Virus genome (UHGV): UHGV-0122054
Source of the DNA: a virus
Strand: one strand, 5' to 3'
DNA: 32,224 nt
Shown here: positions 1-32,224 of the stretch, in pieces
Layout of the letters: every line of letters begins with the position of its first letter
How positions within the stretch are numbered: the first letter of the stretch is position 1
Notes under the pieces: model-generated
Databases searched by the model: none
What the model was told of the DNA's origin: nothing
The model's input: only the letters and a program-made list of their open reading frames with translations
Made by a program: the position numbers and the translations under genes

Positions 1-49
1 TTCTGCACCCTCAGAACATCAGGAGGCCGTCCGAAAGGGCGGTAGTGAA

Positions 50-232
50 ATGCGAAAATTCAAAATAATTATTGAAACGGGAATAGCCGGTGGAGATTTC
101 GAGGATGAATTCGAAGTGGATGATGATGCAACACCAGATGAAATACAGGATGAAGCTAAAGATATTTTCTTTAACTACTGCAATTACTCATACCACGAAA
201 TAAAAGACGAAGAGGAAGAACAAAATGGCTGA
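50..232 (+). CDS. Hypothetical small acidic phage protein (60 aa)
   Basis: ORF in track; same orientation as tightly packed neighbours; possible SD 'agggcgg' upstream. No recognised domain. Confidence 0.35.
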   Translation: MRKFKIIIETGIAGGDFEDEFEVDDDATPDEIQDEAKDIFFNYCNYSYHEIKDEEEEQNG

Positions 233-401
233 TTTTGGTTCAACTAAATATAACGCCAGTTTTGAAGAATGGCATGAACTGTTAATGGATTATGCAGAGT
301 TACGCGGTGGAAGTGCCGCTGATGCTGAAGCATGGCGTGATGATTATGAAGCAGGGAAAACACCGGTCGAAGCATATTGTGATGAGTGGGGCGATGAATG
401 A
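225..401 (+). CDS. Hypothetical small phage protein (58 aa, below track cutoff)
   Basis: ATG at 225 preceded by GAGGAAG; stop TGA 399-401 overlaps next ATG at 398 (ATGA coupling). Translates MADFGSTKYNASFEEWHELL... Confidence 0.35.
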   Translation: MADFGSTKYNASFEEWHELLMDYAELRGGSAADAEAWRDDYEAGKTPVEAYCDEWGDE

Positions 402-757
402 GCGAGATTAATTATCAGGAAGGGCATGAAAAGGCAGGGCAGGCAAAACCAGTGGCATGGCGATATCGCTACGTGAAAAAAGGCGTTACAGACTTTCAGG
501 GGAAGCAGTGGGTTGGTGACTGGAAATATGTACCGACAAAAGAGGATTGCAACGACAGACCGAACTATGAAATTCAGGCGTTATTCACTGCCCCGCCTGT
601 GCCACTGACACCAGAAGGATTGATTAAAGCAGTGCGTTTCTATGAACAGGTAAAGCGTGAGAATCCGCCAGTCGAAACCGGAGCATGGAAAGACGCTGTT
701 GACTGGGTGCTCAAAGAGGCTTGCCAGTCTGTAAACATTGGCATCAAAGGAGAGTGA
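398..757 (+). CDS. Hypothetical nin-region phage protein
   Basis: 119-aa ORF, 4-nt overlap with upstream gene; ends ...IGIKGE with an embedded SD for the next gene. Confidence 0.55.
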   Translation: MSEINYQEGHEKAGQAKPVAWRYRYVKKGVTDFQGKQWVGDWKYVPTKEDCNDRPNYEIQALFTAPPVPLTPEGLIKAVRFYEQVKRENPPVETGAWKDAVDWVLKEACQSVNIGIKGE

Positions 758-759
758 GA

Positions 760-1251
760 ATGCAAATTTCACCGGTTACTCTTCGTGTTGCGAAGGCGTT
801 TATATCCAGACATCACCGACACAATAAACCCCCGGTGGGGCATAAATTCAGCATTGGTCTGAGAAATGATGCCGGAGAATTGATAGGTGTGGCGACAGCC
901 GGTAGACCTGTTGCACGACATTTGGACGATGGATTAACGCTTGAAGTAAATCGCACATGTACCACAGGAGAACGCAACGCTAACAGCGCGCTTTATGGTG
1001 CTGTCTGGCGGGCAGCAAAGGCTATGGGTTATCAACGTTGTATTACGTACACCCAGGCAGATGAATCAGGAGCATCTCTCCGCGCAGCTGGTTTTGTTCG
1101 TGTGAAAGAGCTTCCTCCAAGAAAAAGCTGGGCGGAATCAAGCGTCGCCCTGCGGAGTAAACGCGATCCGGTCGGAAACGGTGGTGTTCCTCGTGTGCTC
1201 TGGGAAATCAGGAGAATGAGTACCACTGGCATTCGCATCAAAGGAGAGTGA
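760..1251 (+). CDS. Hypothetical nin-region phage protein (163 aa)
   Basis: Track ORF 721..1251; preferred start is ATG 760 just after AAAGGAGAG. Ends ...IRIKGE followed by the same junction sequence as the previous gene. Confidence 0.55.
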   Translation: MQISPVTLRVAKAFISRHHRHNKPPVGHKFSIGLRNDAGELIGVATAGRPVARHLDDGLTLEVNRTCTTGERNANSALYGAVWRAAKAMGYQRCITYTQADESGASLRAAGFVRVKELPPRKSWAESSVALRSKRDPVGNGGVPRVLWEIRRMSTTGIRIKGE

Positions 1252-1252
1252 T

Positions 1253-1516
1253 ATGGCAACTTTGACAAAAAAAGAACAAGCATGGTTGAGCGAATTACAG
1301 GACGTTCTTGATCGCTGTCCATCACCGAAAAAAATTGGTTTTTACACCATTGGCGATAAAAGCATTTACCTGTATGACCTGCGCCGCATGGATGAAATCA
1401 TGGAGGCTCTTGATAATCGTTCGTCGATGGATTGGTGTGTTGCTGTTCATGATATGAATGCAGGGTTTGATGAAAAGATTTTGTTCCCCTCATCAGTTGA
1501 AAGCACTGCGGGTTAA
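1253..1516 (+). CDS. Hypothetical phage protein (87 aa)
   Basis: ATG 2 nt after upstream stop, SD AAAGGAGAG. Confidence 0.5.
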   Translation: MATLTKKEQAWLSELQDVLDRCPSPKKIGFYTIGDKSIYLYDLRRMDEIMEALDNRSSMDWCVAVHDMNAGFDEKILFPSSVESTAG

Positions 1517-1526
1517 GGAGTAACAC

Positions 1527-2429
1527 ATGACCACTATTACCAAAGAACGTATTGAATTGTTCATTAAAAATCCGCTTGAAAACGGGCTTACCCGTGGTGA
1601 ACAAATGGAACTGGCACGGATTGCGCTGGCATCGCTGGAAGCAGATCCAGTTAAACGAGTTAACTCAGATCAGATGCGCCGAGTCTGCTTAGAAGCTAAT
1701 CGCCATTTAGATAAATATGACGCGATGGCGAAAGAGGTAAATAAGTTGCTTGGACGCATCGCCCCGCCAGCGCCGGTAGTGCCGGAAGAAGCAACTCCGG
1801 AAAACGTAGAAATGCTCTCTGGCTATGTTTCCACGTACAAATTAACCGATAGCGAGCGCGATATTGCTGCCGAAATATGGAACGCCTGCCGCACCGCCAT
1901 GCTTCAGTCCGGAAACTTTCGGGAAAGCAAGAATTCGTCAACCAATAATTTTCGGGAAATCCCGGAAGCGTCAACCAGCTCTCCGGTAACTCCGGCTCTT
2001 CTGCCTGGTGGTTTCACCATTGAGGAGGCGAAGGAATTACATGAAGACCTGGTACGCAGCCACATAAGCAAGGCCTTAAGTGGCGAAAAGATGAAAAAGA
2101 AAGATCGCGATGCTGATTTACGCTGGATTCATGGCGTTATAGTTCAGGCAGCGTGGTTTGTAAAAGCATCACTGGAGCAGAATGCACTATCGGGCAACTC
2201 TCCGGCAACTCCGGATGGTTGGATAAGCTGTAGTGAGCGAATGCCGAATACCAAAACAGCCGTTCTTGTTGCCGTGGAGTTTGACAGGAAAGGTGACTGG
2301 CGAATGAAATGGGCTACTTACATCCCCGGGCATCCTGACGCTAATGATGGGTGGATAATTCCTGGTGCGTCGTGGAAACCGTCACACTGGATGCCGCTAC
2401 CAGAACCGCCGCAGGAGGTGAATCAATGA
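1527..2429 (+). CDS. Phage protein with DUF551-like C-terminal region
   Basis: 300-aa ORF; SD 'aaggag' upstream; C-terminal W/P-rich segment resembles DUF551 phage proteins (from memory, unverified). Confidence 0.5.
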   Translation: MTTITKERIELFIKNPLENGLTRGEQMELARIALASLEADPVKRVNSDQMRRVCLEANRHLDKYDAMAKEVNKLLGRIAPPAPVVPEEATPENVEMLSGYVSTYKLTDSERDIAAEIWNACRTAMLQSGNFRESKNSSTNNFREIPEASTSSPVTPALLPGGFTIEEAKELHEDLVRSHISKALSGEKMKKKDRDADLRWIHGVIVQAAWFVKASLEQNALSGNSPATPDGWISCSERMPNTKTAVLVAVEFDRKGDWRMKWATYIPGHPDANDGWIIPGASWKPSHWMPLPEPPQEVNQ

Positions 2430-2509
2430 GCTGGCCTGAAGCATTAACAACGGTAGGAATTGCGATGGCGGTGGCGCTGGTGGTGTATTCGATTTGCCGC
2501 TGGGGATAA
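2426..2509 (+). CDS. Small hydrophobic peptide (27 aa, MSWPEALTTVGIAMAVALVVYSICRWG)
   Basis: ATGA overlap with upstream stop (2426-2429); single hydrophobic helix; below track cutoff. Confidence 0.3.
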   Translation: MSWPEALTTVGIAMAVALVVYSICRWG

Positions 2510-2720
2510 AAACGGTTTGCGGGAAAAGGAGAGTTAAGTAGAATTGCAGCGGGTGCTTGAGGCTATCTGTCTCAGGCATGAACACCAAAAGGCAGATAGA
2601 GAAAAGCCCCAGTTAACATTACGCGTCCGGCAAGACGCTTAACATTAATCTGAGGCCCAATCTATGTCTCACAAATGTAGGTTAGCCTCTTACGTGCCGA
2701 AAGGCAAGGAGAAGCAGGCT

Positions 2721-2876
2721 ATGAAGCAGCAAAAGGCGATGTTAATCGCCCTGATCGTCATCTGTTTAACCGTCATAGTGACGGCACTGGTAACGAGGAA
2801 AGACCTCTGCGAGGTACGAATCCGAACCGGCCAGACGGAGGTCGCTGTCTTCACAGCTTACGAACCTGAGGAGTAA
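2721..2876 (+). CDS. hokD: Hok/Gef-family type I toxin (HokD/RelF-like, 51 aa)
   Basis: Translation MKQQKAMLIALIVICLTVIVTALVTRKDLCEVRIRTGQTEVAVFTAYEPEE matches my recollection of HokD/RelF. In-frame upstream extension from ATG 2664 gives the 70-aa track ORF (mok-like leader). Confidence 0.85.
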   Translation: MKQQKAMLIALIVICLTVIVTALVTRKDLCEVRIRTGQTEVAVFTAYEPEE

Positions 2877-2946
2877 GAGACCCGGCGGGGGAGAAATCCC
2901 TCGCCACCTCTGATGTGTCAGGCATCCTCAACGCACCCGCACGTAA

Positions 2947-2971
2947 CCCGCTTCGGCGGGTTTTGTTTTTT
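2947..2971 (+). terminator. Intrinsic terminator after hok (CCCGC-UUCG-GCGGG, then T-run)
   Basis: 5-bp GC stem with UUCG tetraloop followed by TTTTGTTTTTT. Confidence 0.75.
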
Positions 2972-3171
2972 CCTGGCATTCTGGTTTACAATTCGCACGC
3001 CAGCCTGAACAACTGGCACCTGCTGCGCCAGCAGAGACAACCGATGGCGCACGATACCAAATTACACAATTCTAATGATTCTGCCGTCTTTGCCAGTAGG
3101 TGCGGACGGCGTTTTCACGCATTCAAATCAGACTGGTTCCAGCATCCTCCATGCACTGAAGAGCAGGCGGA

Positions 3172-3996
3172 ATGGATAATTCAGTGTTACCGCAGGCGCG
3201 GATACTGCGCCATGTTAAATCCTGCCAGTGGCCACACGGCGATTATCACCACAGTGAAACCGTCATTCACCGTTATGGTACCGGCGCAATGGTGTTGTGC
3301 TGGCACTGCGACAACCAGCTGCGCGACCAGACCTCCGAATCACTCGGGCAACTTGCTCACCAAAACCTGTCTGCATGGATGATTGACGTCATACGCCATG
3401 CAATGAATGGCTCGCAGGAACGGGAATTATCGCTGGCTGAATTATCCTGGTGGGCGGTCCGCAATCAGGTGGCGGACGCGCTACCGGAAGCGGTATTACG
3501 TCGTTCGCTGGGGTTGCGTGCGGAAAAAATCCGCTCAATGTACCGTGAAAGCGACATCGTACCGGGAGAGCAGACCGCCACCAGCATACTGAAACAGCGC
3601 ACAAAAAATCTTGCGCCGCTGCCTCACGCCCACCAGCAACAGAACCCACCACAGGAAAAGACGGTGGTCAGCATTGCCGTTGATCCTGAGTCTCCGGAAT
3701 CTTTCATGAAACGACCTAAACGTCGCCGCTGGGTTAACGAGAAATACACTCGCTGGGTGAAGACACAGCCGTGTGCGTGTTGTGGTAAGCCAGCCGACGA
3801 TCCCCATCACCTGATTGGTCATGGTCAGGGCGGAATGGGGACAAAATCTCACGATATTTTCACGCTACCGCTGTGTCGGGAGCATCACAACGAGTTTCAT
3901 GCGAATCCGCTGGCGTTCGAAGAAAAGCATGGTTCTCAGGTTGATTTAATTTTTCGTTTTCTTGATCACGCCTTTGCAACTGGCGTGCTTGGGTAA
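3172..3996 (+). CDS. DUF968-like phage protein with C-terminal Cys/His zinc-binding HNH-like motif; 5' boundary uncertain
   Basis: C-terminus CACCGKP...HHLIGHGQGG...LCREHHNEFH typical of YdfU/DUF968-type proteins. Overlapping frame-2 ORF 2915..3382 makes the start ambiguous (see findings). Confidence 0.6.
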   Translation: MDNSVLPQARILRHVKSCQWPHGDYHHSETVIHRYGTGAMVLCWHCDNQLRDQTSESLGQLAHQNLSAWMIDVIRHAMNGSQERELSLAELSWWAVRNQVADALPEAVLRRSLGLRAEKIRSMYRESDIVPGEQTATSILKQRTKNLAPLPHAHQQQNPPQEKTVVSIAVDPESPESFMKRPKRRRWVNEKYTRWVKTQPCACCGKPADDPHHLIGHGQGGMGTKSHDIFTLPLCREHHNEFHANPLAFEEKHGSQVDLIFRFLDHAFATGVLG

Positions 3997-4008
3997 AAGA
4001 GGTGACTG

Positions 4009-4383
4009 ATGCTCATAGATTTGGTTTTACCTTACCCGCCGACGGTGAACACTTACTGGCGACGCCGTGGCAGCACATATTTTATCTCGGAGGAGGGAAA
4101 GCGTTATCGCCGGGCTGTGGCGCTTATTGTTCGCCAGCAGCGGCTGAAATTAAGCCTGTCCGGAAGGCTGGCGATAAAGGTGATTGCAGAGCCACCGGAT
4201 AAGCGTCGTCGCGACCTGGACAATATCCTGAAAGCACCGCTGGATGCGCTGACGCATGCGGGAGTGTTAATGGACGATGAGCAGTTTGATGAAATCAATA
4301 TCGTTCGTGGTCAGCCAGTATCTGGTGGACGTATGGGGGTGAAGATTTACCCCATAATGCATGAAGAGCAGGTCAAAAAATGA
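4009..4383 (+). CDS. rusA: Holliday junction resolvase RusA
   Basis: 124 aa; PYPPTVNTYWRRRG...RRRDLDN...DDEQ pattern matches RusA family; SD AAGAGG upstream. Confidence 0.85.
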   Translation: MLIDLVLPYPPTVNTYWRRRGSTYFISEEGKRYRRAVALIVRQQRLKLSLSGRLAIKVIAEPPDKRRRDLDNILKAPLDALTHAGVLMDDEQFDEINIVRGQPVSGGRMGVKIYPIMHEEQVKK

Positions 4384-5201
4384 AACTGGAAGATTTACCG
4401 AAATACTACTCCCCAAAATCCCCTGGCCTGACCGATGCATCGGCCTCAACGTCAAAAGATGCGCTGAGTATCACTGATGTGATGGCCGCGCAGGGCATGA
4501 CACAGAATCGGGCTGAGATGGGGTTTTCTGCGTTCCTGGGGAAAATGGGCATCAGTATGAATGACAGGGCGCGGGCAACAGAATTACTGGCAGATTATGC
4601 ACTCAGTCGGTGCGATCGTGTGGCGGCGTTGAGAAAACTTCCGGCAGAAATAAAACCGGTAGTGATGCGCATTATGGCTTCGTATGCGTTTGAAGATTAT
4701 GCCCGTAGCGCGGCGAGCAAAAAACAGTGCCCCTGCTGTCACGGAAAAAAATTTATTGAAAGCGAGGTTTTTACAAACAAGATCCAGTATCCGGATGGTA
4801 AGCCACCAGTGTGGGCAAAGTGCACAAAAGGCGTGTATCCGTCTTACTGGGAAGAATGGAAAAAAGTCAGGGAGGTGGTAAAAGTTGCCTGTCCGGAGTG
4901 TGGCGGAAAGGGTGAGGTTTCCACCGCCTGTAAGGATTGCCGTGGGCGTGGTGTCGCCATTCATCGTGAAGAGTCGGTAAAACGTGGTATGCCTGTTATC
5001 AGAGATTGCCAGCGTTGTGGTGGTCGTGGCTGTGAAAGGCTGCCATCAACGGAGGCATTTAATGCCATATGCAAAGTGACGAGTGCTATCACGCTTGATA
5101 CGTGGAAAAAATCAGTGAAACGCTTTTACGATACGTTGGTGGTTCGGTTTGACATTGAAGAGGCATGGGCGGAGCGGCAGTTAAAGAGGGTAACGCGATA
5201 G
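4380..5201 (+). CDS. Late-gene antitermination protein Q (QuuQ/Q82-like)
   Basis: N-terminal LPKYYSPKSP and CxxC...CxxC zinc cluster; ATGA overlap with rusA; immediately followed by a PR'-like promoter. Confidence 0.75.
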   Translation: MKLEDLPKYYSPKSPGLTDASASTSKDALSITDVMAAQGMTQNRAEMGFSAFLGKMGISMNDRARATELLADYALSRCDRVAALRKLPAEIKPVVMRIMASYAFEDYARSAASKKQCPCCHGKKFIESEVFTNKIQYPDGKPPVWAKCTKGVYPSYWEEWKKVREVVKVACPECGGKGEVSTACKDCRGRGVAIHREESVKRGMPVIRDCQRCGGRGCERLPSTEAFNAICKVTSAITLDTWKKSVKRFYDTLVVRFDIEEAWAERQLKRVTR

Positions 5202-5206
5202 TGTTG

Positions 5207-5250
5207 TTGATTTTTCCCGAATCTGTGGTAAATTTGCTCTAACGATGGGC
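5207..5250 (+). promoter_or_regulatory. PR'-like late promoter with qut/pause element
   Basis: -35 TTGATT (5207-5212), 16-nt spacer, -10 TAAATT (5229-5234), then ...CTCTAACGATGGG, very close to the lambda PR' initial transcribed region. Confidence 0.6.
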
Positions 5251-5283
5251 GTTTTATGCCTGACGTTAGAAGATTTTTTACAC

Positions 5284-5305
5284 CCCGCCGCCTGGCGGGT
5301 TTTTT
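5284..5305 (+). terminator. tR'-like intrinsic terminator
   Basis: CCCGCC-GCCT-GGCGGG hairpin followed by TTTTTT, about 50 nt downstream of the predicted start. Confidence 0.7.
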
Positions 5306-5427
5306 ATGACTGAAATCGCGTCAGTACAGTAAACGCGCTGGTGGCGGTGAATACCTGTCTTTCAGCTTGCTGGCTTTTTCGACAAGAGTTATTGGTGTGT
5401 CACGTTAACCGGAAAAGGGAAAAAGAC

Positions 5428-5625
5428 ATGCTAAAACAGCAGGATATGACAGAAACCGCCAGAGTGGTGTTTAATGAATTAAGCGTTACCGAACCGGCGA
5501 CAGTCGGGGAGATAGCGCAGAATACTTACCTTTCACGCGAACGCTGCCAGTTAATACTGACCCAGCTGGTTATGGCGGGTCTGGCAGACTATCAGTTCGG
5601 TTGTTACAGACGCCTTCCGCAGTGA
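5428..5625 (+). CDS. Small putative DNA-binding (winged-helix-like) protein (65 aa)
   Basis: Track ORF 5341..5625; preferred ATG 5428 after 'aaaggga'; stop lies inside a terminator hairpin. Confidence 0.4.
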   Translation: MLKQQDMTETARVVFNELSVTEPATVGEIAQNTYLSRERCQLILTQLVMAGLADYQFGCYRRLPQ

Positions 5626-5636
5626 AGGCTTTTTTA
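5612..5636 (+). terminator. Intrinsic terminator
   Basis: GCCTTC-CGCAGT-GAAGGC hairpin followed by TTTTTTATTT. Confidence 0.7.
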
Positions 5637-5775
5637 TTTGTGGTAAATGGGCGGCTGGTGGGTGTTAGGGGCACCCACCAGCCATCTGCTCATGCGTTGG
5701 GTTCACAAGCAAACCTCAGGCCCACTGCTTTGCGCAAAAGCAGAATGAGCCTATCAGAGACAGGCTTAATGATCC

Positions 5776-6825
5776 ATGCTTAATACTGTAAAAATATCCA
5801 GTTGTGAGTTAATCAACGCCGACTGCCTGGAATTTATCCGGTCGTTACCCGAAAATTCTGTTGACCTGATAGTCACGGACCCGCCGTACTTTAAAGTGAA
5901 GCCTGAGGGCTGGGATAACCAGTGGAAGGGCGACGATGATTACCTGAAGTGGCTGGACCAGTGTCTGGCGCAGTTCTGGCGGGTGCTGAAACCTGCCGGA
6001 AGTCTTTACCTGTTCTGTGGTCATCGCCTGGCATCTGATATCGAAATCATGATGCGTGAACGCTTCAGTGTGCTGAACCATATTATCTGGGCGAAGCCGT
6101 CCGGACGCTGGAACGGATGCAACAAGGAAAGCCTGCGGGCGTATTTCCCCGCCACAGAGCGCATTCTGTTCGCGGAACATTATCAGGGGCCGTATCGTCC
6201 GAAAGATGCCGGGTATGCGGCGAAGGGCAGTGCACTGAAACAGCATGTGATGGCCCCGCTGATTTCTTACTTTCGTGATGCGCGCGCGGCCCTGGGGATA
6301 ACGGCAAAACAGATTGCAGATGCCACAGGAAAGAAAAACATGGTGTCGCACTGGTTCAGTGCCAGTCAGTGGCAGCTACCGAACGAAAGCGATTATCTGA
6401 AATTACAGTCGCTGTTTGCCCGGGTGGCAGAAGAGAAACATCAGCGCGGTGAACTGGAAAAGCCCCACCACCAGCTGGTGGATACGTATACGTCACTGAA
6501 CCGGCAGTATGTGGAGCTGCAGAGTGAATATAAGCATCTGCGGCGGTATTTTGGTGTGACGGCGCAGGTGCCGTACACGGATGTGTGGACACATAAACCG
6601 GTGCAGTTCTATCCCGGGAAACATCCGTGCGAAAAACCGGCAGAAATGCTGCAGCAGATAATCAGCGCAAGCAGTCGTCCGGGTGACCTGGTTGCAGATT
6701 TTTTTATGGGCTCAGGTTCAACGGTAAAAGCGGCACTGGCGCTCGGGCGTCGTGCGATTGGCGTTGAACTGGAGACCGGACGTTTTGAGCAGACAGTCAG
6801 GGAAGTTCAGGATTTAATCGTTTGA
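5776..6825 (+). CDS. N6-adenine DNA methyltransferase (orphan)
   Basis: N-terminal ...DLIVTDPPY (DPPY motif) and FxGSGST AdoMet-binding motif near the C-terminus; no adjacent restriction gene. Confidence 0.85.
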   Translation: MLNTVKISSCELINADCLEFIRSLPENSVDLIVTDPPYFKVKPEGWDNQWKGDDDYLKWLDQCLAQFWRVLKPAGSLYLFCGHRLASDIEIMMRERFSVLNHIIWAKPSGRWNGCNKESLRAYFPATERILFAEHYQGPYRPKDAGYAAKGSALKQHVMAPLISYFRDARAALGITAKQIADATGKKNMVSHWFSASQWQLPNESDYLKLQSLFARVAEEKHQRGELEKPHHQLVDTYTSLNRQYVELQSEYKHLRRYFGVTAQVPYTDVWTHKPVQFYPGKHPCEKPAEMLQQIISASSRPGDLVADFFMGSGSTVKAALALGRRAIGVELETGRFEQTVREVQDLIV

Positions 6826-6874
6826 AACGGATGAGATTGCAGAATTAATTACGCACCATTATTATTCTGCTCCC

Positions 6875-6950
6875 GGCCCTTTAGCTCAGTGGTGAGAGCG
6901 AGCGACTCATAATCGCCAGGTCGCTGGTTCAAATCCAGCAAGGGCCACCA
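6875..6950 (+). tRNA. tRNA with CAU anticodon (Ile2/lysidine type; ileZ-like of Stx phages)
   Basis: 76 nt; acceptor GGCCCTT/AAGGGCC, D-arm GCTC..GAGC, anticodon loop CTCATAA, T-loop TTCAAAT, CCA end; close to E. coli ileX in my recollection. Confidence 0.85.
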
Positions 6951-6957
6951 TCACATA

Positions 6958-7034
6958 CCGCCATTAGCTCATCAGGAAAGAGCGCCAGCCTTCGAAGCTG
7001 GTTGCGCGGAGTTCGGGTCCCCGAAGGCGGTCCA
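6958..7034 (+). tRNA. tRNA-Arg-like (anticodon UCG), possibly imperfect
   Basis: 77 nt cloverleaf with perfect anticodon stem (CCAGC/GCTGG, loop CTTCGAA), but one mismatch in the acceptor stem (A.A) and one in the T-stem (A.C). Confidence 0.5.
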
Positions 7035-7047
7035 TTATCTGTATCCT

Positions 7048-7124
7048 GCGTTGTTAGCTCAGCCGGACAGAGCAATTGCCTTCTAAGCAATCGGTCACTG
7101 GTTCGAATCCAGTACAACGCGCCA
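7048..7124 (+). tRNA. tRNA-Arg (anticodon UCU; argO/argU-like)
   Basis: 77 nt; acceptor GCGTTGT/ACAACGC, anticodon loop CTTCTAA, T-arm ACTGG-TTCGAAT-CCAGT, CCA end. Confidence 0.85.
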
Positions 7125-7139
7125 CACTTATTTTCCCTG

Positions 7140-7163
7140 GCTCGCTTTTGCGGGCTTTTTTTT
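7140..7163 (+). terminator. Intrinsic terminator after the tRNA cluster
   Basis: GCUCGC-UUUU-GCGGGC hairpin (one G.U) followed by 8 T. Confidence 0.65.
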
Positions 7164-7169
7164 AAATGT

Positions 7170-7383
7170 CTCACAATTCAGGCGGTTGACTGTTGTCTGG
7201 TTTGCGGGGAGTTTGTTAAAAGAAACTGGCATGGTGAATCCCCCTGTGCGGAGGGGCAATCAGCGAGTAGGTATATGGGATAATCGCGGATTCAGGTGCT
7301 GGTACTGAATTCACCGGGAGGCACCCGGCACCATGCAATGGCACATAGCGCCACTCTCCAGCCCCTCTCCGGAGGGGCTTTTC
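7170..7383 (+). ncRNA. Candidate small-RNA module A (non-coding, ends in intrinsic terminator)
   Basis: No credible ORF; hairpin CCCCT-gtgcgg-AGGGG (7240-7256); conserved CACCGGGAGGCACCCGGCACCATG (7312-7335); terminator GCCCCTC-TCCG-GAGGGGC plus TTTT (7361-7383). Homologous to module B. Confidence 0.3.
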
Positions 7384-7573
7384 TGTGCCGGATACATCAC
7401 AGTTTCTGGAACCTTAGGTACTACAGTATCAGTCAGGGTGCTATATTTTCAGATGTGATGAAAGCCTGTCAGCAGGCAGGGCGTATCGGAAATGACCCAG
7501 TAGAGAAAACGTTGACTCAGATACCGGTGCTGAGTTACCGGGAAACCGGCATCACATGACCGCTATCCTTCCA

Positions 7574-7601
7574 GGCCCATCCGCTCCGGTGGGCCTTTTT
7601 A
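7574..7601 (+). terminator. Intrinsic terminator closing an intervening non-coding unit
   Basis: GGCCCA..TGGGCC stem with inner CCG/CGG pairs, followed by TTTTT. Confidence 0.5.
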
Positions 7602-7637
7602 CTGCAGAAAACAGGTTCCCCGTTAAATGCTATGTTG

Positions 7638-14566: not shown

Positions 14567-16224
14567 TACCTGTATGGAGCACAGCCTGCCCGGACTGGGC
14601 AGAGCGCCTGAAAAAGGGGCTGTCGATTATTCCGGATCCGATTTATCCGGACGAGGCCGCACATGCCCTGGCGATTTTTAAACAACTGCGGATTGTGGAT
14701 GCACCTGGTAGCCCGACGTTCGGGGAGTCCTGTGCACCGTGGGTGTTTGACCTGGTGGCGGCCCTGTTTGGCTCCTACGATGCGCAGACCGGTGTACGCC
14801 ATATCAAGGAAGTTTTTATCCTTATCCCCAAGAAAAACTCGAAGTCCACGCTGGCCGCGGGGATCATGATGACTGCACTGTTACTGAACTGGCGGCAGGC
14901 GGCGGGTTACACGATTCTGGCCCCGACTGTGGAGGTGGCGGCCAACGCCTTCAACCCTGCCCGGGATATGGTACGACGTGACGATGATCTGGATGACCTC
15001 TGCCAGGTACAGACCCATATCCGGACCATCACCCACAGGGTGACAGACACCACCCTGAAGGTGGTGGCTGCCGATCCGAATACGGTGTCCGGTATCAAGT
15101 CCGTGGGTACGCTGATTGATGAGTTGTGGCTGTTTGGCAAGCAGTGCAAGGCGGAGGACATGTTACGTGAAGCCATAGGCGGCCTTGCCTCCCGCCCGGA
15201 AGGGTTTGTGGTGTATACGACCACCCAGTCGAATGAACCGCCTGCCGGGGTGTTCAGACAGAAACTGCAGTACGCCCGGGATGTGCGCGACGGCAAAATT
15301 CATGATCCGCACTTTCTGCCGGTGATATTTGAACACCCTCCTGAAATGGTGGAAAGCGGGGCTCACCTGCTGATGGAAAACCTCGCCATGGTCAATCCGA
15401 ATCTCGGCTATTCAGTGGATGAGGCCTTTCTGTACCGGGAGTACCGTAAAGCCCGGGAAGCCGGTGAAGAGACATTCCGGGGGTTCATGTCAAAACACGC
15501 CAATGTGGAAATTGGTCTTGCCCTGCGCTCTGACCGCTGGGCGGGGGCTGATTTCTGGGAAGAGCAGGGCCGTTGTATCAGCCTGGACGATATCCTGCGT
15601 CGTGCTGATGTGGTGACGGTGGGGATTGACGGCGGAGGGCTGGATGATCTGCTGGGGATGTATGTGATTGGGCGTGACCGGGAGACCCGCGAATGGCTGG
15701 GCTGGGGCCATGCCTGGGCGCATGAAACCGCGGTGGTCCGACGGAAGAGCGAGGCGTCCCGGTTTCAGGATCTTGTTGCCTGTGGAGATATGACCATTGT
15801 CCGGCGTGTCGGGGATGACACGGCGGAAGTGGCGGAATATGTGCGTCGCATTCATGAGGCTGAGTTACTGGACCATATCGGTATTGACCCGTCAGGGGTG
15901 GGGCAGATTCTGGATTCACTGGCGGAAGCCGGGATCCCCGACGGAATTGTGGTGGGGATAAGCCAGGGCTGGAAGCTGGGCGGGGCCATCAAAACCACCG
16001 AGCGCAAACTGGCTGAAGGGGTACTGGTGCATGGTGGCCAGCCCCTGATGGCCTGGTGTGTCGGCAATGCCCGGGTGGAGCCTAAAGGTAACGCCATCCT
16101 TATTACCAAACAGGCCAGCGGACGGGGAAAAATTGACCCGCTGATGGCGCTCTTCAATGCGGTGTCCCTGATGTCCCTGAATCCGGAACCGAAAAAGAAA
16201 GCGTATGAGGTTTTTTTCATATAA
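14563..16224 (+). CDS. Terminase large subunit
   Basis: 553 aa; P-loop ILIPKKNSKST and C-terminal nuclease-type VGIDGGGLDD motif. Confidence 0.9.
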   Translation: MIPVWSTACPDWAERLKKGLSIIPDPIYPDEAAHALAIFKQLRIVDAPGSPTFGESCAPWVFDLVAALFGSYDAQTGVRHIKEVFILIPKKNSKSTLAAGIMMTALLLNWRQAAGYTILAPTVEVAANAFNPARDMVRRDDDLDDLCQVQTHIRTITHRVTDTTLKVVAADPNTVSGIKSVGTLIDELWLFGKQCKAEDMLREAIGGLASRPEGFVVYTTTQSNEPPAGVFRQKLQYARDVRDGKIHDPHFLPVIFEHPPEMVESGAHLLMENLAMVNPNLGYSVDEAFLYREYRKAREAGEETFRGFMSKHANVEIGLALRSDRWAGADFWEEQGRCISLDDILRRADVVTVGIDGGGLDDLLGMYVIGRDRETREWLGWGHAWAHETAVVRRKSEASRFQDLVACGDMTIVRRVGDDTAEVAEYVRRIHEAELLDHIGIDPSGVGQILDSLAEAGIPDGIVVGISQGWKLGGAIKTTERKLAEGVLVHGGQPLMAWCVGNARVEPKGNAILITKQASGRGKIDPLMALFNAVSLMSLNPEPKKKAYEVFFI

Positions 16225-16288
16225 CCCTGCTCACCCTGTAACCATCATGAACCGCTGCGGCGGTTTTTTTTATTTTCAGGAGGCTGAT

Positions 16289-18226
16289 GTGACTCTTAAA
16301 CGGGCCTGTTCCCTGCTGACGGTGAAATCCTTCAGTGAGGATGAACGGGTGATCACCGGGATTGCGTCAACGCCTTCTCCGGATCGGGATGGTGACATCC
16401 TGGAGCCGGAGGGGGCGGAGTTTGGCAGTACGATCCCGTTTCTCTGGCAGCATGACCATTCCCGCCCTGTAGGCCAGTGTACGGTGCGTCGGATCAGGGA
16501 AGGGCTGGAAATCACGGCAACACTGGTGAAGCCCGTACCGGATATGCCGTCGCAACTGGCTGCCCGGCTGGATGAGGCATGGGCTGCCATTAAGACCGGG
16601 CTGGTCAGGGGGCTTTCTGTGGGCTTCCGGCCCCATGAATACACTTATCTGGACGGAGGCGGACTGCATTTTCTGCGCTGGGAGCTGATGGAGGTGTCTG
16701 CCGTCACCGTGCCCGCGAATGCGGAATGCACCATCCAGACCATTAAATCTTTCGACCGCCCGTTTTCTGCCGCGTCCGGCAACCGGAAACCGGTGGTGAA
16801 AATCGCATCTTCTGCCGGCGCTTCGGCACAGTCAATAACCTCTTTTCATAAGGAAAAGTCAGCAATGAATACTGGTGAACAGATTAAAAGTTTTGAAAAC
16901 AAGCGTGCGGCGCTGGCAGCCTCCCTTGAGGAGGTCATGACCAAAGCCGCAGAGGAAGGCCGCACACTGGATGTGGAAGAGGAAGAGCACTACGACAACA
17001 CCGCAGCGGAAATCCGTCAGGTGGATGCGCACCTGAAGCGTCTGCGTGAACTGGAAACCAGTAAGGCCGCCACGGCACAGCCGGTGAAACAGGCCGGTAA
17101 CGGGAATGTGGCCACGGTGGCTTCAGCGCCGGTGATCCGTGTTGAGCAGAAACTGGAGAAGGGGATTGGTTTCGCCCGCTTTGCCAAATCACTGGCCGCG
17201 GCTAAAGGTGTCCGCTCTGAAGCCCTGGAAGTGGCCCGTCGTCAGTATCCGGATGACAGCCGTCTGCATCATGTCCTGAAGTCGGCGGTGGGGGCAGGGA
17301 CCACCACGGACCCACAGTGGGCAGGCAGCCTGTCTGAATATCAGGAATATGCGCAGGACTTTATTGATTATCTGCGTCCGCAGACCATTATCGGGCGATT
17401 TGGTCATGGCGGGATCCCGGCACTTCGTCAGGTGCCGTTCAATATTCGCGTGCATGCCCAGGTGTCCGGTGGTGCTGCCGGCTGGGTGGGGCAGGGTAAG
17501 GCCAGACCCCTGACGAAGTTTGATTTTGAATCCATCACCTTCAGTCATGCGAAGGTGGCGGCTATTGCGGTACTGACGGAAGAGCTGATCCGTTTTTCCA
17601 GTCCTGCCGCCGATGCGCTGGTCCGTAATGCACTGGCGGAAGCGGTGGTGGCGCGTCTGGACACAGACTTTGTGGACCCGAAAAAAGCGGCGGTGGCCGA
17701 TGTTTCCCCTGCGTCCATCACCCATGATGTGAAGGGCACGGCATCAACCGGTAACCCGGATACGGATGCGGAAGCCGCGTTTGGTCAGTTTGTGGCAGCA
17801 AACCTGCAGCCCACCGGTGCGGTCTGGCTGATGTCCAGCACAAATGCCCTGGCGCTGTCCATGCGTAAAAATGCGCTGGGTCAGAAGGAATATCCGGACA
17901 TGACCCTGCTTGGCGGCACCTTCCAGGGCCTGCCGGTGATTGTCTCCCAGTACGTGGGTGACCAGCTGGTGCTGGTGAATGCGCCGGATATTTATCTGGC
18001 TGATGACGGCGGTGTGGCGGTGGATATGTCCCGTGAAGCGTCACTGGAGATGCAGTCTGAACCGACCAGCGACAGCAGCACACCGTCACCGGTGGAGCTG
18101 GTCTCCATGTTCCAGACCGGCAGCGTGGCCATCCGTGCGGAGCGCTGGATCAACTGGCGTCGTCGCCGTACCGCGGCAGTGGCGGTGATCACCGGTGTGA
18201 ACTACGGAACTGCGTCCGGCGGCTGA
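16289..18226 (+). CDS. Prohead protease fused to HK97-fold major capsid protein
   Basis: Track ORF 16205..18226; preferred GTG 16289 after AGGAGG; N-terminal part resembles HK97 prohead protease, C-terminal part aligns with the HK97 major capsid protein pattern. Confidence 0.7.
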   Translation: MTLKRACSLLTVKSFSEDERVITGIASTPSPDRDGDILEPEGAEFGSTIPFLWQHDHSRPVGQCTVRRIREGLEITATLVKPVPDMPSQLAARLDEAWAAIKTGLVRGLSVGFRPHEYTYLDGGGLHFLRWELMEVSAVTVPANAECTIQTIKSFDRPFSAASGNRKPVVKIASSAGASAQSITSFHKEKSAMNTGEQIKSFENKRAALAASLEEVMTKAAEEGRTLDVEEEEHYDNTAAEIRQVDAHLKRLRELETSKAATAQPVKQAGNGNVATVASAPVIRVEQKLEKGIGFARFAKSLAAAKGVRSEALEVARRQYPDDSRLHHVLKSAVGAGTTTDPQWAGSLSEYQEYAQDFIDYLRPQTIIGRFGHGGIPALRQVPFNIRVHAQVSGGAAGWVGQGKARPLTKFDFESITFSHAKVAAIAVLTEELIRFSSPAADALVRNALAEAVVARLDTDFVDPKKAAVADVSPASITHDVKGTASTGNPDTDAEAAFGQFVAANLQPTGAVWLMSSTNALALSMRKNALGQKEYPDMTLLGGTFQGLPVIVSQYVGDQLVLVNAPDIYLADDGGVAVDMSREASLEMQSEPTSDSSTPSPVELVSMFQTGSVAIRAERWINWRRRRTAAVAVITGVNYGTASGG

Positions 18227-18270
18227 GTCTGATGAGGAGGGCGGGAGGCGCGAGCTTCCCGCAGTAACTG

Positions 18271-18492
18271 ATGGCAAAAATCCAGTATCTGCAGGGCACG
18301 CATGATGCCCGGGCCGGGGATATCCGTGATGTGGCACAGCCGTGTGCGGAGGTGCTGGTTCGCCTGGGGAAGGCGGAGTACATCACAGTGCGACGTCCGG
18401 CAGGTCAGAAAAAGAAACGTGATGCGGAGCATGGCGAATGTGGAACCTTTTGCGGCGAACCCGAAAAAACCAGAAATCAGGACGTGATGTAA
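18271..18492 (+). CDS. Hypothetical small head-module protein (73 aa)
   Basis: ORF between capsid and portal genes in the same orientation; overlaps the portal start; no recognised domain. Confidence 0.3.
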   Translation: MAKIQYLQGTHDARAGDIRDVAQPCAEVLVRLGKAEYITVRRPAGQKKKRDAEHGECGTFCGEPEKTRNQDVM

Positions 18493-19802
18493 AAGAGGTG
18501 GGCTGGACCAGCCTGTTTCAGGCGGTGGCTGAGCCTTTTGCCGGTGCCTGGCAGCAGGGTGTGAAAGCCGATCCGGAAACCGTTTTGTCCTTTCACGCGG
18601 TGTTTTCTTGCATTTCGCTGATATCCCAGGATATCGCCAAAATGCGGCTGCGCCTGATGCAGACCGATACACAGGGGATCCGCCGTGAAAAACGACAGGG
18701 GGATATTGCCCGTCTCTGTCGTCGTCCCAATGCACAGCAGAATCGTATCCAGTTTTTTGAACTGTGGCTGAACGCCAAACTGCGTCACGGCAATACGGTG
18801 GTGCTGAAAATCCGTAACTCCCGGGGGCAGATCAAAGAACTGCGTATTCTGGACTGGAGCCGGGTTGAACCTCTGGTGGCGGATGACGGCGAGGTGTTCT
18901 ATCGCATTACACCGGACCGGAACTGCGGGATCACTGAGGCGGTGACGGTGCCTGCCAGGGAAGTGATCCACGACCGGTTTAACTGTTTTTTTCATCCGCT
19001 TGTGGGGCTGCCGCCGGTGTATGCTGCCGGGCTGGCGGCCACGCAGGGGCATCATATTCAGGAAAATTCGACGTCTTTTTTCAGAAATGGCGGCAGGCCG
19101 TCCGGGGTGATTGAGATCCCCGGCAGTATTACGGAAGAAAATGCGAAAAAACTGAAGAGCAACTGGGACAGCGGGTATACAGGCGAAAATGCGGGGAAAA
19201 CGGCCATTCTGAGCAACGGGGCAAAATACAACCCCACGACGTTTTCACCGGTGGATGCGCAGACGGTGGAACAACTGAAGATGACCGCTGAAATTGTCTG
19301 TTCGGTGTTCCGTGTCCCGGCCTACAAGATTGGCGTGGGACAACCGCCTTCCAGTGACAACGTGGAGGCGCTGGAGCAGCAGTATTATTCCCAGTGCCTG
19401 CAGACGCTGATTGAGTCCATTGAACTGTTACTGGATGAGGCGCTGGAAACGGGGGAAAACGAGAGTACAGAATTTGATGTCACCACGCTGCTGAGAATGG
19501 ACAGTGAGCGGCGCATGAAAACGCTGGGGGATGCGGTGAAAAATACGCTTCTCACGCCCAATGAGGCCCGTAAACGGGAGAACCTGCCGCCTCTGGCCGG
19601 CGGTGATGCACTGTATCTTCAGCAGCAGAACTACAGTCTGGAGGCGCTGTCCCGTCGTGATGCCCGTGAGGATCCGTTCGCGTCGACCGGGAAAACAGTT
19701 TCATCACAGCTGCCTGACGGCGCATCTGACGGTAATAAGGCCATAAGCGAAACAGAGCGTGATGCGGTGAAGGCGATGTTCAGGGGGATACTGCGAAAAT
19801 GA
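18438..19802 (+). CDS. Portal protein (HK97-family type)
   Basis: 454 aa; FFRNGGRPSGVIEIPG and NWDSGYTGENAGKTAILSNGAKY resemble portal-family motifs; acidic C-terminus. Confidence 0.65.
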   Translation: MWNLLRRTRKNQKSGRDVKEVGWTSLFQAVAEPFAGAWQQGVKADPETVLSFHAVFSCISLISQDIAKMRLRLMQTDTQGIRREKRQGDIARLCRRPNAQQNRIQFFELWLNAKLRHGNTVVLKIRNSRGQIKELRILDWSRVEPLVADDGEVFYRITPDRNCGITEAVTVPAREVIHDRFNCFFHPLVGLPPVYAAGLAATQGHHIQENSTSFFRNGGRPSGVIEIPGSITEENAKKLKSNWDSGYTGENAGKTAILSNGAKYNPTTFSPVDAQTVEQLKMTAEIVCSVFRVPAYKIGVGQPPSSDNVEALEQQYYSQCLQTLIESIELLLDEALETGENESTEFDVTTLLRMDSERRMKTLGDAVKNTLLTPNEARKRENLPPLAGGDALYLQQQNYSLEALSRRDAREDPFASTGKTVSSQLPDGASDGNKAISETERDAVKAMFRGILRK

Positions 19803-21022
19803 CAGAGCGTGAACTGTCCATTATCCGTGCGCTGGGTGAAGAATTCGCCACGGTGCTGGCGGATTTACAGCGCACATTTGAGGAGAAGATGGCCGCACAG
19901 TCGGGGGCGTTTGAAGAGAAACTGGCTTCCCTGTCTGCTCTGTTACAGAAGCATGTGACGGTGGATGAGGTGCGCCCTGTTCTGCAGGCGATGATGAATG
20001 ACGCCGTGGGGGCCATTCCGGTACCGCGCGATGGTCGTGATTATGATCCGGAGGTGCTGCAGCAGGCGGTGAATGATGCGGTCGCGAAAATACCGGTACC
20101 GGCGGACGGTAAAAGTGTCACTGCGGATGATGTACGCCCGATGATCGAGCAGATGGTGAAGGACGCAGTGAGTCATATCCCTGCTCCGCGCGATGGTCGT
20201 GATTATGATCCGGAGGTGCTGCAGCAGGCGGTGAATGATGCGGTCGCGAAAATACCGGTACCGGCGGACGGTAAAAGTGTCACTGCGGATGATGTACGCC
20301 CGATGATCGAGCAGATGGTGAAGGACGCAGTGAGTCATATCCCTGCTCCGCGCGATGGTCGTGATTATGATCCGGAGGTGCTGCTGAGGGCGGTGAATGA
20401 CGCTGTCGGAAAACTTCCGGTACCGGCAGATGGAAAAAGTATCACACCGGATGATGTGCGTCCGATGCTCGAGCAGATGGTGACGGATGCCGTGAGTCAT
20501 ATCCCCGTTCCGCGCGACGGTCGTGACTACGATCCGGAAGTTCTGCAGAAGGCGGTTCTGGATGCGGTGAGTGCCCTGCCGGCTCCACAGGACGGGCGTG
20601 ATGCTACGGCACTGGAAATATTCCCGGCGATTGATGAGCAAAAATCCTTTCCCCGGGGCACGTATGCCACACACCAGGGCGGACTCTGGCGGGCGTATGA
20701 AAAAACGCACGGGATGCGGGGATGGGAATGCCTGGTTGACGGGGTGGCCGATATTGACGTCAGCATGACCGGCGAACGGTCGTTCACTGTGGTGGTCCGG
20801 CAGAGCAGTGGCCAGTGTACGGAAAAAACATTTTCCCTGCCGGTGATGCTCTATCGCGGTGTATTCAGAACCGGCGAAACCTACCACCCCGGCGATACGG
20901 TGACGTGGGGGGGCTCGCTGTGGCACTGCAACAGCATGACCGGTGATAAACCCGGAGAAGCTCATTCATCAGGCTGGACCCTGGCTGCAAAACGAGGGCG
21001 GGATGCAGGAGGTGGAAAGTGA
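19799..21022 (+). CDS. Repeat-containing head-module protein of unknown function
   Basis: 407 aa; ATGA coupling to portal; contains 54-aa tandem repeats (IPxPRDGRDYDPEVLQQAVNDAV...). Confidence 0.6.
   Translation: MTERELSIIRALGEEFATVLADLQRTFEEKMAAQSGAFEEKLASLSALLQKHVTVDEVRPVLQAMMNDAVGAIPVPRDGRDYDPEVLQQAVNDAVAKIPVPADGKSVTADDVRPMIEQMVKDAVSHIPAPRDGRDYDPEVLQQAVNDAVAKIPVPADGKSVTADDVRPMIEQMVKDAVSHIPAPRDGRDYDPEVLLRAVNDAVGKLPVPADGKSITPDDVRPMLEQMVTDAVSHIPVPRDGRDYDPEVLQKAVLDAVSALPAPQDGRDATALEIFPAIDEQKSFPRGTYATHQGGLWRAYEKTHGMRGWECLVDGVADIDVSMTGERSFTVVVRQSSGQCTEKTFSLPVMLYRGVFRTGETYHPGDTVTWGGSLWHCNSMTGDKPGEAHSSGWTLAAKRGRDAGGGK
20024..20509 (+). repeat. Three tandem 162-bp in-frame coding repeats (copies 1 and 2 identical)
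   Basis: Copies at 20024-20185 and 20186-20347 are identical by direct comparison; copy 3 (20348-20509) diverged; a partial fourth copy follows. Confidence 0.85.
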
Positions 21023-21345
21023 CAGCATTACTGACACTGGAAGAAATCAAGGCTCATCTGCGTGTTGACCATGACGCGGATGATGACATGCTGATGGACA
21101 AGGTTCGTCAGGCTACAGCTGTGCTGCTGGCCTACATTCAGGGCAGCCGGGATAAGGTAATCCGTGAGGACGGTGAACTGATCCCGGGCGAGGCATTAAC
21201 CCGGATGAAGGGGGCTGCCATGCGCCTGACCGGGATGTTGTACCGGAATCCGGATCTTGCGGAGCGGGAAGACCTCGTGCAGGGGGAACTGCCGTTTTCT
21301 GTGTCCGTGCTGATTTACGATTTGCGTTGTCCGACGGTGTTATGA
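21019..21345 (+). CDS. Head-tail connector protein (gp6-like)
   Basis: 108 aa; ATGA coupling to upstream gene; N-terminus LTLEEIKAHLRVDHDADDD typical of this family. Confidence 0.65.
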   Translation: MTALLTLEEIKAHLRVDHDADDDMLMDKVRQATAVLLAYIQGSRDKVIREDGELIPGEALTRMKGAAMRLTGMLYRNPDLAEREDLVQGELPFSVSVLIYDLRCPTVL

Positions 21346-21356
21346 GGAGGGGGGGG

Positions 21357-21707
21357 ATGGCAATATCTGCAGGTCGTCTGACACAGATGATAAGTGTTCT
21401 GAACCCGGTGTTAACCCGTAATGCTGCCGGAGAAATGACGGAAGAGTGGGTGTCATGCGGGAAAATTCATGCGGATATCCGGGGCAGGAGCAGCCGGGAG
21501 CGGATGCAGTCCGGTGCGGAAATGGCTCAGGCGGAAATCCGCATCTGGGTGCGCGGTCAGTCCGGCCGGGAAATCACAGCAGCGTCACGACTTCATGTGC
21601 TGAGTGGTCCATGGCGTGACCGGATCCTGAACGTTGTCGGGCTGCCCGTGCCGGATACGACCGGCGGGCGTCTGGAAATTCTCTGTCGGCTGGGAGGGGA
21701 AAAATGA
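21357..21707 (+). CDS. Head closure / head-tail joining protein
   Basis: Track ORF 21327..21707; preferred ATG 21357 directly after GAGGAGGGGGGGG. Confidence 0.55.
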   Translation: MAISAGRLTQMISVLNPVLTRNAAGEMTEEWVSCGKIHADIRGRSSRERMQSGAEMAQAEIRIWVRGQSGREITAASRLHVLSGPWRDRILNVVGLPVPDTTGGRLEILCRLGGEK

Positions 21708-22150
21708 TCGAAACCCTGCTGGATTTTTCGGGGCTGGAGGACATCAGCCGCGATTTGCAGCTTCTGAGTGGTGCGGAAAATAACCGGGTGCTGCGTGAGG
21801 CAACCCGTGCGGGTGCGAATGTGCTGAAAGAAGAAGTGGTGTCACGGGCACCGGTACGCAGGGGAAAACTGCGCCGCAATGTGGTGATCCTTTCCCGGCG
21901 CTCCCGCGATGGCGGGATGGAATCCGGTGTCCATATCCGTGGTGTTAATCCGGACACCGGTAACAGCGATAACACCATGAAGGCGGATAACCCGCGCAAT
22001 GCTTTCTACTGGCGGTTTGTGGAAATGGGGACCGTGAATATGCCACCGCACCCGTTTGTGCGCCCGGCGTTTGATGTGCGCAGTGAACAGGCAGCTCAGG
22101 TGGCGATTGCGCGGATGAACCGGGCCATTGATGAGGTACTGAGACGATGA
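21704..22150 (+). CDS. Tail component (HK97 gp10-like)
   Basis: 148 aa; ATGA coupling; conserved ...FYWRFVEMGT...HPFVRPAF... region. Confidence 0.65.
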   Translation: MIETLLDFSGLEDISRDLQLLSGAENNRVLREATRAGANVLKEEVVSRAPVRRGKLRRNVVILSRRSRDGGMESGVHIRGVNPDTGNSDNTMKADNPRNAFYWRFVEMGTVNMPPHPFVRPAFDVRSEQAAQVAIARMNRAIDEVLRR

Positions 22151-22491
22151 CGGAGGCGGATTTGTATCCTCATCTGGCGCATCTTGCCGGCGGGCAGGTG
22201 TACCCGTATGTGGTCCCCCTGCTGGATGGCAGGCCGTCGGTGGCGCTTCCGTGGGTGGTTTTCAGCCTGATTTCATCGGTGTCAGCGGACGTGATGGGCG
22301 GGCAGGCGGAGTCCTCAGTGTCGGTGCAGATAGACGTTTATGCCGGGACTGTGACGCAGGCGCGTCAGATACGTCAGGACGCCCGTGAAGCCATAATGCT
22401 GCTGGCCCCGGGATCCGTCAGTGAAATGCAGGACTATATTCCGGAAAACCGCTGTTACCGTGCAACCCTGGAGTTTCAGGTCACGGTGTGA
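22147..22491 (+). CDS. Tail terminator / tail completion protein (tentative)
   Basis: 114 aa; ATGA coupling; position immediately upstream of the major tail gene. Confidence 0.5.
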   Translation: MTEADLYPHLAHLAGGQVYPYVVPLLDGRPSVALPWVVFSLISSVSADVMGGQAESSVSVQIDVYAGTVTQARQIRQDAREAIMLLAPGSVSEMQDYIPENRCYRATLEFQVTV

Positions 22492-22519
22492 CTTTTTCTT
22501 TTTTTCTACAAAACCATAC

Positions 22520-22540
22520 CCCGCCGCGTGCGGGTTTTTT
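22520..22540 (+). terminator. Intrinsic terminator-like hairpin before the major tail gene
   Basis: CCCGC-cgcgt-GCGGG hairpin followed by TTTTTT. Confidence 0.5.
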
Positions 22541-22556
22541 ATTATCAGGAGGCAGA

Positions 22557-23270
22557 ATGTCTGCTTTGTATGAACGCTCACAGCTGACGCAGGTGATGAT
22601 TTCATCTGCCCCGGCGACTGCTGAAACTATGGATAAGGCGGAATATCTGCGCCTGGACTGCACCATCAAGGAAGTCCAGTTCACCGCCGGTCAGAAACAG
22701 GATATTGATGTGACCACGCTCTGCTCCACAGAGCAGGAGAACATCAACGGTCTGGGGGCGTCGTCTGAGATTTCCATGTCGGGTAATTTTTATCTGAATC
22801 AGGCCCAGAACGCCCTGCGTGATGCCTATGACAATGACGCGTTGTATGCGTTTAAGGTGCTGTTTCCGTCCGGTAAGGGCTTTAAATTCCTGGCGGAAGT
22901 GCGTCAGCACACCTGGTCATCCGGTACCAACGGCGTGGTGGCTGCAACGTTCTCACTGCGTCTGAAAGGCAAACCGGTGTCCTTTGTGGTACCGCTGGCG
23001 TTTGTGAAAAATCTGGATAAAACACTTACCGTGAATACCGGTGCGCTGCTGACAATGTCAGTCAGTGCCAACGGGGGAACGCCGCCGTATAAATACGCCT
23101 GGAAGAAGGATGGTCAGCCGGTTGACGGGCAGACGACAGACACCTTCAGTAAGCCAGGTGCGCAGTCCGCTGATGCGGGGAAATATACCTGCGTGGTGAC
23201 CGATTCGGCAGAGAAAGCACAGAGTGTGACGTCTTTTGAATGCACCGTGACAGTGAGCGCAGCCGCCTGA
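22557..23270 (+). CDS. Major tail protein with C-terminal Ig-like domain
   Basis: Track ORF 22488..23270; ATG 22557 after AGGAGG; C-terminal GKYTCVVTD Ig-like motif as in lambda gpV-type proteins. Confidence 0.8.
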   Translation: MSALYERSQLTQVMISSAPATAETMDKAEYLRLDCTIKEVQFTAGQKQDIDVTTLCSTEQENINGLGASSEISMSGNFYLNQAQNALRDAYDNDALYAFKVLFPSGKGFKFLAEVRQHTWSSGTNGVVAATFSLRLKGKPVSFVVPLAFVKNLDKTLTVNTGALLTMSVSANGGTPPYKYAWKKDGQPVDGQTTDTFSKPGAQSADAGKYTCVVTDSAEKAQSVTSFECTVTVSAAA

Positions 23271-23287
23271 TAAGGGGATGGGTCATC

Positions 23288-23662
23288 ATGAAAAAGGATC
23301 TGAAAACGCTGGCGCTGGCCAGACTGTCAGGGTTTCGTCATAAAACGGTGAAGGTGCCGGAATGGGGTAATGTCAGCGTGGTGCTGCGGGAGCCTTCGGC
23401 AGAGGCCTGGTATCTGTGGCAGGAAGTGCTCAATGGTGATGGAGAGGATGACGATACCCTGTCGGTGGTGGCGAAAACCCGCCGTAACCTGGAAGCGGAT
23501 GTGACGCTGTTCTGCGATGTCCTGTGTGATACGGATCTGCAGCGGGTGTTCACTCCGGACGACCGTGAGCAGGTGCTGGCCGTCTATGGTCCGGTACATG
23601 CCCGGTTGCTGCGTCAGGCACTGGAACTGATCGCTGATGCAGAGTCGGCCAGAAAAAAGTAG
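23288..23662 (+). CDS. Tail assembly chaperone (gpG-like)
   Basis: ATG 23288; ends at TAG directly after slippery A AAA AAG (23653-23659). Confidence 0.7.
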   Translation: MKKDLKTLALARLSGFRHKTVKVPEWGNVSVVLREPSAEAWYLWQEVLNGDGEDDDTLSVVAKTRRNLEADVTLFCDVLCDTDLQRVFTPDDREQVLAVYGPVHARLLRQALELIADAESARKK

Positions 23663-23967
23663 CCCGCCCGGAAATTCGCTTTCTGATGCGACTTGCGCTC
23701 CGTCTGGGGCGCACCTTATCCGAACTGCGGCACAGCCTGAGTGCGAGCGAGGCGATGATGTGGATGGAGTTCGACAGGGTATCCCCGCTGGGTGATGAGC
23801 GCGGGGATATCCGTAATGCACAGATCGTGAAAGCGGTTTTCGGGGCACAGGGGATGAATGTTGCACTGAAGGACGCCATGCTCTGCTGGGGCGAGGATGA
23901 GGATAAGCCGGAGGTGGATCCGTTTGCGGCGCTGGAAGACGCGCTGAACTTTGCAGCACAGTCATGA
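23659..23967 (+). CDS. gpT-like extension, expressed as a G-T fusion by programmed -1 frameshift
   Basis: Frame -1 relative to G stays open from the slippery heptamer through 23967 (track ORF 23686..23967). Confidence 0.6.
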   Translation, partial: VARPEIRFLMRLALRLGRTLSELRHSLSASEAMMWMEFDRVSPLGDERGDIRNAQIVKAVFGAQGMNVALKDAMLCWGEDEDKPEVDPFAALEDALNFAAQS

Positions 23968-24014
23968 ATGATGAGAACCGCTGAGGCGGTTTTTTTACGC
24001 CCGGAGAAAGGTGA

Positions 24015-32224: not shown

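Follow-up and report, generated by a model that had tools for sequence, protein, structure and literature searches.

An apparently intact hokD/hokW-type hok-mok-sok cassette in the early region of a lambdoid prophage, preceded by a conserved ORF for a 27-residue putative membrane peptide

The window (the whole stretch of viral DNA analysed here, 32,224 nucleotides, UHGV-0122054) carries a 27-codon ORF, a hok-type toxin gene within a longer mok frame and, on the opposite strand, a predicted Sok RNA. The features described for this DNA in an earlier note were recovered at, or one to two bases from, the positions given there. They are listed below together with the elements identified in the present analysis.

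2426-2509, + strand: ORF of a 27-aa single-pass hydrophobic peptide, MSWPEALTTVGIAMAVALVVYSICRWG, with the Shine-Dalgarno (SD) sequence AGGAGG at 2413-2418
2517-2544, + strand: candidate hok/mok promoter as read from the sequence, with -35 TTGCGG (2517-2522), a 16-nt spacer and -10 TAGAAT (2539-2544)
2551 to about 2970, + strand: predicted full-length hok (mok-hok) mRNA, from the start of the Rfam match to the terminator at 2945-2962
2551-2562, + strand: tac element GGGUGCUUGAGG at the mRNA 5' end, paired with 2926-2938 in the MFE fold
2602-2672, - strand: predicted Sok RNA of 71 nt, coordinates transferred from the sokW misc_RNA of 933W
2606-2656, + strand: leader hairpin of the predicted folds, in which GCCCCAG (2606-2612, anti-SD/ucb-like) sequesters the mok SD CUGAGGC (2650-2656)
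2658-2678, no strand assigned: hypervariable patch of 21 nt, comprising the Sok 5' tail as well as the loop and 5' arm of the target hairpin, and mok codons 2-5
2664-2876, + strand: mok frame of 70 aa, in frame with hok, its start codon inside the target hairpin at 2659-2683; the counterpart of mokW of 933W
2679-2707, - strand: Sok promoter placed by homology, with -35 TTGCCT (2707-2702), a 17-nt spacer and -10 TAACCT (2684-2679), 6 nt before G2672
2721-2876, + strand: hok toxin gene, 51 aa (ATG 2721-2723, stop 2874-2876), with SD AAGGAG at 2706-2711
2884-2905, + strand: 3'-UTR stem-loop GGCGGGGG-AGAAAU-CCCUCGCC of the MFE fold
2926-2938, + strand: fbi element CCUCAACGCACCC, the tac partner (12 bp, one bulged C)
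2945-2962 (to 2971 with the T-run), + strand: intrinsic terminator AACCCGC-TTCG-GCGGGTT plus T-run, with a UUCG loop

The Hok peptide makes up the last 51 residues of the 70-aa ORF (ATG 2664 to 2876). It matches Pfam HOK_GEF (PF01848) along the whole profile, positions 1-42 of 42 (81.6 bits, cut-off 22, E=3e-23) and PHROG 251 'MokW-like host killing' with 114.7 bits, and its layout, K5-AMLIALIVICLTVIVTALV-TRKD followed by Cys30, reads as the N-terminal transmembrane helix and periplasmic tail with conserved Cys that are typical of Hok/Gef toxins. The earlier assignment of the 51-aa product to this family was borne out by both matches and by RefSeq, where DNA identical to the window carries hokD, encoding WP_000813254.1, the same accession as E. 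coli K-12 HokD. Two NCBIfam Hok models, the NF007279 subfamily and the NF007290 HokA equivalog, remained below their curated cut-offs (48.5 vs 73 and 40.2 vs 89, respectively); both represent other subgroups of Hok, and PGAP calls the identical protein HokD all the same. Since the identical DNA carries hokD in RefSeq and homologous DNA is present in 4968 of the 5426 complete E. coli genomes as well as in 113 phage records, a chance match is excluded. The Hok frame is intact in most loci, with an identical peptide in 70 of 113. Toxicity was reported for homologues, in other alleles than that of the window, namely for the HokD peptide upon expression (bioRxiv 10.1101/2025.08.07.668861) and for HokW (PMC8621323).

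Rfam RF01794 matches 2551-2726 on the + strand over its full length (positions 1-157 of 157; 120.1 bits, gathering score 59, E=1.9e-28). The family is named 'sok', but the match lies on the sense strand, and what it models is the leader of the hok mRNA and not Sok RNA; together with the 70-aa frame it confirms the in-frame mok-like leader (ATG 2664) that had been proposed. Of the 113 loci, 91 have mok in the hok frame and about 10 have it in another one; the SD sequences and promoter hexamers are conserved across all these loci. The putative hok promoter has a -35 that matches the consensus poorly and a -10 that ends 6 nt before the mRNA 5' end at G2551 and is invariant in all 113 related loci. 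The UUCG terminator, which the earlier note had put at the mRNA 3' end, was likewise found there; it is the sole terminator-like site in the region, and none of the few others on the + strand from window position 1 up to the Q gene is as strong. Sub-threshold look-alikes to Rfam isrK (27 bits vs a cut-off of 50; 2885-2966) and rsmX (19 bits) arise only from the 3'-UTR hairpin plus terminator, and both disappear at gathering thresholds.

The predicted fold of the full-length mRNA has an MFE of -170.9 kcal/mol (z=-6.6 vs shuffles) and both ends paired, with the tac-fbi pairing present in the MFE as well as the centroid fold. The tac element is unchanged in 112 of 113 loci, the one remaining locus differing at the adjacent base 2563 only, and the natural fbi variants that were examined closely have a different bulged base or a G-U in place of a G-C pair, with the pairing kept. 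In the leader hairpin, whose complement is the Sok terminator hairpin, three base pairs are preserved by double changes in loci with an alternative short hairpin form. Truncation in silico at 2924, which deletes fbi, resulted in refolding of the 5' end and made the hok SD more accessible, its probability of being unpaired rising from 0.18 to 0.60. As the thermodynamic refold of the truncated mRNA gives a local 'metastable-type' tac hairpin instead of the tac/ucb stem described for R1, the support for a refolding switch is qualitative. By analogy with R1 (PMC9841398), the stem-loop at 2884-2905 is a candidate for the protective 3' hairpin of the processed mRNA.

On the minus strand, Sok is predicted to consist of a 14-nt single-stranded 5' tail (2672-2659), a long hairpin and a terminal CUUUU (fold -29.1 kcal/mol, z=-5.0), and its span of 2672-2602 covers the mok SD and AUG. 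An antisense RNA had been expected in the earlier note across about 2600-2730, with its promoter left unplaced; homology puts both the promoter (2707-2679) and the RNA within that range, with -35 TTGCCT, -10 TAACCT and an RNA that begins near G2672 and ends close to 2602. Positions 2676-2720, the Sok promoter block included, are identical to 933W, and TAACCT and TTGCCT are each found in 98 of 113 loci. A generic sigma-70 scan of 2350-3050 returned no promoter on either strand. The Sok -10 fits the consensus at only three of six positions, so that such a scan misses the Sok promoter, and because the experimentally validated sokW -10 (TAACCT) also fails the thresholds, the empty scan is not evidence against Sok. 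In the Sp5 locus, replacement of TAGGTTA (the + strand of the -10) by CCGGCTC with primers YO-421/422 abolished the antitoxin activity, and Northern blots of Sp5 lysogens showed an antisense transcript of the homologous region (PMC8621323). The window's Sok 5' end is mapped by homology only, as its tail differs from SokW at 6 of 14 positions. For the window allele, we predict a cis-encoded Sok with its own promoter and terminator that overlaps the mok initiation region.

What our own analysis covers is the anatomy of the locus, its matches to known families, its predicted folds and its homology to other loci. On this basis we consider it very likely that the window carries an intact hokD/hokW-type hok-mok-sok type I toxin-antitoxin (TA) cassette, which lies within the nin-like early region of a lambdoid prophage and has the same orientation as the early operon. 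Judged by its sequence, the cassette is of an already described, ordinary kind, a prophage Hok toxin with a Sok antisense antidote, in which all regulatory parts that can be recognised are intact. The hokW-mokW-sokW locus of 933W/Sakai prophage 5 (AF125520; Takada et al., 2021, PMC8621323) shares 92.8% DNA identity with it over 529 nt, spanning the small ORF, promoter, leader, CDS and fbi and starting exactly at the SD of the small ORF, whereas the genes upstream differ; the homologous locus is annotated hokW, mokW and sokW in 933W. The kinship with hokD/relF and hok/sok loci that the earlier note had suggested was hence confirmed by alignment, both by this locus and by the identical hokD DNA in RefSeq, with the hok frame intact. 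Common to the window and 933W are the Sok -35/-10 block, the hok SD, the first 44 Hok residues (44 of the first 45), the 70-aa in-frame mok, the 71-nt Sok scaffold, the 27-aa ORF upstream and the co-orientation with early genes. They differ in the Hok C-terminus (VFTAYEPEE in the window vs VFVDYESEK in HokW), in the allele class over mok codons 2-5 and the 5' tail of Sok (6 of the 21 positions in the patch), in the terminator (homology stops at window 2940) and in the place of the cassette, which in 933W comes after Ea-type genes, close to where the phage record ends, whereas in the window it lies in a nin-like region upstream of DUF968-rusA-Q.

The hok/sok system of plasmid R1 (RF01794) has the same tac-fbi end pairing, the same sequestration of the mok SD by an anti-SD and a 3' stem-loop, and its Sok is likewise a cis-antisense RNA with a single-stranded 5' tail and a terminator hairpin; HokW is reported to be 44% identical to R1 Hok (PMC8621323). 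In contrast to R1, mok of the window is in frame with hok, so that Mok would be an N-terminally extended Hok, and the carrier is a prophage and not a plasmid, with induction and not plasmid loss as the probable trigger. The Sok hairpin of the window additionally has a 16-nt insertion relative to the Rfam consensus.

Comparison with hokD (relF) of the K-12 Qin prophage raises the question whether the cassette could be a silent relic, with the right sequence yet inert in its host, a state reported for the truncated K-12 hokD and several chromosomal hok loci, and carried passively by a decaying prophage. K-12 hokD shares the toxin accession, 3' UTR, fbi and terminator with the window (98.9% over window 2707-2970) and has similar surroundings downstream, with a DUF968 gene (ydfU), but relBE is fused 72 nt upstream, and the hok promoter, tac, mok start, Sok -10 and Sok body are gone, only the equivalent of window 2707-2970 being left. 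Moreover, on DNA identical to the window, the DUF968 gene next to the cassette is classed as a pseudogene with a frameshift, which indicates that the prophage may be decaying. The window, however, holds the complete form of the locus: all regulatory elements are intact and conserved across the 113 loci, the Hok frame is as widely preserved as described above, the 93%-identical Sp5 locus is active and the HokD peptide is toxic when expressed. We therefore regard a silent relic as highly improbable. As a TA locus, the cassette adds little to textbook hok/sok, given that hokW-sokW is characterised, the enrichment of hok in prophages is catalogued and identical DNA is annotated hokD; it is the apparently complete ancestor of the truncated K-12 hokD, with its elements placed to the base, that the window makes visible.

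A course of events can be proposed for the intact cassette, the central steps of which are modelled on plasmid R1 (hok/sok mechanism summarised in PMC9841398). The weak constitutive promoter at 2517-2544 would give rise to an mRNA of roughly 420 nt, which, if it behaves as in R1, would be stable and silent at full length owing to the tac-fbi pairing and the buried mok ribosome-binding site. Slow 3' trimming would take off fbi and let the leader refold, whereupon the 14-nt 5' tail of Sok would bind the hairpin that holds the mok start codon; translation of mok, and hence of hok, would thereby be blocked and the duplex marked for RNase III. Once the supply of Sok ends, either because the prophage is induced or because the DNA is lost, Sok, being unstable, would vanish, the stored hok mRNA would be translated and the 51-aa Hok would damage the inner membrane. 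We infer that Sok is shut off on induction by early transcription which, once antiterminated, traverses the cassette and opposes the Sok promoter. In support of this mechanism, the ORFs from 50 to 5201 are all on the + strand, and no strong + strand terminator was found upstream of hok.

The Sp5 locus, 93% identical, was demonstrated to be a type I TA system by its toxicity, the antitoxin activity of Sok and the dependence on the -10, with partial dependence on RNase III and Hfq; after RecA-dependent induction, sokW was quickly gone while hokW mRNA persisted and Hok was produced, and truncated hokW RNAs were seen that were left uncharacterised in that study (PMC8621323). Deletion of hokW-sokW in Sp5 delayed the growth arrest and halved the phage release on induction (PMC8621323), a direct pro-phage effect that argues for an aid to lysis or release. 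The same cassette might instead serve in abortive-infection defence against other phages or in prophage addiction, which we deem a possible though rather unlikely main role. R1 hok/sok on a high-copy plasmid lowered the plating efficiency and plaque size of T4, as cited in PMC8621323, and hok is about four-fold enriched in prophages, many of which carry defence genes; the same survey, on the other hand, found no enrichment of hok near defence systems (bioRxiv 10.1101/2025.08.07.668861). The roles are, besides, not mutually exclusive with the aid to lysis or release. Chromosomal hok loci tested in the past gave no post-segregational killing, according to work cited in that preprint.

The 27-aa ORF at 2426-2509 had been described in the earlier note as a coupled hydrophobic peptide ORF directly upstream of the toxin locus. 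The ORF was found there, and its ATG overlaps the TGA of an upstream 300-aa DUF551 ORF (ATGA, 2426-2429), so that the coupling is to this DUF551/Ea-type gene and not to hok. The frame is intact in 83 of 110 related loci, the other 27 being without an intact copy, while the other two frames are closed in all, and three upstream contexts that are unrelated to one another show the ATGA overlap together with an SD of the GGAGG/GGGG type. Homologues of the same length, with the same SD and ATGA overlap, occur in VT1-Sakai, where xis-int follow, and in the virulent phage Av-05, and no hok sequence lies downstream of either within the fetched locus; PhiR12_4 has a homologue as well, beside other annotated genes. 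The dN/dS of the ORF ranges from 0.09 to 0.57, and dS reaches 1.2-1.9 with the peptide preserved. Conservation merely as DNA, for instance as part of the hok promoter, is ruled out by this high dS with the peptide kept and by the occurrence of the ORF without hok. It looks like a real gene under purifying selection.

In the RefSeq and phage records checked, the 27-aa ORF is almost never annotated. No significant Pfam, NCBIfam or PHROG family was found for the peptide (the best being phrog_4612 with E=0.012 and KdpF with E=0.23), and a protein search with a 52-aa GTG-extended version gave sporadic 'hypothetical protein' or partial DUF551 calls, without a Pfam domain or a name. A literature search with strings of the peptide gave no result. 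Size and single hydrophobic helix liken it to the small single-pass membrane proteins KdpF, AcrZ and MgtS, although it belongs to no named family, and its acidic N-terminus (WPEA) and basic C-terminus (CRWG) suggest an N-out/C-in orientation. No promoter-like site on either strand of 2350-2550 and no Rfam match were found at the ORF, and a paired antisense or divergent sRNA antitoxin, by which a type I toxin is recognised, was accordingly not seen.

The peptide and Hok might nevertheless act jointly in a unit of 2426-2975, the peptide being, for example, another toxin, a modulator of Hok or a partner of the holin type; we consider this highly improbable. Both products are small single-pass membrane peptides, the ORF lies intact and directly upstream of the hok promoter in those 83 loci, and the homology between the window and 933W begins exactly at its SD though the upstream genes differ. 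Yet many hok loci begin their homology past the ORF (query positions 105 or 132) or are without an intact copy, the ORF is present in VT1-Sakai and Av-05 without hok in the fetched locus, no antisense promoter was found over it, and its position upstream of the hok promoter would put it on a different transcript in the lysogen. Because of this position, the coupling to the DUF551/Ea-type gene and the occurrence without an adjacent hok, the ORF is to be seen as a neighbour and not as a TA component. From its sequence and context, we take it to be a small membrane-protein gene in its own right that ends the upstream Ea/DUF551 block as its last cistron, conserved but seldom found in current annotation, possibly owing to its short length.

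Within the cassette, the patch at 2658-2678 is the entropy peak of the locus. Comparison of two allele classes gave 8 differences in the 21 positions of the patch against none in the 149 of the rest of the leader (Fisher p=1.4e-8), and the mean pairwise difference is 0.318 in the patch, 0.029 in the rest of the leader and 0.095 at hok third codon positions, i.e., the patch diverges about 11-fold more than the leader around it and about 3-fold more than the third positions. At least seven discrete allele classes occur on otherwise near-identical cassettes. As the hypervariable region of the target hairpin aligns ambiguously, each class was folded separately, and most of them give a simple hairpin with a loop of 5-9 nt. 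We speculate, with more doubt than conviction, that the patch is under diversifying selection for private Sok-hok specificities and, separately, that the 27-aa ORF is a small membrane-protein gene of wide distribution, carried by about one third of complete E. coli genomes and seldom annotated. With such specificities, co-resident prophages would each run an independent Hok switch that is not cross-protected, comparable with the incompatibility loops of CopA/CopT or RNAI/RNAII. The hypervariability concentrated in the Sok seed offers a cheap and testable hypothesis on antisense specificity classes in polylysogens such as EHEC. As to whether hok copies of one genome tend not to share a Sok class, among three informative IMG/VR pairs from the same genome, two shared a class and one did not, and in two complete genomes the copies were of different classes in 2 of 2 and 3 of 3 cases, counts that carry no statistical power at the class frequencies seen. 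In EHEC, up to 12 places per genome match the hok locus, partial copies counted.

The 51-aa product, MKQQKAMLIALIVICLTVIVTALVTRKDLCEVRIRTGQTEVAVFTAYEPEE, which an earlier note had taken for a Hok-family toxin, scored 81.6 bits against Pfam HOK_GEF (cut-off 22) and 114.7 bits against PHROG 251 ('MokW-like host killing'), and fell below the cut-offs of two NCBIfam Hok models, both of which represent other Hok subgroups. The 601-nt region is 100% identical in chromosome FDAARGOS_1248, which has 2 mismatches in total across window 1-5578; PGAP names its gene hokD (WP_000813254.1), the same protein accession as that of K-12 hokD. Related DNA of the 601-nt region was found by megablast in 113 phage records and in 4968 of 5426 complete E. 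coli genomes. The locus is of an already known kind, and identical DNA has already been annotated. The earlier observation is confirmed, the sole correction being the placement of the hok ATG at 2721, and the interpretation given with it is supported. The leads it leaves are only the hypervariability of the Sok tail and an unannotated small ORF.

Features of the hok cassette and the adjoining small ORF in the window
2426-2509, + strand: 27-aa ORF, its ATG overlapping the TGA that ends the 300-aa DUF551 ORF before it (ATGA)
2517-2544, + strand: candidate hok promoter, TTGCGG, 16 nt, TAGAAT, 6 nt ahead of the start G2551
2664 (ATG) to 2874-2876 (stop), + strand: mok frame, 70-aa ORF, from sequence
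2721 (ATG) to 2874-2876 (stop), + strand: hok, 51 aa, the C-terminal part of the 70-aa ORF, from sequence
2945-2962, + strand: terminator, AACCCGC-UUCG-GCGGGUU plus T-run, from a sequence scan
2707-2702, - strand: Sok -35 TTGCCT, with a 17-nt spacer to the -10, from sequence
2684-2679, - strand: Sok -10 TAACCT, 6 nt ahead of G2672, from sequence
G2672 to about 2602, - strand: Sok RNA, from 933W sokW coordinates carried over through alignment

Both the in-frame mok leader with its ATG at 2664 and the UUCG-tetraloop terminator claimed previously were found in place. The -10 of the candidate hok promoter is invariant in all of the 113 related hok cassettes compared. Rfam RF01794 ('sok') matched 2551-2726 with 120 bits (gathering score 59), beginning at GGGUGCUUGAGG and finishing at the hok AUG; since this match lies on the + strand and runs to the hok AUG, what the model captures is the leader of the hok mRNA, with Sok RNA complementary to a part of that leader. 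For the 420-nt RNA 2551-2970, folding predicts a minimum free energy of -170.9 kcal/mol (z=-6.6); in this structure the 5' element tac (nt 1-12) pairs with the 3' element fbi at 2926-2938 (CCUCAACGCACCC) through 12 bp with one bulge, and the mok SD pairs with GCCCCAG (2606-2612). Tac is unchanged in 112/113 loci, the single variant differing only at the adjacent base 2563, and the natural fbi variants examined either change the bulge or turn G-C into G-U; three pairs of the mok-SD hairpin survive double substitutions in loci with a shorter alternative hairpin. Upon in-silico removal of fbi the 5' end refolded and the unpaired probability of the hok SD rose from 0.18 to 0.60, a support for refolding that is qualitative only, because the predicted alternative is a local tac hairpin rather than the tac/ucb stem of plasmid R1. 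The anatomy is otherwise shared with R1 hok/sok as summarised in PMC9841398. The Sok terminator/mok-SD hairpin is either long (window 2606-2656; 16 nt more than in the Rfam consensus) or short (compared in fetched loci L010, L019, L039, L082 and L098), with basal pairs preserved through compensatory changes. In the stem that precedes the hok SD, a compensated swap of GUGCC..GGCA to GGACC..GGUC turns the Sok -35 TTGCCT into TTGACCT.

The antisense RNA, previously expected on the minus strand across about 2600-2730, could be placed by homology to the Shiga-toxin phage 933W, which is 92.8% identical to the window over 529 nt, is identical at 2676-2720, and whose record annotates mokW, hokW and a 71-nt sokW. 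A -10/-35 pair lies at 2707-2679, and the resulting predicted Sok is 71 nt long against an anticipated length of roughly 60. The -10 and the -35 are each present in 98/113 loci. Sok covers both the mok SD (GAGG, 2652-2655) and the mok AUG, and in its predicted fold (-29.1 kcal/mol, z=-5.0) the first 14 nt stay unpaired as a 5' tail, ahead of a long hairpin and CUUUU. In Sp5 (Sakai prophage 5), sokW antisense RNA was seen by Northern blot (PMC8621323), and the 'pro-less' mutant, whose primers swap TAGGTTA, the + strand of the Sok -10, for CCGGCTC (Takada et al., PMC8621323), uncovered HokW toxicity that was partially rescued by sokW in trans. In contrast to the complete form in the window, homology to K-12 hokD starts only at the equivalent of 2707, directly behind relBE, so that K-12 is devoid of the hok promoter, tac, mok start and Sok. 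Exact hokD-type cassettes on short contigs that bear the names Xanthomonas pisi, Veillonella parvula, Haemophilus and those of other MAGs (fetched loci L132, L135, L136, L141) most likely reflect E. coli/phage contamination or mis-binning, not true hosts.

Across 72 unique cassettes, per-column entropy peaks at 2661-2680. The patch 2658-2678 comprises the single-stranded 5' tail of Sok, the loop and 5' arm of the target hairpin and mok codons 2-5, and falls into at least seven discrete classes on otherwise near-identical cassettes (same columns in fetched loci L004-L123). The window class differs from the commonest one at 8/21 patch positions, compared with 0/149 in the rest of the leader and 2/156 in the hok CDS (Fisher p=1.4e-8). 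Within the patch, pairwise difference averages 0.318, versus 0.029 in the rest of the leader, 0.095 at hok third codon positions and 0.125 in the 3' UTR; a neutral origin of the variability is unlikely, because synonymous and UTR sites are less diverged than the patch. Most classes are predicted to fold into a hairpin with a G-initiated 14-15-nt tail on a constant Sok scaffold, and three without a free tail. In the R1 work of Thisted and colleagues from 1994, the Sok tail is said to be the first point of contact with hok mRNA. Diversification of Sok/hok specificity is a plausible explanation of the sequence pattern, and the patch may define specificity classes; within-genome data on these classes had no statistical power.

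The mok and hok frames coincide in 91/113 loci and differ in about 10/113, where the mok products measure 67-68 or 19 aa, which is consistent with the view that mok translation, not the Mok product, is what matters (PMC9841398). The Hok Tyr47 codon UAC precedes G (UACG, 2859-2862), with A2860 as the would-be TadA editing site, and the motif is retained in HokW (GAC TAC GAA); according to a 2026 preprint, A-to-I editing by TadA in hokC/D/E mRNAs recodes a Tyr to the second Cys.

The hydrophobic 27-aa ORF directly upstream had been described as coupled; the ORF and its ATGA coupling stand, but its partner is the DUF551 ORF, and it also occurs without hok. Its start is preceded at 8 nt by AGGAGG. 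In the 110 IMG/VR and reference loci that contain the hok promoter 23-mer, the frame is intact in 83, and neither of the other two frames is open in any; its ATG always overlaps, as ATGA, the end of an ORF of 100-350 codons before it and follows a GGAGG or GGGG SD, an arrangement that recurs in three unrelated upstream contexts. The preceding gene is of Ea22/EaA/DUF551 type. Copies of the 27-aa ORF lie also at 1201-1284 of fetched loci L124, L126 and L127. The single-pass peptide has the consensus M[ST]WP[ED]AF..VG...A.A[FL].VYS[IVL][CF]RWG, and was found in 95 phage records (tblastn) and 1738/5426 E. coli genomes (blastn), about a third. Homologues of 27 aa are followed by xis-int in VT1-Sakai and occur in the virulent phage Av-05, neither fetched locus containing hok sequence, and beside other annotated genes in PhiR12_4; in POCJ13 a stop interrupts the frame directly behind the second codon. 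Pairwise comparisons give a dN/dS of 0.09-0.57, dS reaching 1.85. No annotation was seen in the RefSeq or phage records inspected, no family match in Pfam, PHROG and NCBIfam profile searches, and no mention in the literature searched, the sole database traces being occasional N-terminally extended 'hypothetical protein' calls. Judged from these sequence comparisons, the ORF probably encodes a genuine small membrane protein, forms the final cistron of the Ea/DUF551 block and is a unit separate from hok. The published pBAD18-hokW-sokW begins at GAATCAATGACC (primers YO-432/433, PMC8621323, compared with window 2420-2509) and thus carries the ORF, minus its SD, behind the arabinose promoter; the published hokW-sokW deletion retains it, and its presence in construct and deletion strain is not discussed in PMC8621323.

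With DUF551 upstream and DUF968, RusA and antiterminator Q downstream, all on the + strand, the region is a nin-like stretch of a lambdoid prophage, and the hok terminator is the strongest of few + strand terminator-like sites from position 1 to Q. We infer that antiterminated early transcription through the cassette would run head-on into the Sok promoter and occlude it. After RecA-dependent induction of Sp5, sokW vanishes, HokW is made and hokW mRNA persists; in the absence of the hokW-sokW locus, growth stops later and only half as much phage is released (PMC8621323). The DUF968 gene (3044-3996; ydfU-like, PHROG 'HNH endonuclease') is seemingly frameshifted: the match of ORF 3172-3996 is confined to profile positions 85-333, the N-terminal part (ATG 3044) lies in another frame, and on identical DNA PGAP annotates the two pieces as fragments of a pseudogene. 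The sRNA family STnc100 occurs twice in tandem (7200-7390 and 7668-7877; 136 and 165 bits), downstream of Q, of the DNA methyltransferase gene at 5776-6825 and of a set of three tRNA genes.

tRNA genes in the window
6875-6950: Met-CAT
6958-7034: Arg-TCG
7048-7124: Arg-TCT

Shiga-toxin genes of Stx phages occupy the same position downstream of Q as this STnc100 pair; no stx genes were seen among the ORFs listed. The 176-aa ORF at 721-1251, an 'XF1762 family protein' according to PGAP, resembles the Mom DNA-modification family of Pfam only weakly, scoring below the threshold (22.7 vs 27.1 bits).

Follow-up and report, generated by a model that had tools for sequence, protein, structure and literature searches.

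The window analysed here is the whole 32,224-nucleotide stretch of the virus genome UHGV-0122054. The locus of interest lies in a lambdoid early-right (ninR-like) region with the order hok – small gene – ydfU – rusA – Q, and the features of the region are as follows:

1527–2429, plus strand: DUF551 gene, a 300-aa uninterrupted ORF with a C-terminal DUF551 domain (ORF list, Pfam).
2551–2726, plus strand: match to Rfam 'sok' (RF01794) at 120 bits, on the same strand as hok.
2664–2876, plus strand: hok/mok ORF (PF01848; Pfam).
2915–3043, plus strand: spurious 5′ extension of the frame-2 ORF, holding the hok/mok terminator.
2945–2962 with a T-run (to 2972), plus strand: intrinsic terminator of the hok/mok transcript, stem AACCCGC-TTCG-GCGGGTT (terminator scan).
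3044–3205, plus strand: 5′ remnant of a small gene, codons 1–54 (MAHDTKLHNS...RRRGY; phrog_1212), scored as partial by PGAP.
3172–3205, plus strand: codons added by chance on the 5′ side of the ydfU frame (MDNSVLPQARI), where the small gene is read off-frame.
3203–3208, plus strand: deletion junction between 3205 and 3206 (alignment with phage Evi, breakpoint mapping against Escherichia coli AREA_492, 60-nt junction match).
3206–3382, plus strand: out-of-frame read-through into ydfU (CAMLNPASGH...), 58 nonsense codons ending in TGA at 3380–3382.
3206–3996, plus strand: 3′ remnant of a YdfU-type DUF968 / His-Me-finger (HNH) nuclease gene, residues 87–349 of 349.
3379–3382, plus strand: ATGA overlap of the frame-2 stop and frame-1 Met70, internal ydfU codons Trp-Met-Ile.
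4009–4383, plus strand: rusA (ORF list, Pfam).
4380–5201, plus strand: Q-type antiterminator (Antiterm domain), with an ATGA overlap with rusA at 4380–4383.
5776–6825: DNA methyltransferase gene, upstream of the tRNA cluster.
6875–7124, plus strand: three tRNA genes, with a CAT anticodon, Arg-TCG and Arg-TCT (ARAGORN).

The ORF list confirms the two overlapping plus-strand frames from which the original prediction set out, i.e., a frame-2 ORF at 2915–3382 (GTG start, 155 aa) and a frame-1 ORF at 3172–3996 (ATG start, 274 aa), both of which are open across the 211 nt of 3172–3382. The ATGA motif at which the two were said to meet is present one base from the reported 3378: the frame-2 stop TGA occupies 3380–3382 and the in-frame frame-1 ATG, encoding Met70 of the 274-aa ORF, occupies 3379–3381. 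The start at 2915 had been disfavoured on account of the hok terminator, and rightly, as the terminator lies within the 2915 ORF and ahead of ATG 3044, where the gene truly starts; codons 1–43 of that ORF are therefore the noncoding 3′ end of hok. The terminator sequence is identical in phage Evi, and the position matching 3044 is where PGAP places the start of the small gene. Directly upstream lies a complete hok/sok-type type I toxin-antitoxin locus, comprising the sok match, the mok/hok ORF, and the terminator at 2945–2972.

The gene starting at ATG 3044 is recognizable from its intact relatives, in which it has 92 codons (MAHDTKLHNS...QQRIWR; the intact 92-aa homologue lies at 3665–3943 of homologue L006) and sits directly upstream of ydfU in the arrangement TAA-N-GTG, with GGAGG inside its own end. 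Its first 54 residues, at 3044–3205 of the window, are identical to the copy in AREA_492 over all 54 (tblastn and sequence comparison). The intact small protein of AREA_492 covers positions 1–66 of the phrog_1212 profile; the product from ATG 3044 matches positions 1–29 of 66 only, through its residues 27–55, falling short of the whole profile, and no PHROGs family matches it past residue 55. Neither Pfam nor NCBIfam has a family for the frame-2 product or the intact 92-aa protein, which are recognized by PHROGs only (phrog_1212, unknown-function). Furthermore, a collection of 15 billion proteins contains no exact copy of either the 112-aa or the 155-aa frame-2 product, so gene callers do not report them.

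The description of this small gene as rem-like has to be abandoned, because K-12 Rem has no significant tblastn match in the window. Searches of the whole window with K-12 Rem and with rem of the PPompW phages yielded nothing significant (best E = 0.31), and the identification of the small gene as Rem is rejected for want of this similarity. K-12 Rem (b1561, 83 aa, MMNIEELRKIF...) and PPompW rem (MRIEELREIF...) represent a different gene, which in those prophages occupies the space separating hok from the 92-codon ORF. In the window rem is absent altogether, and the remnant of the small gene comes next after hok. In K-12 MG1655 (NC_000913.3, L012), an intact 92-codon ORF (MARNAKYYNSDNS...QQRIWR) is located at complement 1644306..1644584 between rem (b1561) and ydfU (b1560), in a 346-nt stretch without an annotated feature. 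This ORF shares 76% identity with the truncated small gene of the window, and a single base separates its end from the ydfU GTG. Since it is conserved, with annotated copies both in some phages and in further E. coli (WP_032155008.1), it appears to be a gene missing from the MG1655 annotation.

The frame-1 ORF belongs to a different family. Pfam assigns PF06147 (DUF968) to its residues 85–271 over the entire profile (1–171 of 171; E = 1.4e-76; 256.7 bits against a gathering cut-off of 27.8) and nothing to the frame-2 ORF, and the frame-1 product matches phrog_96 ('HNH endonuclease') at positions 85–333 of 334 through residues 10–273. The two intact AREA_492 proteins match phrog_1212 and phrog_96 end to end. 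In the Evi, vB_EcoS-689R5, and PPompW phages, intact ydfU comprises 349–351 codons and begins with a GTG one base after the TAA of the small gene. Residues 2–134 of intact YdfU are recognized by phrog_11007, of which the window product retains only positions 86–133 of 134; therefore, the deletion destroys most of the N-terminal module and spares the C-terminal HNH-type domain. The full-length YdfU architecture (~349 aa, an N-terminal module plus C-terminal HNH, with its own start and ribosome-binding site) is not retained, and by its sequence the DUF968 locus is a gene remnant instead of an intact family member. The remnant keeps the CxxC...HH...CxxHH motifs (CACCG...DDPHH...CREHHNEFH) of a predicted nuclease. 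DUF968 has been placed with DUF1364/YbcO (PDB 3g27) in group 7 of the His-Me finger (HNH) superfamily, its members typically adjoin rusA and Q, and their nuclease role is a prediction only (PMC5714182); fusions of the HNH module to a variety of recombination proteins are also on record (PMC4118853). It is PMC5714182 that connects the family with the YbcO structure 3g27; searching the PDB by sequence with intact YdfU gave no match at E ≤ 1. The papers found offer predictions only and contain no biochemical assay of YdfU itself.

Comparison with intact homologous prophages, which had been proposed as a check, revealed a 377-bp deletion relative to both Evi and AREA_492. In megablast searches against phage records, many relatives span approximately 377 more bases over the same DNA. 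The alignment with phage Evi contains a single clean gap of 377 nt in the window, between bases 3205 and 3206 (alignment columns 607–983), flanked by ~290 nt of 100% identity on the left and ~91% identity on the right. Among the matches listed for complete E. coli genomes, AREA_492 is the closest relative with intact genes; its flanks are 99.5% identical and its matched span of 1028 nt equals 651 + 377. In the PGAP annotation of that genome, a hypothetical protein of 92 aa (WP_032155008.1) precedes a DUF968 protein of 349 aa. In Evi, phage vB_EcoS-689R5, and the PPompW phages, the DNA opposite the gap comprises the 3′ part of the small gene and the 5′ part of ydfU. As mapped against AREA_492, codon 54 is the last codon of the small gene to be kept, and the deletion runs through the first base of ydfU codon 87. 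The small gene lost codons 55–92 and its stop codon, and ydfU lost codons 1–86 along with its GTG start and its GGAGG ribosome-binding site. The left (GGATAC/GAGG) and right (GGTTAC/TGCG) breakpoints form imperfect 6-bp direct repeats, GGATAC and GGTTAC, which match at 5 of 6 positions with three exact bases; these bases, TAC at 3203–3205, are a microhomology common to both parental breakpoints. The deletion would most likely have arisen through slippage or illegitimate recombination between the two repeats, although with three exact bases (5 of 6) the evidence for a microhomology-mediated mechanism is suggestive only.

It is very probable that the two ORFs are the leftovers of two neighbouring prophage genes fused out of frame by this deletion, both of them most likely inactive pseudogenes. 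The deletion, its size and breakpoints, the frames, the family assignments, and the presence in independent assemblies are all established, and none of the results speaks against the deletion as such. Because 377 mod 3 = 2, the small-gene frame enters ydfU one base off and stops at 3380–3382; ribosomes of the upstream gene would read 58 nonsense codons into ydfU, giving the 211-nt stretch open in both frames. In the other direction, no stop interrupts the ydfU frame over the 11 codons from ATG 3172 to the junction, and ATG 3172 is the start used by some gene callers for a 274-aa 'DUF968 protein'. The deletion and these 11 open codons explain both ORFs and their overlap completely. The overlap had been considered unlikely by chance, which is only mildly true: given the deletion, the sole improbable element is that the +1 off-frame of ydfU continues for 58 codons without a stop, and approximately 5% of +1 off-frame positions in the genes of the window yield a run of at least 58 codons. 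The off-frame is already open for 72 codons within intact ydfU (4162–4377 of L006), and the 211-nt overlap is a mildly lucky, unselected by-product of the deletion. Similarly, GCATGGATGATTGAC at the ATGA site also occurs within the intact ydfU of phage Evi and AREA_492, and ATGA at 3379–3382 reads as Trp-Met-Ile seen in two frames, not as a gene boundary.

The original prediction had offered two alternatives, each of which holds in part. A single ydfU-like gene of ~360 aa carrying a frameshift is correct insofar as the DUF968 gene is a pseudogene of a 349-aa YdfU-type gene, but the lesion is a 377-bp deletion that also took the end of the upstream gene, and not a frameshift within one gene; a sequencing error is ruled out by the same junction in independent assemblies. 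Nor does similarity jump frame within one gene near 3172–3382, as this alternative had implied; in the PHROGs profiles, the similarity of one gene ends at 3205 and that of another begins at 3206. The second alternative, a small gene coupled to a shorter DUF968 gene, correctly anticipated a genuine small gene, which begins at ATG 3044 and is coupled to ydfU in intact relatives, but this gene is cut after codon 54 and the supposed boundary ATGA consists of internal ydfU codons.

Whether anything is still made from the remnants depends on the translation signals. The native Shine-Dalgarno (SD) sequence of ydfU, GGAGG (-10.6 kcal/mol against the anti-SD), lies with the GTG inside the deleted segment. 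Three in-frame ATGs are left in the ydfU frame, at 3172, 3289, and 3379, none with a well-placed SD: an SD-like AGGCGGA abuts ATG 3172 with poor spacing (-5.8 kcal/mol), and ATG 3289 and ATG 3379 have essentially none (-0.9 kcal/mol for 3379). The start region of the small gene is unchanged relative to intact relatives, and the 112-aa chimeric ORF is probably still translated from it. As ydfU lost its ribosome-binding site, start codon, and most of the N-terminal domain, we infer that both genes are most likely inactive pseudogenes. Against loss of function, a complete Pfam DUF968/HNH domain is still encoded, and ATG 3379 overlaps the upstream stop, so a truncated nuclease could be produced by reinitiation.

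ATGA/TGATG overlaps support termination-reinitiation in bacteria, and the second of the original alternatives would survive in the form of a residual coupling in which the 112-aa chimeric ORF (3044–3382) is translated and reinitiation at the ATGA yields a 205-aa DUF968/HNH domain from Met70. The ATGA at 3379–3382 and the unaltered start region of the small gene are compatible with this, the product from Met70 would hold the whole Pfam DUF968 domain (residues 85–271 of the 274-aa ORF), and the rusA-Q boundary of the window (4380–4383) is an ATGA overlap too. Nevertheless, such coupling is unlikely: the motif is an internal Trp-Met-Ile of every intact ydfU and hence unselected as a boundary, no SD precedes ATG 3379 (-0.9 kcal/mol), the 205-aa product would lack the N-terminal ~155 residues, i.e., a Cys/His-rich segment and the phrog_11007 module (residues 2–134), and PGAP scores both parts as pseudogenes. 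That a new coupled pair of the 112-aa peptide and the 205-aa HNH domain retains or gains a function, e.g., as a deregulated nuclease or in a defence or toxin-like activity, is very improbable; a functional pair would account for the allele persisting unchanged on prophages with different late regions.

A programmed -1 frameshift or a point frameshift in one long gene (2915/3044–3996) would fit the geometry of the 211-nt overlap, which suits a -1 shift from frame 2 into frame 1, but it can be dismissed almost entirely, since the frames belong to two gene families that are separate genes in all intact relatives examined and 377 nt are missing, as compared with 1–2 nt for a point frameshift. No slippery heptamer of the form X XXY YYZ is present in 3044–3379 and no homopolymer of at least 6 in the overlap; with neither in place and with the homologue comparison against them, the programmed-frameshift and homopolymer-error readings were rejected.

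The occurrence of the junction in other genomes was assessed with a 50-nt probe centred on it, which cannot seed on one half alone. The probe found the junction in 2 of 5,426 complete E. coli genomes, i.e., FDAARGOS_1248 (USA) and strain 200112 (Mali). In the corresponding records (NZ_CP069542 and NZ_CM128591), PGAP annotates a 'hypothetical protein, incomplete, missing C-terminus' over the stretch that corresponds to 3044–3205 and a 'DUF968 domain-containing protein, incomplete, missing N-terminus' over that corresponding to 3202–3996. The 274-aa frame-1 product has been deposited as a 'DUF968 domain-containing protein' on 10–14 contigs; among the matches listed, four places carry this product, namely the isolate draft GCA_009767285.1 and three ENA metagenome contigs, and all four contain the exact 60-nt junction. 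Overall, this sequence is present in records L004, L005, and L008–L011 and absent from the four intact homologues L001–L003 and L006, and two of the metagenome contigs (L009 and L010) are 100% identical to the window. The exact junction has no match in GTDB species-representative genomes or in IMG/VR, so that beyond isolates of E. coli and metagenomes the allele is rare. A sequencing or assembly artefact, in which 377 bp were collapsed or dropped or an indel introduced while the real genes are intact, might be suspected from this rarity (two of the complete genomes; none of the GTDB representatives or IMG/VR) and from the identity of the window to metagenome-assembled contigs, as such assemblies can be chimeric, but it has next to no probability given that the 60-nt junction recurs in three separate metagenome assemblies, in an isolate draft, and in two closed chromosomes that differ in country and project of origin, and that the 3–5 bp shared by the breakpoints are too short a repeat for assembly collapse.

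Both flanks of the junction are covered in 3,015 of the 5,426 complete genomes; among the matches listed, all but the two deletion alleles consist of two or three pieces that are spaced as in the undeleted form or wider. K-12 Qin likewise has the intact 92-codon ORF followed by ydfU. The deletion allele is real, rare, and derived. It is kept at 99.8–100% identity on contigs with different late regions, so there is no strong counter-selection against it. Elsewhere in the window, a 119-aa ORF on the plus strand at 398–757 is intact, and metagenome contig L009, which is identical, has a gene call at this place; the equivalent of this ORF is annotated with an 'internal stop' in both complete genomes that contain the junction. 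The junction carriers have therefore diverged since the deletion.

The surroundings are mosaic. FDAARGOS_1248 has a heavily decayed prophage integrated at ompW, in which the terminase, tail-tip, and holin genes are truncated; its early region and positions 1–7089 of the window show 99.8% identity, and the two sequences diverge downstream. The late region of the window (7090–32224) is 96–97% identical to, and collinear with, prophages that have annotated terminase, portal, capsid, and tape-measure genes, and the morphogenesis region beside the deletion is apparently complete in the window. On these alignments, the deletion allele travels on a mosaic early-region module, in the manner of typical lambdoid mosaicism. 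Its position beside an apparently complete morphogenesis region is consistent with the two genes being dispensable accessory functions, which a lambdoid phage can plausibly lose, without proving it. Over the span of the DUF551 gene (1527–2429), PGAP gives two partial pseudogenes and a 112-aa DUF551 CDS in 99.9%-identical RefSeq genomes; this is probably a mosaic gene scored as fragments by PGAP. In the Q-type antiterminator, the DnaJ-type CXXCXGXG zinc-finger region is matched only weakly, below the threshold. The tRNA with the CAT anticodon is Met according to ARAGORN, and PGAP has a tRNA-Ile in the cluster in relatives; the near-identical prophage of FDAARGOS_1248 has only two tRNAs at the cluster.

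With respect to annotation, the locus is a case of ordinary prophage gene decay that is already annotated as pseudogenes in RefSeq/PGAP for identical sequences. The correct annotation is two partial pseudogenes, as opposed to the 274-aa 'DUF968 domain-containing protein' label in several GenBank records. Beyond this the locus has little importance, although it provides a clean example of how an out-of-frame, gene-fusing deletion mimics a frameshifted gene or an overlapping gene pair. A possibly useful by-product is the conserved, tightly coupled 92-codon ORF upstream of ydfU that is seemingly absent from the MG1655 annotation.

Four known systems provide the terms of comparison. The first is YdfU of the K-12 Qin cryptic prophage (b1560, 349 aa), with which the window is collinear over residues 87–349, including the full DUF968 match and the CxxC, HH, and CxxHH motifs, and with which it shares its gene neighbours, hok before it and rusA and the Q antiterminator after it; unlike K-12 YdfU, the window lacks the first 86 codons, the GTG, and the GGAGG, and 11 off-frame codons supply a fortuitous ATG. 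The small gene is known as a 'hypothetical protein' (WP_032155008.1) and as 'toxin to Rem' in ON470583. The window holds its residues 1–54, identical to the AREA_492 copy, but codons 55–92 and the stop codon of the intact gene are replaced by 58 unrelated codons. To Rem of K-12 Qin the likeness is one of position only, within the hok-to-ydfU interval of lambdoid prophages, without sequence similarity. Finally, nin deletions of phage lambda, of which nin5 is ~2.8 kb, lie between the replication genes and Q and keep the phage viable. The deletion in the window resembles nin deletions such as nin5 in its location in the accessory block between the replication genes and Q. In contrast to nin5, it spans only 377 bp and is internal to two genes.

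Follow-up and report, generated by a model that had tools for sequence, protein, structure and literature searches.

We asked whether positions 5207–5305 of a 32,224-nt virus genome (UHGV-0122054; "the window" below is this whole stretch of DNA), which stand directly behind a putative Q gene, form the switch that controls the late genes of a lambdoid prophage. A preliminary description, made from the letters alone, had read them as a lambda-like late promoter with an early terminator and had predicted a short regulatory RNA analogous to lambda 6S RNA or to StxS. A cassette of this kind is defined by a Q gene, a PR′ promoter with an embedded Q-binding element (QBE), a sigma-dependent pause element and a terminator (PMC9388147), and the window has matches or candidates for all these parts, in matching order and at matching spacing. 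What we observe directly is the sequence elements, how they are spaced, how well they are conserved and that they go together with a Q subfamily, and we consider it highly probable that they make up a late-gene control cassette built like lambda PR′-qut-tR′ and served by an antiterminator of the Q-lambda family.

The upstream Q gene

The ORF at 4380–5201 (plus strand, 273 aa) was identified by Pfam, BLASTP, PDB and PHROG matches. It matches Pfam PF03589 (E = 2e-49) and is 31% identical to lambda Q from end to end except for an insertion (BLASTP, E = 1e-37). It belongs to PHROG 127/25523 ("anti-termination protein Q-like"), and its best matches among solved structures are the Q-lambda chains 7UBM/7UBN (E = 2e-38), which cover residues 1–113 and 182–273 in two stretches. 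PF03589 is the Q-lambda family and is separate from the Q21 (PF06530) and Q82 (PF06323) families (PMC9388147); a Pfam search of the ORF returned PF03589 and a weak, sub-threshold match to the DnaJ zinc finger (DnaJ_CXXCXGXG), and neither PF06530 nor PF06323. Judged by its sequence, the ORF is a Q-lambda-family antiterminator.

Residues 114–181 are a 68-residue insertion that brings two extra CxxC pairs, so that the arm is DnaJ-like and has four CxxC motifs in all, and this accounts for the weak DnaJ match. In lambda Q the region corresponding to the insertion is the zinc-ribbon "arm" that contacts QBE positions 11–13 (PMC9388147), so that a single zinc ribbon in lambda stands against a four-CxxC module here. 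The gene ends in TAG (5199–5201) and the −35 hexamer starts six bases further on; the predicted promoter does lie immediately after Q, as had been described.

Predicted late promoter and pause element

Read from the sequence, the −35 and −10 hexamers, the initial transcribed sequence and the hairpin with its six Ts were all exactly where the preliminary description had put them. The −35 hexamer TTGATT (5207–5212, plus strand), invariant in 28 relatives, is followed by a 16-nt spacer (TTTCCCGAATCTGTGG, 5213–5228, plus strand) and by an extended −10 element, TGgTAAATT (5226–5234, plus strand), in which TG occupies 5226–5227 and the hexamer TAAATT, the same as in lambda PR′, occupies 5229–5234. 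TGCTCT (5235–5240) separates this hexamer from AACGATGGG (5241–5249, plus strand), that is, from AACGAT and the three Gs behind it; CTCTAACGATGGG is found at 5237–5249 on the plus strand.

In lambda, AACGAT occupies +1 to +6; through this −10-like element sigma70 brings about the +16 pause that Q requires, and the GGG behind it is discriminator-like (PMC4005639). The nine bases here are identical to lambda +1 to +9 and stand at lambda's distance from the −10 hexamer. By analogy with lambda, transcription would start at A5241 and pause near +16/+17, i.e., at 5256–5257. The lambda motif TAAATT-N6-AACGATGGG (15 specified bases) has a single match in the 32-kb window, at 5229–5249 and with 0 mismatches, whereas shuffled sequence gave 0.05 matches even with 2 mismatches permitted. 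BLASTN against lambda aligned GGTAAATTTG-CTC-AACGATGGG (22/24). The resemblance to the pause-inducing sequence of lambda PR′ that had been claimed is thus complete over the −10 hexamer, the nine initial bases and the spacing between them.

The likeness does not extend to the whole promoter. The lambda late promoter (locus L001) reads TTGACT-17 nt-TAAATT-TGACTC-AACGATGGG, whereas the promoter here has a spacer of 16 nt and an extended −10 TG. The lambda TTGACT just upstream of +1 is also lost (TTGCTC here, variable in relatives), and it counts against the cassette that −6 to −1 is the most variable part of the promoter here; in lambda, sigma region 4 is repositioned on the DNA that directly precedes the pause element (PMC9388147).

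A generic promoter scan did not list 5207–5234 and called no candidate at all on the plus strand of 4000–8200. This is a threshold effect, not evidence of absence, because the scan required 9/12 matching bases and the late-promoter hexamers reach 8/12 (4/6 + 4/6, with a 16-nt spacer). The TGn of the extended −10 element may compensate for the weak hexamers.

Pause hexamers in related prophages include AATGAT, AACAAT, AACTAT and AATAAT. All of these keep A2 and T6, the key −10 positions, and some are shifted towards TATAAT; for none is there compensation in the partner strand of the RNA. On this comparison the pause element behaves as a DNA element.

Two further signals were considered around the start. 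A hairpin-plus-T site at 5235–5251, returned by the scan, overlaps the pause element and the start and is weak (5 pairs), and we treated it as chance. A CII-activated antisense promoter like lambda paQ (TTGC-N6-TTGC) was absent from the entire window.

Predicted terminator and late region

A terminator scan and folding both indicate an intrinsic terminator, the putative equivalent of tR′, at 5284–5305 (plus strand). It consists of CCCGCC-GCCT-GGCGGG (5284–5299), a 6-bp stem with G:C pairs only and a 4-nt loop, and of TTTTTT (5300–5305). The hairpin begins 50 nt past the −10 hexamer, in agreement with the earlier estimate of about 50 nt, and stands between the pause site and the late genes, with lysis and packaging genes on its 3′ side. 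ORF, tRNA, RNA-family, domain and PHROG calls delineate the downstream context as a putative Q-dependent late operon (5306–16224), in which we found, all on the plus strand, a 65-aa ORF (5428–5625), a second terminator (5612–5635), a DNA methylase (5776–6825), three tRNAs (6875–7124), two copies of STnc100, an esterase (8100–9956), a holin (10029–10322), an endolysin (11015–11548) and the large terminase (14563–16224). Terminator-like sites are frequent in 4000–8200 (16 vs. 4.6 expected) and lie mostly on the plus strand.

When 5100–5450 was compared with phage records by megablast, the matches broke exactly at the terminator. The match to phage Evi, whose Q is 97% identical, ends at 5305, and 21 Stx2 and other phages match solely from 5284–5285 onwards. 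Among the latter, Stx2_14040 has a 126-aa Q of the Q21 family (PF06530, E = 6e-53) and an unrelated leader, followed by the common CCCGCCGC..GCGGG-T7 hairpin and downstream DNA. The leader, terminator hairpin and downstream DNA of phiP27 are common with those of Stx2_14040, and the ORF that precedes them is a GIY-YIG/T5orf172 nuclease, not Q. As judged from these alignments, the terminator is a mosaic joint, where unrelated Q modules are placed in front of one shared terminator and late region. This is as expected if the hairpin is the tR′ that Q must override, and the occurrence of the same terminator in phages with an unrelated Q21-family Q and another leader fits a terminator meant for Q read-through.

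Family layout and distribution

Homologues of Q were found by tblastn in 249 phage records, from which 15 were fetched (32–60% identity); we also compared 80 IMG/VR loci, K-12 Qin and 21 species-representative genome loci. With the pause element as the anchor of the comparison, the layout of −35, −10, −10-like hexamer at +1 to +6 and terminator is seen with nearly all Q homologues, including the 15 phages examined (bar PSTCR3 and mEp044) and 17 enterobacterial species representatives. A PR′-like cassette was not identified downstream of Q in PSTCR3, and in mEp044 a plus-strand ORF abuts the Q stop and the cassette is not recognisable. The hexamer at +1 to +6 is AACGAT or, in distant members, AACACT, AACAGT, AACGCT or AAGGAT. 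The terminator of relatives keeps its position, with a sequence that is either matching or unrelated.

A simple terminator finder gave a terminated leader of 58–71 nt in 11 homologues, with the 194 nt of lambda as the outlier; leaders in the Q-lambda family are normally short, at ~60–70 nt. The HK225 and SfV records have annotated terminators in the equivalent place. In the P22 record (BK000583), P late, a qut-like site, the RNA 5′ nucleotide and t late are annotated in matching order, which gives a terminated RNA of ~59 nt.

Lambda itself has in common with the window a PF03589 Q, the −10 hexamer TAAATT, the 6-nt gap, AACGATGGG at +1 to +9, a conserved spacer between −35 and −10, a terminator followed by late genes, and a 5′-terminal leader hairpin; it differs in its long leader (vs. 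~65 nt here), and its spacer is unrelated to the candidate QBE described below. P22 is similar in its Q-lambda-family antiterminator, its short leader and the distance of its terminator from the start, but its gene 23 is nearly identical to lambda Q, its spacer is of lambda type and the sequence of its terminator is unrelated. HK225, mEp237 and phiEt88, with prophages of Kluyvera, Enterobacter, Silvania, Leclercia and others, have a long-arm Q (52–60% identity), TTTTCCCGAATCTGTG, AACGATGGG and a terminator at about +27 to +55; they differ in their −35 (TTTACT) and −10 (TAATTT) hexamers and have leader and terminator sequences of their own. K-12 Qin (ydfT, also quuQ) and SfV have a Q-lambda-family Q with the insertion (SfV: ~38–42% identity), AACGATGGG, a related leader (GGGCUUUGUAU..CGUU) and a terminated leader of 63–65 nt, but their spacer is TTTTTCAAAAAATATGGA, implying another QBE specificity.

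Among 28 unique sequences with a Q at least 90% identical, −34 to −7 is almost invariant, and the variable parts are the 5 bases from the stop codon to −35, positions −6 to −1, the linker (+28 to +43) and the terminator loop. This pattern suggests that the promoter is under purifying selection. We counted a 171-bp core (5150–5320) in 1723 of the 5426 complete genomes of E. coli, in 801 of them at an identity of at least 99%. One of the records, that of ATCC 11775, annotates only an "antitermination protein" here and leaves the promoter, pause site, terminator and short RNA unannotated; given its frequency in E. coli genomes, a description of the cassette would be of value for annotation. A literature search by sequence strings found no published print of the element's sequence, and "quuQ" returned nothing relevant.

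Candidate Q-binding element

The lambda QBE sits between −35 and −10 (PMC4914094). In the window, the candidate QBE of the long-arm Q subfamily is TTTTCCCGAATCTGTGG (5212–5228, plus strand), chosen for its near-invariance in relatives and its co-occurrence with the Q subfamily. The motif TTTTCC[CG]GAA[TA][CT][TC]G[TC]G is kept in HK225, mEp237, phiEt88 and IMG/VR loci, the Q proteins of which are only 52–68% identical. A search for the 20-mer TTTTCCSGAATCTGTGKTAA in one genome per species returned 21 matches, and 17 of the 21 are located directly 3′ of a Q homologue (54–100% identity) and precede AACGATGGG and a terminator. These 17 species representatives are distributed over 7 genera (Kluyvera, Silvania, Yokenella, Leclercia, Enterobacter, Pseudescherichia and Escherichia). 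The remaining four matches, in Spirochaetaceae, Prevotellaceae and Flavobacteriales MAGs, are accompanied by neither Q nor AACGAT and were discarded; by our own calculation, ~4 chance matches are expected for a 20-mer in 596 Gb.

In the remaining Q subfamilies the spacer differs and reads TATTGAATAAAATTGGG (lambda and P22), TTTTTCAAAAAATATGGA (SfV and Qin) or AAAATTAACGGAAAATGGC (SP-016). Because the spacer tracks the Q subfamily across genera, differs between subfamilies and sits where lambda's QBE does, TTTTCCSGAATCTGTG is likely the Q-binding element of this Q subfamily, unlike that of lambda. The geometry of the contact between Q and DNA may also differ from that in lambda, given a spacer unlike the lambda QBE and an arm replaced by the larger four-CxxC module. 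The mechanism would be the textbook one, unchanged; the long four-CxxC-arm Q subfamily and its spacer motif appear to be uncharacterised. For this branch TTTTCCSGAATCTGTG offers a concrete candidate site, with which the DNA reading of the large zinc arm could be tested against the solved lambda complex.

The 13-mer ATCTGTGGTAAAT (5221–5233) recurs with 12/13 identity at 5636–5648 and was considered as a second QBE or −10 element. We rejected this, as the second copy is also present in Stx2_14040, with its Q21-family Q; it probably belongs to the downstream module, its resemblance being coincidental.

The predicted short RNA

The Q-independent transcript predicted by analogy with lambda and P22 would be ~65 nt long (5241–5305, plus strand), close to the "roughly 60 nt" of the preliminary description. 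It folds at −21.9 kcal/mol (z = −2.48) into a 5′ hairpin, an A/U-rich linker of 16 nt that is single-stranded (AGAAGAUUUUUUACAC), and the terminator hairpin with its U tail. Rfam 15 has no family over 5200–5320 at the gathering threshold, and up to E = 10 returned noise only (RF_site2, E = 0.63; anti-hemB, E = 6).

The predicted 5′-terminal hairpin (5241–5267, plus strand) pairs +1–4 with +24–27 and +7–12 with +16–21, and the MFE and centroid structures agree. MAFFT aligned 20 leaders without gaps and thereby misaligned hairpins of unequal length, so pair counts were limited to the 14 leaders of equal length. In these, 92.9% of cells are paired, against 30–41% with the partner slid. In six of the 10 pairs just one side varies, with G:C/G:U or U:G/U:A retained, and two-sided compensatory changes were not found among the 14 leaders because the pause element freezes the 5′ arm; pause-element variants that break the outer stem are uncompensated. 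A column-shuffle control was uninformative (316/500), the structure was derived from the tested sequences themselves, and shuffling the 3′ part alone yielded an equally good 5′ hairpin in 1–12% of trials per sequence. The hairpin appears from these counts to be a real but modest regularity, more likely tied to RNA stability than to Q loading; in lambda, Q still engages after replacement of +17 to +36 (PMC4005639). That the hairpin itself contributes to Q-modified elongation, e.g., by folding outside the Q nozzle after the RNA has been threaded, is a possibility.

Across 10 diverse leaders, those of lambda and P22 included, the first base of the predicted hairpin is +1 or +2 and its closing base lies between +23 and +28. 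Leaders with such a predicted hairpin include those of HK225, SfV, K-12 Qin and SP-016. In an eleventh leader (L096), just two of the first four nucleotides are paired. The 3′ arm lies at a varying distance between lineages, which argues against a fixed-position DNA contact.

The analogy with StxS drawn in the preliminary description survives for the mode of origin and fails for the RNA itself. StxS arises in principle in the same way, from constitutive PR′ transcription that is ended at tR′ in the lysogen, but it consists of the 3′ 74 nt of the 933W/Sp5 PR′ transcript, which is 258 nt long and is cut by RNase E (PMC7547250). BLASTN of 5195–5320 against the PR′-tR′ region of 933W gave only the 22-nt hairpin of its first PR′-proximal terminator, which matches 5284–5305 at 18/22 (E = 0.011), and short chance words; this is the whole of the similarity to 933W, with which an alignment had been proposed, and it does not extend to the body of StxS. 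The 933W-type Q, too, appears to be of a different family. The 933W record notes its Q as "similar to Q protein of bacteriophage H19B and DLP12", and the Stx2a phage Stx2_14040, the leader of which is near-identical to that of 933W, has a Q21-family Q (PF06530), which points to another Q family for 933W.

Could the ~65-nt RNA, in addition to being a by-product of the switch, be a trans-acting, Hfq-dependent regulatory sRNA, constitutive in lysogens like StxS? We regard such an added role as rather unlikely, although several observations favour it. The predicted architecture fits an Hfq-type sRNA, with a 5′ hairpin at one end, a GC terminator hairpin with a U6 tail at the other, and between them a single-stranded, A/U-rich linker containing AGAAGA and U6, and the element is present in the 1723 E. 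coli genomes counted above. StxS, a PR′ transcript terminated at tR′, binds Hfq (PMC7547250), and a preprint reports that lysogens contain lambda 6S RNA and that it turns up in Hfq RIL-seq chimeras (bioRxiv 10.1101/2024.10.31.621285). Against this, the linker, which is the sole plausible seed, varies more between close relatives than any other part of the RNA; the RNA has neither similarity to StxS nor a match to an Rfam family; and neither targets nor evidence of Hfq binding were found for it. Lambda, 21, phi80, 82 and P22 are all known to make short PR′ RNAs, and lambda 6S RNA has no assigned function (PMC7547250). The fullest version of the idea, a stable ~65-nt leader that is constitutive in about one-third of complete E. 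coli genomes, is protected by a 5′ hairpin conserved throughout the Q-lambda family, with lambda and P22, and acts in trans through Hfq on host or phage mRNAs like StxS, we hold to be somewhat less likely again.

Activity of the cassette and its proposed mechanism

The cassette might also be an inert relic in a defective prophage, with Q and the promoter idle today, which we think improbable. Many E. coli copies do lie in degraded prophages, such as K-12 Qin and that of ATCC 11775 (truncated esterase, frameshifted lysozyme), and some relatives have changes in the pause element (AATAAT, AACTAT) or frameshifts or truncations in Q (L034, L058, L075). The persistence of the cassette in decayed prophages, e.g., next to the frameshifted rrrQ of ATCC 11775, also counts against a working cassette. 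In the window, however, Q has its full length and many copies match it at 100% identity; the ORFs for holin, endolysin, terminase and esterase are likewise intact. Conservation is far higher in the promoter core than in the flanks, and the cultured phages Evi and vB_EcoS-640R1 have a Q at 93–97% identity, the DNA match to Evi spanning the promoter and the leader up to the terminator.

Terminators right behind a gene are common, and the hairpin and its T6 could merely end an early, Q-containing operon, with the promoter- and pause-like strings as coincidences; the generic promoter scan called no promoter here. This is very improbable in view of the exact match to the 15 specified bases of the lambda motif (0.05 expected even at 2 mismatches), of the three-part layout that follows homologous Q genes in many genera, and of the pause-element variants, which keep their likeness to a −10 element. 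A small peptide encoded by the leader (an open frame of 22 codons from ATG at 5245 to TGA at 5311–5313 is visible in the sequence) is just as improbable and was rejected: the ATG belongs to AACGAT-GGG, stands only 4 nt from the predicted 5′ terminus and lacks a ribosome-binding site, and in lambda, HK225 and mEp237 it is followed by GGT TAA (two codons, then a stop), so that the frame is not conserved.

For the late-gene control cassette, we carry over from lambda and P22 the start site, the pause, the idea that Q binds the spacer and the expectation that a short RNA exists. Host sigma70 RNA polymerase would start at about A5241 from TTGATT-16 nt-TGgTAAATT, after which sigma70 region 2 would re-bind the −10-like AACGAT at +1 to +6, with GGG reinforcing the contact, and hold the polymerase in a scrunched pause near +16/+17. 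In the absence of Q, escape would be slow and would be followed by termination at 5284–5305, with release of the ~65-nt RNA. When present, Q would bind the spacer (TTTTCCCGAATCTGTG, 5212–5227), dock on the paused complex and travel along with the polymerase. The Q-modified polymerase would then pass 5284–5305 and the terminators further downstream, and the methylase, tRNA, lysis and morphogenesis genes would be expressed.

The terminator joint bears on the swapping of Q alleles, and on the levels of late-gene and toxin expression, among Stx and non-Stx prophages. There are no stx genes in the window; like the window, Stx phages have the tRNA trio and the esterase gene downstream.

Mosaic joint and the region downstream

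The terminator that follows the late promoter PR′ (5284–5305) is an exact mosaic joint. In phage Evi, which has the same Q as the window, the match extends as far as 5305; in Stx2 phages, it begins only at 5284–5285 and continues downstream, and the one checked among them (Stx2_14040) has a Q of the Q21 family. The first terminator after PR′ in phage 933W is of the same hairpin type as that at 5284–5305.

Downstream of the joint, three tRNA genes (6875–7124) are arranged as in 933W, the second and third being Arg(TCG) and Arg(TCT). The first was called as Met (CAT) by ARAGORN, but is annotated as tRNA-Ile (ileZ-like) by RefSeq in the matching prophage region of E. coli ATCC 11775. Between this trio and an esterase gene, the Rfam sRNA family STnc100 is represented twice (7200–7390, 165 bits; 7668–7877, 136 bits), each copy ending in a terminator-like hairpin. 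Stx phages carry stxAB at the position that the two STnc100 copies hold here, and the window contains no stx genes. The esterase gene (8100–9956) encodes a protein of 618 aa with DUF1737, SASA sialate O-acetylesterase and DUF6645 domains, and Stx phages encode the same kind of protein downstream of stx.

Start of the late operon

Intrinsic-terminator-like sites are in excess in 4000–8200 (16 observed vs. 4.6 expected); most are + strand sites in the interval from PR′ to the lysis genes, a pattern consistent with an operon requiring Q-modified polymerase. The late transcript has as its first gene a 65-aa ORF (5428–5625) of PHROG 331, of unknown function, the phiP27 counterpart of which is annotated as a TrmB-family regulator; the ORF has its own terminator (5612–5635). 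Directly 3′ of this second terminator, within 5636–5683, is a 12/13 copy of ATCTGTGGTAAAT, the sequence that forms the 3′ end of the PR′ spacer together with the PR′ −10, and this copy is followed by a perfect 12-bp palindrome (5653–5664/5672–5683) without a T tail. Both the copy and the palindrome are also present in Stx2_14040, the Q of which belongs to a different family. The Rfam P26 match of the palindrome (5653–5683) was below threshold (24 bits, E = 0.0097).

Q, the leader and the pause element

Relative to lambda Q, the Q of the window has a 68-residue insertion (residues 114–181; 4719–4922) with two additional CxxC pairs, which yields a DnaJ-like four-CxxC module where lambda Q has a single zinc-ribbon arm. 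The insertion is present in most Q family members examined, the short forms being those of lambda and P22.

A hairpin starting from the first or second transcribed base was predicted in Q-lambda-family late-promoter leaders (window, 5241–5267; lambda locus L001, 788–812; P22 locus L014, 1402–1424; and comparison loci L003, L008, and L097). The distance of its 3′ arm (..CGUU) differs among leaders, and the predicted pairing is preserved solely through one-sided changes (G:C/G:U and U:G/U:A).

Related prophages have the pause-element variants AATGAT, AACAAT, AACTAT, and AATAAT (at about position 1662 in IMG/VR loci L053, L057, L058, L060, and L065), all four of which retain A2 and T6. The Q gene is frameshifted or truncated in L034, L058, and L075, which shows that decay is under way in some copies.

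Separately, a hok/sok-type toxin-antitoxin locus lies at 2551–2726 (Rfam sok match, 120 bits), and the matching region of ATCC 11775 has hokD annotated.

Follow-up and report, generated by a model that had tools for sequence, protein, structure and literature searches.

Recent gain of a 54-residue stalk unit in a probable virion fibre protein whose gene lies between those for the portal and the head-tail adaptor in a lambdoid E. coli prophage

Gene order and the portal junction

The window, which is the whole 32,224-nucleotide stretch of UHGV virus genome UHGV-0122054 that was analysed, belonged to a lambdoid (long-tailed, Stx-phage-type) E. coli prophage. An analysis of its open reading frames, homologues, gene order and dN/dS revealed a stand-alone repeat gene of 407 amino acids on the plus strand (19799-21022), located between the portal and head-tail adaptor genes. 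The upstream gene (18438-19802, plus strand, 454 amino acids) encoded an HK97-type portal, with matches to Phage_portal of Pfam (E = 1e-81, residues 54-382) and portal_HK97 of NCBIfam (E = 2e-106), and the downstream gene (21019-21345, plus strand) encoded a gp6-like head-tail adaptor (Ad1) that matched Phage_connect_1 of Pfam (E = 8e-8) and PHROG 40 (head-tail adaptor Ad1). The portal stop TGA (19800-19802) overlapped the ATG of the repeat gene at 19799, which placed the repeat ORF in the -1 frame, and the start of the adaptor gene at 21019 overlapped the repeat-gene stop. Owing to these overlaps at both ends, translation of the repeat gene is likely to be coupled to that of the portal and adaptor genes. 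The ATGA overlap between the portal stop and the repeat-gene ATG was found in all 11 relatives from other enterobacterial genera, in which the portal ended with ...LRGLLTK* and a separate ORF started with MNERELS. Stand-alone homologues of 290-463 amino acids were present across Enterobacteriaceae, in length classes of 294, 347, 405 and 463 amino acids. Three of the four distant members looked up (P0249, P0337, and P0247) had identifiable neighbours and came from HK97-like siphophages, with the order portal, repeat-gene homologue, Phage_connect_1, HCP, gp10-like, gp17, and tail tube. The dN/dS of the repeat gene was 0.08-0.34 overall, similar to the portal gene (0.08-0.14 for the repeats, 0.10-0.17 for the C-terminal domain, and 0.10-0.11 for the portal gene), and the gene is functional and under purifying selection.

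A run of five G residues (G5; 19783-19787, plus strand) was located 12 to 16 nt upstream of the repeat-gene ATG. In the junction alignment, the window and loci L001 and L003-L005 had G5 and split genes, whereas L002 and L006 had G6 and fused genes. In the G6 relatives, the portal and the repeat gene formed one ORF of 859 amino acids (807 amino acids for the two-unit form). The 859-residue “portal” of phage 2851, an uninterrupted ORF that is also present in phage WGPS6, arises from this G5-to-G6 change. Among 117 IMG/VR loci, 76 had G5 and 41 had G6; the split state was commoner and was found in many diverged groups, whereas G6 was concentrated in one group (25 of the 41). The homologous site in other genera was AGAGGA, without a G run, and the AGGGGG of the window may serve as a ribosome-binding site. 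An independent portal fusion of 1237 amino acids was found in two metagenome assemblies. Programmed -1 frameshifting at the G run was considered and disfavoured; AGG-GGG-AUA is not a canonical X-XXY-YYZ heptamer, and the ATG/ATGA overlap conserved in all genera favours independent initiation as the simpler explanation.

In public annotation, represented by PGAP and PHROG 2271, the repeat ORF is the C-terminal half of an 859-residue portal and the window would carry a frameshifted, inactive portal pseudogene. In strain MCJCHV-1, a copy with 99.9% identity is labelled “phage portal protein, frameshifted” by PGAP, the PHROG 2271 profile covers both parts, and the single ORF of phages 2851 and WGPS6, the G6 fused form in 41 of 117 IMG/VR loci and the unrelated 1237-residue fusion all agree with a long portal. 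However, each of the 11 relatives from other genera had two separate genes, with the ATGA overlap and no G run, the split G5 state prevailed in many diverged groups, and the split ORF was intact under purifying selection. The portal profiles (PF04860 and TIGR01537) matched residues 45-388 of the upstream ORF only, stopping at residue 388, and gave no match in the repeat ORF. Since the genes overlap by 4 nt, one inserted base is sufficient to fuse them, so the fusions are weak evidence for an ancestral single gene. The matches of the repeat ORF to the “portal” PHROGs 2271 and 1289 were attributed to fused or mislabelled members. We therefore regard a long, broken portal as very unlikely, and the annotation of the ORF as the C-terminal portal half is probably wrong for the window. 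The repeat gene resembles an HK97-type portal gene in its location, as it adjoins that gene, overlaps its stop and is fused to it in some phages; it differs in that the protein has neither a portal fold nor a portal HMM match and, in most lineages, has a gene of its own. The name “gp6-like head-tail connector” given to stand-alone homologues lacked profile support as well, and Phage_connect_1 (PF05135) found no match in the repeat ORF, its match being in the next ORF (21019-21345). This outcome is ordinary in kind, yet it corrects the annotation: the PGAP pseudogene label could make prophages look defective although the two-gene layout is the conserved one.

The 162-bp array and its copy number

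Tandem Repeats Finder detected a single array at 20024-20556 with a period of 162, 3.3 copies, 92% matches and no indels. All of the units were on the plus strand and codon-aligned within the ORF. Copy 1 (20024-20185) and copy 2 (20186-20347) matched at 162 of 162 positions, as the earlier note had claimed for this duplication, and the identity ran on to 20384. Each base from 20024 to 20222 equalled the base 162 positions further on, resulting in perfect periodicity over 361 bp (20024-20384). Copy 3 (20348-20509) had diverged; it agreed with copy 2 at 139 of 162 positions, and the two differed by 11 synonymous and 9 non-synonymous codons. The partial fourth unit (20510-20556) was the start of the last A module in the protein register, and the repeat register was lost within it, where the array ended. 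An exact repeat of 162 bp cannot have arisen by chance. At a DNA period of 81, identity was at the chance level (20-30 of 81 positions), which implied that the relationship between the half-units is old and visible as a protein motif only. The description of the gene as built from 27/54-residue repeats was approximately right; the two parts of the 54-residue unit were 25 and 29 residues long.

The proposal of a recent duplication or ongoing copy-number change was supported by the relatives of the window. The complete genome of strain DETEC-E1070 carried the window allele minus exactly one 162-bp unit, with 2 mismatches in approximately 2.8 kb, and four IMG/VR contigs (L036, L067, L075, and L082) carried the allele minus one unit with 1-2 mismatches in 1062 nt. 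The gene lengths in the E. coli family formed a series of exact 162-nt steps (738, 900, 1062, 1224, 1386, 1548, and 1710 nt), and the length differed even inside groups whose 825-nt flanks varied by 4 nt at most. A perfectly identical pair of adjacent units was present in 10 of the 75 genes scored. The longer alleles (1386, 1548, and 1710 nt, with 4, 5, and 6 units, respectively) were examined among 60 of these 75 genes, and all of them except L101 had at least one perfect adjacent pair. The adjacent pairs matched at 162, 157, and 158 of 162 positions in the 1386-nt form and at 159, 162, 162, and 162 in the 1548-nt form, and the 1710-nt form had one pair at 162; in L101 (1386 nt) the values were 156, 146, and 146-147. 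Newly gained units are thus seen as exact copies of a neighbour. Units within a gene matched at 154-161 of 162 positions, compared with 132-142 between the window and other phages. The mean unit identity within a gene was 94.8%, whereas equivalent units between alleles with 89-92% identical flanks were approximately 90% identical. Units of one gene thus resembled each other more closely than they resembled the units of diverged alleles, which is concerted evolution. Repeat-built phage fibres are known to gain and lose whole units. In the ExPEC lineage with the exact allele of the window, three units were found in all 60 genomes inspected, which indicated that the number of units does not change rapidly over such a period.

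Long identical repeats are easily misassembled, and several draft contigs held the same allele minus one unit, so that the perfect duplication could in principle be an artefact of assembly. In STEC and ExPEC genomes, the near-identical 162-bp units and the many gene copies per genome are a source of such errors; of 5426 complete E. coli genomes, 1247 carried the ORF, frequently more than once, with as many as 24 places in a single genome and 6372 places in total. However, the region of 801 nt with the three units (19900-20700) was unbroken at 100% identity in each of the best-ranked 60 complete E. coli genomes, which were assembled independently, and 71 records in all were at least 99% identical to it. 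With at least 60 complete genomes containing the identical region, an artefact was rejected as exceedingly improbable. The warning of assembly collapse in the earlier note was nevertheless fair, since the two-unit draft contigs could be collapses; the complete genomes show both states.

Predicted architecture of the repeat protein

The earlier note's view of the protein as a string of repeats followed by a distinct C-terminal domain was correct, and a conserved N-terminal helical region of approximately 70 residues can be added to it. In the AlphaFold2 model (alignment A1), a long helix was formed by residues 3-52 (19805-19954, plus strand), with a pLDDT of 81-87 for residues 1-40. Invariant columns were found within the first 16 residues of the family alignment, and the distant family members all began with a comparable amphipathic helix, which is probably an anchor or a region for oligomerisation or trimerisation. 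The stalk (residues 73-261; 20015-20581, plus strand), as defined by the repeat register and the model, consisted of seven helix-loop modules in the order A-B-A-B-A-B-A. Each 54-residue unit combined an A module of 25 residues (IPxPRDGRDYDPEVLQQAVNDAVAK) and a B module of 29 residues (IPVPADGKSVTADDVRPMIEQMVKDAVSH). In the model, which had low confidence for the stalk, helices of 13-17 residues were connected by loops of 12 residues; the number of modules differed among the relatives. Structure prediction, which had been suggested for the repeat unit and the C-terminal domain, was informative for the latter (pLDDT 94.2) and of low confidence for the stalk, and the full-length prediction (30-sequence alignment) had a pLDDT of 54, with the N-terminal helix alone usable. 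Sub-threshold Pfam hits within the helical repeats (TetR_C_35, DUF4244, and Glycos_trans_3N) were regarded as noise, and NCBIfam gave no match for the repeat ORF.

The conserved C-terminal β domain comprised 146 residues (262-407; 20582-21019, plus strand) and contained two CBM5/12-like motifs, FPRGTYATHQGGLWRA and YHPGDTVTWGGSLWHC. The small β fold of chitin-binding modules was present in its model. The best fold matches were the tips of tail fibres, including those of phages 7-7-1, Milano, and Pa193, and chitin-binding modules, and the BFVD matches were phage collagen-repeat and CBM5/12 proteins; no structural match spanned the whole domain. Against CBM_5_12 (PF02839, cut-off 26.2 bits), the window protein scored 20.2 bits, below the cut-off, and its distant relative P0249 scored 28.6 bits. 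PF02839 was precomputed on many homologues and PF28083 was also precomputed on homologues. Searches of PDB sequences with the protein and two profiles found no solved relative, and only weak matches of the CBM5/12 type. The fold suggests that the domain may bind glycans. It differs from the CBM5/12 chitin-binding modules of Serratia chitinase B and Streptomyces ChiC in that its two motifs form part of a larger, 146-residue domain.

A Pfam search of the window protein gave no Collagen match, and no G-X-Y run was seen on reading its sequence. A triplet count on relatives revealed that many family members with the same C-terminal domain have G-X-Y runs of up to 49 triplets between it and the N-terminal helix, and P0249 matched Pfam Collagen with E = 3e-21. 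Collagen triple-helix stalks in distant relatives, which had the same gene position where checked, make a trimeric fibre likely; the trimeric state of the window protein is likely as judged from these collagen-stalk homologues only.

Candidate location and role in the virion

The account that we favour, and consider reasonably probable, is that the duplication is genuine and recently added one 54-residue unit to a virion fibre stalk, the fibre being encoded between the portal and adaptor genes. The product is probably a fibre-like virion protein, in which an N-terminal helix would act as the anchor, the 25- and 29-residue helix-loop modules would form the stalk and the CBM5/12-like β domain would be distal. 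Its gene position and the overlaps with the portal and adaptor genes suggest a low-copy location at the portal vertex or neck, and its role may be an accessory one in adhesion. Unequal homologous recombination or replication slippage between the near-identical direct repeats would add or remove whole units, and the same process would homogenise the units within a gene, leading to concerted evolution; exchange among several gene copies in one chromosome could likewise homogenise them. Alleles with stalks of different lengths would thereby come to coexist in the population. A decoration or surface-exposed protein had been suggested in the earlier note, and the CBM5/12-like domain, the relatives with collagen stalks and the fold matches to tail-fibre tips are consistent with this suggestion without proving it. 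Experiments, virion proteomes and solved structures that concern family members were sought in the literature and databases and none was found, and no study of the repeat protein was found in the literature on C-terminal extensions of portals, virion proteomics of phage 2851, defective Sakai prophages, or collagen-like head or neck fibres.

Two other locations were considered. A capsid decoration protein or head fibre, present in many copies over the shell like T4 Hoc or the phi29 head fibres, would agree with a gene in the head block and with the architecture of anchor, spacer and binding domain. The tail tube protein of the same phage has an Ig-like domain that also matches Hoc-like PHROGs, which indicates that this virion makes use of domains for surface adhesion. 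However, the repeat gene was not adjacent to the capsid gene, the overlaps with the portal and adaptor genes in every relative examined suggest a low, portal-like expression, and the recurrent portal fusion points to the portal vertex, so we consider this location rather unlikely. A location inside the head, with the product docked on the portal from its inner (crown) side, is quite unlikely. SPP1 gp7 and Mu F-type proteins are likewise encoded directly after the portal gene, and the repeat gene was both immediately downstream of the portal gene and repeatedly fused to the portal C-terminus, including in phage 2851; phages of this fused type are reported to be viable (Strauch et al. 2008). No Phage_Mu_F or comparable match was found in Pfam, PHROGs or NCBIfam, whereas collagen stalks and CBM5/12-like ends are features of external fibres, and the best folds were those of tail-fibre tips and chitin-binding modules. 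A scaffolding protein was rejected in view of the protease-capsid fusion encoded by the capsid gene, the conserved β end domain and the collagen-stalk relatives.

The C-terminus of known portals is inside the capsid. The fused portal-fibre ORFs, observed in 41 of 117 IMG/VR loci, in phage 2851 and as the 1237-residue metagenomic protein, therefore fit an external fibre poorly, unless the phage tolerates the fusions or translation from the internal ATG supplies the fibre as well. A more far-reaching reading, which we regard as unlikely, is that the G5/G6 run is a heritable on/off switch. G5 would yield a free fibre on the virion, and G6 would extend all twelve portal subunits, so that the fibre would be enclosed by the capsid or presented in another way. 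Combined with slippage of the 162-bp unit, the switch would make the locus variable in two dimensions, the presence of the fibre and its length. If this switch were real, such two-dimensional variation would occur in an E. coli prophage family that is very common, and a large family of thousands of sequence clusters, now labelled “portal” or “gp6-like”, would be revealed as portal-vertex fibres.

The favoured reading of a virion fibre can be compared with known systems. The neck passage structure of lactococcal phages is attached at the capsid-tail junction and is thought to make the first reversible contact with the host (PMC9692632). The neck passage structure (collar-whisker) proteins of TP901-1, Tuc2009, and phiLC3 are accessory fibres in which an anchor at the N-terminus is followed by a long, irregular helical stalk, which is trimeric, and by a carbohydrate-binding module at the far end (PMC9692632), a layout similar to that of the repeat protein, for which the trimer and the location would be as proposed above. 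They differ in the anchor, which is a BppU-like β sandwich rather than a helix and shows no relationship in sequence or fold, in the binding modules, which belong to other CBM families, and in gene order, since the lactococcal gene follows the receptor-binding protein gene and the repeat gene follows the portal gene. As proposed here, the repeat protein would also resemble T4 fibritin in being a fibre with a helix-loop stalk and a C-terminal β domain, with no detectable homology, and fibritin ends in a foldon of 30 residues instead of a CBM-like domain of 146 residues. The gene of fibritin (Wac) is one of the neck genes, and its product is a trimeric fibre in which loops divide the helical stalk into segments and the C-terminal β domain is small; we know of no comparable copy-number polymorphism in wac. 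In the collagen-like fibre genes of dairy phages, the number of repeats varies by recombination before a conserved end domain. These fibres and the collagen-stalk members of the same family resemble the window protein in having a stalk of short tandem repeats, whose number varies by recombination, and a conserved end domain; the window protein differs in having a 54-residue helix-loop double module and no G-X-Y stalk. No description of a stalk of this double-module type was found.

The family comprised 6576 cluster representatives at E ≤ 0.001 and 550 at E ≤ 1e-30. It is thus large and uncharacterised, and its members are predicted to be accessory glycan-binding fibres. If so, the protein would be a candidate for adhesion to the host surface or to mucus in Stx-type and other lambdoid phages, with stalk length as a naturally variable parameter.

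Unit number in the repeat gene

Tandem Repeats Finder revealed one indel-free array at 20024-20556, with a period of 162, 3.3 copies and 92% matches. Copies 1 (20024-20185, + strand) and 2 (20186-20347, +) were the same at 162 of 162 positions, copy 3 (20348-20509, +) was the same as copy 2 at 139 of 162, and the period-162 identity was perfect across 20024-20384. All units were in codon register within the 407-aa ORF at 19799-21022 (+), termed the repeat ORF here. The 801-nt stretch 19900-20700 was found unbroken and 100% identical in all 60 of the best-ranked complete E. coli genomes, including those of ABU 83972, MCJCHV-1 and an O18:H1 strain, and 71 records in all were at least 99% identical to it. 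Because 60 complete genomes carry the exact stretch, the perfect 162-bp tandem duplication described in the earlier note is real and not the misassembly of one genome.

The copy-number variation that the earlier note had expected was also found, as gain and loss of whole units. Intact genes from 117 IMG/VR loci and phage records were 738, 900, 1062, 1224 (or 1218), 1386, 1548 and 1710 nt long, exact steps of 162, with the caveat for contig-based unit counts that identical units can collapse in draft contigs. Gene length varied within groups whose 825-nt flanks differed by no more than 4 nt. The window allele minus exactly one unit was present in four IMG/VR contigs (1-2 mismatches in 1062 nt) and in the complete genome of strain DETEC-E1070 (2 mismatches in ~2.8 kb). 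The identity band of this two-unit form held 29 complete-genome records, in one of which the unit number was read, and other alleles with two units accounted for about 5 of 55 sampled complete-genome records. Unit gains appear as perfect copies. A perfectly identical adjacent pair was seen in 10 of 75 genes: adjacent-unit identities were 162, 157 and 158 of 162 in four of the six 1386-nt alleles seen and 159, 162, 162 and 162 of 162 in the 1548-nt allele, and the 1710-nt allele had one pair at 162/162. Among the 60 of these 75 genes that were listed, one 1386-nt allele (L101) had no identical adjacent pair. In the lineage with the window's exact allele, three units were present in 60 of 60 genomes inspected, so change is not rapid on the within-lineage scale. 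Direct repeats of at least 162 bp would gain or lose units through unequal recombination or slippage. Of 5426 complete E. coli genomes, 1247 carried the repeat gene (median 3 and maximum 24 places per genome), and exchange among several prophage copies of one chromosome is a further possible source.

Units within one gene were the same at 154-161 of 162 positions, and the window units shared only 132-142 of 162 with units of other phages. Mean identity within a gene was 94.8% (26 distinct three-unit arrays); equivalent units between alleles with flanks 89-92% identical were ~90% identical. The units of a gene are homogenised by concerted evolution. Comparison of the window with three other alleles gave dN/dS values of 0.16-0.34 for the N-terminal region, 0.08-0.14 for the repeats, 0.10-0.17 for the C-terminal domain and 0.10-0.11 for the portal gene, and these low values indicate that the repeat gene is maintained by selection. 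The dS in the repeats (20024-20590; against L002, L003 and L005) was 0.5-0.7, three to five times that of the C-terminal domain and the portal gene (0.13-0.18), which may point to units exchanged between diverged prophage copies, not to simple vertical divergence.

A separate gene between portal and adaptor

The window, a lambdoid prophage, lacks stx genes. Its three tRNA genes (Met-type CAT, Arg TCG and Arg TCT; 6875-7124) lie 3' of the Q antiterminator (4380-5201) and DNA methyltransferase (5776-6825) genes, where stx is located in Stx phages. The ~1 kb after the tRNAs (7125-8099) held ORFs of at most 93 aa, which indicates a prophage of the Stx-phage type without stx. AGG and AUA are rare codons thought to be read by such phage tRNAs, and both flank the G run of the portal gene discussed below. 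A Mom-like DNA modification protein (721-1251) and a large HNH endonuclease (3172-3996) were encoded in the early-late region, and a second HNH gene (13347-13712) was located directly upstream of the small terminase gene. The lysis genes (holin, endolysin and spanin; 10029-12685) were followed by the small terminase (13928-14566), large terminase (14563-16224), prohead protease-capsid fusion (16205-18226), HK97-type portal (18438-19802, +), repeat ORF, gp6-like adaptor (Ad1; 21019-21345, +), head closure, gp10-like and tail terminator genes (21327-22491), tail tube protein (22488-23270) and a lambda-like tail module from 23240. The head-closure ORF was listed with a TTG start at 21327, and the PGAP start in L001, a G5 locus, was further downstream (~21358 in window coordinates). 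The otherwise near-identical DETEC-E1070 locus lost register with the window at ~21345-21360, after the adaptor gene, indicating an indel. At its C-terminus the tail tube protein had an Ig-like domain (Pfam Ig_3, Ig_2 and I-set; Hoc-like PHROGs also matched), a candidate second surface-adhesion domain of this virion.

In public annotation the repeat ORF has no gene status of its own. The 99.9% identical locus of MCJCHV-1 is annotated by PGAP as one "phage portal protein, frameshifted", and in PHROG 2271 ("portal protein", 859 positions) positions 1-451 matched the portal ORF and 455-859 the repeat ORF. Phages 2851 and WGPS6 have a single 859-aa ORF. That the repeat ORF is part of a true long portal, as these records would have it, is nevertheless highly improbable. 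Between the window and five phages, the sole junction difference between split and fused forms was a run of Gs within the final codons of the portal gene (19783-19787, +), five Gs with two ORFs (G5) in the window, JLK-2012, Stx2a_1447 and Stx2_EH2201 and six with one ORF (G6) in 2851 and WGPS6. Among the IMG/VR loci, G5 occurred in 76, spread over many diverged groups, and G6 in 41, of which 25 formed one near-identical group. The existence of a few other small G6 groups and of one G5 locus sharing identical flanks with the main G6 group shows that the run has changed more than once; in natural populations it toggles whether the putative fibre is fused to the portal.

The layout was also surveyed in relatives 37-47% identical, from Phytobacter, Atlantibacter, Enterobacter, Kosakonia, Buttiauxella and Citrobacter and from metagenome bins labelled Atlantibacter, Enterobacter and Chitinophaga. 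In 11 of 11 loci the gene was an ORF of its own that started MNERELS 5-16 codons after an in-frame stop, and the portal ended in LRGLLTK or a close variant with its TGA overlapping the next ATG (AAATGAATGAA). This ATGA overlap is that of the window, with AGAGGA in the place of the G run. Stand-alone homologues of 290-463 aa were numerous across Enterobacteriaceae. Portal profiles reached no further than residue 388 of the upstream ORF, with no match in the repeat ORF. The split layout of all 11 relatives, the profile ends and the commoner and more diverse G5 led us to conclude, from sequence comparison, that the two-gene layout is ancestral and is the window's state, as the gene model of the earlier note had it, and that the "long portal" is a derived fusion for which one added G suffices. 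The pseudogene label ("frameshifted portal") is most likely wrong, as is the other widespread label, "gp6-like connector". The defining match of the portal, gp6-like and Mu F families was sought in the repeat protein and found for none of them, excluding all three.

Protein architecture and family

An alignment of 30 homologues revealed a conserved N-terminus, a length-variable middle and a strongly conserved C-terminal region of ~145 residues with ~60 invariant positions. The full-length model was weak (pLDDT 54), with a confident helix over residues 3-52. The stalk (residues 73-261) consisted of seven modules, A-B-A-B-A-B-A, in which the 25-aa A (IPxPRDGRDYDPEVLQQAVNDAVAK) and the 29-aa B (IPVPADGKSVTADDVRPMIEQMVKDAVSH) together make one 162-nt unit; according to the sequence register and the low-confidence model, in each, a Pro/Gly-rich loop leads into a helix of 13-17 residues. 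The C-terminal domain, modelled with 145 diverse sequences, was all-β (pLDDT 94.2). The string of repeats with a distinct C-terminal domain proposed earlier was thus confirmed. Foldseek matched this domain to tail fibres of Agrobacterium phage 7-7-1 (E = 1e-3) and to Milano receptor-binding complex proteins, and the top BFVD matches were phage "collagen triple helix repeat", CBM5/12 and ChiC-binding-domain proteins; neither search returned a whole-domain structural match. Two CBM5/12-like motifs, FPRGTYATHQGGLWRA and YHPGDTVTWGGSLWHC, were present. In Pfam CBM_5_12 the window protein scored 20.2 bits, below the 26.2 threshold, and P0249, a distant family member, scored 28.6, above it. Membership of CBM5/12 is borderline at the profile level; at the fold level it holds for modelled subdomains.

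With a profile of the C-terminal domain, 550 cluster representatives were matched at E ≤ 1e-30 and 6576 at E ≤ 0.001. Of the 150 matches listed, nearly all were 200-500 aa long with the domain at the extreme end. Family members share an N-terminal amphipathic helix, and between the helix and the end domain many have collagen-type G-X-Y runs of up to 49 triplets (P0249 against Pfam Collagen, E = 3e-21), others PxPxDG helix-loop repeats like the window protein. The three distant members with identifiable neighbours (P0249, P0337 and P0247) lay between portal and adaptor genes, in the order portal, family gene, Phage_connect_1, HCP, gp10-like gene, gp17 and tail tube gene. On a short contig (L138, 764-2295), a collagen-stalk member was preceded by a 182-aa HI1402_helical protein with no recognisable portal end, so the family neighbourhood is not uniform. 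Searches of the structure database and the literature turned up neither a solved structure nor an experimental study for any member. As a collagen stalk is a trimer, the simplest reading makes the family trimeric fibres whose stalks are interchangeable, which for the window protein we infer.

A putative fibre with a proposed place at the portal vertex or neck

The repeat protein would form a trimeric fibre and bind a glycan through its end domain. As the weakest step, it may be present in low copy per virion at the portal vertex or neck, a site suggested by the overlaps of its start with the portal stop and of its stop with the adaptor start, seen in every lineage examined. A capsid decoration is an unlikely reading. 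In known portals the C-terminus faces the capsid interior, so recurrent portal fusions fit an external fibre poorly. Such fusions comprise the G6 alleles, phage 2851 and a 1237-aa ORF, unrelated to the E. coli G6 alleles, in two independent assemblies (115-kb metagenome contigs L140 and L141, 7001-10714), in which an HK97-type portal is joined through a ~530-aa spacer to the same C-terminal β domain. An internal, portal-bound protein would account for them and is considered improbable. The fusions can be reconciled in several ways: they may be merely tolerated, the fibre may also be made from the retained internal ATG, or the protein may truly be internal.

The layout of the proposed fibre is similar to that of T4 fibritin. 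Closest in repeat behaviour are collagen-repeat fibre genes, which include members of its own family. Among the systems compared, it would work most like the lactococcal neck passage structure proteins, whose trimeric stalk, irregular and helical, links an anchor to a distal carbohydrate-binding module and which form an ancillary adsorption device at the capsid-tail junction (PMC9692632). Overall, both the finding of the earlier note and its reading were upheld. Tandem unit gain in the repeat-built stalk of a phage fibre is a familiar kind of event; what is added here is the very probable mislabelling of the gene as "frameshifted portal" or "gp6-like connector", its membership of a very large unstudied family, and the G5/G6 toggle of its fusion to the portal.
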